From: a virus
Taxonomy: Duplodnaviria > Heunggongvirae > Uroviricota > Caudoviricetes
IMG/VR virus record: IMGVR_UViG_3300029234_000076
Reading direction: 5' to 3' (one strand)
DNA: 6,914 nt
Part shown: positions 1-6,914 of the stretch, one piece after another
Position numbering within the stretch: position 1 is the first letter of the stretch
How the letters are laid out: every line of letters starts with the position of its first letter
Program-made: the position numbers and the translations under genes
Notes under the pieces: generated by a model
Told to the model about the DNA's origin: nothing
Database searches by the model: none
What the model saw: the letters and a program-made list of their open reading frames with translations, nothing else

Positions 1-292
1 TCCTGTTTACCTCTTTCTCAGGAAGTTTAGTCTCCAGGATTCCCGGGGCGGTTCATTTACCACTGGCTTTCCACATATCAGTGAGGCAGATCATGCCATC
101 TTCACCGATACGAATTGGTTAATTGAAGAGGGTTAATGATTTCATAGCGTGTACCTACTCTTTGAAATGAACCTTTGCCGCACAGGAAACCAGCCCACCG
201 AGGCTCGCCAGCACTAACTGGTATCCTCAAAGGCCCATTCCAAAGGGGCAGGTTCGGTGTAAAAAACATGCGTTGCGGTACGCATTTATTGC

Positions 293-314
293 AAAAAGCC
301 CCGCATCGCGAGGC
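293..314 (-). terminator. Putative intrinsic terminator downstream of Rz/Rz1 (end of lysis cassette)
   Basis: On the minus strand, a GC-rich hairpin (plus 298-304 gccccgc, loop atc, 308-314 gcgaggc; one G-U wobble) is immediately followed by UUUUU (plus 293-297 aaaaa). It lies about 35-55 nt downstream of the Rz stop at 347-349. Confidence 0.35.
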
Positions 315-346
315 TCATTAAATGGACTTTGTGATTTGCAAAAAAA

Positions 347-805
347 TTATTTCAGGCATTGCGTCCTGATGTATTCCTGCAGGTAGTTAACCTGCGCGGT
401 TATCTTGTCGATTCCACTTCGGAGACGGTAATAATTGAGTTCAGCATCTGCTGTAAGTCCTGGGCTTTCTCCATCGCCCATGCCGCTGGCTCCGGTCGTT
501 GACTTTGCACAGGTGGCGGCGACTTGCAGGCGCTTACGCCCAGCAGAAACATCAGCACGGAGACTTTCGATAGTCGCGTTAGCATCAGCAAGCTCCTTTG
601 TGTATCTTGCATCGAGTTCTGCTACATCACGTTGACGCTTCCGCATGTCAGCGATGGTGGCGTTCGCCTTCTCCAGTTCTCTGACATTTTTGTCGCGCTG
701 GGCTTTGTAGGTAATGGCGTTATCACGGTAATGATTAACAGCCCATGACAGGCAGACGATGATGCAGATAACCAGAGCGGAGATAATCGCGGTTACTCTG
801 CTCAT
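347..805 (-). CDS. Rz: Rz i-spanin (inner-membrane spanin subunit), lambda Rz-like
   Basis: The translation [40 protein letters not shown]... matches the lambda Rz N-terminus as I recall it, with an N-terminal TM helix and a C-terminal region ending QCLK. The ATG at 803-805 overlaps the endolysin TGA stop (802-804) as ATGA; the listed ORF start at 817 is four codons upstream and less likely. Confidence 0.85.
400..585 (-). CDS. Rz1: Rz1 o-spanin (outer-membrane lipoprotein), embedded in Rz in the +1 frame
   Basis: The ORF lies wholly inside Rz in another frame. An internal Met at 583-585 is preceded by AAGGAG with a 7-nt spacer. The product [33 protein letters not shown]... has a lipoprotein signal peptide with a lipobox (VSAC) and a proline-rich mature part, typical of Rz1. 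Confidence 0.75.
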
Positions 806-1299
806 TGTTTCCCCCACAAACAGACTTCACGCTCAATCTCACGGCGAGTCATCAGTCCTTTCCATTGATTACCGCCAGCGTATGTCCAGCGCCGTAGCTG
901 ATCACATGCGCCTTTGATATCGCCCTGGTTTATTTTGCGAAGAAGCGTCGATGTTCTGAAATTGCCAGCACCCACGTTGTAAACGAATGAGTAAAGAGCG
1001 CCGCGCGTTGTTTCCGGTATATCGACTTCGATGTACGGGTTAATTTGTCTGGCGACAGTGGCAAGGTCTTTATTCAAGAGTGCTTTGCATTCTGCTTTGG
1101 TATACGTTTTACCGAGCATGATGTCTTTTCCTGTATGCCCGTGACATACAGTCCATACACCAACAATATCTTTATATGGTATGTAGCTGACACCTTCCAG
1201 ACCATCGTCACCACTCGGACCAGTGATGAGCACAGACGCTATGGCAACAGCCCCACCACCAATAGCAGCTGCTACAGCCTTGCGTAATGATGGCGACAT
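802..1299 (-). CDS. R: SAR endolysin (phage 21 R-type lysozyme, T4-lysozyme-like muramidase)
   Basis: 165 aa. The N-terminus [20 protein letters not shown] is a Gly/Ala-rich signal-anchor-release segment, followed by [25 protein letters not shown] (lysozyme catalytic region). It is near-identical to P21 R / DLP12 RrrD as recalled. Its start shares one nt with the S stop. Confidence 0.9.
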
Positions 1300-1514
1300 T
1301 ATTCACCTCTCGCAGCCTTACGCTTATCTTCTTTAATCTTGAAATAAAGGTTTGTCAGGTACGTCAGCAGGCCAAATACCAGGCTACCCAGCACTCCAAT
1401 TGCCGCCCACTGTGAGGGCGTGACTTTATCTAGCAGCTGTAAAAACCAGTACCCGGCACTACCTGCTGAGGTGCCATAGGCGACACCCGTTGTTAACTTA
1501 TCCATGGATTTCAT
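1299..1514 (-). CDS. S: Pinholin (phage 21 S21-type class II holin) with dual-start motif
   Basis: 71 aa, MKSMDK... (Met1 and Met4 dual start, antiholin/holin), with two TM segments (TMD1 Gly/Ala-rich SAR-like, TMD2 [18 protein letters not shown]) and a charged C-terminus [13 protein letters not shown]. Strong SD GAGGTGG upstream of the ATG at 1512-1514. Confidence 0.9.
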
Positions 1515-1625
1515 AACCCCACCTCGCAGACAAAGCGGGTGTAAATTGAGGGAATACTACGAAACGTAACAGACTCGAAGTCAGTGAATAACTCAGGTAT
1601 TGGGTTATCAGCTAATATCGAGACT

Positions 1626-1659
1626 CAAAAAATGGAAAAACCCGCTCGACGGCGGGTTT
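1626..1659 (-). terminator. Putative intrinsic terminator on the late-gene strand about 110 nt upstream of S (tR'-like candidate)
   Basis: On the minus strand: stem aaacccgc / gcgggttt (plus 1652-1659 and 1638-1645) with a 6-nt loop, followed by UUCCAUUUUUU. The position relative to S parallels lambda tR' upstream of S. Confidence 0.35.
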
Positions 1660-1699
1660 AAGCTGTGTGACGAAGTAACCACTCTTAACAGCATAACCA

Positions 1700-2087
1700 A
1701 TTTTTTACGTACGTAAACCACTAAATGATATTTGCGAGAATGCTACCGAGTATTGAAAACACCACTACAAATACATAAGCAAATCTCAACAAATAACCAA
1801 CAAATAATTTCCAGTGTTATTTTTAGCCGATTTAAATTGAACCTTCAAATTATAGAGCACTTATAAATAACAACCGTTAGTATAAATTGGCTAATAGATT
1901 TATTTTTATTCAGCCAAGAGCTATGAATAGGATTCGATAGAAAAAAGTTCAGATAAAAATAGAGATCTACTTCACAAATCAAACGAGAAACCAAAACTTA
2001 CATCTTGAAATAATCACATTGATTAGATGAATATTTATCGCGCAGTGACATCATTTTTTAATAATAGTTCAAAAAAAAGGGCTCACG
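1700..2087 (+). promoter_or_regulatory. AT-rich upstream regulatory region and promoter of the porin gene (exact -35/-10 not resolved)
   Basis: About 390 bp, very AT-rich, with no ORF of meaningful size, immediately upstream of the porin ATG. SD AAGGG lies 7 nt before the ATG at 2088. It contains an OmpR-box-like sequence at 1996-2021 (see findings). Confidence 0.4.
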
Positions 2088-3170
2088 ATGAAAAAATTAA
2101 CAGTGGCAATTTCTGCTGTAGCTGCATCAGTACTGATGGCGATGTCTGCTCAGGCAGCTGAAATTTATAATAAAGACAGTAACAAGCTGGATCTGTACGG
2201 GAAAGTTAATGCTAAGCACTACTTCTCCTCTAATGATGCAGATGATGGTGATACTACTTATGCCCGTCTTGGCTTCAAAGGTGAAACCCAAATCAACGAT
2301 CAACTGACTGGTTTCGGTCAGTGGGAATATGAATTCAAAGGCAACCGCGCTGAATCTCAAGGTTCTTCCAAAGACAAAACCCGTCTTGCATTTGCAGGCC
2401 TGAAATTTGGTGATTACGGCTCAATCGATTACGGCCGTAACTACGGTGTAGCATACGACATCGGTGCGTGGACTGACGTCCTGCCAGAATTCGGTGGTGA
2501 TACCTGGACCCAAACAGATGTGTTCATGACTGGTCGCACTACTGGTGTTGCAACTTATCGTAACAACGACTTCTTTGGTCTGGTCGATGGCCTGAACTTT
2601 GCTGCTCAGTATCAGGGTAAAAATGACCGCACTGACGTAACTGAAGCCAATGGTGATGGTTTCGGTTTCTCCACTACTTATGAGTATGAAGGATTCGGCG
2701 TGGGTGCAACCTATGCTAAATCAGATCGCACTGACGGTCAGGTCGCCTATGGTAAGAGCAAATTCAATGCCTCCGGCAAAAATGCGGAAGTATGGGCTGC
2801 AGGCCTGAAATATGATGCGAACAATATCTATCTGGCTACCACATATTCTGAAACTCAGAATATGACCGTTTTTGGTAATAACCATATTGCAAACAAAGCA
2901 CAAAACTTTGAAGCAGTAGCACAATATCAGTTTGACTTCGGTCTGCGCCCATCTGTTGCTTACCTTCAGTCAAAAGGTAAAGACCTTGGTGTTCATGGTG
3001 ACCGAGACTTAGTCAAGTATGTCGATGTCGGTGCTACTTACTACTTTAATAAAAACATGTCCACTTTTGTTGATTACAAAATCAACTTAATTGACGATAG
3101 TAAGTTTACCAAAACAGCTGGTATTGATACTGATGACATCGTTGCTGTAGGTCTGGTTTACCAGTTCTAA
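2088..3170 (+). CDS. nmpC: General bacterial porin, OmpC/OmpF/PhoE family; prophage-borne NmpC/Lc/OmpD-type
   Basis: 360 aa. Signal peptide [23 protein letters not shown]|AEIYNK, conserved porin motifs ([60 protein letters not shown]-terminal VGLVYQF). Oriented opposite to the flanking phage genes and visibly lower in GC than its neighbours. Confidence 0.9.
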
Positions 3171-3332
3171 TCTGATTACGAAAAAGATATGTTGCGGGAG
3201 GCGTTGCCTCCCCAACATATAAGTGGCTCCCTCAAGCCACTTCCTTTAGAAGCACAACCTTGCTTCTAACTATATAAACCTTCTGTTATATATTACCCTT
3301 TATTTTTGGGGGCGTCTCAACGCCCCATTTTT
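3171..3332 (+). ncRNA. ipeX: Structured 3' UTR of the porin gene, IpeX-like sRNA element
   Basis: Four consecutive stem-loops directly after the porin stop: 3187-3220 (15-bp stem with one bulged C), 3221-3242 (8-bp stem), 3246-3269 (9-bp stem), and 3308-3326 followed by a U-tract. This matches the published description of ipeX as lying in the untranslated region between the nmpC/lc stop codon and its rho-independent terminator. Exact 5' end unknown. Confidence 0.5.
3308..3332 (+). terminator. Rho-independent terminator of the porin / IpeX-like transcript
   Basis: Stem ggggcg (3309-3314) / cgcccc (3321-3326), loop tctcaa, followed by auuuuu (3327-3332). The U-tract is on the plus strand only. 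Confidence 0.7.
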
Positions 3333-3359
3333 AATAATTTTTAGTAAACAATTGGCATA

Positions 3360-3743
3360 TTAATTAGAGTTATTAACAACGATATCCATCTCTAACCAGA
3401 TATCTAATGCCATTAACATCCCTTCAATTATGCCCTCAGCTTTTTGTAACCTTTTCCCGATATAACCATCAGAGCAGCAATGCTTACCTGCCAGTGACAT
3501 GAATGTCATACCGACTACATAATAATCTACTAATAAATCGTGCAAATCGCTGTTGTTCTTTTTCAGACGGGCCATGCACCCGCAAATGATCATCGCGTCA
3601 TCGTCACAACATTGCGGGCGAGATTTTACTTTTGAAGGAATTAATCCCTTAAAACCGGCGGCAATGGACGACCAGGTCACATCTTCATGATTATTAGCCG
3701 CCCACGCTCCCCAACGCTCAAGAACCATCTGAATATCACGCAT
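3360..3743 (-). CDS. Q: Late-gene antiterminator Q (phage 21/82-type, QuuD-like)
   Basis: 127 aa from the ATG at 3741-3743: [24 protein letters not shown]...[16 protein letters not shown]...HCCSDGY, with Cys clusters consistent with the zinc-binding Q family. It sits in the classical position upstream of the lysis genes. The ORF-track start at 3758 is a TTG five codons upstream; the ATG is preferred. Confidence 0.85.
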
Positions 3744-3760
3744 CAACTTTCTCCACAAAA

Positions 3761-4756
3761 TCAGGCCAGCACACCAATCGTCAGCGCACGATCGATAAAA
3801 CGAAATATCAGCTCCAGCTGGGAGCCATACTTCTCTTCGAATGCCACATTATCCGCATGCAGCTCGTCGTGATGCTTTCTGCACAAAGGCAACACAAAGA
3901 GGTCATGCGCTTTTGTCCCCATTCCACCCTGACCGTGGCCTATCAGGTGGTGGGGATCATCAGCAGGTTTTCCACAACATGCGCACGGCTGCGTCTTAAC
4001 CCATCGCGTGTACTTTTCATTAACCCAGCGGCGACGTTTTGGGCGTAACATAAAAGAGTCCGGCGACTCCGGATCCACTTTCAGCGCCAGCACCTTTTTC
4101 GCTTTATCCTGGATGATGCTGGTGGCAGGAACCGAAGGCACCAGGTCACTTTCCCGGGTGACAGACGGCACAACAGGCTTCGGTAATCTCAGTGCCTTAC
4201 GGGCTGCACTTTCCGGTAAGGCATCCGCCAGATCATTACGAATCAGCCACCAGCACAGTTCCGGCATTGTCACAACGTGACTGTCATCAAAACCGAGATC
4301 CCGACGCACAACAGACAACACCCAGCGGGCACAGTTATCCGTTGCCATTGATTCCAGCCGTTCCGTGAACTGATCGCGCAGTTGGTTATCGCAGTGCCAG
4401 CACAGACGGATTGCGCCCGGCGCGTGTCGCATTGTGGTCATGTTCTCGCTGTGCCAGTCGGAATGAGGCCACTGGCAGCCTTTTTCACGAAGTAACCAGC
4501 TTTCAAGACATTCCACGCCACCAGCACGACGGATCACTGCCTCATTGCGGAACACGGCCCGAACGGCAGGATCATCCGCCAGCGGTTGTGATGCAGCCGG
4601 AACGGCACCACTGGCAAAAGATGAATAACGTTCCGGCTCAGGCTCCAGCAGGACACGCCCCTGCATAAACAGGGGCATCAGCTCTGAACCTGGCCTGAAC
4701 AATACGATCCCCATACGCGGGGCAATTTCAGGGGTCAGTAGTGCTCTCACGGTCAC
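3761..4756 (-). CDS. DUF968-like prophage protein (Qin YdfU-type) with C-terminal HNH-like Cys/His motif
   Basis: 331 aa. The C-terminal region [43 protein letters not shown] has a C-x2-C...HH...CxxHH arrangement reminiscent of HNH/zinc-ribbon nucleases. The start is GTG at 4754-4756 (or GTG at 4748-4750), one nt after the upstream gene's stop, suggesting translational coupling. Family assignment is from memory. Confidence 0.7.
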
Positions 4757-4757
4757 C

Positions 4758-5567
4758 TCAATGAACGGTATCGAGCAGCTTTAACAGCTCAGGGAATCGG
4801 GATTCGAAGAAATGCGGCTGCGTCTCGCGCGGATTTGCGGGACTGGTGATGTTCTTGCCGAACATGCAGCCTTTCGCTGTCAGCGACCAGAATTTTTTGA
4901 TGTTGTTAATCGCGGTACGGCTGTATCGTTCGCGTTGTTCAACGATCCCCAGCTTCGCCATCTGGTGATATGCCTGATTAGCCGTCAGGCGGATACCATA
5001 CTGCTTCAGCAGTGCACTCAGCGACAGCGTGGGGCGGCTTGAGCCATCAGGCGCGTCAGCAGGTGCATCAATGGCATAGCGCGGTGCCAGATTCGGTAAG
5101 CCAACAGCCTCCTGGAGTTTCTGACAGGCCCCAAGCACAGATGAGTTAGACAGATTTAACTCCCGGCGCATAAAGTCCAGCAGAATCACGCCAGCCTGCA
5201 TCTTGTCAGCAGCCTGTCCGGATAACTTTTCCGGCGCGCTGGTTACCATATCGAAAGTACGGATCACCTTCAGATGGAATGACGGGCTGATCCACATTGC
5301 ATAGGCATACACCAGTTCCTTACAGACATACGTTCCCCGTTCATTTCCCCCATGAATCACGCTCACCGGGTCAACACCCAAATTCTGGGTGTTGGTTAAT
5401 TCATGAACAAGCTCAACAGTTTGTTGGCTGGAAAGAAACTTTCCTGGCTCCTTGGTTCTGGCATTTGCACCAGATGCTACTGCTGCGCGATGCAGATCGT
5501 TCAGGCTGTAACGCCCATAAGCATCACGACGAACTTCAATACCATCAATGACCATCAGATTATTCAT
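4758..5567 (-). CDS. KilA-N domain protein with C-terminal ANT/KilA-C-like region (putative antirepressor)
   Basis: 269 aa. N-terminal MVIDGIEVRRDAYGRYSLNDLHRAAVASG...ERGTYVCKELVYAYAMWISPSFHLKVIRTFD fits KilA-N. The C-terminal part (LLKQYGIRLTANQAYHQMAKLGIV...KKFWSLTAKG) resembles the ANT/KilA-C DNA-binding module. Strong SD AGAGGAG upstream of the ATG at 5565-5567. Confidence 0.8.
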   Translation of the reverse strand: MNNLMVIDGIEVRRDAYGRYSLNDLHRAAVASGANARTKEPGKFLSSQQTVELVHELTNTQNLGVDPVSVIHGGNERGTYVCKELVYAYAMWISPSFHLKVIRTFDMVTSAPEKLSGQAADKMQAGVILLDFMRRELNLSNSSVLGACQKLQEAVGLPNLAPRYAIDAPADAPDGSSRPTLSLSALLKQYGIRLTANQAYHQMAKLGIVEQRERYSRTAINNIKKFWSLTAKGCMFGKNITSPANPRETQPHFFESRFPELLKLLDTVH

Positions 5568-5586
5568 ACTTCGTTTCTCCTCTTAA

Positions 5587-5976
5587 TCAGGCAGCTGCAC
5601 CCGCCGTTTTCTCGTACTTACTGATAGTGATCTCGACCTTCCCTTCCGGGATAACCGGTCCCCACTCCACCAGCATTCTTTTCACCTGACTGTCGTCTTC
5701 CCACACCCCCGCGTGGGTCAGGGCGTCAAACAGCGCCTTGTTATAGTTGTCCAGATCGCGGATCCTGTTATCCGGAGGAAACAACACGATCTCCACTGAA
5801 GCAGGTGCCGACGTTGGTTTCGGCAGACGACGTAACTGCTCAACTATTGCTGCGCACGCCGCGCTCTGGAATTTTCGCCCCGCCGCGCTTATCAGGCTCT
5901 TACCAGCAAACGCCCCTTTGTTGGGGTGTCGCCAGTACGTGTTCACGCTGGGCGGAAAAGGCAGGATCAGCTTCAT
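5587..5976 (-). CDS. rusA: RusA-family Holliday junction resolvase
   Basis: 129 aa. The motif pattern LPFPPSVNTYWRH...RDLDNYNKALFDALTHAGVWEDDSQV parallels E. coli RusA (LPWPPSNNRYYRH...[26 protein letters not shown]). The start ATG overlaps the upstream gene's TGA (ATGA at 5973-5976). Confidence 0.85.
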   Translation of the reverse strand: MKLILPFPPSVNTYWRHPNKGAFAGKSLISAAGRKFQSAACAAIVEQLRRLPKPTSAPASVEIVLFPPDNRIRDLDNYNKALFDALTHAGVWEDDSQVKRMLVEWGPVIPEGKVEITISKYEKTAGAAA

Positions 5977-6299
5977 ACTTTCAGGCCCCTCTCATGTAAC
6001 CAGTGGGCTGCACGCAGCCTTGCGTTTTCCTCACCGGCAAGCAGTGAGCGGATAATCCCGACCGCCTCGCTGTCGTCGTCCTTCACCGCGGTATGAAGCG
6101 TGATGCCCCGGGCCACGCCACGCTTTATCGTGATGACGCCTTTTTTCTCCAGTGCGCGAAGATGCTCCACCGCTGCATTCACTGAACGGTATCCCAGCAT
6201 GGTTGCCACCTCCTGATTGGTTGGCGGGAAGCCACGTTCTTTCTGATAAGAAATCAGCATATCCAGCACCTGCTGCTGGCATTGAGTTAACGTCGTCAT
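5973..6299 (-). CDS. LexA N-terminal DNA-binding-domain-only protein (no S24 peptidase domain)
   Basis: 108 aa. Residues 1-68 align by eye with the E. coli LexA N-terminus at roughly half of positions, including the recognition-helix region (RSVNAAVEHLRAL versus LexA RSPNAAEEHLKAL) and the GxxRGI wing. The remaining ~40 aa show no peptidase S24 motifs. ATGA overlaps at both ends (6296-6299 and 5973-5976). Confidence 0.7.
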   Translation of the reverse strand: MTTLTQCQQQVLDMLISYQKERGFPPTNQEVATMLGYRSVNAAVEHLRALEKKGVITIKRGVARGITLHTAVKDDDSEAVGIIRSLLAGEENARLRAAHWLHERGLKV

Positions 6300-6899
6300 G
6301 CCGCCATCTCCCTGACCAGTTTTTCTGCCTGCTGGCGAACCTGCGCCAGAAAGGCCTCACCACATGCCTCAAGTTCATCGCGCCCGATGTAGCTGATTGC
6401 CGGTCCCTTCCAGGTCTTGTCGAAAACAGCAATAGCACCAGCGAAGAAAGCGCCTGTCGGCACCTGCTTCTCATCCTTCGGGATAAACCAGGCAGGCAGT
6501 TCAAAACCAATACGCCCGCGAATAAAAGCAATATGATCTGCATCTTCCGGCCACCACACTTGCTGGTGGCAGCTTTGATCAGGAAAACATAGCGCCCGCC
6601 TTTATCACGCATGGCACTGGCATGCTTCATGATGTAACGCATGCCGGTGATGTATTGCCCCTCATGCTGACTGGCGCGGCTGTATGGGGGATTACCAAAG
6701 GCAGCACCTTTAAGCTCCGCAAGGCGTTCTGACCAGTCATGCGCCAGCGCGTTGTCTTCCGCCGTGTAATACGCAGCACATTTGGCGTTATCACCGTCAG
6801 TGAACAGATCCAGAACAAACGGGCCAAACAGGGTGTTAATTGAACCGCCCCGGGTTTCCTGGAGAGTGTTTTATCTGTGAACTCAGGCTGCCAGATCAT
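6296..6899 (-). pseudogene. Phage N6-adenine DNA methyltransferase (Dam-like, NPPY motif), apparently split over three reading frames
   Basis: My manual translation gives MIWQPEFTDKTL (frame A from ATG 6897-6899), then ...SINTLFGPFVLDLFTDGDNAKCAAYYTAEDNALAHDWSE...FGNPPYSR...GGRYVFLIKAATS (frame B, about 6870 to 6562), then WWPEDADHIAFIRGRIGFELPAW...VREMAA (frame C, 6559-6296). The FGPF...NPPYS...WW...FIRGR order is that of phage Dam-like methyltransferases as I recall them. Frame junctions fall in short G/C runs (about 6855-6868 and 6560-6570), so this is either a genuine pseudogene or homopolymer sequencing error. Confidence 0.5.
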
Positions 6900-6914
6900 C
6901 GTTTCCGATGGAAG

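What the first reader, a model, noticed from the sequence alone, without database searches (positions are those of the whole stretch)
1515..3359. Oppositely oriented, AT-rich porin moron inserted between Q and the lysis cassette; late transcription must run antisense through it
Q and S/R/Rz are all on the minus strand but are separated by about 1.8 kb carrying a plus-strand porin gene with its own AT-rich promoter region and its own terminator, the classic moron signature. If the Q-dependent late promoter lies next to Q, antiterminated late transcripts would cross the porin gene antisense before reaching S. That would make porin (and IpeX-like RNA) expression and lytic late transcription mutually interfering. 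If instead the late promoter lies in 1660-2087 just upstream of the candidate terminator at 1626-1659, Q must act at a distance of nearly 2 kb from its own gene. Either arrangement is unusual relative to lambda and is testable.
Basis: inference. Interest (0 to 1): 0.5.

Follow-up and report, generated by a model that had tools for sequence, protein, structure and literature searches.

The report
Porin moron between Q and late promoter
This is the well-known DLP12/qsr'-type lambdoid late-control module, in which a porin gene sits backwards between the Q antiterminator gene and Q's own late promoter; the promoter lies just upstream of the lysis genes, so late transcription does not run through the porin gene.

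Summary
Q (3360-3743, -) and S/R/Rz (347-1514, -) are separated by a plus-strand OmpC/NmpC-type porin gene (2088-3170). The porin has a 29% GC upstream region and its own terminator.

The headline interpretation is not supported: late transcripts need not cross the porin antisense. Window 1636-1718 (minus strand) is homologous to the annotated pR' promoter, qut and first terminator of Stx phages 933W and VT1-Sakai. The 933W Q protein is 78% identical to this one. A published dRNA-seq start site in Sakai is consistent with that promoter.

The late promoter therefore lies about 170 nt upstream of S and back-to-back with the porin promoter region: -35 TTTACG 1717-1712, -10 TATGCT 1695-1690, start about 1685, terminator 1659-1626. 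Q acts in trans on it from 1.65 kb away.

The whole module is collinear with quuD-nmpC-essD-rrrD-rzpD of E. coli K-12 DLP12 (91-99% identity) and occurs in many isolated phages.

In 100 IMG/VR loci that carry this pR' motif together with a Q homologue, Q and pR' are adjacent in 24 and 0.6-2.4 kb apart in 76. The gaps mostly hold low-GC genes on the opposite strand. The -35/spacer sequence co-varies with the Q clade.

Verdict: already known and ordinary.

The parts
3360..3743 (-). Q antiterminator gene (QuuD/Q933-type, Q21 family)
   Evidence: PF06530 E=5e-53. 78% aa identity to 933W Q. 98.6% nt identity to K-12 quuD and its 3' flank. Distant match to the Q21 structures 6p18/6jnx, E=1.4e-7. A Q21 fragment also hits PF06530.
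3180..3220 (-). Terminator-like hairpin on the Q strand: a 15-bp stem with one bulge, then CUUUUUC, ending about 10 nt before the porin stop codon. It would stop unmodified read-through out of Q.
   Evidence: RNA fold of 3245-3170 (-): -34.8 kcal/mol, z = -5.7. The function is inferred.
3171..3343 (+). Porin 3' untranslated region with three hairpins and the porin terminator (stem 3309-3326, T-run to about 3343). It is the counterpart of the nmpC-quuD intergenic region of K-12, where IpeX RNA is reported.
   Evidence: Terminator scan and fold. The region falls within the 98.6% identical stretch shared with K-12 and has the same 189-bp intergenic length. The IpeX location is from memory of Castillo-Keller et al. 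2006 and was not verified here. No Rfam family matched.
2088..3170 (+). OmpC/NmpC/Lc-type general porin gene (the moron cargo)
   Evidence: PF00267 E=2e-151. NCBIfam porin OmpC subfamily, 521 bits. 91% nt identity to K-12 nmpC, which is IS5-interrupted there. GC 0.436, GC3 0.391.
1723..2087 (+). AT-rich (29% GC) porin upstream/regulatory region, divergent from pR'
   Evidence: Composition. The exact porin promoter was not located.
1690..1717 (-). Late promoter pR': -35 TTTACG (1717-1712), 16-nt spacer, -10 TATGCT (1695-1690). Candidate Q-binding element ACGTACGT+AAAAAA at 1714-1701.
   Evidence: Aligns base-for-base with the annotated pR' of 933W and VT1-Sakai, TTTACG-16-TATCAT. The Sakai dRNA-seq start site (258 nt upstream of the mapped 3' end, PMC7547250) is consistent with that promoter by my coordinate estimate. 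The -35/spacer sequence co-varies with Q clade across 63 distinct promoter variants.
1667..1687 (-). Predicted transcription start (about 1686-1684) and conserved initial transcribed block TAAGAGTGGTTACTTCGTCAC. It covers the position annotated 'qut' in 933W and is the likely sigma-dependent pause / Q-loading region.
   Evidence: Invariant AAGAGTGGTTAC across the window, cdtI, 933W and VT1-Sakai. It occurs once in the window even with 3 mismatches allowed (expected 0.01). The pause function is inferred from the Q21 model.
1626..1659 (-). tR'-like intrinsic terminator, the only one between pR' and S. The predicted unmodified transcript is about 58-60 nt.
   Evidence: Terminator scan and fold. 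Homologous to the first annotated terminator after pR' in 933W and VT1-Sakai.
1515..1625 (-). Leader between tR' and the S start codon
   Evidence: Read from the sequence. No further terminator was found.
347..1514 (-). Lysis cassette: S (1299-1514), R (802-1299), Rz (347-817), with an embedded Rz1-like lipoprotein ORF (about 400-585)
   Evidence: Pfam PF04971, PF00959 and PF03245. The 400-612 ORF contains a lipobox-like LLGVSAC. Collinear with essD-rrrD-rzpD/rzoD of K-12.

Best explanation
The region is a DLP12/qsr'-type late-control module. The gene order in the late direction is Q, then a backwards porin moron, then pR'-qut-tR', then S-R-Rz.

Q is made from the early (nin-region) operon on the minus strand. 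As a diffusible protein it loads onto RNA polymerase paused just after initiating at its cognate late promoter pR' (-35 at 1717-1712, -10 at 1695-1690, start about 1685). That promoter is about 170 nt upstream of S and 1.65 kb beyond the Q stop codon. The Q-modified polymerase reads through the terminator at 1659-1626 into S, R, Rz and the rest of the late operon.

The porin gene and its AT-rich control region lie upstream of pR' and point the other way. The porin promoter region and pR' are therefore divergent, and Q-dependent late transcription never enters the porin gene. A terminator-like hairpin on the Q strand (3220-3180) and the porin's own terminator (3309-3326) separate the convergent Q and porin transcripts. 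This lets the prophage express the porin, and the IpeX-like 3' RNA, during lysogeny.

Shown here: the homology, the positions and the comparative co-variation. Inferred: promoter activity, pausing, Q loading and termination efficiency in this particular element.
For: 1. Window 1636-1718 (-) aligns at 77-78% identity with the annotated pR' promoter, qut and first terminator of 933W and VT1-Sakai. Both promoter hexamers are conserved in position: the -35 hexamer TTTACG is identical, the -10 is TATGCT here versus TATCAT in 933W, and the spacer is 16 nt in both. A 12-nt initial transcribed block is invariant.
2. The Q proteins are 78% identical. In 933W the Q stop codon overlaps pR'.
3. dRNA-seq and Term-seq in Sakai Stx phages place the pR' start 258 nt upstream of the mapped 3' end (PMC7547250). 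By my coordinate estimate this falls 5-7 nt after the annotated -10.
4. The motif occurs only once in the window. No promoter-like site lies between Q and the porin on the minus strand.
5. Of 120 IMG/VR loci with the motif, 100 have a PF06530-type Q upstream on the same strand. Nineteen of the other 20 have less than 1.6 kb of upstream sequence. The gap from Q stop to -35 is 2 bp or less in 24 loci and 0.59-2.4 kb in 76.
6. The -35/spacer sequence co-varies with the Q clade whatever the gap length. This fits the Q21 result that positions -40 to -1 of pR'21 supplied all the native promoter sequence on a template that still gave Q-loaded complexes.
7. Phage mEp460 shares the S gene but has a different (Qin-type) Q and lacks the motif.
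8. The same module occurs in isolated phages (Kati, mEp332, ev099, 4A7, 1W, 3W, PhiR49_1), so it supports lytic growth.
Against: - No transcript data exist for this element. Promoter, pause site and QBE are assigned by homology and co-variation only.
- The -10-like pause element is weaker here (TTACTT/TACTTC) than in 933W (TACATT).
- In Sakai Stx phages the mapped pR' transcript ends at a second terminator 258 nt downstream, not at the hairpin homologous to 1659-1638. The termination efficiency of that hairpin, the only one here, is therefore unproven.
- The invariance of the initial transcribed block in the survey is partly by construction, because I searched with that motif.
- Work on DLP12 that I could not read (Rueggeberg et al. 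2013, 2015) describes Q- and RpoE-dependent control of the essD promoter. A reporter paper (PMC7918800) numbers its fragment -121 to +650 with a forward primer inside nmpC, and I could not reconcile that numbering with a start at about 1685.
- Early-operon transcripts that escape or are antiterminated past 3220-3180 could still cross the porin antisense after induction.
Confidence: 0.88

Rival explanations
1. The Q-dependent late promoter lies immediately downstream of Q (3171-3359), as in lambda. Antiterminated late transcripts would then run antisense through the porin gene before reaching S.
For: Canonical Q cassettes place pR' directly after Q. 933W and 24 of 100 surveyed loci do so.
Against: - There is no homology to the cognate pR'/qut in 3171-3359. 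The single motif copy is at 1667-1687.
- No sigma-70-like site lies on the minus strand in that interval.
- The interval instead holds a terminator-like hairpin on the Q strand and the porin terminator.
- The Q-clade-specific -35/spacer sequence is at 1701-1717.
Confidence: 0.03
2. The pR'-like segment at 1626-1718 is an inactive relic. The lysis genes would then be driven mainly by other promoters (for example the host RpoE-dependent control reported for DLP12) or by early-operon read-through. Q would be dispensable or non-functional in this element.
For: - DLP12 is a defective prophage whose lysis cassette is reported to respond to RpoE and Hha as well as Q (PMC7918800).
- The window carries a frameshifted Dam-like gene, which hints at decay.
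- The pause-element match is weak.
Against: - The identical pR' segment is kept in K-12 and in many isolated phages with intact Q.
- Q-clade and promoter co-variation across 63 variants argues for continued selection on the pair.
- The cited DLP12 literature itself lists the Q-type antiterminator as a regulator of the cassette.
Confidence: 0.06
3. Antisense transcription of the porin does occur on induction, but it comes from the early operon (pR, N-type antitermination) reading out of Q rather than from the Q-dependent late promoter. This would shut off porin/IpeX expression at the lytic switch.
For: All genes from 6559 down to Q are co-oriented on the minus strand and point into the porin 3' end. 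Antiterminated early transcripts of lambdoid phages ignore intrinsic terminators (general knowledge). This reading is compatible with the best explanation and is not exclusive of it.
Against: A strong terminator-like hairpin sits between Q and the porin stop codon. The early promoter and any N/nut system lie outside the window, so this is untested.
Confidence: 0.35

Closest known systems
DLP12 (qsr') cryptic prophage of E. coli K-12: quuD - nmpC - essD - rrrD - rzpD/rzoD
   Same: Same gene order and strands. 98.6% nt identity over Q plus the Q-porin intergenic region, and 91% over porin, upstream region, pR' and lysis genes. The 107-nt pR'-tR' segment is identical.
   Different: K-12 nmpC is interrupted by IS5, whereas the porin here is intact. 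The neighbouring nin-region genes differ (DUF968, KilA-N and a LexA-like gene here).
pR'-qut-tR' of Stx phages 933W / Sp5 / VT1-Sakai (Q933 allele)
   Same: Homologous Q (78% aa). Homologous promoter with the same -35, the same 16-nt spacer length, a related -10, an invariant initial transcribed block and a homologous first hairpin terminator.
   Different: In the Stx phages pR' overlaps the end of Q with no insertion. Q there carries about 17 extra C-terminal residues. The transcript continues to a second terminator (258 nt, the StxS precursor) and then to tRNA and stx genes. The window has only the first terminator, followed directly by S.
Phage 21 Q21 / pR'21 antitermination cassette (structures 6P18, 6JNX)
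   Same: Same Pfam family PF06530. The expected mechanism is the same: Q binds a QBE in the promoter region, loads onto a sigma-dependent paused complex, and forms a nozzle at the RNA exit channel.
   Different: Only distant sequence similarity (E=1.4e-7 over about 80 residues). The QBE sequence of this clade is not experimentally defined.
Phage PA-2 lc porin gene (lysogenic conversion) and the moron concept of Hendrix and colleagues
   Same: A porin gene carried in the Q-S region of a lambdoid phage and expressed from the prophage. It is an autonomous transcription unit with deviant base composition. (From memory of Highton et al. 1985, which is listed in the reference list shown, and of Blasband et al. 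1986; neither paper was readable here.)
   Different: No PA-2 sequence was retrieved, so identity to lc was not measured.
Phage cdtI Q region
   Same: Homologous Q (50% aa). Two opposite-strand ORFs follow, then the same pR' initial transcribed block and terminator (96% identity over 56 bp).
   Different: The cargo differs (two unknown ORFs rather than a porin). The -35/spacer sequence differs (GCGGTCCGCAAA), matching its different Q clade. Further genes, including a DNA methylase, lie between tR' and S.

Membership tests
Lambdoid Q antitermination cassette, Q21 family (PF06530) | The Q protein belongs to the family | tested here: met
   PF06530 E=5e-53. Q21 chains 6p18/6jnx match at E=1.4e-7. 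A Q21 fragment, 933W Q and cdtI Q all hit PF06530.
Lambdoid Q antitermination cassette, Q21 family (PF06530) | A sigma-70 late promoter with a cognate Q-binding element in the promoter region | tested here: inconclusive
   TTTACG-16-TATGCT is homologous to the annotated pR' of 933W, and a published Sakai start site is consistent with that promoter. A palindrome plus A-tract in the -35/spacer region co-varies with the Q clade.
Lambdoid Q antitermination cassette, Q21 family (PF06530) | [quoted passage not shown] | tested here: inconclusive
   The conserved block AAGAGTGGTTAC lies at about +1 to +12. The -10-like hexamer is good in 933W (TACATT) but weak here (TACTTC/TTACTT).
Lambdoid Q antitermination cassette, Q21 family (PF06530) | An intrinsic terminator between pR' and the late genes | tested here: met
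   Hairpin 1659-1638 plus a T-run to 1626, and the only such site before S. Its efficiency was not tested.
Lambdoid Q antitermination cassette, Q21 family (PF06530) | pR' immediately follows the Q gene (the canonical layout) | tested here: not met
   1.65 kb separates the Q stop codon from the -35. The same is true of DLP12 and of 76 of 100 surveyed loci, so adjacency is not universal in this family.
Moron (autonomous accessory transcription unit in a phage genome) | Absent from otherwise homologous phages at the same junction | tested here: met
   933W, VT1-Sakai and 24 IMG/VR loci have Q abutting pR'. The breakpoints are at about 1719 and about 3385-3410.
Moron (autonomous accessory transcription unit in a phage genome) | Deviant base composition | tested here: met
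   The insert is 39.5% GC against flanks of 49% and 53%. Its upstream region is 29% GC.
Moron (autonomous accessory transcription unit in a phage genome) | Has its own promoter and terminator | tested here: inconclusive
   The terminator is present at 3309-3326 (+). No consensus promoter was detected in 1723-2087 by the simple scan. Expression from the prophage is known for nmpC/lc only from literature that I could not read.
DLP12/qsr' Q-nmpC-lysis module | Collinear, high-identity match to K-12 quuD-nmpC-essD-rrrD-rzpD | tested here: met
   98.6% identity (window 3129-3778) and 91% identity (536-3095). The only difference in order is the IS5 insertion in K-12.
IpeX small RNA | Sequence match to the K-12 nmpC-quuD intergenic region | tested here: met
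   The 189-bp intergenic region lies within the 98.6% identical stretch. No Rfam model exists or matched. The IpeX coordinates were recalled from memory, not verified.

The most novel reading that the evidence does not exclude
In the Q21/Q933/DLP12 family, the junction between the Q gene and its cognate pR' is a general insertion hot spot for low-GC accessory cargo pointing the opposite way. The cargo includes a porin, unknown membrane proteins and candidate anti-phage genes such as PDC-S20 and an HNH PDC-M68A-like protein.

Insertions would be tolerated there because Q acts in trans and the site lies upstream of the late promoter. Cargo placed there is expressed in lysogeny and is never crossed by Q-modified polymerase.

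A short palindrome plus A-tract at the -35/spacer region that co-varies with the Q clade would be the specificity element (QBE) of each clade.
Probability: 0.7. Interest if true: 0.35.

Novelty: already known. Interest (0 to 1): 0.15.

Why it matters
For this window the result removes an apparent paradox. The phage does not fire its late operon through a convergent host-like gene, because the moron sits in a transcriptionally quiet slot between the regulator gene and the regulator's target promoter.

The practical consequence is for annotation. In Q21/Q933-family prophages pR' should be located by its conserved motif, not by its proximity to Q.

The side observation could guide searches for prophage-borne defence and conversion genes. 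It also gives a sequence-based prediction of Q specificity classes. I could not establish whether this hot spot has already been described.

Tried and rejected
- **Rfam:** a scan of the whole window at E<=1 found nothing, so there is no curated family for IpeX or for the pR' leader.
- **Promoter scan:** the simple consensus scan missed pR' (it scores 8/12, below the tool's 9/12 threshold) and found no porin promoter. The promoter was located by homology instead.
- **Unavailable papers:** Rueggeberg 2013, Toba 2011, Highton 1985 and Castillo-Keller 2006 are not held in the library. What I say about them rests on citations in other papers or on memory.
- **Q21 papers:** the pR'21/QBE sequences appear only in figures, so I made no direct comparison with pR'21.
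- **DLP12 reporter primers (PMC7918800):** the forward primer maps to 2141-2160, inside the porin signal-peptide codons. The reverse primer has no exact match. The published '-121 to +650' numbering could not be reconciled with any single start site, so I dropped it as evidence.
- **Hot-spot literature:** a search for a described Q-proximal hot spot found nothing specific.
- **StxS:** I considered and rejected the idea that the pR' short RNA here is an StxS homologue. StxS derives from the second-terminator region of Stx phages, and homology with the window stops at the first hairpin.
Full report
**1. Observation.**
The window carries a run of minus-strand genes:
- a Dam-like fragment;
- a LexA-DBD protein (5973-6299);
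- RusA (5587-5976);
- KilA-N (4758-5567);
- DUF968/HNH (3761-4756);
- Q (3360-3743, PF06530, E=5e-53).

A plus-strand porin follows (2088-3170; PF00267 E=2e-151; NCBIfam porin OmpC subfamily). Then come three more minus-strand genes: a phage-21-type holin S (1299-1514), lysozyme R (802-1299) and Rz (347-817).

The porin upstream region 1723-2087 is 29% GC and the porin is 43.6% GC. The flanks are 49% and 53% GC.

There is a terminator-like hairpin on the minus strand at 1659-1638 with a T-run, and one on the plus strand at 3309-3326.

**2. Where the late promoter is.**
I searched the S-proximal intergenic segment (1515-1760, minus strand) against phage genomes. Query positions 43-125 (window 1718-1636) match a segment that is annotated 'promoter | terminator | Q | other' in 933W, VT1-Sakai and phi24B.

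In 933W the annotated features are pR' (TTTACG-16 nt-TATCAT), a qut site and a rho-independent terminator. The pR' -35 overlaps the last codons of Q. VT1-Sakai is annotated the same way.

The four-way alignment of the window, cdtI, 933W and VT1-Sakai shows the following:
- TTTACG-16-TATGCT in the window, aligned with TTTACG-16-TATCAT in 933W and VT1-Sakai (cdtI differs in this promoter part);
- an invariant AAGAGTGGTTAC block after the -10 in all four;
- a conserved terminator hairpin.

The window Q is 78% identical to 933W Q. The 933W record itself notes similarity of its Q to that of DLP12.

Sy et al. 2020 (PMC7547250) mapped the pR' start by dRNA-seq at 258 nt upstream of the Term-seq 3' end in both Sakai Stx phages. 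Counting back from the second terminator in the Sakai sequence puts that start 5-7 nt after the annotated -10. This is my own estimate, because the genome coordinates in the paper differ from the RefSeq version I read.

Transferred to the window, the elements on the minus strand are:
- -35 at 1717-1712;
- -10 at 1695-1690;
- start at about 1686-1684;
- terminator hairpin at 1659-1638, with a T-run to about 1626.

The motif TAAGAGTGGTTACNTNGNCAC occurs once in the window even with three mismatches allowed (expected 0.01). The Q-porin intergenic region has neither that motif nor a promoter-like site on the minus strand.

**3.
The late promoter lies on the S side of the porin, back-to-back with the porin's AT-rich upstream region. 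Q-modified transcripts therefore start about 170 nt upstream of S and run away from the porin.

The title claim of obligatory antisense transcription is not supported.

The 1.65 kb between the Q gene and its target raises no mechanistic difficulty. Q is a protein that recognises a QBE at the promoter and loads onto the paused polymerase.

**4. The insertion.**
Relative to 933W, DNA homology runs through Q to window 3411. Protein similarity continues to about residue 125, near 3385. Homology resumes at 1718.

About 1.67 kb therefore lies where 933W has only about 90 bp, the last codons of its Q. This segment holds a new short Q C-terminus, the 189-bp 3' region, the porin and its upstream region. 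That, together with the base composition, meets the moron criteria.

On the Q strand, a 15-bp bulged hairpin followed by CUUUUUC (3220-3180) sits between the Q stop codon and the porin stop codon. Together with its neighbouring hairpin it folds at -34.8 kcal/mol, z = -5.7. It would stop unmodified read-through out of Q.

The porin's own terminator is at 3309-3326. The two convergent transcription units therefore overlap only within the 3' region of about 150 nt, which corresponds to the K-12 nmpC-quuD spacer. From memory, that spacer is the reported location of IpeX RNA.

**5. It is the known DLP12 module.**
K-12 MG1655 has quuD(+), nmpC(-, interrupted by IS5) and essD-rrrD-rzpD/rzoD(+) within the annotated DLP12 prophage.

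The window is collinear with it, at 98.6% identity over 3129-3778 and 91% over 536-3095. The 107-nt pR'-tR' segment is identical in K-12.

In the E. coli collection, 194 genomes cover at least 80% of the window. The Q-porin-S-R-Rz block is also present in many phages deposited as complete genomes, including PhiR49_1, Kati, mEp332, ev099, ev017, ev207, 4A7, 2G7b, 1W and 3W.

The DLP12 literature cited in PMC7918800 already lists the Q-type antiterminator as a regulator of this lysis cassette.

**6. Comparative survey.**

In 100 of them a PF06530-type Q lies upstream on the same strand. Nineteen of the other 20 have less than 1.6 kb of upstream sequence, and one (L064) has 3.9 kb and no Q hit.

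The distance from Q stop to the -35 is 2 bp or less in 24 loci and 0.59-2.4 kb in 76. Thirty-five of the 76 carry the porin together with a detectable Q. They fall among the 38 loci with gaps of about 1.63-1.65 kb, three of which hold other cargo.

Among 16 non-porin gap classes, 14 have their long ORFs on the opposite strand, and gap GC is 0.31-0.42. Two gap ORFs match PADLOC candidate defence families: PDC-S20 at E=1e-177, and PDC-M68A/HNH at E=7e-27. Phage cdtI is an annotated example with two opposite-strand ORFs.

The 63 distinct promoter variants show that the -35/spacer sequence tracks the Q clade whatever the gap length:
- window-type and 933W-type Q: TTTAC(G/A)(TA/AT)CGTAAAAA;
- cdtI-type Q: GCGGTCCGCAAA;
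- more distant clades: ACGCGTACGCAAAAA, TGTTATAACAAAAA, TGGAATTCCAAAA and TTCGTTACGAA.

A short palindrome plus an A-tract at this position is a plausible QBE. It fits the Q21 result that positions -40 to -1 of pR'21 were the only native promoter sequence on a template that still yielded Q21-loaded complexes.

Phage mEp460 shares S with the window but has an unrelated Qin-type Q, and it lacks the motif.

Two caveats apply to this survey. The loci are motif-selected and partly redundant. The invariance of the motif itself is by construction.

**7. What remains uncertain.**
- No transcript data exist for this element.
- The -10-like pause hexamer is weak here.
- In Sakai phages the mapped transcript ends at a second terminator rather than at the hairpin homologous to 1659-1638. 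The strength of the only terminator here is therefore inferred.
- After induction, early-operon transcripts could still read antisense into the porin if they are antiterminated. This would be independent of Q and cannot be assessed from the window.
- Additional host-dependent promoters reported for DLP12 (RpoE) could not be placed.

**8. Verdict.**
The arrangement is already known as DLP12/qsr' and is widespread. Interest is low for the finding itself. The hot-spot and QBE co-variation side observation is modestly interesting.

Noticed in passing
IMG/VR loci L008-L127 (for example L026, L054, L050, L013, L115); cdtI L002 3241-4629: In this Q family the gap between Q and its pR' is highly variable, from 0 to 2.4 kb. 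It usually holds low-GC genes on the opposite strand. Two of the gap ORFs match PADLOC candidate defence families: PDC-S20 (E=1e-177) and PDC-M68A/HNH (E=7e-27). The junction looks like an accessory-gene or defence hot spot.
   Followed up: partly
window 1701-1717 (-) and the aligned positions in 63 promoter variants: The -35/spacer of pR' carries a short palindrome plus A-tract (ACGTACGT-AAAAAA here) whose sequence changes in step with the Q clade. The downstream block AAGAGTGGTTAC stays fixed. This is a candidate Q-binding element that would define specificity classes.
   Followed up: partly
window 3180-3220 (-) and 3309-3343 (+): The two convergent terminators are interleaved. The Q-strand hairpin lies closer to the porin, and the porin terminator lies closer to Q. 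The two transcripts would therefore overlap by about 150 nt, exactly in the IpeX-like 3' region.
   Followed up: partly
window about 6555-6565 (-): The Dam-like N6-adenine methyltransferase gene is frameshifted relative to the intact 217-aa gene of phage PhiR49_1. The N-terminal part continues in another frame (ORF 6031-6642). This is either prophage decay or a sequencing error.
   Followed up: partly
L005 / L007 (Sakai Stx phages) versus window 1638-1659: In Sakai Stx phages the pR' transcript mapped by Term-seq ends 258 nt downstream, at a second terminator. It does not end at the first canonical-looking hairpin, which is the only one conserved in the window. Either very short products escaped detection or this hairpin terminates poorly.
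   Followed up: no
L064 (IMGVR_UViG_2698536522_000001), motif at 3949 in oriented coordinates: This is the one locus with the pR' motif and 3.9 kb of upstream sequence but no detectable Q homologue. It may have a larger insertion, a divergent Q or an orphan promoter.
   Followed up: no
window 2141-2160: The forward primer used in PMC7918800 to clone the 'DLP12 promoter region' anneals inside the porin signal-peptide codons. That reporter therefore contains the whole divergent porin control region as well as pR'. The paper's -121/+650 numbering does not fit a single start site that I could identify.
   Followed up: partly

What the first reader, a model, noticed from the sequence alone, without database searches (positions are those of the whole stretch)
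1626..1659. Candidate tR'-like terminator upstream of S
A minus-strand hairpin plus U-tract sits about 110 nt upstream of the pinholin start, where lambda has tR'. Together with the possible minus-strand terminator at 3180-3220, the late strand has two candidate termination points between Q and S, which would make lysis-gene expression strictly dependent on Q antitermination across the moron. On the plus strand the same hairpin lies in the far upstream region of the porin gene and lacks a U-tract.
Basis: seen in the sequence. Interest (0 to 1): 0.4.

Follow-up and report, generated by a model that had tools for sequence, protein, structure and literature searches.

The report
Late-gene terminator just after prophage late promoter
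The hairpin is a real transcription stop signal sitting about 25-57 bases after the prophage's Q-controlled late promoter and ahead of the lysis genes, which is the ordinary lambdoid-phage arrangement and not a second barrier on a transcript crossing the porin gene.

Summary
On the minus strand, 1659-1638 forms an 8-bp stem (5 G-C pairs) with a 6-nt loop, followed by TTCCATTTTTT to 1627. A hairpin of this grade is expected 0.23 times per window.

The hairpin is a tR'-like terminator, but the late promoter does not lie next to Q. Window 1636-1718 is about 77-78% identical to the annotated pR'/qut/first-terminator block just after Q in VT2-Sakai and 933W-type Stx phages. The window's Q is 78% identical to their Q (Pfam PF06530, the Q21/Q933W family).

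The predicted pR' (-35 at 1717-1712, -10 at 1695-1690, start near 1683) lies downstream of the porin gene. The hairpin therefore spans +25 to +46 of the late transcript. Phage 21's annotated terminator ends at about +50, the same layout.

- In 108 related loci a Q gene always lies upstream.
- A palindrome in the promoter matches the Q allele one-to-one.
- A GC hairpin plus T-tract recurs at about +28 to +62, often with unrelated stem sequences.

Caveats: no termination assay exists for this element. In Sakai the mapped 3' end is a second terminator at +258 that this window lacks. A common PA-2-type variant has a mismatched stem. This is an ordinary member of a known kind.

The parts
1638..1659 (-). 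Terminator stem-loop. The 5' arm is AAACCCGC (1659-1652), the loop CGTCGA (1651-1646) and the 3' arm GCGGGTTT (1645-1638). This is +25 to +46 of the predicted late transcript; the G-C core 1656-1641 is +28 to +43.
   Evidence: It is homologous to the annotated terminator of VT2-Sakai.
1626..1637 (-). T-rich tail. Counting from the G-C core it reads UUUUU-CC-A-UUUUUU. Release is expected at about +48 to +57.
   Evidence: The T-tract score is 4.22.
1660..1683 (-). Conserved initial transcribed leader AGAGTGGTTACTTCGTCACACAGCTT. The start is predicted at A1683 (plus or minus 2) by homology with the dRNA-seq start in Sakai.
1690..1695 (-). Predicted pR' -10 hexamer TATGCT. A TAnnnT hexamer is kept at this position in all variants listed.
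   Evidence: VT2-Sakai has a promoter annotation here.
1712..1717 (-). Predicted pR' -35 hexamer TTTACG, with a 16-nt spacer to the -10.
1704..1717 (.). Perfect 14-bp palindrome TTTACGTACGTAAA, followed by an A-run. It is a candidate Q-binding element, and its type matches the Q-protein cluster one-to-one.
1299..1514 (-). S21-type holin/antiholin (71 aa, dual start at 1514 and 1505). It is the first late gene after the terminator.
   Evidence: PF04971.
802..1299 (-). Endolysin (165 aa), annotated as a SAR endolysin in phage 434B.
   Evidence: PF00959.
347..817 (-). Rz-type spanin ORF.
3360..3743 (-). Antiterminator Q (QuuD-like, 127 aa from MRDIQ). It belongs to the Q21/Q933W family and is 78% identical to VT2-Sakai Q.
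2088..3170 (+). Porin gene (lc/nmpC-type moron). It is inserted between Q and pR' and is transcribed against the late strand.
3180..3220 (-). Long hairpin (15 pairs) followed by UCUUUUUCG. It lies upstream of pR', so it is not part of the late transcript. It is a possible stop for transcription leaving Q.
   Evidence: d = -2.4, borderline.
3309..3326 (+). Plus-strand terminator of the porin transcript.

Best explanation
The hairpin is the promoter-proximal intrinsic terminator (the tR' equivalent) of the prophage's Q-dependent late operon.

Sigma-70 RNA polymerase starts at a late promoter immediately upstream: -35 TTTACG at 1717-1712, -10 TATGCT at 1695-1690, start near A1683. The promoter carries the Q-allele-specific palindrome 1704-1717 in its spacer.

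Without Q, the nascent RNA folds the stem at +25 to +46 and is released in the U-run at about +48 to +57. This gives a leader RNA of roughly 50 nt, and little transcription reaches the holin start at +170.

With Q (3360-3743, acting in trans from the far side of the porin moron), the polymerase is modified at the promoter-proximal stage. It then reads through the hairpin into S-R-Rz.

What is shown: the structure, its statistical rarity, homology to annotated pR'/terminator blocks, co-occurrence with Q, co-variation of the palindrome with the Q allele, and conservation of a hairpin plus T-tract at this position.

What is inferred: the start site, the termination efficiency and Q-dependent read-through.
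For: 1. Window 1636-1718 aligns at about 77-78% identity with the block just after Q in VT2-Sakai, 933W-type and H-19B-type Stx phages. That block carries annotated 'putative late promoter', 'putative Q-utilization' and 'possible rho-independent terminator' features.
2. The window's Q is 78% identical to VT2-Sakai Q, and both match PF06530. That family is named Q21/Q933W in bioRxiv 10.1101/651190.
3. In Sakai the pR' start was mapped by dRNA-seq (PMC7547250). It falls about 7 nt after the homologous -10.
4. In all 108 pattern-selected loci that have upstream sequence, a Q homologue lies upstream on the same strand. It is either 0-75 nt or 0.6-3 kb away.
5. The promoter palindrome type matches the Q cluster one-to-one, whatever the distance. 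This marks the promoter as the cognate Q site.
6. 76 of 78 distinct leader variants carry a hairpin plus T-tail, mostly at +25 to +60, with at least six unrelated stem sequences.
7. In a sample chosen by Q protein (one genome per species), 64% of 64 leaders have a positive terminator score within +5 to +100. Only 2% of 128 control windows from the same loci do.
8. The phage 21 record OL657228 annotates TSS, SDPE and a terminator spanning +3 to +50, citing PMID 1704887. This is the same layout.
9. No other terminator-like site lies between 1637 and 1514 on the minus strand.
Against: - No direct assay of this element was found. The Rueggeberg 2013 and 2015 papers on the DLP12 promoter could not be read.
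- The Term-seq tables of Adams et al. 2021, as held, list no 3' end at MG1655 5772xx, where the identical sequence lies. Very short RNAs or low expression could explain this.
- In Sakai the mapped stable 3' end of the pR' RNA is at +258, at the second terminator. A 258-nt RNA exists there, so the homologous first hairpin is read through at least partly without induction.
- The window's score (+8.1) is lower than Sakai hairpin 1 (+22), Sakai hairpin 2 (+24) and phage 21 (+29).
- 14 of 38 DLP12/PA-2-type leaders carry GCTGG, which puts a C-U mismatch in the core. Their score is -29.
- Within the closely related class the stem is nearly invariant, so there are few true compensatory changes.
- The sigma-dependent pause element was not identified.
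Confidence: 0.8

Rival explanations
1. The late transcript starts beside Q, runs antisense through the porin moron, and meets two terminators in series (3180-3220 and 1626-1659). Q is needed to carry the polymerase across the moron.
For: In most textbook lambdoid phages, and in 933W-type and phage 21 records, pR' abuts Q. A strong minus-strand hairpin with a short T-run does exist at 3220-3180.
Against: - The window has no copy of the Q-specific palindrome or of the conserved leader near Q. The only copies are at 1704-1717 and 1675-1687.
- Homology to the Stx-phage pR' block starts at 1718.
- About two-thirds of related loci also have 0.6-3 kb of cargo between Q and the same promoter module.
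- The promoter scan finds nothing between 3171 and 3359 on the minus strand.
- The 3220-3180 site scores only -2.4.
Confidence: 0.04
2. The hairpin mainly works as an insulator. It stops stray minus-strand transcription from reaching the lysis genes. Such transcription could be read-through from the early operon past Q, antisense transcription through the porin gene, or divergent starts in the porin promoter region.
For: An intrinsic terminator acts on any transcript of that strand. The moron brings 1.7 kb of foreign, promoter-rich AT-rich DNA directly upstream. The holin is toxic, so insulation would be useful.
Against: The same hairpin position is kept in phages where Q abuts the promoter and nothing is inserted. 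Its position is fixed relative to the promoter, not relative to the cargo. This role is compatible with the best explanation rather than an alternative to it.
Confidence: 0.1
3. The hairpin is chiefly the 3' end and stability element of a small leader RNA of about 50 nt. That RNA would have its own trans-acting (Hfq-type) function, in the way StxS arises from the Stx-phage late promoter. Control of the lysis genes would be secondary.
For: Late-promoter by-product RNAs can become regulators (PMC7547250). The leader +1 to +24 is conserved across phages whose Q proteins are only 45-50% identical. A stem-loop plus U-tail is the usual Hfq-binding 3' end (established knowledge).
Against: - The functional StxS fragment comes from +173 to +258, which this window lacks.
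- There is no Rfam match.
- Leader conservation is also expected for Q loading and pausing, and it was partly imposed by my search pattern.
- The by-Q sample shows the leader diverging in other genera.
- The 5' inverted repeat shows no pairing signal above shuffles.
- No RNA 3' end was reported at this site in K-12.
Confidence: 0.08
4. The hairpin is a decaying relic with little present effect. In cryptic DLP12-like prophages the late control region is no longer under selection, and the lysis genes are driven by other inputs.
For: The tail is interrupted and the score is the lowest of the intact terminators compared. A third of the closest relatives carry a stem mismatch. Literature cited in PMC7918800 lists RpoE and Hha, besides Q, as inputs to the DLP12 lysis operon.
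Against: The window's stem is intact. The element is 100% identical in inducible phages isolated recently, such as PhiR30_1, Kati and mEp332. About 2,400 of 5,426 complete E. coli genomes keep the region at over 90% identity.
Confidence: 0.08

Closest known systems
First 'possible rho-independent terminator' after pR' in VT2-Sakai, 933W, SC370 and phi345 Stx phages (GenBank AP000422 20767-20789)
   Same: It is the homologous sequence: AACCCGCC-loop-GCGGGTTTTT, with 77-78% identity over an 83-nt block. It follows the same promoter and the same leader, lies at the same distance from the start, and pairs with a 78%-identical Q.
   Different: In the Stx phages Q abuts the promoter, the U-run is uninterrupted (7 U) and a second terminator follows at +258. 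That second terminator gives StxS, and tRNA and stx genes come next. Here a porin moron separates Q from the promoter, the tail is UUUUUCCAUUUUUU, there is no second terminator, and the holin follows after 112 nt.
Phage 21 late terminator (OL657228 39543-39590; PMID 1704887 as cited in the record)
   Same: It belongs to the same Q family (PF06530). The layout is the same: pR', an element in the promoter spacer, then a hairpin and U-run ending near +50, ahead of an S21-type holin.
   Different: There is no sequence similarity in the promoter, leader or hairpin. The phage 21 QBE is a direct repeat (ATTGAGCA/AATGAGCA), whereas here the element is a palindrome. The phage 21 hairpin is much longer (-17 to -20 kcal/mol) and starts at +3. 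Two tRNA genes follow it.
Lambda tR' and 6S RNA
   Same: It plays the same role: an intrinsic terminator that stops the constitutive late-promoter transcript until Q modifies the polymerase. Sy et al. summarise this.
   Different: Lambda Q belongs to another family (PF03589). From my own knowledge, lambda tR' is about 194 nt from the start, whereas this one is at about +50.
StxS small RNA
   Same: It arises from the homologous late promoter, as a by-product of termination.
   Different: The active 74-nt StxS comes from +173 to +258 and ends at the second terminator. That segment is absent here.

Membership tests
Q-antiterminated late-operon intrinsic terminator (tR' class) of lambdoid phages | A G+C-rich stem-loop directly followed by a U-run on the late strand | tested here: met
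   8-bp stem with 5 G-C pairs, 6-nt loop and tail UUUUUCCAUUUUUU. The score is +8.1, and 0 of 300 shuffles reach it.
Q-antiterminated late-operon intrinsic terminator (tR' class) of lambdoid phages | Lies downstream of the Q-dependent late promoter and upstream of the first late (lysis) gene | tested here: met
   The promoter is assigned by homology to the annotated pR' of VT2-Sakai, whose start was mapped by dRNA-seq, and by the Q-matched palindrome. The hairpin is at +25 to +46 and the holin ATG at +170. The start itself is inferred, not mapped.
Q-antiterminated late-operon intrinsic terminator (tR' class) of lambdoid phages | A cognate Q antiterminator gene is present in the same element | tested here: met
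   Q at 3360-3743 matches PF06530 at E = 5e-53 and is 78% identical to VT2-Sakai Q. A Q gene lies upstream in all 108 loci with sequence available.
Q-antiterminated late-operon intrinsic terminator (tR' class) of lambdoid phages | Terminates without Q and is read through with Q | not testable with these tools
   This needs in vitro transcription or reporter assays. Indirect data are mixed: Sakai RNA reads through the homologous hairpin to +258, and no K-12 3' end is listed.
Q-antiterminated late-operon intrinsic terminator (tR' class) of lambdoid phages | The element is kept at the same position in related phages | tested here: met
   76 of 78 leader variants carry it. 64% of leaders chosen by Q protein score positive, against 2% of controls. 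Unrelated stems occupy the same place.
StxS small RNA | Contains the +173 to +258 segment with the seed and the second terminator | tested here: not met
   Only the first 83 nt of the Sakai pR'-to-tR' region match the window.
Q21-type regulatory cassette as defined for phage 21 | Q protein of Pfam PF06530 | tested here: met
   The match to Q21 PDB chains has E = 1.5e-7.
Q21-type regulatory cassette as defined for phage 21 | QBE made of two 8-bp direct repeats between -35 and -10 | tested here: not met
   The spacer element here is a perfect palindrome (1704-1717), and related alleles also carry palindromes. The position is comparable.
Q21-type regulatory cassette as defined for phage 21 | A sigma-dependent pause element just after the start | tested here: inconclusive
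   TAAGAG resembles phage 21's TAAGCTG but straddles the predicted start. The -10-like hexamer TACATT of Sakai is TACTTC here.
Rfam RNA families | A match to any curated covariance model | tested here: not met
   No match at E <= 1 anywhere in the window.

The most novel reading that the evidence does not exclude
In DLP12/PA-2-type prophages, present in about half of complete E. coli genomes including K-12, the late promoter may fire constitutively and this hairpin may release an abundant leader RNA of about 50 nt. The RNA would have a conserved 5' part (AGAGUGGUUACUUCG(U/C)CACACAGCUUAA) and a stem-loop plus U-tail 3' end. It might act in trans as a chaperone-bound regulatory RNA, making it a second and much more widespread late-promoter by-product RNA alongside StxS. 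A separate reading that is also not excluded: Q proteins of the 933W subfamily may recognise a dyad-symmetric site that has diversified together with Q, and the Q-to-promoter junction may be a preferred landing site for cargo genes.
Probability: 0.1. Interest if true: 0.55.

Novelty: new member of a known kind. Interest (0 to 1): 0.2.

Why it matters
- It corrects the map of a very common E. coli prophage region (DLP12, PA-2, 434B-type). The Q gene and its late promoter are split by the porin moron, so Q acts in trans on a promoter 1.7 kb away. The lysis genes are then gated by a single, moderate terminator about 50 nt into the transcript.
- This bears on why the DLP12 lysis genes leak enough to affect biofilm and vesicle phenotypes in K-12.
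- It gives exact coordinates for testing that idea.
- None of the three records I inspected for this region (434B, MG1655, PA-2) annotates the promoter or the terminator.
- Otherwise the element is textbook lambdoid late control.

Tried and rejected
- **Rfam:** a search of the whole window at E <= 1 found nothing.
- **Unreadable papers:** the DLP12 promoter papers (PMID 23378572, 25998262), the phage 21 paper (PMID 1704887) and the 933W genome paper (PMC93574) are not held.
- **K-12 3' ends:** the Term-seq supplements of Adams et al. 2021 hold no entry at 5772xx. This is uninformative for very short RNAs.
- **Literature searches:** searches for essD with Term-seq, Hfq or essDp found nothing relevant. 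The riboswitch-entropy paper that mentions essD concerns other coordinates.
- **Covariation in the terminator stem:** in the closely related class the stem is almost invariant. MAFFT placed gaps in the loop, and RNAalifold returned only the 5' stem. I relied instead on unrelated hairpins recurring at the same position and on a control-window comparison.
- **5' inverted repeat as an RNA hairpin (+2 to +17):** 75.2% of cells pair against 73.9% in shuffles, so the idea is not supported.
- **CRP site:** the PA-2 record annotates a CRP site over the leader. I rejected this as the main role for two reasons. The half-sites are spaced by 8 rather than 6, and the sequence is conserved in phages without the porin.
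- **Sakai genome coordinates:** the record held is a later version and is offset from the paper's numbering. I therefore placed the start from the 258-nt length instead.
- **Strict leader motif in the by-Q sample:** it is missing in many genera. I re-anchored on the palindrome instead. The leader conservation seen is partly an artefact of the search pattern.

Full report
**1. What the window is.** The window is the late-control and lysis region of a DLP12/PA-2/434B-type lambdoid prophage.
- On the minus strand lie a Q antiterminator (3360-3743, PF06530), an S21-type holin (1299-1514, PF04971), an endolysin (802-1299) and an Rz ORF (347-817).
- On the plus strand, between Q and S, lies a 360-aa porin of the lc/nmpC type (2088-3170).
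- The 800 bases around the finding are 98-99.5% identical to several recently isolated coliphages and to phage 434B, and 94% identical to PA-2.
- The region 1490-1780 differs from E. coli K-12 MG1655 DLP12 at two positions.
- The 261 bases upstream of and into S occur in 2,661 of 5,426 complete E. coli genomes.

**2. The observation.** Read on the minus strand, 1659-1638 is AAACCCGC-CGTCGA-GCGGGTTT, followed by TTCCATTTTTT to 1627.
- The scan tool ranks it second among terminator-like sites in the window.
- The 8-bp hairpin is worth about -12 kcal/mol and the 5-bp G-C core -8.0 kcal/mol.
- The whole-segment fold is only modestly unusual (z = -2.2). The specific grammar is rare, however. Hairpins with at least 8 pairs, at least 5 G-C pairs and a T-rich tail occur 0.23 times per shuffled window on both strands.
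- A d'Aubenton-Carafa-type score gives +8.1, while no shuffled 69-nt window out of 300 exceeds -14.8. I recalled the formula from memory and used modern energies.
- The tail ends 112 nt before the holin ATG.

**3. The key result: the late promoter is right in front of the hairpin.** A sensitive DNA search with 1500-1760 returned the close relatives. It also returned about 280 Stx-phage records that match only query bases 43-125, which is window 1718-1636, at 77-78% identity.
- In VT2-Sakai, SC370, phi345 and Ss-VASD this block lies directly after Q. It carries the annotations 'putative late promoter pR'', 'putative Q-utilization' and 'possible rho-independent terminator'.
- The alignment pairs window TTTACG-16 nt-TATGCT with Sakai TTTACG-16 nt-TATCAT. 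A shared leader TAAGAGTGGTTAC follows, and then the hairpin: window AAACCCGCCGTCGAGCGGGTTTTT, Sakai AACCCGCCGATGCGCGGGTTTTTTT.
- The window's Q is 78% identical to Sakai Q. Both belong to PF06530, which Yin, Kaelber and Ebright call the Q21/Q933W family.
- Sy, Lan and Tree mapped the Sakai pR' start by dRNA-seq and a 3' end 258 nt downstream (PMC7547250). Counting back from the second annotated terminator places the start about 7 nt after the -10 hexamer.
- By homology the window's start is A1683 (plus or minus 2). The stem then spans +25 to +46, the U-run reaches +57 and the holin ATG is at +170.
- The window has only one copy of the promoter palindrome (1704-1717) and one copy of the leader (1675-1687).

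**4. Is that promoter really Q's promoter?** I collected 120 viral contigs containing the leader motif.
- In all 108 loci that include upstream sequence, a PF06530-type Q lies upstream on the same strand. It is either 0-75 nt away or 0.6-3 kb away.
- Clustering the Q proteins at 75% identity gives a one-to-one match with a short palindrome in the promoter spacer:
  - TTTACG(A/T)(T/A)CGTAAA for the window/933W cluster
  - GCGGTCCGC
  - GCGTACGC
  - TGTTATAACA
  - TGTCATGACA
  - TGGAATTCCA
  - TTCGTTACGAA
- By my count on the sequences, the dyad centre is about 23.5 nt before TAAGAG (about -27.5) in the four types I checked.
- An element that changes with the Q allele, whether or not cargo separates the two, is what a Q-binding element should look like. 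This is strong indirect evidence that the late transcript starts here and not beside Q.

**5. Is the hairpin a conserved functional part?**
- Among 78 distinct leader variants, 76 have a hairpin with a T-rich tail, mostly at +25 to +60.
- Within the close class the loop varies (GUCGA, GAUGC, GCCU, GCUGA, ACUGA, AUUGA, GCGA) while the stem stays the same.
- In other classes the stem is replaced by unrelated G-C hairpins, such as CCUCGC-UUCG-GCGGGG, CCGCCAA-AAU-UUGGUGG and CCCUGCC-N8-GGCGGGG.
- My pattern imposed part of the leader, so I drew a second sample by Q protein from one genome per species. The strict leader is absent in many genera. Anchoring on the palindrome still recovers the module in 64 of 77 loci.
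- In that sample, 64% of leaders have a positive terminator score within +5 to +100, typically at +28 to +62. Only 2% of 128 control windows from the same loci and strand do.
- Phage 21 is the prototype of the Q family. Its record annotates pR', the QBE, the start, the pause element and a terminator spanning +3 to +50, with a literature reference. The sequence is unrelated but the layout is the same.

**6. Mechanism proposed.** Polymerase starts near 1683. Without Q, the stem forms as positions +25 to +46 leave the enzyme, and the transcript is released in the U-run, giving an RNA of about 50 nt. With Q, loaded at the promoter-proximal stage, hairpin formation at the exit channel is blocked. 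This is the mechanism shown for Q21. Transcription then continues into S, R and Rz. No other terminator-like site lies between 1637 and 1514, so this would be the only gate.

**7. What does not fit, or is not shown.**
- There is no assay of this element. The two papers most likely to contain one could not be read. A later paper cites them for Q, RpoE and Hha control of the DLP12 lysis operon.
- In Sakai the stable 3' end is the second terminator at +258, and a 258-nt RNA accumulates. The homologous first hairpin is therefore leaky there. The paper does not discuss it. The window lacks that second terminator and the StxS segment.
- The window's score is the lowest of the intact terminators compared.
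- 14 of 38 closest relatives, including PA-2, have GCTGG, a core mismatch that drops the score to -29.
- K-12 Term-seq tables list no 3' end here.
- I could not identify the pause element with confidence.

The minus-strand hairpin at 3220-3180 is real (15 pairs, -19.7 kcal/mol) but has a short T-run and scores -2.4.
- It lies upstream of the late promoter, so it cannot be a second barrier within the late transcript. If it works, it stops transcription leaving the Q gene from running antisense into the porin gene.
- The 3171-3330 interval holds four strong hairpins (z = -5.6). On the plus strand it is the porin 3' untranslated region, ending at the plus-strand terminator 3309-3326.

**9. Comparison and verdict.** The closest known element is the first annotated terminator after pR' of VT2-Sakai and 933W-type phages, which is a homologue. 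The closest characterised analogue is the phage 21 late terminator. Lambda tR' is the functional archetype but belongs to a different Q family and lies further from the start. This element is not StxS.
- The finding is a correct call of an ordinary element, with a wrong surrounding model.
- Novelty is low. It is a new (unannotated) member of a known kind.
- Interest is 0.2. That comes mainly from the corrected architecture and from the side observations on the Q-matched palindromes and the cargo site between Q and its promoter.

Noticed in passing
window 1704-1717 (and the same position in L003, L007, L008, L010-L211): A perfect palindrome overlaps the -35 and spacer of the late promoter; here it is TTTACGTACGTAAA. 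Its sequence type matches the Q-protein cluster one-to-one across 108 loci. By my count its dyad centre lies near -27.5 in the types I checked, and in most variants an A-run follows. Phage 21's QBE is a direct repeat, so Q proteins of the 933W subfamily may recognise a dyad-symmetric site.
   Followed up: partly
window 1718-3359; loci: The distance from the Q stop codon to the late promoter is bimodal: 0-75 nt or 0.6-3 kb. Cargo sits exactly between Q and its promoter. The cargo is the porin here, a GIY-YIG nuclease gene in phiP27 and a 1-kb reverse-strand ORF in SfII. This suggests a recurrent insertion site that leaves Q control intact because Q acts in trans.
   Followed up: partly
window 3171-3330: Four strong hairpins lie between the porin stop codon and the Q stop codon (-67 kcal/mol, z = -5.6). 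On the plus strand this is the porin 3' UTR. From memory, that is the region described as the IpeX RNA, which represses OmpC (Castillo-Keller et al. 2006). Rfam gave no match.
   Followed up: partly
L002 (PA-2, J02580) 1730-1750, equivalent to window ~1662-1682: The 1986 PA-2 record annotates a CRP-binding site directly over the conserved late-transcript leader GTGGTTACTTCGTCACA. The same leader occurs in phages without the porin, and the half-sites are spaced by 8 rather than 6. The CRP assignment therefore looks doubtful.
   Followed up: partly
PA-2-type relatives (L002, L010, L021, L109 and others), equivalent to window 1643: A G-to-T change (GCGGG to GCTGG) puts a mismatch in the core of the terminator stem in 14 of 38 DLP12/PA-2-type leaders. 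All 14 also carry a 16-nt insertion (CTGCTTTTTTGCGATA) further down the leader. The late-gene gate may differ in tightness between these two common alleles.
   Followed up: partly
window 1666-1682 (leader +2 to +18): An inverted repeat AGTGr-N8-yCACA is present in most leaders. Pair counts are not above shuffles (75.2% against 73.9%), so there is no evidence that it acts as an RNA hairpin. It may be a DNA signal for pausing or Q loading.
   Followed up: yes
L003 762-784 (VT2-Sakai) and Sy et al. 2020: The Stx-phage pR' transcript contains a canonical-looking terminator at +25 to +50 (score +22). That is as good as the +258 terminator (score +24), which is the one reported as tR'. The published analysis does not mention the first one.
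   Followed up: partly
window 5719-5740 (+): This is the only other hairpin in the window of the same grade (8 pairs, 5 G-C pairs, T-rich tail). It lies on the plus strand, inside the minus-strand 129-aa ORF 5587-5976. It is probably a chance match.
   Followed up: no

What the first reader, a model, noticed from the sequence alone, without database searches (positions are those of the whole stretch)
3171..3332. Porin 3' UTR forms four consecutive stem-loops ending in a terminator: IpeX-like phage sRNA element
The roughly 160 nt between the porin stop and the intrinsic terminator is almost entirely base-paired (perfect or near-perfect stems of 15, 8, 9 and 6 bp), far more structure than a simple terminator needs. 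The phage-encoded sRNA IpeX was published as lying in the untranslated region between the nmpC/lc stop codon and its rho-independent terminator, and as reducing host OmpC/OmpF expression. This window appears to carry an intact version together with an intact porin gene and no IS insertion. An alternative reading: the first hairpin (3187-3220) is followed on the minus strand by CUUUUU and could act as a minus-strand terminator for transcripts leaving Q.
Basis: partly seen in the sequence, partly recalled or inferred. Interest (0 to 1): 0.5.

Follow-up and report, generated by a model that had tools for sequence, protein, structure and literature searches.

The report
IpeX, the phage porin 3' UTR RNA
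This stretch is the already published prophage small RNA IpeX, sitting intact behind an intact phage porin gene. The new point is a 24-base-pair match to the ribosome-binding region of the host ompC mRNA, which would give a simple, testable way for it to silence that porin.

Summary
Window 3171-3335 (+) folds far better than shuffled sequence (-62.9 kcal/mol, z = -8.4). It forms three strong hairpins of 15, 8 and 9 bp, one marginal A-U hairpin, and a 7-bp terminator followed by a U run.

The interpretation also holds. Window 3129-3380 is 100% identical to the nmpC-quuD intergenic region of E. coli K-12 prophage DLP12, where IpeX was described. Here the porin ORF is intact, with no IS5. The element is therefore already known.

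Three things were added.
- About 40 nt (3270-3308) are effectively unstructured, so the UTR is not almost entirely base-paired.
- That open segment pairs with the ompC leader at -31 to -7, covering the Shine-Dalgarno sequence, as 9 + 15 bp (total -17.4 kcal/mol). The best of 222 control 5' regions reached -4.1.
- It also pairs with ompF at -15 to +9 (-9.9). It pairs with neither ompA nor the phage's own porin leader.

Reviews state that no complementarity to ompC exists, so this pairing may have been overlooked.

The porin-ipeX block lies between Q and its late promoter pR'. Hairpin 1 may also terminate transcripts leaving Q on the other strand.

The parts
3171..3337 (+). IpeX, the 3' UTR of the phage porin mRNA (167 nt from after the stop codon to the end of the terminator U tail)
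   Evidence: 100% identical to the K-12 DLP12 nmpC-quuD intergenic region. The length matches the 167 nt given in a review table. Fold z = -8.4.
2088..3170 (+). Intact NmpC/Lc-type porin gene (360 aa), the parent transcript of IpeX
   Evidence: ORF. Pfam Porin_1 positions 1-337 of 337, E = 1.9e-151. Annotated as a porin in near-identical genomes. No IS5, unlike K-12.
3187..3220 (+). Hairpin 1: 15 bp with one bulged C, loop GUU
   Evidence: -22.2 kcal/mol, z = -6.7. One compensatory C-G to U-A change in E. albertii.
3181..3220 (-). The same hairpin read on the Q strand, followed by C-UUUUU: candidate intrinsic terminator for early transcripts leaving Q
   Evidence: -20.8 kcal/mol on the minus strand. 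The T run is 5 here and 4 in some variants. Lambda_4B5, with a related Q and a different convergent cargo gene, has a clear Q-strand terminator in the same position. Inferred, not shown.
3221..3242 (+). Hairpin 2: 8 bp, 6-nt loop
   Evidence: -10.4 kcal/mol, z = -4.4.
3246..3269 (+). Hairpin 3: 9 bp, 6-nt loop
   Evidence: -9.6 kcal/mol, z = -6.3.
3271..3292 (+). Marginal hairpin 4 of A-U pairs only (7 bp, 8-nt loop), effectively open
   Evidence: -1.3 kcal/mol, and 7 of 200 shuffles fold as well. Opening the seed costs only 3.4 kcal/mol.
3277..3305 (+). Predicted seed. 3277-3291 (15 bp, one G-U) plus 3297-3305 (9 bp) pair with ompC mRNA -21 to -7 and -31 to -23. 3285-3300 pair with ompF -14 to +2.
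   Evidence: Own accessibility-corrected duplex scans. 4 of 29 columns vary among 17 variants, against 24 of 58 for other unpaired positions, p = 0.014.
3309..3337 (+). Rho-independent terminator of the porin/IpeX transcript: 7-bp G+C stem, 4-nt loop, then AUUUUUAAUAA
   Evidence: Terminator scan. -12.5 kcal/mol. Stem invariant and loop variable in 17 variants.
3360..3743 (-). Antiterminator Q gene (quuD type), convergent with the porin
   Evidence: Pfam Phage_antitermQ, E = 4.5e-53. Annotated quuD in matching genomes.
1636..1718 (-). Late promoter pR', qut-like stretch and terminator tR', upstream of holin S. This shows the porin-ipeX block sits between Q and pR'.
   Evidence: 77% identity to the annotated pR'/qut/terminator of phage 933W. 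Terminator at 1659-1638.

Best explanation
The region is ipeX, the 3' untranslated tail of a porin gene of the nmpC/lc family carried by a lambdoid prophage of the DLP12/PA-2 type.

The porin gene is lysogenic-conversion cargo. It lies between the antiterminator gene Q and the late promoter pR' and is transcribed against the phage genes. Its transcript ends at the terminator at 3309-3337. The tail then acts on host porin mRNAs, either while still attached to the porin mRNA or after being cut off.

The most likely mechanism is ordinary antisense pairing. The open, A/U-rich segment 3277-3305 lies just upstream of a U-rich stretch and the terminator hairpin, which is the usual layout of a 3'-UTR-derived, Hfq-type small RNA. 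This segment pairs with the ompC leader from -31 to -7 as 9 + 15 bp across the Shine-Dalgarno sequence. It pairs more weakly with the ompF Shine-Dalgarno and start codon. Pairing would block ribosome binding and expose the mRNAs to decay. The phage's own porin leader is not complementary and so escapes, and the lysogen replaces host porins with the phage porin.

The three strong upstream hairpins probably stabilise the RNA. Hairpin 1 may also stop Q-strand transcripts from running antisense into the porin gene.

Shown here: identity with ipeX, the structure, the genomic context, the complementarity and its statistical rarity, and conservation of the seed. Inferred: that the pairing happens in cells and causes the published repression, processing of the RNA, any role of Hfq, and the roles of hairpins 1-3.
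For: Identity and context
- Window 3129-3380 is 100% identical to the K-12 DLP12 nmpC-quuD spacer (features).
- The literature places the 167-nt IpeX in DLP12/PA-2, made from the porin promoter as part of the porin transcript and repressing OmpC and OmpF.
- No sigma-70-like promoter was found on the plus strand near the end of the porin gene, consistent with IpeX arising from the porin mRNA.

Structure
-.

Pairing with ompC and ompF
- With 24-nt windows, IpeX 3277-3291 pairs with ompC -21 to -7 as 15 contiguous bp (total -12.8 kcal/mol). IpeX 3279-3301 pairs with ompF -15 to +9 (-9.9). ompA scores 0.0 and the phage porin's own leader +0.8.
- Both targets beat all 222 control 5' regions, whose best values were -9.7, -9.3 and -4.9, with a median of +4.5. 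The longest complementary run is 15 for ompC and at most 13 in controls.
- With 36-nt windows the ompC duplex is bipartite, 24 bp, with hybridisation -26.4 and total -17.4 kcal/mol. Controls reach -4.1 at best, with a median of +8.7.
- As a positive control, the same pipeline finds MicF-ompF at its start-codon site with -13.5 kcal/mol.
- Co-folding of the 3' domain gives ddG -18.2 for ompC, -13.1 for ompF and -4.6 for ompA.

Conservation
- The ompC leader is at least 99% identical in 5344 of 5371 E. coli genomes. The motif ATATAACAGAGGGTT precedes ompC in many Enterobacteriaceae.
- The seed is conserved among 17 ipeX variants, including E. albertii at 88.7% overall identity, where the one seed change is C to U opposite G, still a wobble pair.
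- The porin and ipeX stay together when Q is lost in E. albertii.
- Chromosomal ompD-type porins of other genera have no such tail.
Against: - Reviews state that IpeX has no complementarity to ompC and that its action may be indirect. I recall the same statement from the abstract of the primary paper, which I could not read. Either the pairing was missed, perhaps because the G-U pair and the internal loop break it into exact runs of 9, 10 and 4 nt, or experiments I cannot see argue against it.
- No experiment here shows that the duplex forms.
- The ompF score (-9.9) is only just beyond the two best controls (-9.7 and -9.3).
- The controls are 222 ORF-derived 5' regions from other enterobacteria, not the whole E. 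coli transcriptome.
- One variant carries U3284A in the middle of the 15-bp helix, and one carries U3304C.
- The U tail directly after the terminator is only five U, which is short for strong Hfq binding.
- Covariation does not support or refute the hairpins.
Confidence: 0.7

Rival explanations
1. IpeX represses porins without pairing to their mRNAs, for example by titrating Hfq or another RNA-binding protein, or through an indirect envelope-stress route, as the literature suggests. On this view the complementarity found here is irrelevant.
For: Reviews say the mechanism does not rely simply on complementarity, and that no complementary sequence exists. IpeX is described as Hfq-independent for ompC. 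The RNA has three very stable hairpins that could bind proteins.
Against: A 24-bp bipartite duplex over the ompC Shine-Dalgarno sequence lies 13 kcal/mol beyond the best of 222 controls. The second reported target, ompF, is the next best. ompA, which I recall as reported unaffected, scores at background. The seed is conserved. A long duplex would itself explain independence from Hfq.
Confidence: 0.2
2. The hairpin array is chiefly a termination and insulation zone between two convergent transcription units. Hairpin 1 plus CUUUUU stops early transcripts leaving Q on the minus strand, and the 3309-3326 hairpin stops the porin transcript on the plus strand. The remaining hairpins protect the porin mRNA 3' end from exonucleases. 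This does not exclude a trans-acting role.
For: On the minus strand hairpin 1 folds at -20.8 kcal/mol and is followed by C plus five U. pR' lies beyond the porin, so the only minus-strand transcripts entering this region are those leaving Q. Lambda_4B5 has an 88% identical Q and a different convergent cargo gene (blc), and it has a clear Q-strand terminator right after that cargo gene's stop codon.
Against: The simple terminator scan does not call it, because of the bulge. The U run shrinks to four in 5 of 17 variants. N-modified polymerase would ignore it during lytic growth. It does not explain hairpins 2-3, the conserved open segment, or the published trans effect of the cloned fragment.
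Confidence: 0.4
3. The complementarity is a relic. The minus strand of 3277-3305 may be an inverted remnant of a porin 5' leader picked up during recombination, with no present function.
For: The reverse complement of the seed (AAAUAAAGGGUAAUAUAUAACAGAAGGUU) reads like a hybrid of the ompC and ompF leaders, which suggests common descent rather than convergence.
Against: Origin by inversion does not prevent function. The segment is among the least variable unpaired parts of the UTR. It is predicted to be accessible. It lies exactly where seeds of 3'-UTR small RNAs lie, and the cloned fragment has the matching published phenotype.
Confidence: 0.1

Closest known systems
IpeX of E. coli K-12 cryptic prophage DLP12 and of phage PA-2 (Castillo-Keller, Vuong and Misra 2006)
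   Same: Same sequence: 100% identity over 3129-3380 to the K-12 locus. Same position between the porin stop codon and its terminator, same neighbouring Q gene, same 167-nt span.
   Different: Here the porin gene is intact, as in PA-2 lc, whereas K-12 nmpC is split by IS5 58 nt before its stop codon. The published account, as relayed by reviews, found no complementarity to ompC. This analysis finds a 24-bp duplex.
MicF and MicC, chromosomal antisense small RNAs that repress ompF and ompC
   Same: The predicted mode of action is the same: imperfect pairing across the Shine-Dalgarno and start region of a porin mRNA. MicF-ompF scores -13.5 kcal/mol in the same pipeline that gives IpeX-ompC -12.8 to -17.4.
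   Different: No sequence relationship, and no Rfam family matches. IpeX is phage-borne and is the tail of an mRNA rather than a separate gene. One overlapping seed addresses both porins.
3'-UTR-derived Hfq-type small RNAs such as CpxQ, MicL, DapZ and SroC (class named from my own knowledge)
   Same: It shares the terminator of the parent mRNA, and an accessible conserved seed lies just upstream of a U-rich stretch and the terminator hairpin. A review reports that it is made by processing of a longer precursor.
   Different: Processing sites and Hfq binding were not tested here. The U tail is short, and three large extra hairpins lie upstream of the seed.
Cargo genes ('morons') in the Q-to-S late region of lambdoid phages, such as stx in 933W or blc in Lambda_4B5
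   Same: The same genomic slot next to Q is used for a conversion gene with its own promoter and terminator.
   Different: In 933W the cargo lies downstream of pR' and is co-transcribed with the late genes. Here the cargo lies upstream of pR', is antisense to the phage, and replaces the last 17 or so codons of Q.

Membership tests
IpeX (DLP12 / PA-2 prophage small RNA) | Sequence identity with the K-12 ipeX locus | tested here: met
   Window 3129-3380 is 100% identical to NC_000913.3 between the nmpC stop codon and quuD. The RefSeq copy carries no ipeX feature, so the equation of this spacer with ipeX rests on the literature description.
IpeX (DLP12 / PA-2 prophage small RNA) | Lies between the stop codon of an nmpC/lc-type porin gene and its Rho-independent terminator, in a lambdoid prophage | tested here: met
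   Porin stop codon ends at 3170, terminator at 3309-3326 plus U run. Prophage genes Q, S, R and Rz flank it.
IpeX (DLP12 / PA-2 prophage small RNA) | A stable plus-strand RNA of about 167 nt is produced, from or as part of the porin transcript | not testable with these tools
   Needs a Northern blot, RACE or RNA-seq from a lysogen. Only the 167-nt span (3171-3337) and the absence of a nearby promoter-like site are consistent with it.
IpeX (DLP12 / PA-2 prophage small RNA) | Lowers OmpC and OmpF expression post-transcriptionally | not testable with these tools
   Reported in the literature. Here there is only predicted pairing to both leaders.
Base-pairing, Hfq-type 3'-UTR-derived small RNA | Accessible conserved seed with significant complementarity to the translation initiation region of its targets | tested here: met
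   The ompC total of -17.4 kcal/mol compares with a best of -4.1 in 222 controls. ompF scores -9.9, better than all 222 controls. Seed opening cost is 3.4 kcal/mol. Seed conservation p = 0.014.
Base-pairing, Hfq-type 3'-UTR-derived small RNA | Rho-independent terminator with a U tail and an adjacent U-rich single strand for Hfq binding | tested here: inconclusive
   The terminator and the upstream UUUAUUUUU are present, but the tail has only five U before AAUAA. Hfq binding itself was not tested. The literature gives mixed Hfq dependence.
REP / BIME dispersed extragenic palindromes | The same palindromic unit is repeated at many intergenic sites in the genome | tested here: not met
   A REP-finding tool lists ipeX as containing a REP. 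However, the element occurs 1-3 times per genome, only at this prophage locus, and the hairpins are not copies of each other.
Any Rfam family | Score at or above a family's gathering threshold | tested here: not met
   No match at gathering thresholds in the whole window. Only chance-level matches (E > 1) appear in 3050-3450.

The most novel reading that the evidence does not exclude
IpeX may not be the non-pairing oddity it has been cited as for twenty years. It may be a conventional antisense RNA whose conserved open segment (3277-3305) pairs over 24 bp with the ompC Shine-Dalgarno region and over about 15 bp with the ompF Shine-Dalgarno and start codon, while sparing the phage's own porin leader.

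The seed's reverse complement looks like a hybrid ompC/ompF leader. The phage may therefore have captured an inverted piece of a host porin leader and placed it in the tail of its own porin mRNA, giving a one-transcript porin-swap device. The longer ompC duplex would also explain why ompC repression was reported to be Hfq-independent and ompF repression Hfq-dependent.
Probability: 0.45. Interest if true: 0.55.

Novelty: already known. Interest (0 to 1): 0.4.

Why it matters
As an element it is not new. It is the published IpeX, present in about 46% of complete E. coli genomes (2500 of 5426). It goes unannotated because Rfam has no family for it.

What could matter is the mechanism. Reviews cite IpeX as a phage RNA that silences host porins without complementarity. 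A strong, conserved, accessible duplex with the ompC ribosome-binding site turns that puzzle into a simple hypothesis that a few point mutations can test.

It would also give a clean example of a phage swapping host surface porins for its own through a single transcript. From my own knowledge, OmpC is the receptor of phage PA-2, which bears on superinfection exclusion and on porin-dependent antibiotic permeability in lysogens.

Tried and rejected
- Rfam, at gathering and permissive thresholds, gave nothing meaningful.
- The primary IpeX paper could not be read by DOI, PMC id or PubMed id. Nine of the ten allowed literature searches turned up only reviews and passing mentions, none describing an IpeX-ompC duplex.
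- Covariation analysis failed because the homologues are too similar. There was one compensatory pair, no better than shuffles.
- More distant homologues were sought. Eighty porin loci from species-representative genomes yielded ipeX only in E. coli and E. albertii. Eighty viral contigs all carried the identical porin and added only minor variants.
- My first interaction scan used full-length duplexfold and gave meaningless 150-nt 'duplexes'. It was discarded.
- In the 36-nt scan, pre-filtering to the 12 best hybridisation energies lost the ompF site. The ompF figure therefore comes from the 24-nt scan.
- REP identity was rejected.
- A minus-strand late promoter inside 3333-3400 was looked for by eye and by scan and was not found. 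The real pR' is at 1690-1717.
- A 43-aa minus-strand ORF at 3087-3218 overlaps hairpin 1 and the end of the porin gene. It has nothing to support it and was set aside.

Full report
**What is in the sequence**

The window is a lambdoid prophage whose genes run on the minus strand:
- Rz at 347-817, R at 802-1299 and holin S at 1299-1514;
- antiterminator Q at 3360-3743, with nin-region genes beyond it.

A 360-aa porin gene lies on the plus strand at 2088-3170 and matches Pfam Porin_1 over its full length.

The 189 nt between the porin stop codon and the Q stop codon hold the finding. On the plus strand, 3171-3335 folds at -62.9 kcal/mol, against -30.6 +/- 3.9 for dinucleotide shuffles (z = -8.4). 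The separate elements are:
- H1, 3187-3220: 15 bp with one bulge, -22.2 kcal/mol.
- H2, 3221-3242: 8 bp, -10.4 kcal/mol.
- H3, 3246-3269: 9 bp, -9.6 kcal/mol.
- H4, 3271-3292: a marginal hairpin of A-U pairs only, -1.3 kcal/mol.
- Terminator, 3309-3326: 7 bp, -12.5 kcal/mol, followed by AUUUUUAAUAAUUUUU.

About 40 nt (3270-3308) are effectively open, so the UTR is not 'almost entirely' paired.

**What it is**

Window 3129-3380 is identical at every base to E. coli K-12 MG1655 between the nmpC stop codon and quuD in cryptic prophage DLP12. In K-12, IS5 splits nmpC 58 nt before its stop codon. That IS5 is absent here.

The literature places IpeX in DLP12 and in phage PA-2. It describes IpeX as 167 nt, made from the porin promoter as part of the porin transcript and then processed, and repressing OmpC and OmpF. 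3171-3337 is 167 nt. A list of EcoCyc small RNAs places ipeX between chiX and sokE, which fits DLP12.

It has no Rfam family. It is not annotated in the RefSeq copy of MG1655, although micF is. It is not annotated in other genomes either. It is common: 2500 of 5426 complete E. coli genomes carry the 3' domain, in up to three copies.

I could not read the primary paper. Statements about its content come from reviews or from my memory of the abstract and are marked as such.

**Context**

A block at 1636-1718 (minus strand) is homologous to the annotated late promoter pR', qut site and first terminator of phage 933W. Its parts are -35 TTTACG, -10 TATGCT, and a terminator at 1659-1638, which one search also found.

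Similarity of Q to 933W and to Lambda_4B5 stops at window 3411 and 3384 respectively. The segment from about 1719 to 3410 is therefore cargo inserted between Q and its own pR'. It comprises the porin promoter, the porin gene, ipeX and a new Q C-terminus, and it is transcribed against the phage.

Lambda_4B5 uses the same slot for a convergent blc gene.

In E. albertii a degraded prophage keeps bor, the porin and an 88.7%-identical ipeX. Similarity ends right after the terminator U run, where host genes resembling ycgN, ycgM and ycgL begin. The tail thus travels with the porin, not with Q.

Chromosomal ompD-type porins of Salmonella, Citrobacter, Enterobacter and others (74-81% amino-acid identity) have no ipeX-like tail.

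**Evidence on the structure from variation**

Seventeen distinct variants were collected. Variable columns number 9 of 78 in the strong stems and 24 of 58 in unpaired positions outside the predicted seed (p = 9e-5). The terminator stem never varies, while all four loop positions do.

Formal covariation is uninformative. There is one compensatory pair, and 118 of 500 shuffles do as well.

**Mechanism**

Reviews say IpeX has no complementarity to ompC and may act indirectly. I tested this with an accessibility-corrected duplex scan: ViennaRNA duplexfold on sliding windows, plus the ensemble cost of opening both sites.

With 24-nt windows:

| Target | Site in IpeX | Site in target | Total (kcal/mol) |
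|---|---|---|---|
| ompC | 3277-3291, AACCUUCUGUUAUAU | -21 to -7, AUAUAACAGAGGGUU, including the GAGGG Shine-Dalgarno; 15 contiguous bp, one G-U | -12.8 |
| ompF | 3279-3301 | -15 to +9 | -9.9 |
| ompA | - | - | 0.0 |
| phage porin's own leader | - | - | +0.8 |

Both reported targets beat all 222 control 5' regions taken from other enterobacterial genes. The control values were -9.7, -9.3 and -4.9 at best, with a median of +4.5. The longest complementary run was 15 for ompC and at most 13 in controls.

With 36-nt windows the ompC duplex becomes bipartite. IpeX 3297-3305 (CCUUUAUUU) also pairs with ompC -31 to -23, giving 24 bp in all, with hybridisation -26.4 and total -17.4 kcal/mol. Controls reached -4.1 at best, with a median of +8.7.

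As a positive control, the same pipeline recovers MicF-ompF at its start-codon site with -13.5 kcal/mol. Co-folding the 3' domain with each leader gives ddG of -18.2 for ompC, -13.1 for ompF and -4.6 for ompA.

Both partners are conserved:
- The ompC leader is at least 99% identical in 5344 of 5371 E. coli genomes, and its motif precedes ompC in many genera.
- The IpeX seed has 4 variable columns of 29. A one-base shortening of the U run, seen in five variants, does not affect pairing. The C-to-U change in E. albertii keeps a wobble pair. The other two changes, U3284A and U3304C, are each confined to one variant.

The seed sits where seeds of 3'-UTR-derived small RNAs sit: in an open stretch, followed by UUUAUUUUU and the terminator hairpin.

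I therefore think the most likely mechanism is plain antisense occlusion of the ompC and ompF ribosome-binding sites, with the phage's own porin leader spared. The length of the ompC duplex would also explain the reported Hfq independence for ompC but not for ompF. The Hfq independence for ompC is echoed; the contrast with ompF is my memory of the abstract. This whole step is inferred; no experiment here shows it.

**The other strand**

pR' lies beyond the porin gene, so the only minus-strand transcripts entering the region are early ones leaving Q. Read on that strand, the 3309-3326 hairpin is followed by CAAAAAUAAAGGG, with no U run after it, and cannot terminate. Hairpin 1 folds at -20.8 kcal/mol and is followed by C plus five U.

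Lambda_4B5 has a clear Q-strand terminator at the equivalent place, right after its convergent cargo gene.

It is weakened by the shorter U run in 5 of 17 variants, and it does not account for the rest of the element.

**Verdict**

The element is already known and ordinary in itself.

The one thing worth carrying forward is the strong, conserved, accessible complementarity to the ompC and ompF translation start regions. The accessible literature does not mention it and in fact denies it. Simple compensatory mutations would test it.

Noticed in passing
window 1636-1718 (minus strand): Late promoter pR' (-35 TTTACG, -10 TATGCT), a qut-like stretch and terminator tR' (1659-1638 plus T run), homologous to the annotated 933W pR'/qut/terminator. 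Q and its own promoter are therefore separated by about 1.64 kb of antisense porin cargo.
   Followed up: partly
window 3360-3410 (minus strand, 3' end of Q): The last 17 or so codons of Q are not homologous to the related Q genes of 933W (similarity starts at 3411) or Lambda_4B5 (3384). The cargo insertion seems to have replaced the Q C-terminus.
   Followed up: no
L032 (E. albertii NBRC 107761 contig NZ_BBMY01000161.1), 231-4689: A prophage remnant keeps a bor gene, the porin and an 88.7%-identical ipeX. Host genes resembling ycgN, ycgM and ycgL follow directly. Similarity to the window ends just after the terminator T run, so the porin and ipeX persist as a unit without Q.
   Followed up: partly
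L006 (Lambda_4B5), 3302-3983: A phage with an 88%-identical Q carries a convergent blc lipocalin gene in the same slot. A clear Q-strand intrinsic terminator (3884-3861) lies between the two genes.
   Followed up: partly
window 2842-2864 (+), inside the porin coding region: A perfect 10-bp hairpin (CATATTCTGA AAC TCAGAATATG) followed by ACCGTTTTTG was flagged as terminator-like inside the porin ORF.
   Followed up: no
NC_000913.3 574340-574528 (L001 3341-3529): The RefSeq copy of MG1655 annotates micF and other small RNAs but has no ipeX feature. No Rfam family matches, and nothing is annotated under the element in other genomes.
   Followed up: yes
window 3328-3347 and 3360-3379: An imperfect 20-nt inverted repeat (75% complementary) spans the terminator tail and the Q stop codon. 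It is A/T-rich and may be chance.
   Followed up: no
L015-L031 (chromosomal ompD-type porin loci of Salmonella, Citrobacter, Enterobacter, Lelliottia, Klebsiella): The closest non-phage relatives of the porin (74-81% amino-acid identity) have no ipeX-like sequence and no anti-ompC seed downstream. The tail is specific to the prophage-borne copies in Escherichia.
   Followed up: partly

What the first reader, a model, noticed from the sequence alone, without database searches (positions are those of the whole stretch)
3761..4756. DUF968-like protein with HNH-like Cys/His cluster directly upstream of Q
The C-terminal ~60 residues carry CACC...DDPHH...GQGG...[12 protein letters not shown], which resembles the zinc-ribbon plus catalytic-His layout of HNH nucleases; the ~230-residue N-terminal part has no domain I can name. 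Proteins of this family are, to my knowledge, functionally uncharacterised despite being common next to Q in lambdoid prophages. A nuclease-like protein expressed with Q could act in late-phase DNA processing or in exclusion of other phages.
Basis: partly seen in the sequence, partly recalled or inferred. Interest (0 to 1): 0.5.

Follow-up and report, generated by a model that had tools for sequence, protein, structure and literature searches.

The report
Known phage HNH nuclease-like protein (DUF968)
The ORF is an intact copy of a very common prophage gene (DUF968/YdfU family) whose C-terminal end is predicted to be a zinc-braced HNH nuclease, as already published, so it is ordinary except that nobody has tested what it does.

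Summary
A 331-codon ORF (3761-4756, minus strand; likely start GTG 4750, 329 aa) lies between a KilA-N gene and the antiterminator Q gene. It matches Pfam DUF968 (E 2.4e-80) and carries C258xxC261...H269H270...H284D285...C292xxH295H296xxxH300.

The "late-phase" and "exclusion" ideas get no support. The gene sits in the early nin-type operon and has no PADLOC hit.

My additions:
- The N-terminal part holds a second conserved zinc site (C94, H/C102, C119, C/H122) on a beta-beta-alpha unit with weak HNH resemblance.
- The P1 PdcB clade has lost the catalytic histidines, and a Vibrio clade has lost the zinc ligands.
- The gene lies directly upstream of Q whichever Q family is present.
- No empty site was found in 5426 E. 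coli genomes.

The function is inferred, not shown: most likely a recombination or replication nickase.

The parts
3761..4756 (-). DUF968-family ORF. The longest reading is 331 aa from GTG 4756. The likely true start is GTG 4750 (329 aa). The stop codon is 3761-3763.
   Evidence: ORF list. Pfam DUF968 E 2.4e-80. PHROG 96 matched end to end, E 5.6e-176. Homologues 98-100% identical are 329 aa.
4756..4759 (-). GAGG Shine-Dalgarno for the GTG at 4750 (5-nt spacer). It overlaps the stop codon of the upstream KilA-N gene (4758-4760), which suggests translational coupling.
   Evidence: Read from the sequence. The start used by annotated homologues is shown.
4187..4756 (-). N-terminal module, residues 1-190: a small beta sheet, helices 58-88, a zinc-binding beta-beta-alpha unit, a long helix 132-153 and helices 164-188. 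No Pfam model covers residues 1-160.
   Evidence: AlphaFold2 models with pLDDT 84-87. Pfam scans. Family-wide invariant residues F69, C94, C119, W120, D123, N141 and W170.
4379..4477 (-). Second, N-terminal zinc site on a beta-beta-alpha unit, residues 94-126: C94, H102, C119 and C122, with invariant W120 and D123 and near-invariant H121. There is no conserved histidine on the first strand, so it is probably not catalytic.
4022..4186 (-). Lower-confidence linker, residues 191-245, ending in a conserved basic stretch (VDPESP...MLRPKRRRW). D228, P239 and K240 are invariant.
   Evidence: pLDDT 56-71 in this stretch. Conservation.
3827..4021 (-). HNH / His-Me finger core, residues 246-310. Zinc brace: C258, C261, C292, H295. 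Putative active site: H269 (and H270) on strand 1, the H284-D285 loop, and H296 and H300 on the helix.
3764..3826 (-). C-terminal helix, residues 311-331, which belongs to the DUF968 model.
   Evidence: Helix 313-327 in the model. The Pfam match runs to residue 328.
3360..3758 (-). Late-gene antiterminator Q (phage 82 type), immediately downstream. The likely ATG is at 3743.
   Evidence: Pfam Phage_antitermQ E 5.2e-53. Sequence read.
4758..5567 (-). KilA-N domain protein (Roi/antirepressor-like), immediately upstream in the same gene string.
   Evidence: Pfam KilA-N E 2.4e-22. It is the upstream neighbour in 90 of 156 related loci.
5587..5976 (-). RusA Holliday-junction resolvase, two genes upstream: a recombination gene in the same string.
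   Evidence: Pfam RusA E 6.1e-15. A RusA gene lies within 3 kb in 105 of 157 related loci.

Best explanation
The ORF encodes a two-module phage protein of the DUF968 (YdfU/PdcB) family.

C-terminal module (inferred from sequence, predicted fold and homology). The last ~85 residues form an HNH / His-Me finger nuclease domain. A CCCH zinc site (C258, C261, C292, H295) braces it. A general-base histidine sits on the first strand (H269, with H270 next to it), and metal-binding histidines sit on the helix (H296, H300). This module belongs to the same small branch as P1 Ref, E. coli YbcO and the staphylococcal phage nickase Gp16.

N-terminal module (inferred). The first ~190 residues form a helical domain built around a second conserved zinc site on a beta-beta-alpha unit. 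It lacks a conserved catalytic histidine, so it most likely serves to recognise DNA or a partner protein.

Expression (shown by gene layout plus the established lambdoid scheme). The gene is the last one before Q in a tightly packed string that also holds RusA. By the established lambdoid scheme it is therefore made in the early/delayed-early phase, together with the replication and recombination accessory genes, and not late.

Mechanism (inference only, nothing measured). I think the most likely mechanism is a metal-dependent nickase or endonuclease acting on recombination or replication intermediates such as D-loops, branched DNA or RecA-bound DNA. It would occupy the slot that Rap/NinG holds in lambda and help phage recombination and replication. 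It is probably dispensable under laboratory conditions.
For: Family: Pfam DUF968 E 2.4e-80, and PHROG 96 'HNH endonuclease' matched over the full length.

Sequence links to studied proteins:
- HNHc_6 at or above its cut-off.
- PhiNM1 Gp16 is HNHc_6 (E 4.9e-117) and itself passes the DUF968 cut-off at 29.1 bits.
- hhalign of the family profile to Gp16 gives E 5.1e-5. It pairs C261/C292/H295 with Gp16 C148/C181/H184 and H269/H296/H300 with H157/H185/H189. These are the residues mutated in PMC12817073, where Gp16 is shown to be a nickase that binds RecA.
- hhalign to Ref gives E 3.3e-5.
- The published classification puts DUF968/YdfU in His-Me finger group 7, with the same recombination hypothesis (PMC5714182). 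YbcO has been linked to Ref and HNHc_6 (PMC4999995).

Context:
- Genes from 6559 down to 3360 overlap or are at most 19 nt apart.
- In 126 related loci that have a close downstream ORF, 118 of those ORFs are Q-type antiterminators from four Pfam families.
- RusA lies within 3 kb in 105 of 157 loci, and none has a lambda NinG, NinB or NinH homologue.
- In staphylococcal phages HNHc_6 sits in ssap-ssb-hnhc_6-rep modules (PMC8093625).

Maintenance: the gene is carried by plaque-forming phages such as mEp460, SfV and Stx2 phages. It is present at >=80% coverage in 2363 of 5426 complete E. coli genomes.
Against: There is no biochemical or genetic test of any DUF968 protein in the literature I could search.

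The P1 homologue PdcB is non-essential by CRISPRi (EOP 0.68; PMC10695390). Its clade has lost H269, H270, H296 and H300 while keeping the four zinc cysteines and the N-terminal module. Nuclease chemistry is therefore not a universal property of the family, and the conserved core function might reside elsewhere.

In Gp16, the H157A change did not relieve toxicity, and H185A and H189A relieved it only partly, so the histidines' roles are unclear even in the studied relative.

The links to Ref and Gp16 are weak at sequence level: hhalign probabilities 72% and 67%, and RecA_dep_nuc 17.9 bits against a cut-off of 26.9. The N-terminal domains also differ. Ref has a disordered basic tail and Gp16 a NinB-like domain, whereas this protein has neither.

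The absence of NinG and the co-occurrence with RusA come from loci dominated by two clades (E. coli-like and Yersinia-like), so they are not independent counts. The position next to Q may reflect only module order in mosaic phages.
Confidence: 0.55

Rival explanations
1. The HNH module is a DNA-binding or scaffold zinc finger rather than a working nuclease. On this view the conserved job of the family lies in the N-terminal module, for example binding a DNA structure or a host or phage protein.
For: The PdcB clade keeps the CCCC zinc site and the whole N-terminal module but has lost all three active-site histidines. More of the family-wide invariant residues lie in the N-terminal half (7) than in the C-terminal half (5). 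In Gp16, zinc-ligand mutants abolish toxicity while active-site mutants do so only partly. P1 pdcB sits in the phd-doc operon, which is expressed in lysogens; tolerance of that would fit a non-cutting protein (inference).
Against: In the window protein and in most of the family every catalytic position is intact: 189 of 279 full-length sequences have both the zinc site and the histidine triad. A Vibrio clade kept the histidines while losing the zinc ligands. That pattern is what selection on catalysis would produce. The C-terminal module is the best conserved part of the protein outside the PdcB clade.
Confidence: 0.2
2. It is an anti-phage exclusion or defence nuclease that the prophage uses against superinfecting phages.
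Against: No PADLOC model matches the protein. It has no sensor or partner gene typical of known systems. It sits inside the early lytic gene string with a 1-7 nt gap to the upstream gene. Promoter-like sites in the region are no more frequent than in shuffled sequence, 4 found against 3.1 expected. By the lambdoid scheme it should therefore be silent in a lysogen. Its neighbours are recombination and regulatory genes.
Confidence: 0.07
3. It is a selfish homing endonuclease, a free-standing mobile HNH gene that has inserted between the KilA-N gene and Q.
For: Free-standing HNH genes in phages are often homing endonucleases. The gene is flanked by mosaic junctions, since different Q families follow it.
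Against: An artificial KilA-N|Q junction lacking the ORF found no true empty site in 5426 complete E. coli genomes. The single joined hit still contains a partly deleted DUF968 gene. Homologues at 25-98% identity keep the same position and the same two-module build across Escherichia, Salmonella, Klebsiella, Yersinia, Edwardsiella, Vibrio and P1. The protein has no NUMOD, AP2 or other typical homing DNA-binding domain.
Confidence: 0.05
4. It is the HNH partner of terminase needed for cos cleavage and packaging, like HK97 gp74. This is the late-phase DNA processing the first reader suggested.
Against: Packaging HNH genes lie next to the terminase genes and are made late. This gene is upstream of Q, and Q, a porin gene and the lysis cassette separate it from any structural genes. 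P1 PdcB is non-essential whereas pacA and pacB are essential. The protein is three times larger than gp74-type proteins and has an unrelated N-terminal module.
Confidence: 0.05

Closest known systems
DUF968 family (Pfam PF06147): E. coli Qin prophage YdfU, phage SfV orf45, mEp460 gp049, P1 PdcB
   Same: It is a full member: 269 bits against a cut-off of 27.8. It is 98-100% identical to thousands of database proteins with the same length and the same place before Q. The family has already been assigned computationally to the His-Me finger superfamily, group 7 (PMC5714182).
   Different: Nothing distinguishes it from the common E. coli form. K-12 YdfU shares only the C-terminal third at the DNA level. 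P1 PdcB (26% identity) lacks the catalytic histidines.
Bacteriophage P1 Ref, a RecA-dependent HNH endonuclease (PDB 3PLW; Pfam RecA_dep_nuc PF16786)
   Different: The Pfam score is below threshold, 17.9 against 26.9. Ref's N-terminus is a 76-residue disordered basic tail (PMC4330346), whereas here it is a folded ~190-residue zinc-containing module. Ref's H153 has no counterpart. RecA dependence is untested here.
Staphylococcus phage PhiNM1 Gp16 (Pfam HNHc_6 PF16784), an early-expressed nickase that binds RecA
   Same: The Pfam hits are reciprocal: the window protein hits HNHc_6 and Gp16 hits DUF968 above its cut-off. All six mutated zinc and active-site residues are identical, with the same C-x2-H-H-x3-H spacing. 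Both are early phage genes with RusA nearby.
E. coli DLP12 prophage YbcO (DUF1364; PDB 3G27)
   Different: YbcO is a ~96-residue stand-alone HNH with no N-terminal module. No Pfam DUF1364 hit was obtained for the window protein.
Lambda Rap/NinG, a branch-specific endonuclease (Pfam NinG PF05766)
   Same: It is a zinc-finger HNH-type nuclease encoded in the nin region shortly before Q. In the 157 loci examined, DUF968 loci have no NinG, which suggests the two fill the same slot.
   Different: There is no detectable sequence relationship: no Pfam NinG hit. The domain build also differs. Any functional equivalence is inference only.

Membership tests
Pfam DUF968 (PF06147) | Score above the curated gathering threshold over the full model | tested here: met
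   269 bits against a cut-off of 27.8. Profile positions 2-171 of 171 are matched by residues 162-328.
His-Me finger / HNH superfamily | Beta-beta-alpha-metal fold | tested here: met
His-Me finger / HNH superfamily | General-base histidine at the end of the first strand, and metal-binding His/Asn on the helix | tested here: met
   H269/H270 lie on strand 1, and H296 and H300 on the helix. They align with Gp16 H157, H185 and H189 and with Ref H112/H113, H134 and H136. They are conserved in 260 of 279 full-length relatives.
His-Me finger / HNH superfamily | Metal-dependent DNA cleavage | not testable with these tools
   This needs purified protein. No published assay for any DUF968 protein was found.
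Zinc-finger-braced HNH (CxxC...CxxC/H) | Four Cys/His ligands flanking the beta hairpin | tested here: met
   C258, C261, C292 and H295 are present. The pattern is CCCH or CCCC in most relatives and is lost in a Vibrio clade. Zinc binding itself was not measured.
Pfam HNHc_6 (PF16784; PhiNM1 Gp16 type) | Score above the gathering threshold | tested here: inconclusive
   The whole protein scores 26.6 bits, equal to the cut-off. The C-terminal fragment alone scores 29.3 bits. Only profile positions 123-184 of 204 are matched.
Pfam HNHc_6 (PF16784; PhiNM1 Gp16 type) | NinB/Orf-like N-terminal domain | tested here: not met
Ref-type RecA-dependent nuclease (Pfam RecA_dep_nuc PF16786) | Score above the gathering threshold | tested here: not met
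   17.9 bits against a cut-off of 26.9, E 0.0036, even though Ref is the best structural match.
Ref-type RecA-dependent nuclease (Pfam RecA_dep_nuc PF16786) | Cleavage only of DNA bound by RecA | not testable with these tools
   This needs a D-loop cleavage assay with RecA.
Lambda Rap/NinG (PF05766) | Sequence membership | tested here: not met
   There is no NinG hit even at E <= 10. Lambda NinG itself scores 309 bits.
Free-standing homing endonuclease | Presence/absence polymorphism at a precise site in otherwise similar genomes | tested here: not met
   A query made of the KilA-N 3' end joined to the Q 5' end found 0 true empty sites in 5426 complete E. coli genomes.
Known anti-phage defence systems (PADLOC-DB 2.0) | Match to a defence protein model | tested here: not met
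   0 families at E <= 0.01.
Terminase-associated packaging HNH (HK97 gp74 type) | Gene adjacent to the terminase genes, in the late operon | tested here: not met
   The gene lies upstream of Q. The downstream genes are Q, a porin, a holin, a lysozyme and Rz.

The most novel reading that the evidence does not exclude
DUF968 proteins could be a distinct class of two-zinc, tandem beta-beta-alpha recombination nucleases. In this reading, a degenerate N-terminal HNH-like finger reads a DNA structure or a RecA/SSB-coated intermediate and directs the active C-terminal HNH to nick it. The protein would do in many non-lambda lambdoid phages what Rap does in lambda. The family would also contain naturally dead members (P1 PdcB) that keep a nuclease-independent role. 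If true, about 44% of sequenced E. coli genomes carry an untested Ref/Gp16-like programmable nickase.
Probability: 0.2. Interest if true: 0.5.

Novelty: already known. Interest (0 to 1): 0.27.

Why it matters
The finding itself adds little: the gene, its family and its HNH character are already in Pfam, PHROGs and a 2017 classification paper. What remains open is the function of a gene carried by about two in five complete E. coli genomes and by Stx-converting and other active lambdoid phages. Its nearest studied relatives, P1 Ref and PhiNM1 Gp16, are RecA-linked nickases that affect antibiotic lethality, host replication and phage yield. Ref has also been used to make targeted breaks. A direct test of a DUF968 protein would therefore be cheap and could matter for prophage induction biology. 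The N-terminal zinc module and the naturally histidine-less PdcB clade give ready-made hypotheses and controls for such a test.

Tried and rejected
1. Sequence searches against solved structures found nothing useful. phmmer with the protein gave only chance C2H2 zinc-finger hits at E > 0.1, and a profile of the family alignment gave no hit at all, not even YbcO or Ref. The link to solved HNH structures needed fold comparison.

2. The afdb50 Foldseek library was not available.

4. Foldseek of the N-terminal model against BFVD gave no significant match; the best was E 0.059. Pfam scans of ten diverse N-terminal segments at E <= 10 found no family other than the edge of DUF968.

5. A NinB/Orf-like N-terminal domain, as in Gp16 and as suggested for 'DUF968' proteins of Gram-positive phages in PMC4118853, was not found here.

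6. NCBIfam has no model for the protein.

7. Rfam and tRNA scans of the window were empty. Promoter-like sites were no more frequent than in shuffled sequence. Terminator-like matches were somewhat more frequent (8 against 3.4 +/- 1.9), but none separates this gene from its neighbours.

8. The first scan for related loci with the family alignment returned only 98-100% identical copies. Diversity had to come from separate scans with Vibrio and Yersinia members.

9. A combined literature search on YdfU/YbcO/PdcB was swamped by unrelated uses of those strings.

Full report
**What is there**

The window is a piece of a lambdoid prophage. On the minus strand the genes run as follows:
- a damaged Dam methylase gene;
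- a LexA-DNA-binding-domain-only protein (5973-6299);
- RusA (5587-5976);
- a KilA-N protein (4758-5567);
- the ORF in question (3761-4756);
- an antiterminator Q of the phage 82 type (3360-3758);
- after a porin gene on the other strand (2088-3170), a P21-type holin, a lysozyme and Rz.

The same module, Dam / LexA-DBD / RusA / KilA-N / DUF968 / Q, is annotated in phage mEp460. The whole window is about 96-99% identical to many E. coli chromosomes.

**Check of the observation**

The ORF and every quoted motif are present. The ORF matches Pfam DUF968 at E 2.4e-80 and PHROG 96 ("HNH endonuclease") end to end at E 5.6e-176. Q follows directly: the stop codon is 3761-3763, and the probable Q ATG is at 3743 behind a GGAG.

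Database homologues are 329 aa and begin at the second GTG, 4750. That start has a GAGG five bases upstream, overlapping the KilA-N stop codon, so it is the likelier start. Residue numbers below use the 331-codon reading.

**Is it an HNH nuclease domain?**

I built a 39-sequence alignment spanning 24-98% identity: E. coli, Salmonella, Kosakonia, Yersinia and Vibrio members plus the P1 PdcB group. An AlphaFold2 model made from it has mean pLDDT 83.7. In the model:
- strand 267-270 carries H269 and H270;
- strand 288-291 ends at C292;
- helix 293-301 carries H295, H296 and H300.

At sequence level:
- The C-terminal 116 residues alone score 29.3 bits on HNHc_6 (cut-off 26.6) and 17.9 bits on RecA_dep_nuc (cut-off 26.9).
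- The family profile aligns to Ref at E 3.3e-5.
- I retrieved Gp16 of S. aureus phage PhiNM1. It is HNHc_6 at E 4.9e-117 and itself passes the DUF968 cut-off.
- The family profile aligns to Gp16 at E 5.1e-5 with 42% identity. That alignment pairs C261/C292/H295 with Gp16's zinc residues C148/C181/H184, and H269/H296/H300 with its "nuclease centre" H157/H185/H189.

Gp16 was shown in 2026 to be an early-expressed nickase that binds host RecA (PMC12817073). [quoted passage not shown]

**Is that new?**

No.
- Jablonska et al. 2017 placed DUF968 together with DUF1364 (YdfU, and YbcO with PDB 3G27) in His-Me finger group 7. They noted RusA, Q and antirepressor neighbours and proposed a recombination/repair role (PMC5714182).
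- Kaur and Subramanian 2016 linked YbcO to Ref and HNHc_6 (PMC4999995).
- Curtis et al. 2014 discussed HNH fusions under the DUF968 name (PMC4118853).

I found no experimental paper on any DUF968 protein. The one exception is that P1 pdcB scores as non-essential in a CRISPRi screen (EOP 0.68) and in an earlier deletion survey (PMC10695390).

**The N-terminal part**

No Pfam model covers residues 1-160, but the region is not featureless. Seven of the twelve family-wide invariant residues lie here: F69, C94, C119, W120, D123, N141 and W170. The consensus motif is CQ-x6-[CH]-x-x-N-[LM]-T...R-L-C-W-H-[HC]-D-N.

Positions 102 and 122 behave like swapping zinc ligands. Across 325 homologues they are H/C in 153, C/H in 93, H/H in 76 and something else in only 3. 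The window protein has H102 and C122.

Against making much of this:
- the two modules share no detectable sequence similarity (hhalign probability 0.3%);
- BFVD gives nothing significant;
- no histidine is conserved on the first strand.

I read the N-terminal part as a second, structural zinc finger of HNH or treble-clef shape inside a helical domain. It probably serves recognition rather than catalysis. This is tentative.

**Variation that bears on mechanism**

- The Vibrio clade has lost three of the four C-terminal zinc ligands (C-T...T-E) but keeps H269, H270, H296 and H300.
- The P1 PdcB clade does the opposite. It keeps CCCC but has P-Y, Q and A/E at the four histidine positions.
- Of 279 full-length sequences, 205 have both features, 55 lack the zinc site only, and 19 lack the histidines only.
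- Outside the PdcB clade the HNH module is the best conserved part of the protein. Within that clade it is among the least conserved.

Catalysis therefore looks selected in most of the family, including this copy, but it is not universal. P1 pdcB lies at the end of the phd-doc operon, just before the C1-controlled promoter of lpa, the late activator. A dead nuclease would be easier to tolerate in an operon that is on in lysogens. That last point is my inference.

**Context**

Genes from 6559 to 3360 overlap or are at most 19 nt apart. Promoter-like sites are no more frequent than in shuffled sequence. Terminator-like matches are somewhat more frequent (8 against 3.4 +/- 1.9), but those near this gene lie inside it or on the other strand, and none separates it from its neighbours. 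By the standard lambdoid scheme this is the early (nin-type) operon that ends with Q. The protein should therefore appear with the replication and recombination functions, not in the late phase.

In 157 related loci from viral contigs:
- 126 have a close downstream ORF.
- By clustering of those ORFs and a Pfam scan of one representative per cluster, 118 are antiterminators of four different Pfam families: 72 PF06530, 41 PF03589, 3 DUF1133 and 2 PF06323.
- RusA lies within 3 kb in 105 of the 157.
- None has a lambda NinG, NinB or NinH homologue.

The gene thus holds the last slot before Q regardless of which Q follows, and it accompanies RusA rather than Rap. These counts come mostly from two clades and are not independent.

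**Rivals**

- Defence or exclusion: there is no PADLOC hit, no own promoter, and the gene sits in a lytic operon.
- Homing endonuclease: an artificial junction of the KilA-N end and the Q start found no empty site in 5426 complete E. coli genomes. The one joined hit still holds a partly deleted copy. The gene keeps its place and build over a wide identity range.
- Packaging HNH: the location is wrong and the P1 homologue is non-essential.
- Non-catalytic scaffold: this stays open because of the PdcB clade and the Gp16 mutant data.

**Abundance**

The gene is present at >=80% coverage in 2363 of 5426 complete E. coli genomes, and at least partly in 3713. It matches 192 phage records, including mEp460, SfV and many Stx2 phages. 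It has 3121 representative clusters at E <= 0.001 in the 50%-identity library. This copy is intact, although the prophage around it is decaying: the Dam gene is a pseudogene.

**Verdict**

The HNH interpretation is supported but already known. The functional suggestions of late processing and exclusion are not supported.

The best-supported mechanism is an early-expressed, zinc-braced HNH nickase or endonuclease that works on recombination or replication intermediates, possibly with RecA. It would be guided by an N-terminal zinc-containing module. Only the family membership and the gene layout are shown directly; the fold is a prediction, and the rest is inferred from relatives.

Noticed in passing
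window 6296-6841 (- strand): The Dam-type N6-adenine methylase gene is a pseudogene. Compared with the intact 228-aa gene of a related locus, it changes frame at about 6556-6562, and similarity stops at 6841 (residue 48). That is also where all whole-window DNA matches end. The prophage is therefore decaying here, even though the DUF968 ORF is intact.
   Followed up: partly
window 5973-6299 (- strand); protein P0314: A 108-aa protein consists only of a LexA-type DNA-binding domain, with no S24 peptidase part. It overlaps RusA's start by 4 nt and occurs in 66 of 152 related loci. One database protein (P0314, 240 aa) fuses this same kind of domain to the DUF968 HNH module. Its role is unknown; it could be an SOS-box decoy or a regulator.
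   Followed up: partly
window about 4400-4405 (codons 118-119); protein P0042: There is a mosaic junction inside the gene. A very common E. coli variant (P0042, on about 1000 contigs) is only 45-50% identical over residues 1-118 but 95-100% identical from residue 119 on. The switch falls at the conserved LCWHCDN motif, so the first ~118 residues behave as an exchangeable sub-module.
   Followed up: partly
L001:4001-5044 (P1 pdcB) and proteins P0241-P0260: The P1 PdcB clade keeps the four zinc cysteines and the N-terminal module but has lost all active-site histidines. pdcB is the last gene of the phd-doc operon and sits directly before the promoter of lpa, P1's late-gene activator. This mirrors the position before Q in lambdoid phages.
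   Followed up: partly
proteins P0121-P0168 (Vibrio, Photobacterium); L002, L085-L091: A marine clade has lost three of the four C-terminal zinc ligands while keeping the histidine triad. Its neighbours also differ: DUF4406 or DUF559/Vsr-like genes lie upstream, and a small protein with no Pfam hit lies downstream instead of a recognisable Q.
   Followed up: partly
proteins P0284, P0320, P0359; E. coli strain C7 (hit H59): Several single-copy database proteins join an N-terminal piece of a Dam or MT-A70 methylase, or of a replication protein, to the DUF968 C-terminal module. One genome has a 526-nt remnant of the gene between the KilA-N gene and Q. These look like deletion products of decaying prophages rather than designed fusions.
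   Followed up: no
window 2088-3170 (+ strand): An intact OmpC/NmpC-like porin gene (360 aa, Pfam Porin_1 E 1.9e-151) lies between Q and the holin on the opposite strand. A terminator-like hairpin follows it at 3309-3326. This is the arrangement known from DLP12 nmpC and PA-2 lc.
   Followed up: no
window 5559-5586 (- strand): A weak sigma-70-like site (TTAAGA-16-AATAAT, 9 of 12 matches) lies in the 19-nt gap between rusA and the KilA-N gene. The number of such sites in the region is no higher than in shuffled sequence, so I give it no weight.
   Followed up: no
window 1-55 and 6842-6914: Both ends of the window fall outside the DNA matches to the best E. coli records, which cover 56-6841. This suggests rearrangement or insertion junctions at both edges.
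   Followed up: no

What the first reader, a model, noticed from the sequence alone, without database searches (positions are those of the whole stretch)
5973..6299. Truncated LexA-like gene: LexA DNA-binding domain without the autocleavage domain, coupled to rusA
The 108-aa product retains a LexA-type winged-HTH with a near-identical recognition helix, so it plausibly recognises SOS-box-like operators (CTGT-N8-ACAG), but it lacks the S24 peptidase/dimerisation domain that makes LexA RecA-cleavable. A phage-encoded, uncleavable LexA DNA-binding module could compete with host LexA at SOS boxes, or repress a phage target (for example the neighbouring antirepressor-like gene) in a way that is not relieved by RecA. 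It sits in a translationally coupled chain, methyltransferase to LexA-like to RusA, by ATGA overlaps. Its C-terminal ~40 residues (AVKDDDSEAVGIIRSLLAGEENARLRAAHWLHERGLKV) are unassigned and could supply dimerisation. I do not know of a characterised member of this arrangement; function is inference.
Basis: partly seen in the sequence, partly recalled or inferred. Interest (0 to 1): 0.7.

Follow-up and report, generated by a model that had tools for sequence, protein, structure and literature searches.

The report
Phage LexA DNA-binding domain without protease
This is an intact copy of a very common but never-tested prophage gene that has the DNA-binding head of the SOS repressor LexA and a small helical tail instead of the self-cleaving domain. 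It could act as a RecA-proof stand-in for LexA, but here it sits in a decayed, IS-flanked prophage fragment.

Summary
ORF 5973..6299(-) encodes 108 aa. Residues 1-65 match Pfam LexA_DNA_bind (E=2.9e-19), there is no Peptidase_S24 domain, and 4-nt ATGA overlaps lie on both sides.

It is not a broken lexA. It matches phrog_362 end to end, and relatives are consistently about 100-112 aa. It occurs in 2233 of 5426 complete E. coli genomes and in 218 phage records (SfV orf42, mEp460_046, many Stx2 phages), annotated "LexA family transcriptional regulator".

The AlphaFold model superposes on the E. coli LexA DNA-binding domain (1.4 Å, 50% identity). Four of five DNA-contact residues are kept (E44 becomes V). 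The C-terminal two-helix tail is conserved down to 39% identity.

rusA follows directly in 60 of 110 related loci. In a Klebsiella-phage-like group the gene is third in an SOS-box-promoter operon that starts with dinI.

I found no experimental study. The closest characterised analogue is Bacillus phage GIL01 gp6, a truncated LexA homologue that activates transcription.

Best guess, unproven (0.4): a RecA-insensitive SOS-box binder that dimerises through its tail.

In this window the upstream methyltransferase is a pseudogene (IS-truncated and frameshifted), no SOS box is present, and both window ends are IS3-family ends.

The parts
5973..6299 (-). LexA-like gene, 108 aa plus stop (member of phrog_362, annotated 'LexA family transcriptional regulator')
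6096..6299 (-). Codons 1-68: LexA-type winged helix-turn-helix (H6-22, H28-35, recognition helix H40-52, wing strands 56-59 and 65-68)
   Evidence: Pfam 1-65. AF2 model. Foldseek 3jso rmsd 1.4 Å over 68 columns, 50% identity.
5976..6095 (-). Codons 69-108: acidic low-confidence linker (69-75), then two conserved helices (74-87, 93-103). Proposed dimerisation tail.
   Evidence: (A97 and L101 invariant down to 39% identity)
6308..6312 (-). Shine-Dalgarno GGGAG, 8 nt upstream of the ATG
   Evidence: read from the sequence
5587..5976 (-). rusA (Holliday-junction resolvase). Its ATG overlaps the LexA-like stop (ATGA).
   Evidence: Adjacency is conserved in 60 of 110 related loci.
6296..6841 (-). 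Remnant of the phage N-6-adenine methyltransferase (dam). It is 5'-truncated at 6841/6842 and has a 1-bp deletion at 6561/6562, so it is a pseudogene.
   Evidence: Strain YJ6 annotation reads 'frameshifted'.
6842..6914 (-). End of an IS3-family (IS1203-like) element. The transposase reads on the minus strand toward dam'-lexA-like-rusA.
1..55 (-). End of a second IS3-family copy (start side of its transposase, which reads away from the window)
3360..5567 (-). Downstream genes of the same module: KilA-N (4758..5567), DUF968/HNH (3761..4756), antiterminator Q (3360..3758)

Best explanation
The gene encodes a small phage transcription factor derived from a proteobacterial LexA. It has the LexA winged-HTH plus a 30-residue helical hairpin that replaces the S24 domain.

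Proposed mechanism (inferred, not shown):
- The hairpin provides dimerisation.
- The dimer binds SOS-box-type operators (CTGT-N8-ACAG).
- With no cleavage site-plus-protease module, it is insensitive to activated RecA.
- It is made from the phage early-right operon in E. coli-type phages, or from a genuine SOS promoter in a Klebsiella-phage-like group.
- It would therefore appear just when host LexA has been destroyed, and re-close LexA-controlled promoters. Targets would be the phage's own SOS-box genes (dinI-like, umuD'-like, a late-region methylase) and possibly the host SOS regulon.

In this window the gene is intact but lies in an IS-flanked prophage remnant, cut off from the phage promoter. 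Any expression would depend on read-through from the adjacent IS1203-like transposase gene.
For: **Shown**
- LexA DNA-binding domain, E=2.9e-19.
- The model superposes on the LexA-DNA complex 3jso at 1.4 Å with 50% identity.
- Of the DNA-contacting residues S39, N41, A42, E44, E45 (PMC3091678), four are kept: S39, N41, A42, E45.
- No S24 domain is present.
- Both domains are under purifying selection: window versus the Citrobacter homologue gives dN/dS of about 0.06, and the tail has dN of about 0.3 with dS saturated.
- The tail pattern is conserved in relatives at 39-49% identity.
- Tandem double-DBD proteins exist (P0128, P0129, P0138). I read this as hinting that this domain works in pairs.

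**Context**
- In loci L021-L042 and L049 of the P0132 group, the gene (same phrog_362, E=8e-40) follows dinI-like and a 101-aa ORF. In L038 the operon is preceded by a terminator-like sequence and a promoter (TTGAAC-17-TATACT) that overlaps TACTGTTTATTTATACAGTA.
- In several of these loci a second, near-perfect SOS-box promoter about 480 nt upstream drives a UmuD'-like gene.
- mEp460 carries 4 near-consensus SOS boxes. Only the N8 spacing of CTGT...ACAG is enriched (5 observed against 0.67 expected).
Against: - No DNA-binding or dimerisation data exist for any member.
- The window has no SOS box.
- E. coli-type loci have none immediately upstream of the gene. The few near-consensus boxes seen there lie about 2.9-3.8 kb away.
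- Position 44 (E in LexA, a contact residue) is never E in the subfamily. LexA R28 is never basic in the subfamily either. Specificity or affinity may therefore differ.
- SOS boxes in front of dinI- and umuD-like genes would be there for host LexA anyway. Gifsy-2 has the dinI operon without this gene (PMC3121763), and other Klebsiella phages have dinI-orf101 without it.
- The one characterised truncated phage LexA homologue, GIL01 gp6, binds a different site and activates transcription (PMC6182141).
Confidence: 0.4

Rival explanations
1. It is a regulator with its own, non-SOS operator. It keeps the LexA fold but has diverged in specificity, and it switches a phage promoter on or off, as GIL01 gp6 activates the late promoter P3.
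For: - gp6 is a 66-aa LexA-DBD-only protein that binds a site overlapping the -35 element of P3 and activates it (PMC6182141).
- A profile comparison of the family with gp6 gives 96.6% probability, E=5e-10, 32% identity over 63 columns.
- The subfamily consistently differs from LexA at E44 and R28.
- E. coli-type loci have no SOS box close to the gene.
- Stand-alone LexA DBDs of 65-150 aa are common in phages.
Against: - The recognition helix is much closer to enterobacterial LexA (9 of 12 identical; S39, N41, A42, E45 kept) than to gp6 (SHKTAHRYLMQL).
- No alternative CTGT/ACAG spacing or other candidate operator emerged in mEp460 or SfV.
- Late control in these phages is already provided by Q.
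Confidence: 0.3
2. It is an accessory of RusA rather than a transcription factor. The two genes form a unit, and the winged-HTH protein targets, loads or restrains the Holliday-junction resolvase on phage DNA.
For: - rusA starts within the last codons of the LexA-like gene, usually with a 4-nt overlap, in 60 of 110 related loci, and lies within one gene in 80 of 110.
- The pairing persists when the upstream gene changes: dam in E. coli phages, PerC-like in Citrobacter, MT-A70 plus a small ORF in Enterobacter.
Against: - About 30 loci (P0132 group) have the gene without rusA.
- Gene order in lambdoid nin regions is modular, so adjacency alone is weak evidence.
- RusA is active alone in the literature (my knowledge, not checked here).
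- The single apparent LexA-like::RusA fusion (L104) is a frameshift artefact.
Confidence: 0.12
3. In this particular window the gene is an inert passenger. It is intact by chance in a decaying, IS-flanked prophage fragment, and is either not expressed or without consequence for the cell.
For: - Both window ends are IS3-family ends.
- dam is truncated and frameshifted.
- The replication and immunity regions and pR are absent from the window.
- No sigma-70-like promoter precedes the gene.
Against: - The ORF, its Shine-Dalgarno sequence and rusA are intact, and the gene is 100% identical to copies in other genomes.
- The IS1203-like transposase gene points into the operon, so read-through is possible.
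- This says nothing about the function of the family.
Confidence: 0.15
4. It is the 5' fragment of a disrupted full-length lexA-like gene.
For: TIGR00498 aligns through position 91, including an 'AGE' that lines up with the LexA A84-G85 cleavage site.
Against: - It matches the 106-position phrog_362 end to end.
- Lengths are uniform at about 104-108 aa across Escherichia, Shigella, Salmonella, Citrobacter and Hafnia.
- The stop overlaps the rusA start in all of these.
- The tail is conserved and helical.
- The 'AG' is not conserved in the wider family.
Confidence: 0.01

Closest known systems
E. coli LexA repressor (N-terminal domain; PDB 1lea, 3jso)
   Same: Same winged-HTH fold (1.4 Å rmsd, about 50% identity over 68 residues). 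Contact residues S39, N41, A42, E45 are retained.
   Different: - No S24 protease/dimerisation domain, no Ser119/Lys156, and no conserved Ala-Gly cleavage site.
- E44 becomes V and R28 becomes N.
- It has an unrelated two-helix C-terminal tail.
- It is encoded in a phage nin region and overlaps rusA.
Bacillus phage GIL01 gp6 (truncated LexA homologue, activator of late promoter P3; PMC6182141)
   Same: Phage-encoded, LexA DNA-binding domain only, no cleavage domain. Homologous at profile level (hhalign 96.6%, E=5e-10).
   Different: - gp6 is 66 aa with no tail.
- It comes from a tectivirus of a Gram-positive host and has a different recognition helix.
- It has been shown to bind its own site and activate transcription.
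- No pairwise BLAST similarity to the window protein.
phrog_362, named 'LexA family transcriptional regulator' by NCBI PGAP (SfV orf42, mEp460_046, Stx2-phage 'repressor, lexA family')
   Same: The window protein is a member: end-to-end match at E=1.4e-59, 97-100% identical copies, and the same dam-lexA-like-rusA-kilA-N-DUF968-Q module.
   Different: Nothing in the gene itself. The window copy has a damaged neighbourhood (dam pseudogene, IS ends). The family has annotation only, and no experiments were found.
Gifsy-type LexA-controlled dinI-antirepressor-irsA operon (PMC3121763)
   Same: In the P0132 (Klebsiella-phage-like) group, the operon holding the LexA-like gene has the same layout. It lies upstream of the late-gene regulator, is preceded by a terminator-like sequence in L038, and has an SOS-box promoter with dinI as first gene.
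   Different: Gifsy-2 has no LexA-like gene. The ORFs flanking the LexA-like gene show no similarity to the antirepressor GftA. The E. coli-type module in the window has no dinI or SOS box next to it.

Membership tests
Canonical LexA repressor (TIGR00498 equivalog) | N-terminal LexA_DNA_bind winged HTH | tested here: met
   PF01726 residues 1-65, E=2.9e-19. Foldseek 3jso, 1.4 Å.
Canonical LexA repressor (TIGR00498 equivalog) | C-terminal Peptidase_S24 domain with the Ser/Lys dyad | tested here: not met
   No S24 hit. The protein ends at residue 108. TIGR00498 scores 70.8 bits against a cutoff of 110.95 and matches only positions 1-91 of 203.
Canonical LexA repressor (TIGR00498 equivalog) | Ala-Gly self-cleavage site in the hinge | tested here: not met
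   A88-G89 aligns with LexA A84-G85 only at low posterior probability. It is not conserved in the wider subfamily, and no protease domain is present to cut it.
Canonical LexA repressor (TIGR00498 equivalog) | Binds CTGT-N8-ACAG SOS boxes as a dimer | not testable with these tools
   Four of five contact residues are kept.
phrog_362 (short phage 'LexA family transcriptional regulator') | End-to-end match to the family profile, length about 104-112 aa | tested here: met
   Residues 1-108 against positions 1-106 of 106, E=1.4e-59. Homologue lengths.
phrog_362 (short phage 'LexA family transcriptional regulator') | Conserved C-terminal two-helix tail after an acidic linker | tested here: met
   Alignments A1-A3. 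AF2 helices 74-87 and 93-103, block pLDDT about 87.
phrog_362 (short phage 'LexA family transcriptional regulator') | Location in the nin region between the replication genes and Q, usually overlapping rusA | tested here: met
   Window gene order. mEp460, SfV, YJ6, Citrobacter and Enterobacter loci. 60 of 110 loci have rusA adjacent.
GIL01 gp6-type truncated LexA activator | Stand-alone LexA DBD encoded by a phage | tested here: met
   The window protein has an extra tail.
GIL01 gp6-type truncated LexA activator | Close sequence relationship or shared recognition helix with gp6 | tested here: not met
   BLASTP finds no alignment. Homology appears only at profile level. Helix 3 is SVNAAVEHLRAL against SHKTAHRYLMQL.
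GIL01 gp6-type truncated LexA activator | Activates a late promoter from a site overlapping the -35 element | not testable with these tools
   Needs reporter or in vitro transcription assays.

The most novel reading that the evidence does not exclude
A prophage gene present in about 40% of complete E. coli genomes, including many Stx2 phages, encodes a RecA-proof LexA surrogate. It dimerises through a new helical hairpin, occupies SOS boxes after host LexA has been cleaved, and so shuts the SOS regulon (and SOS-controlled phage genes or rival SOS-inducible elements) back down during induction. In effect it would be a phage-encoded 'anti-SOS' switch that also works with DinI-like and UmuD'-like phage proteins.
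Probability: 0.3. Interest if true: 0.65.

Novelty: new member of a known kind. Interest (0 to 1): 0.4.

Why it matters
If the protein binds SOS boxes, a large share of E. coli and Shigella prophages, Stx2 phages included, would carry an uncleavable LexA mimic. Such a protein could reshape the host DNA-damage response during induction. That would bear on Stx-phage induction by antibiotics, on SOS mutagenesis, and on competition among co-resident SOS-inducible elements. If instead it has its own operator, it is an unrecognised regulator of the lambdoid nin/late region. Either outcome can be settled by simple experiments on a small soluble protein. As it stands, the gene is an ordinary, routinely annotated member of an uncharacterised family.

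Tried and rejected
- **SOS boxes in the window.** 3 one-mismatch matches against 2.5 expected, none close to consensus.
- **Other half-site spacings.** CTGT/ACAG spacings of 0-20 nt and direct repeats in mEp460 and SfV: only N8 is enriched.
- **Dedicated promoter.** None found for the gene.
- **Literature.** Searches for any functional study by name, locus tag and accession found only gene lists.
- **Is the P0132-group operon a Gifsy-type antirepressor operon, or is the LexA-like gene irsA?** No similarity of the flanking ORFs to GftA, and Gifsy phages were not among the tblastn hits.
- **Apparent LexA-like::RusA fusion in L104.** It is a frameshift artefact.
- **The 'AGE' aligned to the LexA cleavage site.** Not conserved in the wider family.
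- **The search for related loci with the broad alignment.** It failed because no stretch was conserved enough, so single proteins were used instead.
- **Zhang et al. 2010 LexA-DNA paper.** Not held. Contact residues were taken from PMC3091678 instead.
- **Homodimer structure prediction.** Not possible with the tool's input rules.

Full report
**What is there.** The window is a lambdoid prophage segment read in reverse. On the minus strand it carries a dam-type methyltransferase remnant, the 108-aa ORF at 5973..6299, rusA, a KilA-N gene, a DUF968/HNH gene and antiterminator Q. An ompC-like porin gene follows on the plus strand, then the lysis genes. The ORF matches Pfam LexA_DNA_bind over residues 1-65 (E=2.9e-19) and has no Peptidase_S24 hit. 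NCBI's lexA equivalog model aligns only to its first 91 of 203 positions and scores below cutoff. The ATGA overlaps with the upstream frame (6296-6299) and with rusA (5973-5976) can be read directly in the sequence. A GGGAG Shine-Dalgarno sequence sits 8 nt before the start codon.

**It is a complete gene of a known, widely annotated family.**
- The protein matches phrog_362 ("transcriptional repressor") from first to last residue (E=1.4e-59).
- Close homologues are about 104-108 aa in Escherichia, Shigella, Salmonella, Citrobacter and Hafnia.
- The same DNA occurs in 218 phage records, including SfV (orf42), SfII, mEp460 ("LexA DNA binding domain protein") and many Stx2 phages.
- It occurs in 2233 of 5426 complete E. 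coli genomes, with up to four copies each, annotated "LexA family transcriptional regulator".
- The idea that it is the 5' piece of a broken lexA is refuted.

**Structure and sequence.**
- The AlphaFold model (mean pLDDT 78.8) shows a winged helix-turn-helix, a low-confidence acidic linker (about 69-75) and two helices at 74-87 and 93-103.
- LexA's DNA-contacting residues are S39, N41, A42, E44 and E45 (PMC3091678). The window protein keeps S39, N41, A42 and E45 and has V at position 44.
- An exhaustive profile search found more distant relatives of 106-135 aa (39-49% identity) with the same tail. A97 and L101 are invariant. None has E at position 44 or a basic residue at the position of LexA R28.
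- Comparing the window gene with a 66%-identical Citrobacter homologue gives dN/dS of about 0.06. The tail has dN of about 0.3 with saturated dS. The tail is therefore a constrained part of the protein.
- The "AGE" that lines up with the LexA cleavage site is not conserved in the wider family.
- Proteins with two LexA DNA-binding domains in tandem also exist. I read this as a hint that the domain works in pairs. That the tail supplies pairing here is my inference.

**Genomic context in relatives.**
- Across 110 related loci, rusA starts within the last codons of the LexA-like gene in 60, usually with a 4-nt overlap. It lies one gene further downstream in another 20.
- The pairing survives replacement of the upstream gene: dam in E. 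coli phages, a PerC-like gene in Citrobacter, and an MT-A70 methylase plus a small ORF in Enterobacter, where the protein is only 44% identical.
- A second context was unexpected. In a group of viral contigs related to Klebsiella phages (same phrog_362, E=8e-40) there is no rusA.
- In that group the gene is third in an operon that begins, in L038, with a terminator-like sequence and a textbook SOS promoter. The promoter is TTGAAC-17-TATACT, overlapping TACTGTTTATTTATACAGTA.
- The genes that follow are a DinI-like gene, a 101-aa ORF, the LexA-like gene, a 67-aa ORF, DUF968 and a Q-like gene.
- In several of these loci a second, near-perfect SOS-box promoter about 480 nt upstream drives a UmuD'-like gene.
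- This resembles the LexA-controlled dinI-antirepressor-irsA operon of Gifsy prophages (PMC3121763). However, the flanking ORFs are not similar to the Gifsy antirepressor, and Gifsy-2 lacks the LexA-like gene.

**SOS boxes.**
- The window has none.
- mEp460 has four near-consensus boxes: two at its dinI-like gene, one inside the cI-like gene and one at the start of a late-region methylase gene. SfV has the last of these.
- Only the canonical 8-nt spacing is enriched.
- These sites are expected targets of host LexA in any case, so they only show that potential targets for the phage protein exist.

**Most likely mechanism.** I favour, at about 0.4, a RecA-insensitive LexA surrogate. It would dimerise through its tail and bind SOS-box-type operators. 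It is made either from pR during lytic growth or, in the Klebsiella-like group, from an SOS promoter. It would thus appear when host LexA has been cleaved and re-close LexA-controlled promoters, including its own operon in that group.
- Shown: the fold, the retained contact residues, the missing protease, the constrained tail and the SOS-linked context in one subgroup.
- Inferred: dimerisation, operator specificity and physiological role.

**Rivals.**
- About 0.3: the protein has its own operator. This is the case for GIL01 gp6, a 66-aa truncated LexA homologue that activates the late promoter P3 (PMC6182141). gp6 is related to this family only at profile level.
- About 0.12: the protein is a RusA accessory, suggested by the conserved overlap with rusA.

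**State of this particular copy.**
- Both ends of the window are IS3-family (IS1203-like) ends (1-55 and 6842-6914).
- The methyltransferase has lost its first ~107 nt to the IS junction and has a 1-bp deletion at 6561/6562. It is a pseudogene, as also annotated in strain YJ6.
- The frameshifted reading frame runs out of frame across the LexA-like gene (the 203-aa ORF at 6031..6642).
- No promoter-like site precedes the gene.
- The IS transposase gene points into it, so read-through transcription is the only obvious source of expression.

**Novelty.** I found no experimental work on this family. Papers only list it among Stx-phage genes (PMC8136144, PMC7946995). Stand-alone LexA DNA-binding domains are common in phages, and one (gp6) has been characterised. 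This is therefore a new, uncharacterised member of a known kind, not a new kind. Its interest lies in its abundance and in how easily the hypothesis can be tested.

Noticed in passing
window 1-55 and 6842-6914: Both window ends are ends of IS3-family (IS1203-like) elements in the same orientation, so the 6.8-kb prophage piece (56-6841) is bracketed by two IS copies. The right-hand transposase gene reads toward dam'-lexA-like-rusA. From memory, K-12 rusA is activated by IS insertions upstream (Mahdi et al. 1996), which would be a parallel.
   Followed up: partly
window 6296-6841; indel at 6561/6562: The dam methyltransferase is a pseudogene. Its 5' ~107 nt are replaced at the IS junction, and it has a 1-bp deletion (CAGCGAAGTG to CAGCAAGTG). 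The listed 203-aa ORF at 6031..6642 is the frameshifted dam frame running across the LexA-like gene, not a real gene.
   Followed up: yes
L003 (mEp460) 31970-31989; L002 (E. coli YJ6 prophage) 15267-15286; L066, L074, L083 at about 191: A near-consensus SOS box (TACTGTTTTTACATACAGTA and variants) lies inside the coding region of the cI-like S24 repressor. In mEp460 it encodes ...NTVCKNS... in the linker. It recurs in several phages that also carry the LexA-like gene. For L066, L074 and L083 the cI-like ORF runs off the locus end, so its presence there is inferred. Function unknown.
   Followed up: partly
L003 41021-41040; L004 (SfV) 34170-34189; L018 7436; L044 7826; L055 7550; L057 4147; L058 6796: In mEp460 and SfV an SOS box (TACTGTAAAAATAAACAGTG) overlaps the first codons of the 'DNA methylase' gene (SfV orf48) just after Q. 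The same or a very similar box recurs about 3.4-3.8 kb downstream of the LexA-like gene in five other loci, where the gene map was not checked. In the window this slot holds the porin gene instead.
   Followed up: no
L038 2839-3206 (and L036, L039, L042, L049): A 109-aa UmuD-like protein (phrog_3469) starts at GFPSPA, which is the post-cleavage N-terminus of UmuD'. By eye it appears to lack the SGDSM serine motif. It lies behind a perfect consensus SOS box (TACTGTATATATATACAGTA) within a sigma-70-like promoter. It may be a phage-encoded, pre-activated UmuD' mimic.
   Followed up: partly
proteins P0128 (222 aa), P0129 (141 aa), P0138 (164 aa): Proteins made of two LexA DNA-binding domains in tandem with no S24 domain: covalent pseudo-dimers of the LexA head. 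Their origin and context were not examined.
   Followed up: no
window 2088-3170 (+): An ompC/nmpC-like porin gene (360 aa, annotated 'porin OmpC' in relatives) sits between Q and the holin gene on the opposite strand. This is the slot that holds stx in Stx phages.
   Followed up: no
L104 4001-4702: An apparent LexA-like::RusA fusion ORF (233 aa) in one viral contig. It results from a frameshift in the tail-coding region, so it is an artefact or a decayed copy, not a natural fusion.
   Followed up: yes

What the first reader, a model, noticed from the sequence alone, without database searches (positions are those of the whole stretch)
6296..6899. Dam-like methyltransferase reading frame is broken twice at G/C runs
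Conserved methyltransferase segments lie in three different frames, with both junctions being -1 shifts in short G/C-rich runs. This is either real pseudogenisation (loss of phage self-methylation, relevant to restriction sensitivity and to GATC-dependent regulation) or an assembly error typical of homopolymer miscalls. The two explanations lead to opposite conclusions about whether the downstream coupled genes (LexA-like, rusA) are translated efficiently.
Basis: seen in the sequence. Interest (0 to 1): 0.4.

Follow-up and report, generated by a model that had tools for sequence, protein, structure and literature searches.

The report
Prophage methylase pseudogene: IS629 plus frameshift
A prophage adenine-methyltransferase gene in this E. 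coli-type sequence is dead: a real single-base deletion, seen in at least 18 other assemblies, plus an IS629 insertion that cuts off its first 36 codons; this is ordinary prophage decay, not an assembly error and not two frameshifts.

Summary
On the minus strand, 6296-6840 is the 3' 545 nt of a 654-nt phage N-6-adenine-methyltransferase gene (PF05869/TIGR01712).

One G (gene nt 388, codon 130 GAA) is missing between window 6561 and 6562. The context is AGC[G]AAG, which is not a homopolymer. The same deletion is in two complete RefSeq genomes, both annotated "frameshifted", and in every other contig fetched that carries the 87-aa C-terminal ORF. That ORF is recorded on 325 contigs. It is an inherited allele, not a miscall.

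The "junction" at 6855-6870 is not a frameshift. Window 6841-6914 is the right end of an IS629/IS1203 element, and the G/C run is its terminal inverted repeat. The supposed first methylase segment (ATG 6899) starts inside the IS and has no methylase homology. Codons 1-36, including the start codon, are not in the window.

Window 1-55 is the left end of the same IS type, so the window is an IS-bounded contig.

The downstream lexA-like and rusA genes are intact. The lexA-like gene has its own GGAG Shine-Dalgarno sequence.

Verdict: observation partly confirmed, pseudogenisation supported, mechanism mis-read. This is ordinary and largely already annotated. Interest is low.

The parts
6296..6559 (-). 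3' segment of the methylase pseudogene. It covers residues 131-217 of the intact protein plus the native TGA, which overlaps the lexA-like ATG as ATGA. As an ORF it starts at a GTG and encodes 87 aa.
   Evidence: Gap-free end-to-end alignment to intact residues 131-217. TIGR01712 positions 103-165 at E 5.6e-23. The exact 87-aa sequence is recorded on 325 contigs and carries PF05869.
6561..6562 (-). Site of the 1-nt deletion. The G of gene nt 388 (first base of codon 130, GAA) is missing between these two bases. Context: CCACCAGC[G]AAGTGTGG.
   Evidence: Alignment to intact genes. Shared by 2 of 1710 complete genomes that carry this segment and by all deletion-allele loci fetched.
6562..6840 (-). 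Middle segment of the methylase pseudogene, residues 37-129 of the intact protein. It includes the catalytic-type NPPY motif (FGNPPYS). There is no ATG, GTG or TTG start in this frame between the stop that closes it inside the IS end and the ATG at 6642.
   Evidence: Gap-free end-to-end alignment to intact residues 37-129. PF05869 at E 4.4e-21. TIGR01712 positions 24-100 at E 3e-33. ORF list.
6841..6914 (-). Right (IRR) end of an IS629/IS1203-type IS3-family element, running off the window. It begins with the terminal inverted repeat TGAACCGCCCCGGG. The last nine codons of the transposase OrfB (SIGNDDLAA) and its TGA stop lie at 6912-6883 on the minus strand. The spurious 90-aa ORF starts at 6899 inside this end.
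   Evidence: Megablast hits annotated 'IS3 family transposase' or 'IS3-like element IS1203 family transposase'. 74/74 identity to the end of a 1310-bp IS in L011. A 1310-bp element with a 3-bp duplication in L005.
5973..6299 (-). Intact lexA-like gene, 108 aa, with the LexA DNA-binding domain only. Its start overlaps the methylase stop (ATGA). GGGAG lies 8 nt upstream of the ATG.
   Evidence: PF01726 at E 2.9e-19. The exact protein is in the collection on 1000 or more contigs. Upstream sequence.
5587..5976 (-). Intact rusA gene, 129 aa. Its start overlaps the lexA-like stop (ATGA).
   Evidence: ORF list. The exact protein is in the collection, named RusA family resolvase. Annotation of near-identical loci.
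1..55 (-). Left (IRL) end of the same IS629-type element. It abuts codon 13 of a KilA-N/ORF11CD3 gene (window 56-94, minus strand). The window is therefore an IS-bounded contig.
   Evidence: 55/55 identity to L011 2665-2719. Matches of the window to relatives begin at 56.

Best explanation
The region is the remnant of a lambdoid-prophage N-6-adenine-methyltransferase gene (Pfam Dam PF05869 / TIGR01712). The intact gene is 654 nt and encodes 217 aa. Two independent and ordinary mutations have inactivated it.

1. A single G was deleted at gene nt 388 (window 6561|6562). This shifts the frame after residue 129, separating the NPPY-containing half from the C-terminal 87 residues. The allele is inherited. 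It also exists without any IS in close relatives, so it most probably came first (inferred by parsimony).

2. A 1310-bp IS629/IS1203-type element was inserted between gene nt 108 and 109 (window 6840|6841). Its transposase points the same way as the methylase gene. It separates the start codon and the first 36 codons from the rest, and those codons are not in the window.

No functional methyltransferase can be made from what is left (inferred). The middle segment has no start codon in frame, and the enzyme would lack both its N-terminal 36 residues and a continuous frame.

The window is a contig bounded at both ends by IS629 copies. This is the usual signature of a short-read assembly breaking at a repeat (inferred). 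The downstream genes lexA-like and rusA are intact, and their expression no longer depends on translation of the methylase gene.
For: Gene identity:
- The intact homologue scores 156 bits on PF05869 and 255.6 bits on TIGR01712. The two window segments match colinearly.

Deletion:
- The alignment with two intact genes and one frameshifted gene shows one missing G in AGCGAAG.
- A 61-nt probe across the site is 100% identical in only 2 of 1710 complete genomes that carry the segment, YJ6 and ETEC6. PGAP annotates both as 'frameshifted'.
- Every further locus fetched via the 87-aa ORF, and 9 of the 10 fetched via the window's lysozyme allele, carries the same deletion. The tenth, L027, has the intact gene. 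The sources are NCBI isolate assemblies and ENA metagenome assemblies.
- The 87-aa ORF is recorded on 325 contigs.
- Window 56-6841 is 99.8-99.99% identical to these loci.

IS element:
- Query positions 1-78 of the reverse-complemented window end hit thousands of 'IS3 family / IS1203' transposase ends, while positions 74-665 hit the methylase.
- The IS boundary is the canonical TG...CA terminus.
- The element is 1310 bp with a 3-bp duplication in L005.
- 62% of IS629 copies in O157:H7 genomes lie in prophages, and IS629 makes 3-4 bp duplications (PMC3271280).

Other IS629 copies in the same prophage module:
- In quuD in UTAK-6.
- Upstream of the methylase gene in FORC_042.
- At the same methylase nucleotide in GCA_001030635.1.
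Against: - Raw reads were not available, so the window's own base calls at 6561/6562 and at the IS junction were not checked directly.
- No complete RefSeq E. coli genome, GTDB species representative or JGI metagenome contig carries the window's exact IRR|methylase junction. That junction therefore rests on this contig alone. Support comes from an independent assembly with an IS629 end at the identical nucleotide, but in the opposite orientation.
- The other side of the insertion (methylase nt 1-108 plus the target duplication) lies outside the window. A simple insertion cannot be distinguished from an insertion followed by an adjacent deletion or rearrangement.
Confidence: 0.92

Rival explanations
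1. The break at 6561/6562 is a sequencing or assembly indel error, and the gene is intact there in the real genome.
For: Single-base indels are the commonest assembly error, and no reads were available to check this contig.
Against: - The site is not a homopolymer or a repeat.
- The identical deletion, linked to the same upstream SNP (GCAGTGGGC instead of GAAGTGGGC), is in at least 18 other assemblies from different projects.
- PGAP flags the deletion as a frameshift in two finished genomes.
Confidence: 0.02
2. The frame change is a programmed ribosomal frameshift or a phase-variable switch, so a functional methyltransferase is still made.
For: The shift needed to restore the frame is -1, which is the common direction for programmed frameshifts. 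Some phage genes use recoding.
Against: - There is no slippery X XXY YYZ heptamer and no simple-sequence tract at CCACCAGCAAGTG.
- About 99.9% of complete genomes with this gene have the uninterrupted frame. The single frame is therefore the functional state.
- In the window the IS has also removed the start codon and 36 codons.
Confidence: 0.01
3. The IS/methylase junction at 6840|6841 is an assembly chimera: a mis-join at a repeat. The methylase 5' end is contiguous in the genome.
For: The junction lies 74 nt from a contig end, and no complete genome in the collections has it.
Against: - The break is exactly at the IS terminal TG of the inverted repeat and not inside repeated sequence. Transposition produces this, and repeat-collapse chimeras do not.
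- The methylase sequence upstream of nt 109 shares nothing with the IS that could mislead an assembler.
- An independent assembly has an IS629 terminus at the same nucleotide.
Confidence: 0.03
4. The IS629 insertion is a functional change as well as a lesion. Transcription reading out of the co-oriented IS turns on the otherwise repressed lexA-like and rusA genes in the lysogen, as IS2 and IS10 do for rusA in K-12 DLP12.
For: - The IS transposase genes point towards lexA-like and rusA.
- No terminator-like site was found on the minus strand between the IS end and rusA.
- Quiescent rusA is activated by an upstream IS2 or IS10 insertion (PMC1636454).
- An IS629 position inside an Stx prophage changes induction and virulence (PMC10810198).
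Against: - No sigma-70-like promoter was found in 5900-6914 on either strand, including the visible 74 nt of the IS end.
- The frameshift allele without an IS is far more widespread, which suggests neutral decay.
- There are no expression data.
Confidence: 0.1

Closest known systems
Frameshifted 'phage N-6-adenine-methyltransferase' pseudogenes of E. coli YJ6 (HXS64_RS17475) and ETEC6 (FNW97_RS02675)
   Same: Identical 1-nt deletion, 100% identity over the 592 nt shared with the window, and the same gene neighbourhood (PerC, methylase, lexA-like, rusA, KilA-N, DUF968, Q).
   Different: Those copies keep the first 108 nt and have no IS. The window's copy is also interrupted by IS629.
Intact phage N-6-adenine-methyltransferase (PF05869 / TIGR01712) of lambdoid and Stx phages, for example vB_EcoM-689R6 URC08972.1 and WP_001303054.1 of O157:H7
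   Same: 99-99.8% nucleotide identity over the shared part. Same position in the early-right (nin-like) region, with the stop overlapping the lexA-like start.
   Different: Those genes are one continuous 217-codon frame. The window lacks codons 1-36 and has lost the frame at codon 130.
yfdM of E. coli K-12 prophage CPS-53
   Same: A truncated remnant of the same methylase family in a cryptic prophage. It matches query positions 74-233 at 96.3% identity (rows H11 and H12).
   Different: A different prophage and a different lesion: a truncation with only about 160 nt retained.
IS629 disruption of the Stx-phage methyltransferase M.EcoPA8orf6770P in phiPA2 (Gong et al., NAR 2023, PMC10810198)
   Same: IS629 is inserted in a prophage gene annotated as a DNA adenine methyltransferase. 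This shows that such insertions occur and can matter phenotypically.
   Different: That enzyme is an MT-A70-type protein with a DPPW motif. It works with a partner subunit on 16S rRNA. The window's gene is PF05869 with NPPY. It is not the same family, and no phenotype is known here.
IS629 insertion at the same methylase nucleotide in GCA_001030635.1 (KQ087962.1; loci L011 and L024)
   Same: Same prophage lineage (99.97% identity), same 1-nt deletion, and an IS629 terminus abutting the same base (|ATTAACACC).
   Different: There the left end (IRL) faces the methylase remnant, so the orientation is opposite. The 3' part of the O-like gene, PerC and the methylase 5' end are deleted. In the window the right end (IRR) faces the remnant.

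Membership tests
Phage N-6-adenine-methyltransferase (Pfam PF05869 Dam; NCBIfam TIGR01712 phage_N6A_met) | Sequence match to the family profile above the curated cut-off | tested here: met
   The intact homologue (99.8% nucleotide identity to the window) scores 156 bits on PF05869 (cut-off 28.1) and 255.6 bits on TIGR01712 (cut-off 97.05). Window segment 6562-6840 scores 75.7 and 114.7 bits. Segment 6299-6559 scores 81.3 bits on TIGR01712.
Phage N-6-adenine-methyltransferase (Pfam PF05869 Dam; NCBIfam TIGR01712 phage_N6A_met) | Complete, continuous coding frame covering the whole profile, meaning a functional member rather than a remnant | tested here: not met
   Profile positions 1-23 (codons 1-36) are absent from the window and are replaced by an IS629 end. 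The frame is lost at codon 130 by a 1-nt deletion. It is a pseudogene of this family.
Phage N-6-adenine-methyltransferase (Pfam PF05869 Dam; NCBIfam TIGR01712 phage_N6A_met) | Catalytic (D/N)PP(Y/F/W) motif IV of amino-methyltransferases | tested here: met
   FGNPPYS is present in the middle segment, at residues 84-90 of the intact protein.
   No solved structure or characterised close homologue was found. The family name is an annotation. GATC specificity of other family members is my recollection only, not something tested here. A different prophage 'DNA adenine methylase' proved to be an rRNA methylase (PMC10810198), so specificity should not be assumed.
IS629 / IS1203 (IS3 family insertion sequence) | Terminal inverted repeats beginning TG...CA and identity to known copies | tested here: met
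   Window 6841-6914 and 1-55 are 74/74 and 55/55 identical to the two ends of a 1310-bp element in L011. Thousands of hits are annotated as IS3-family or IS1203 transposase.
IS629 / IS1203 (IS3 family insertion sequence) | Full element of about 1310 bp with orfA and orfB joined by a programmed -1 frameshift | not testable with these tools
   Only 74 nt and 55 nt of the element are in the window. Full copies in related loci are 1310 bp with a transposase annotated 'programmed frameshift'.
IS629 / IS1203 (IS3 family insertion sequence) | 3-4 bp target-site duplication flanking the insertion | not testable with these tools
   The other flank of each IS copy lies outside the window. The two inner flanks (TTT at 56-58 and AAT at 6838-6840) do not match each other, as expected for two separate copies.
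Programmed ribosomal frameshift site | Slippery heptamer conserved among homologues, with the two-frame arrangement as the norm | tested here: not met
   There is no X XXY YYZ motif at the break. 1708 of 1710 complete genomes have a single frame.

The most novel reading that the evidence does not exclude
IS629 has landed at exactly the same phosphodiester bond of this methylase pseudogene twice, in opposite orientations, within one prophage lineage: the window and GCA_001030635.1. Homologous recombination between IS copies cannot exchange which IS end abuts a flank. The site would therefore be a true insertion hot spot, or an IS-next-to-IS targeting event. The co-oriented copy in the window might also drive lexA-like and rusA expression from the silent prophage.
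Probability: 0.15. Interest if true: 0.3.

Novelty: already known. Interest (0 to 1): 0.1.

Why it matters
It matters mainly as a correction.

- The gene is truly dead, so this prophage contributes no adenine methyltransferase. No re-sequencing is needed to decide between 'pseudogene' and 'homopolymer miscall'.
- The apparent second frameshift is an IS629 boundary. Together with the IS629 end at window 1-55, it shows that the window is an IS-bounded contig. Gene order beyond either end cannot be inferred from it.
- For annotation, the feature should be one pseudogene (6296-6840, 5'-truncated and frameshifted) plus a partial mobile element. The ORFs at 6627-6899, 6031-6642 and 6296-6559 should not be called as genes.
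- Biologically this is routine decay of an accessory prophage gene. IS629 is already known to sit mostly in prophages.

Tried and rejected
- **Source record or any other copy of the IRR|methylase junction.** I found no complete RefSeq E. coli genome, no GTDB species representative and no JGI metagenome contig. The junction-spanning 90-aa ORF and the 203-aa shifted ORF are not in the 15-billion-protein collection.
- **IS elements near the gene in two complete genomes.** UTAK-6 (H148) has its IS in quuD. FORC_042 (H156) has its IS upstream of an intact methylase gene. Neither is the same insertion.
- **Deriving the window's arrangement and that of L011/L024 from each other.** I tried inversion or deletion between IS copies, using flank-to-end adjacency and target-duplication logic. 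No scenario based only on homologous recombination works. This is left unresolved.
- **Characterised relatives that would fix the methylase's target.** There is no PDB homologue. Hia5/Hin1523 non-specific methylases are a different family, with DPPY at residue 194 and FxGxG (PMC3299994). The phiPA8 enzyme is MT-A70 (PMC10810198). M.EcoVT2Dam is mentioned in PMC6602927, but I could not link it to this family.
- **One mis-specified query.** In one search I gave the C-terminal segment in the wrong frame (6299-6561), which returned no family. I repeated it correctly.
- **Promoter scan of 5900-6914.** It found nothing.

Full report
**What is in the window.** The ORF list and six-frame translation show a lambdoid-prophage module. 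On the minus strand, running from high to low coordinates, it holds:

- a methyltransferase remnant
- a 108-aa lexA-like gene (5973-6299)
- rusA (5587-5976)
- a KilA-N gene (4758-5567)
- a DUF968 gene (3761-4756)
- a Q antiterminator (about 3360-3758)
- holin, lysozyme and Rz genes (1299-1514, 802-1299, 347-817)

An ompC-like porin lies on the plus strand at 2088-3170. Megablast against complete E. coli genomes and against phages gives the same order, with annotations to match.

**The methyltransferase.** In intact relatives, such as phage vB_EcoM-689R6 and O157:H7 strain SS NE 1040-1, the gene is 654 nt and encodes 217 aa. Its stop overlaps the lexA-like start as ATGA.

- The intact protein scores 156 bits on Pfam PF05869 (Dam) and 255.6 bits on NCBIfam TIGR01712 (phage_N6A_met).
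- Window 6562-6840 corresponds to residues 37-129 and contains the NPPY motif. Window 6299-6559 corresponds to residues 131-217.
- The two pieces hit TIGR01712 positions 24-100 and 103-165, so they are colinear.

**The break at 6561|6562.** The four-way alignment shows one missing G: CCACCAGC-G-AAGTGTGG in intact genes, CCACCAGCAAGTGTGG in the window. This is gene nt 388, the first base of codon 130. The site, however, is neither a homopolymer nor a G/C run.

A 61-nt probe across it is 100% identical in only 2 of the 1710 complete genomes that carry the segment. These are YJ6 from Myanmar and ETEC6 from Bangladesh. In both, PGAP annotates the gene as a frameshifted pseudogene.

The 87-aa ORF that the deletion creates (GTG at 6559) is an exact entry in the protein collection, recorded on 325 contigs. 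All ten contigs fetched through it carry the same deletion, and so do nine of ten fetched through the window's lysozyme allele. The tenth, L027, has the intact 217-aa gene. In every deletion-bearing contig the deletion is linked to the same upstream SNP. These contigs come from NCBI isolate assemblies and ENA metagenome assemblies. They are 99.8-99.99% identical to window 56-6841.

An error at a non-repetitive base would not recur identically across that many assemblies. The deletion is an inherited allele. There is no slippery heptamer, and about 99.9% of copies have a single frame, so programmed frameshifting is not a serious alternative.

**The 'break' at 6855-6870.** This is not a frameshift. 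In one search, query positions 74-665 (window 6841 down to 6250) match the methylase and lexA-like genes. Positions 1-78 match thousands of IS3-family / IS1203 transposase ends.

- The plus strand from 6841 reads TGAACCGCCCCGGGTTTCCTGGAGAG... This is the right inverted repeat of a 1310-bp IS629-type element. It is 74/74 identical to the copy in L011.
- The same end bounds a 1310-bp copy flanked by a 3-bp duplication in L005.
- The last nine OrfB codons (SIGNDDLAA) and the TGA stop lie at 6912-6883 on the minus strand.
It starts inside the IS, hits no Pfam family, and resembles the methylase only in an 8-residue chance match that maps to residues 131-138, out of order.

The methylase sequence stops at gene nt 109 (window 6840), between codons 36 and 37. 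The start codon and the conserved DQWRTP region are not in the window. No ATG, GTG or TTG occurs in the middle segment's frame between the IS and 6642.

**Context of the IS.** Window 1-55 is the left inverted repeat of the same IS type, 55/55 identical to L011. It abuts codon 13 of a KilA-N/ORF11CD3 gene. Relatives match the window only from 56 to 6841.

Both IS copies have the transposase on the minus strand. The window is therefore a 6785-bp phage segment bracketed by direct IS629 copies. Contigs ending a few tens of bases into a repeat are what short-read assemblers produce (inference).

No complete RefSeq E. coli genome, GTDB representative or JGI metagenome contig has the window's IRR|methylase junction.

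IS629 is known to lie mostly in prophages (62% of copies in O157:H7) and to make 3-4 bp duplications (PMC3271280). Other copies sit in quuD and just upstream of the methylase gene in the same module of other strains.

**Order of events and consequences.** The deletion occurs without the IS in many relatives, so it most probably preceded the insertion (parsimony). The IS then landed in a gene that was already dead.

In the IS-free allele the shifted frame stays open for 176 codons, right across the lexA-like gene, to a stop at window 6031-6033. This gives a 305-aa ORF.

In the window, that translation cannot start at the native ATG. The lexA-like and rusA genes are intact and are exact matches to widespread proteins. 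The lexA-like gene has GGGAG 8 nt before its ATG, so it does not need translational coupling. This is a reading of the sequence, not a measurement.

No sigma-70-like promoter and no minus-strand terminator-like site were found in 5900-6914.

**Comparison with what is known.** The frameshift is already annotated in public genomes. K-12 yfdM is another remnant of the same family.

An IS629 insertion in a different Stx-phage methylase lowers spontaneous induction and virulence (PMC10810198). That enzyme is MT-A70 type with a DPPW motif and is active on 16S rRNA. It is an analogy, and a caution against assuming a DNA/GATC target here. It is not membership.

The target sequence of the PF05869 enzyme was not established. 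There is no PDB relative. The non-specific Hia5 group is a different family (PMC3299994).

**An unresolved side observation.** In GCA_001030635.1 (L011/L024), from the same prophage lineage and with the same deletion, an IS629 terminus abuts the very same methylase nucleotide. There, however, it is the left end that faces the remnant, and the 3' part of the O-like gene, PerC and the methylase 5' end are missing.

Recombination between IS copies cannot change which IS end touches a flank. Two transposition events at one site are therefore implied. A published survey concluded that IS629 has no sequence-specific target (PMC3271280), so this may be a local hot spot or an insertion next to a resident IS end. 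I could not test this further.

**Verdict.** The 'two frameshifts in G/C runs' reading and the 'homopolymer error' reading are both rejected. This is ordinary prophage decay, largely already annotated, and of low interest.

Noticed in passing
window 1-55 (and 56-94): The left end of the window is the IRL end of an IS629-type element, inserted after codon 13 of a KilA-N/ORF11CD3 gene downstream of Rz. Together with the IRR end at 6841-6914, the 6785-bp phage segment is bracketed by two directly oriented IS629 copies. The inner flanks (TTT and AAT) share no target duplication.
   Followed up: partly
L011 1410-2719 / L024 1150-2459 (GCA_001030635.1, KQ087962.1): IS629 abuts the identical methylase nucleotide (|ATTAACACC) as in the window, but in the opposite orientation. 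The 3' part of the O-like gene, PerC and methylase nt 1-108 are deleted. A second, inverted IS629 lies at L024 10070-11379. This implies two independent transposition events at one site.
   Followed up: partly
window 6031-6642 (minus strand); L001 2894-3811: After the 1-nt deletion the shifted frame has no stop for 176 codons. It runs across the entire lexA-like gene and ends 55 nt before the rusA ATG. In IS-free relatives this makes a 305-aa ORF (129 native residues plus 176 out-of-frame residues).
   Followed up: partly
window 5973-6299 (minus strand): The 'LexA family' protein is only 108 aa. It matches only the LexA DNA-binding domain (PF01726, residues 1-65) and positions 1-91 of 203 of TIGR00498, below that model's cut-off. 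It lacks the self-cleaving S24 peptidase part of true LexA.
   Followed up: partly
window 576-1500 versus 2000-6841: Against YJ6, the window has 72 of its 85 differences in the Rz/lysozyme/holin region (bins covering window 500-1499). From 2000 to 6841 there are only 5 differences. Other relatives (L019, L024) match the whole of 56-6841 at 99.97% or better. The lysis cassette is therefore a mosaic replacement between otherwise near-identical prophages.
   Followed up: partly
window 2088-3170 (plus strand): An intact 360-aa OmpC/NmpC-like porin gene sits between the Q antiterminator and the holin gene, on the opposite strand. This is the arrangement seen in DLP12-type prophages.
   Followed up: no
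L020, L021, L023, L026 (from about 10400 onward) versus L018, L022, L025, L027: Downstream of the lysis and KilA-N genes, some relatives continue into terminase and portal genes. Others continue into AAA_15/AAA_21 ATPase genes and xanthine-dehydrogenase-type host genes. The lineage therefore exists both as a fuller prophage and as a truncated remnant.
   Followed up: no
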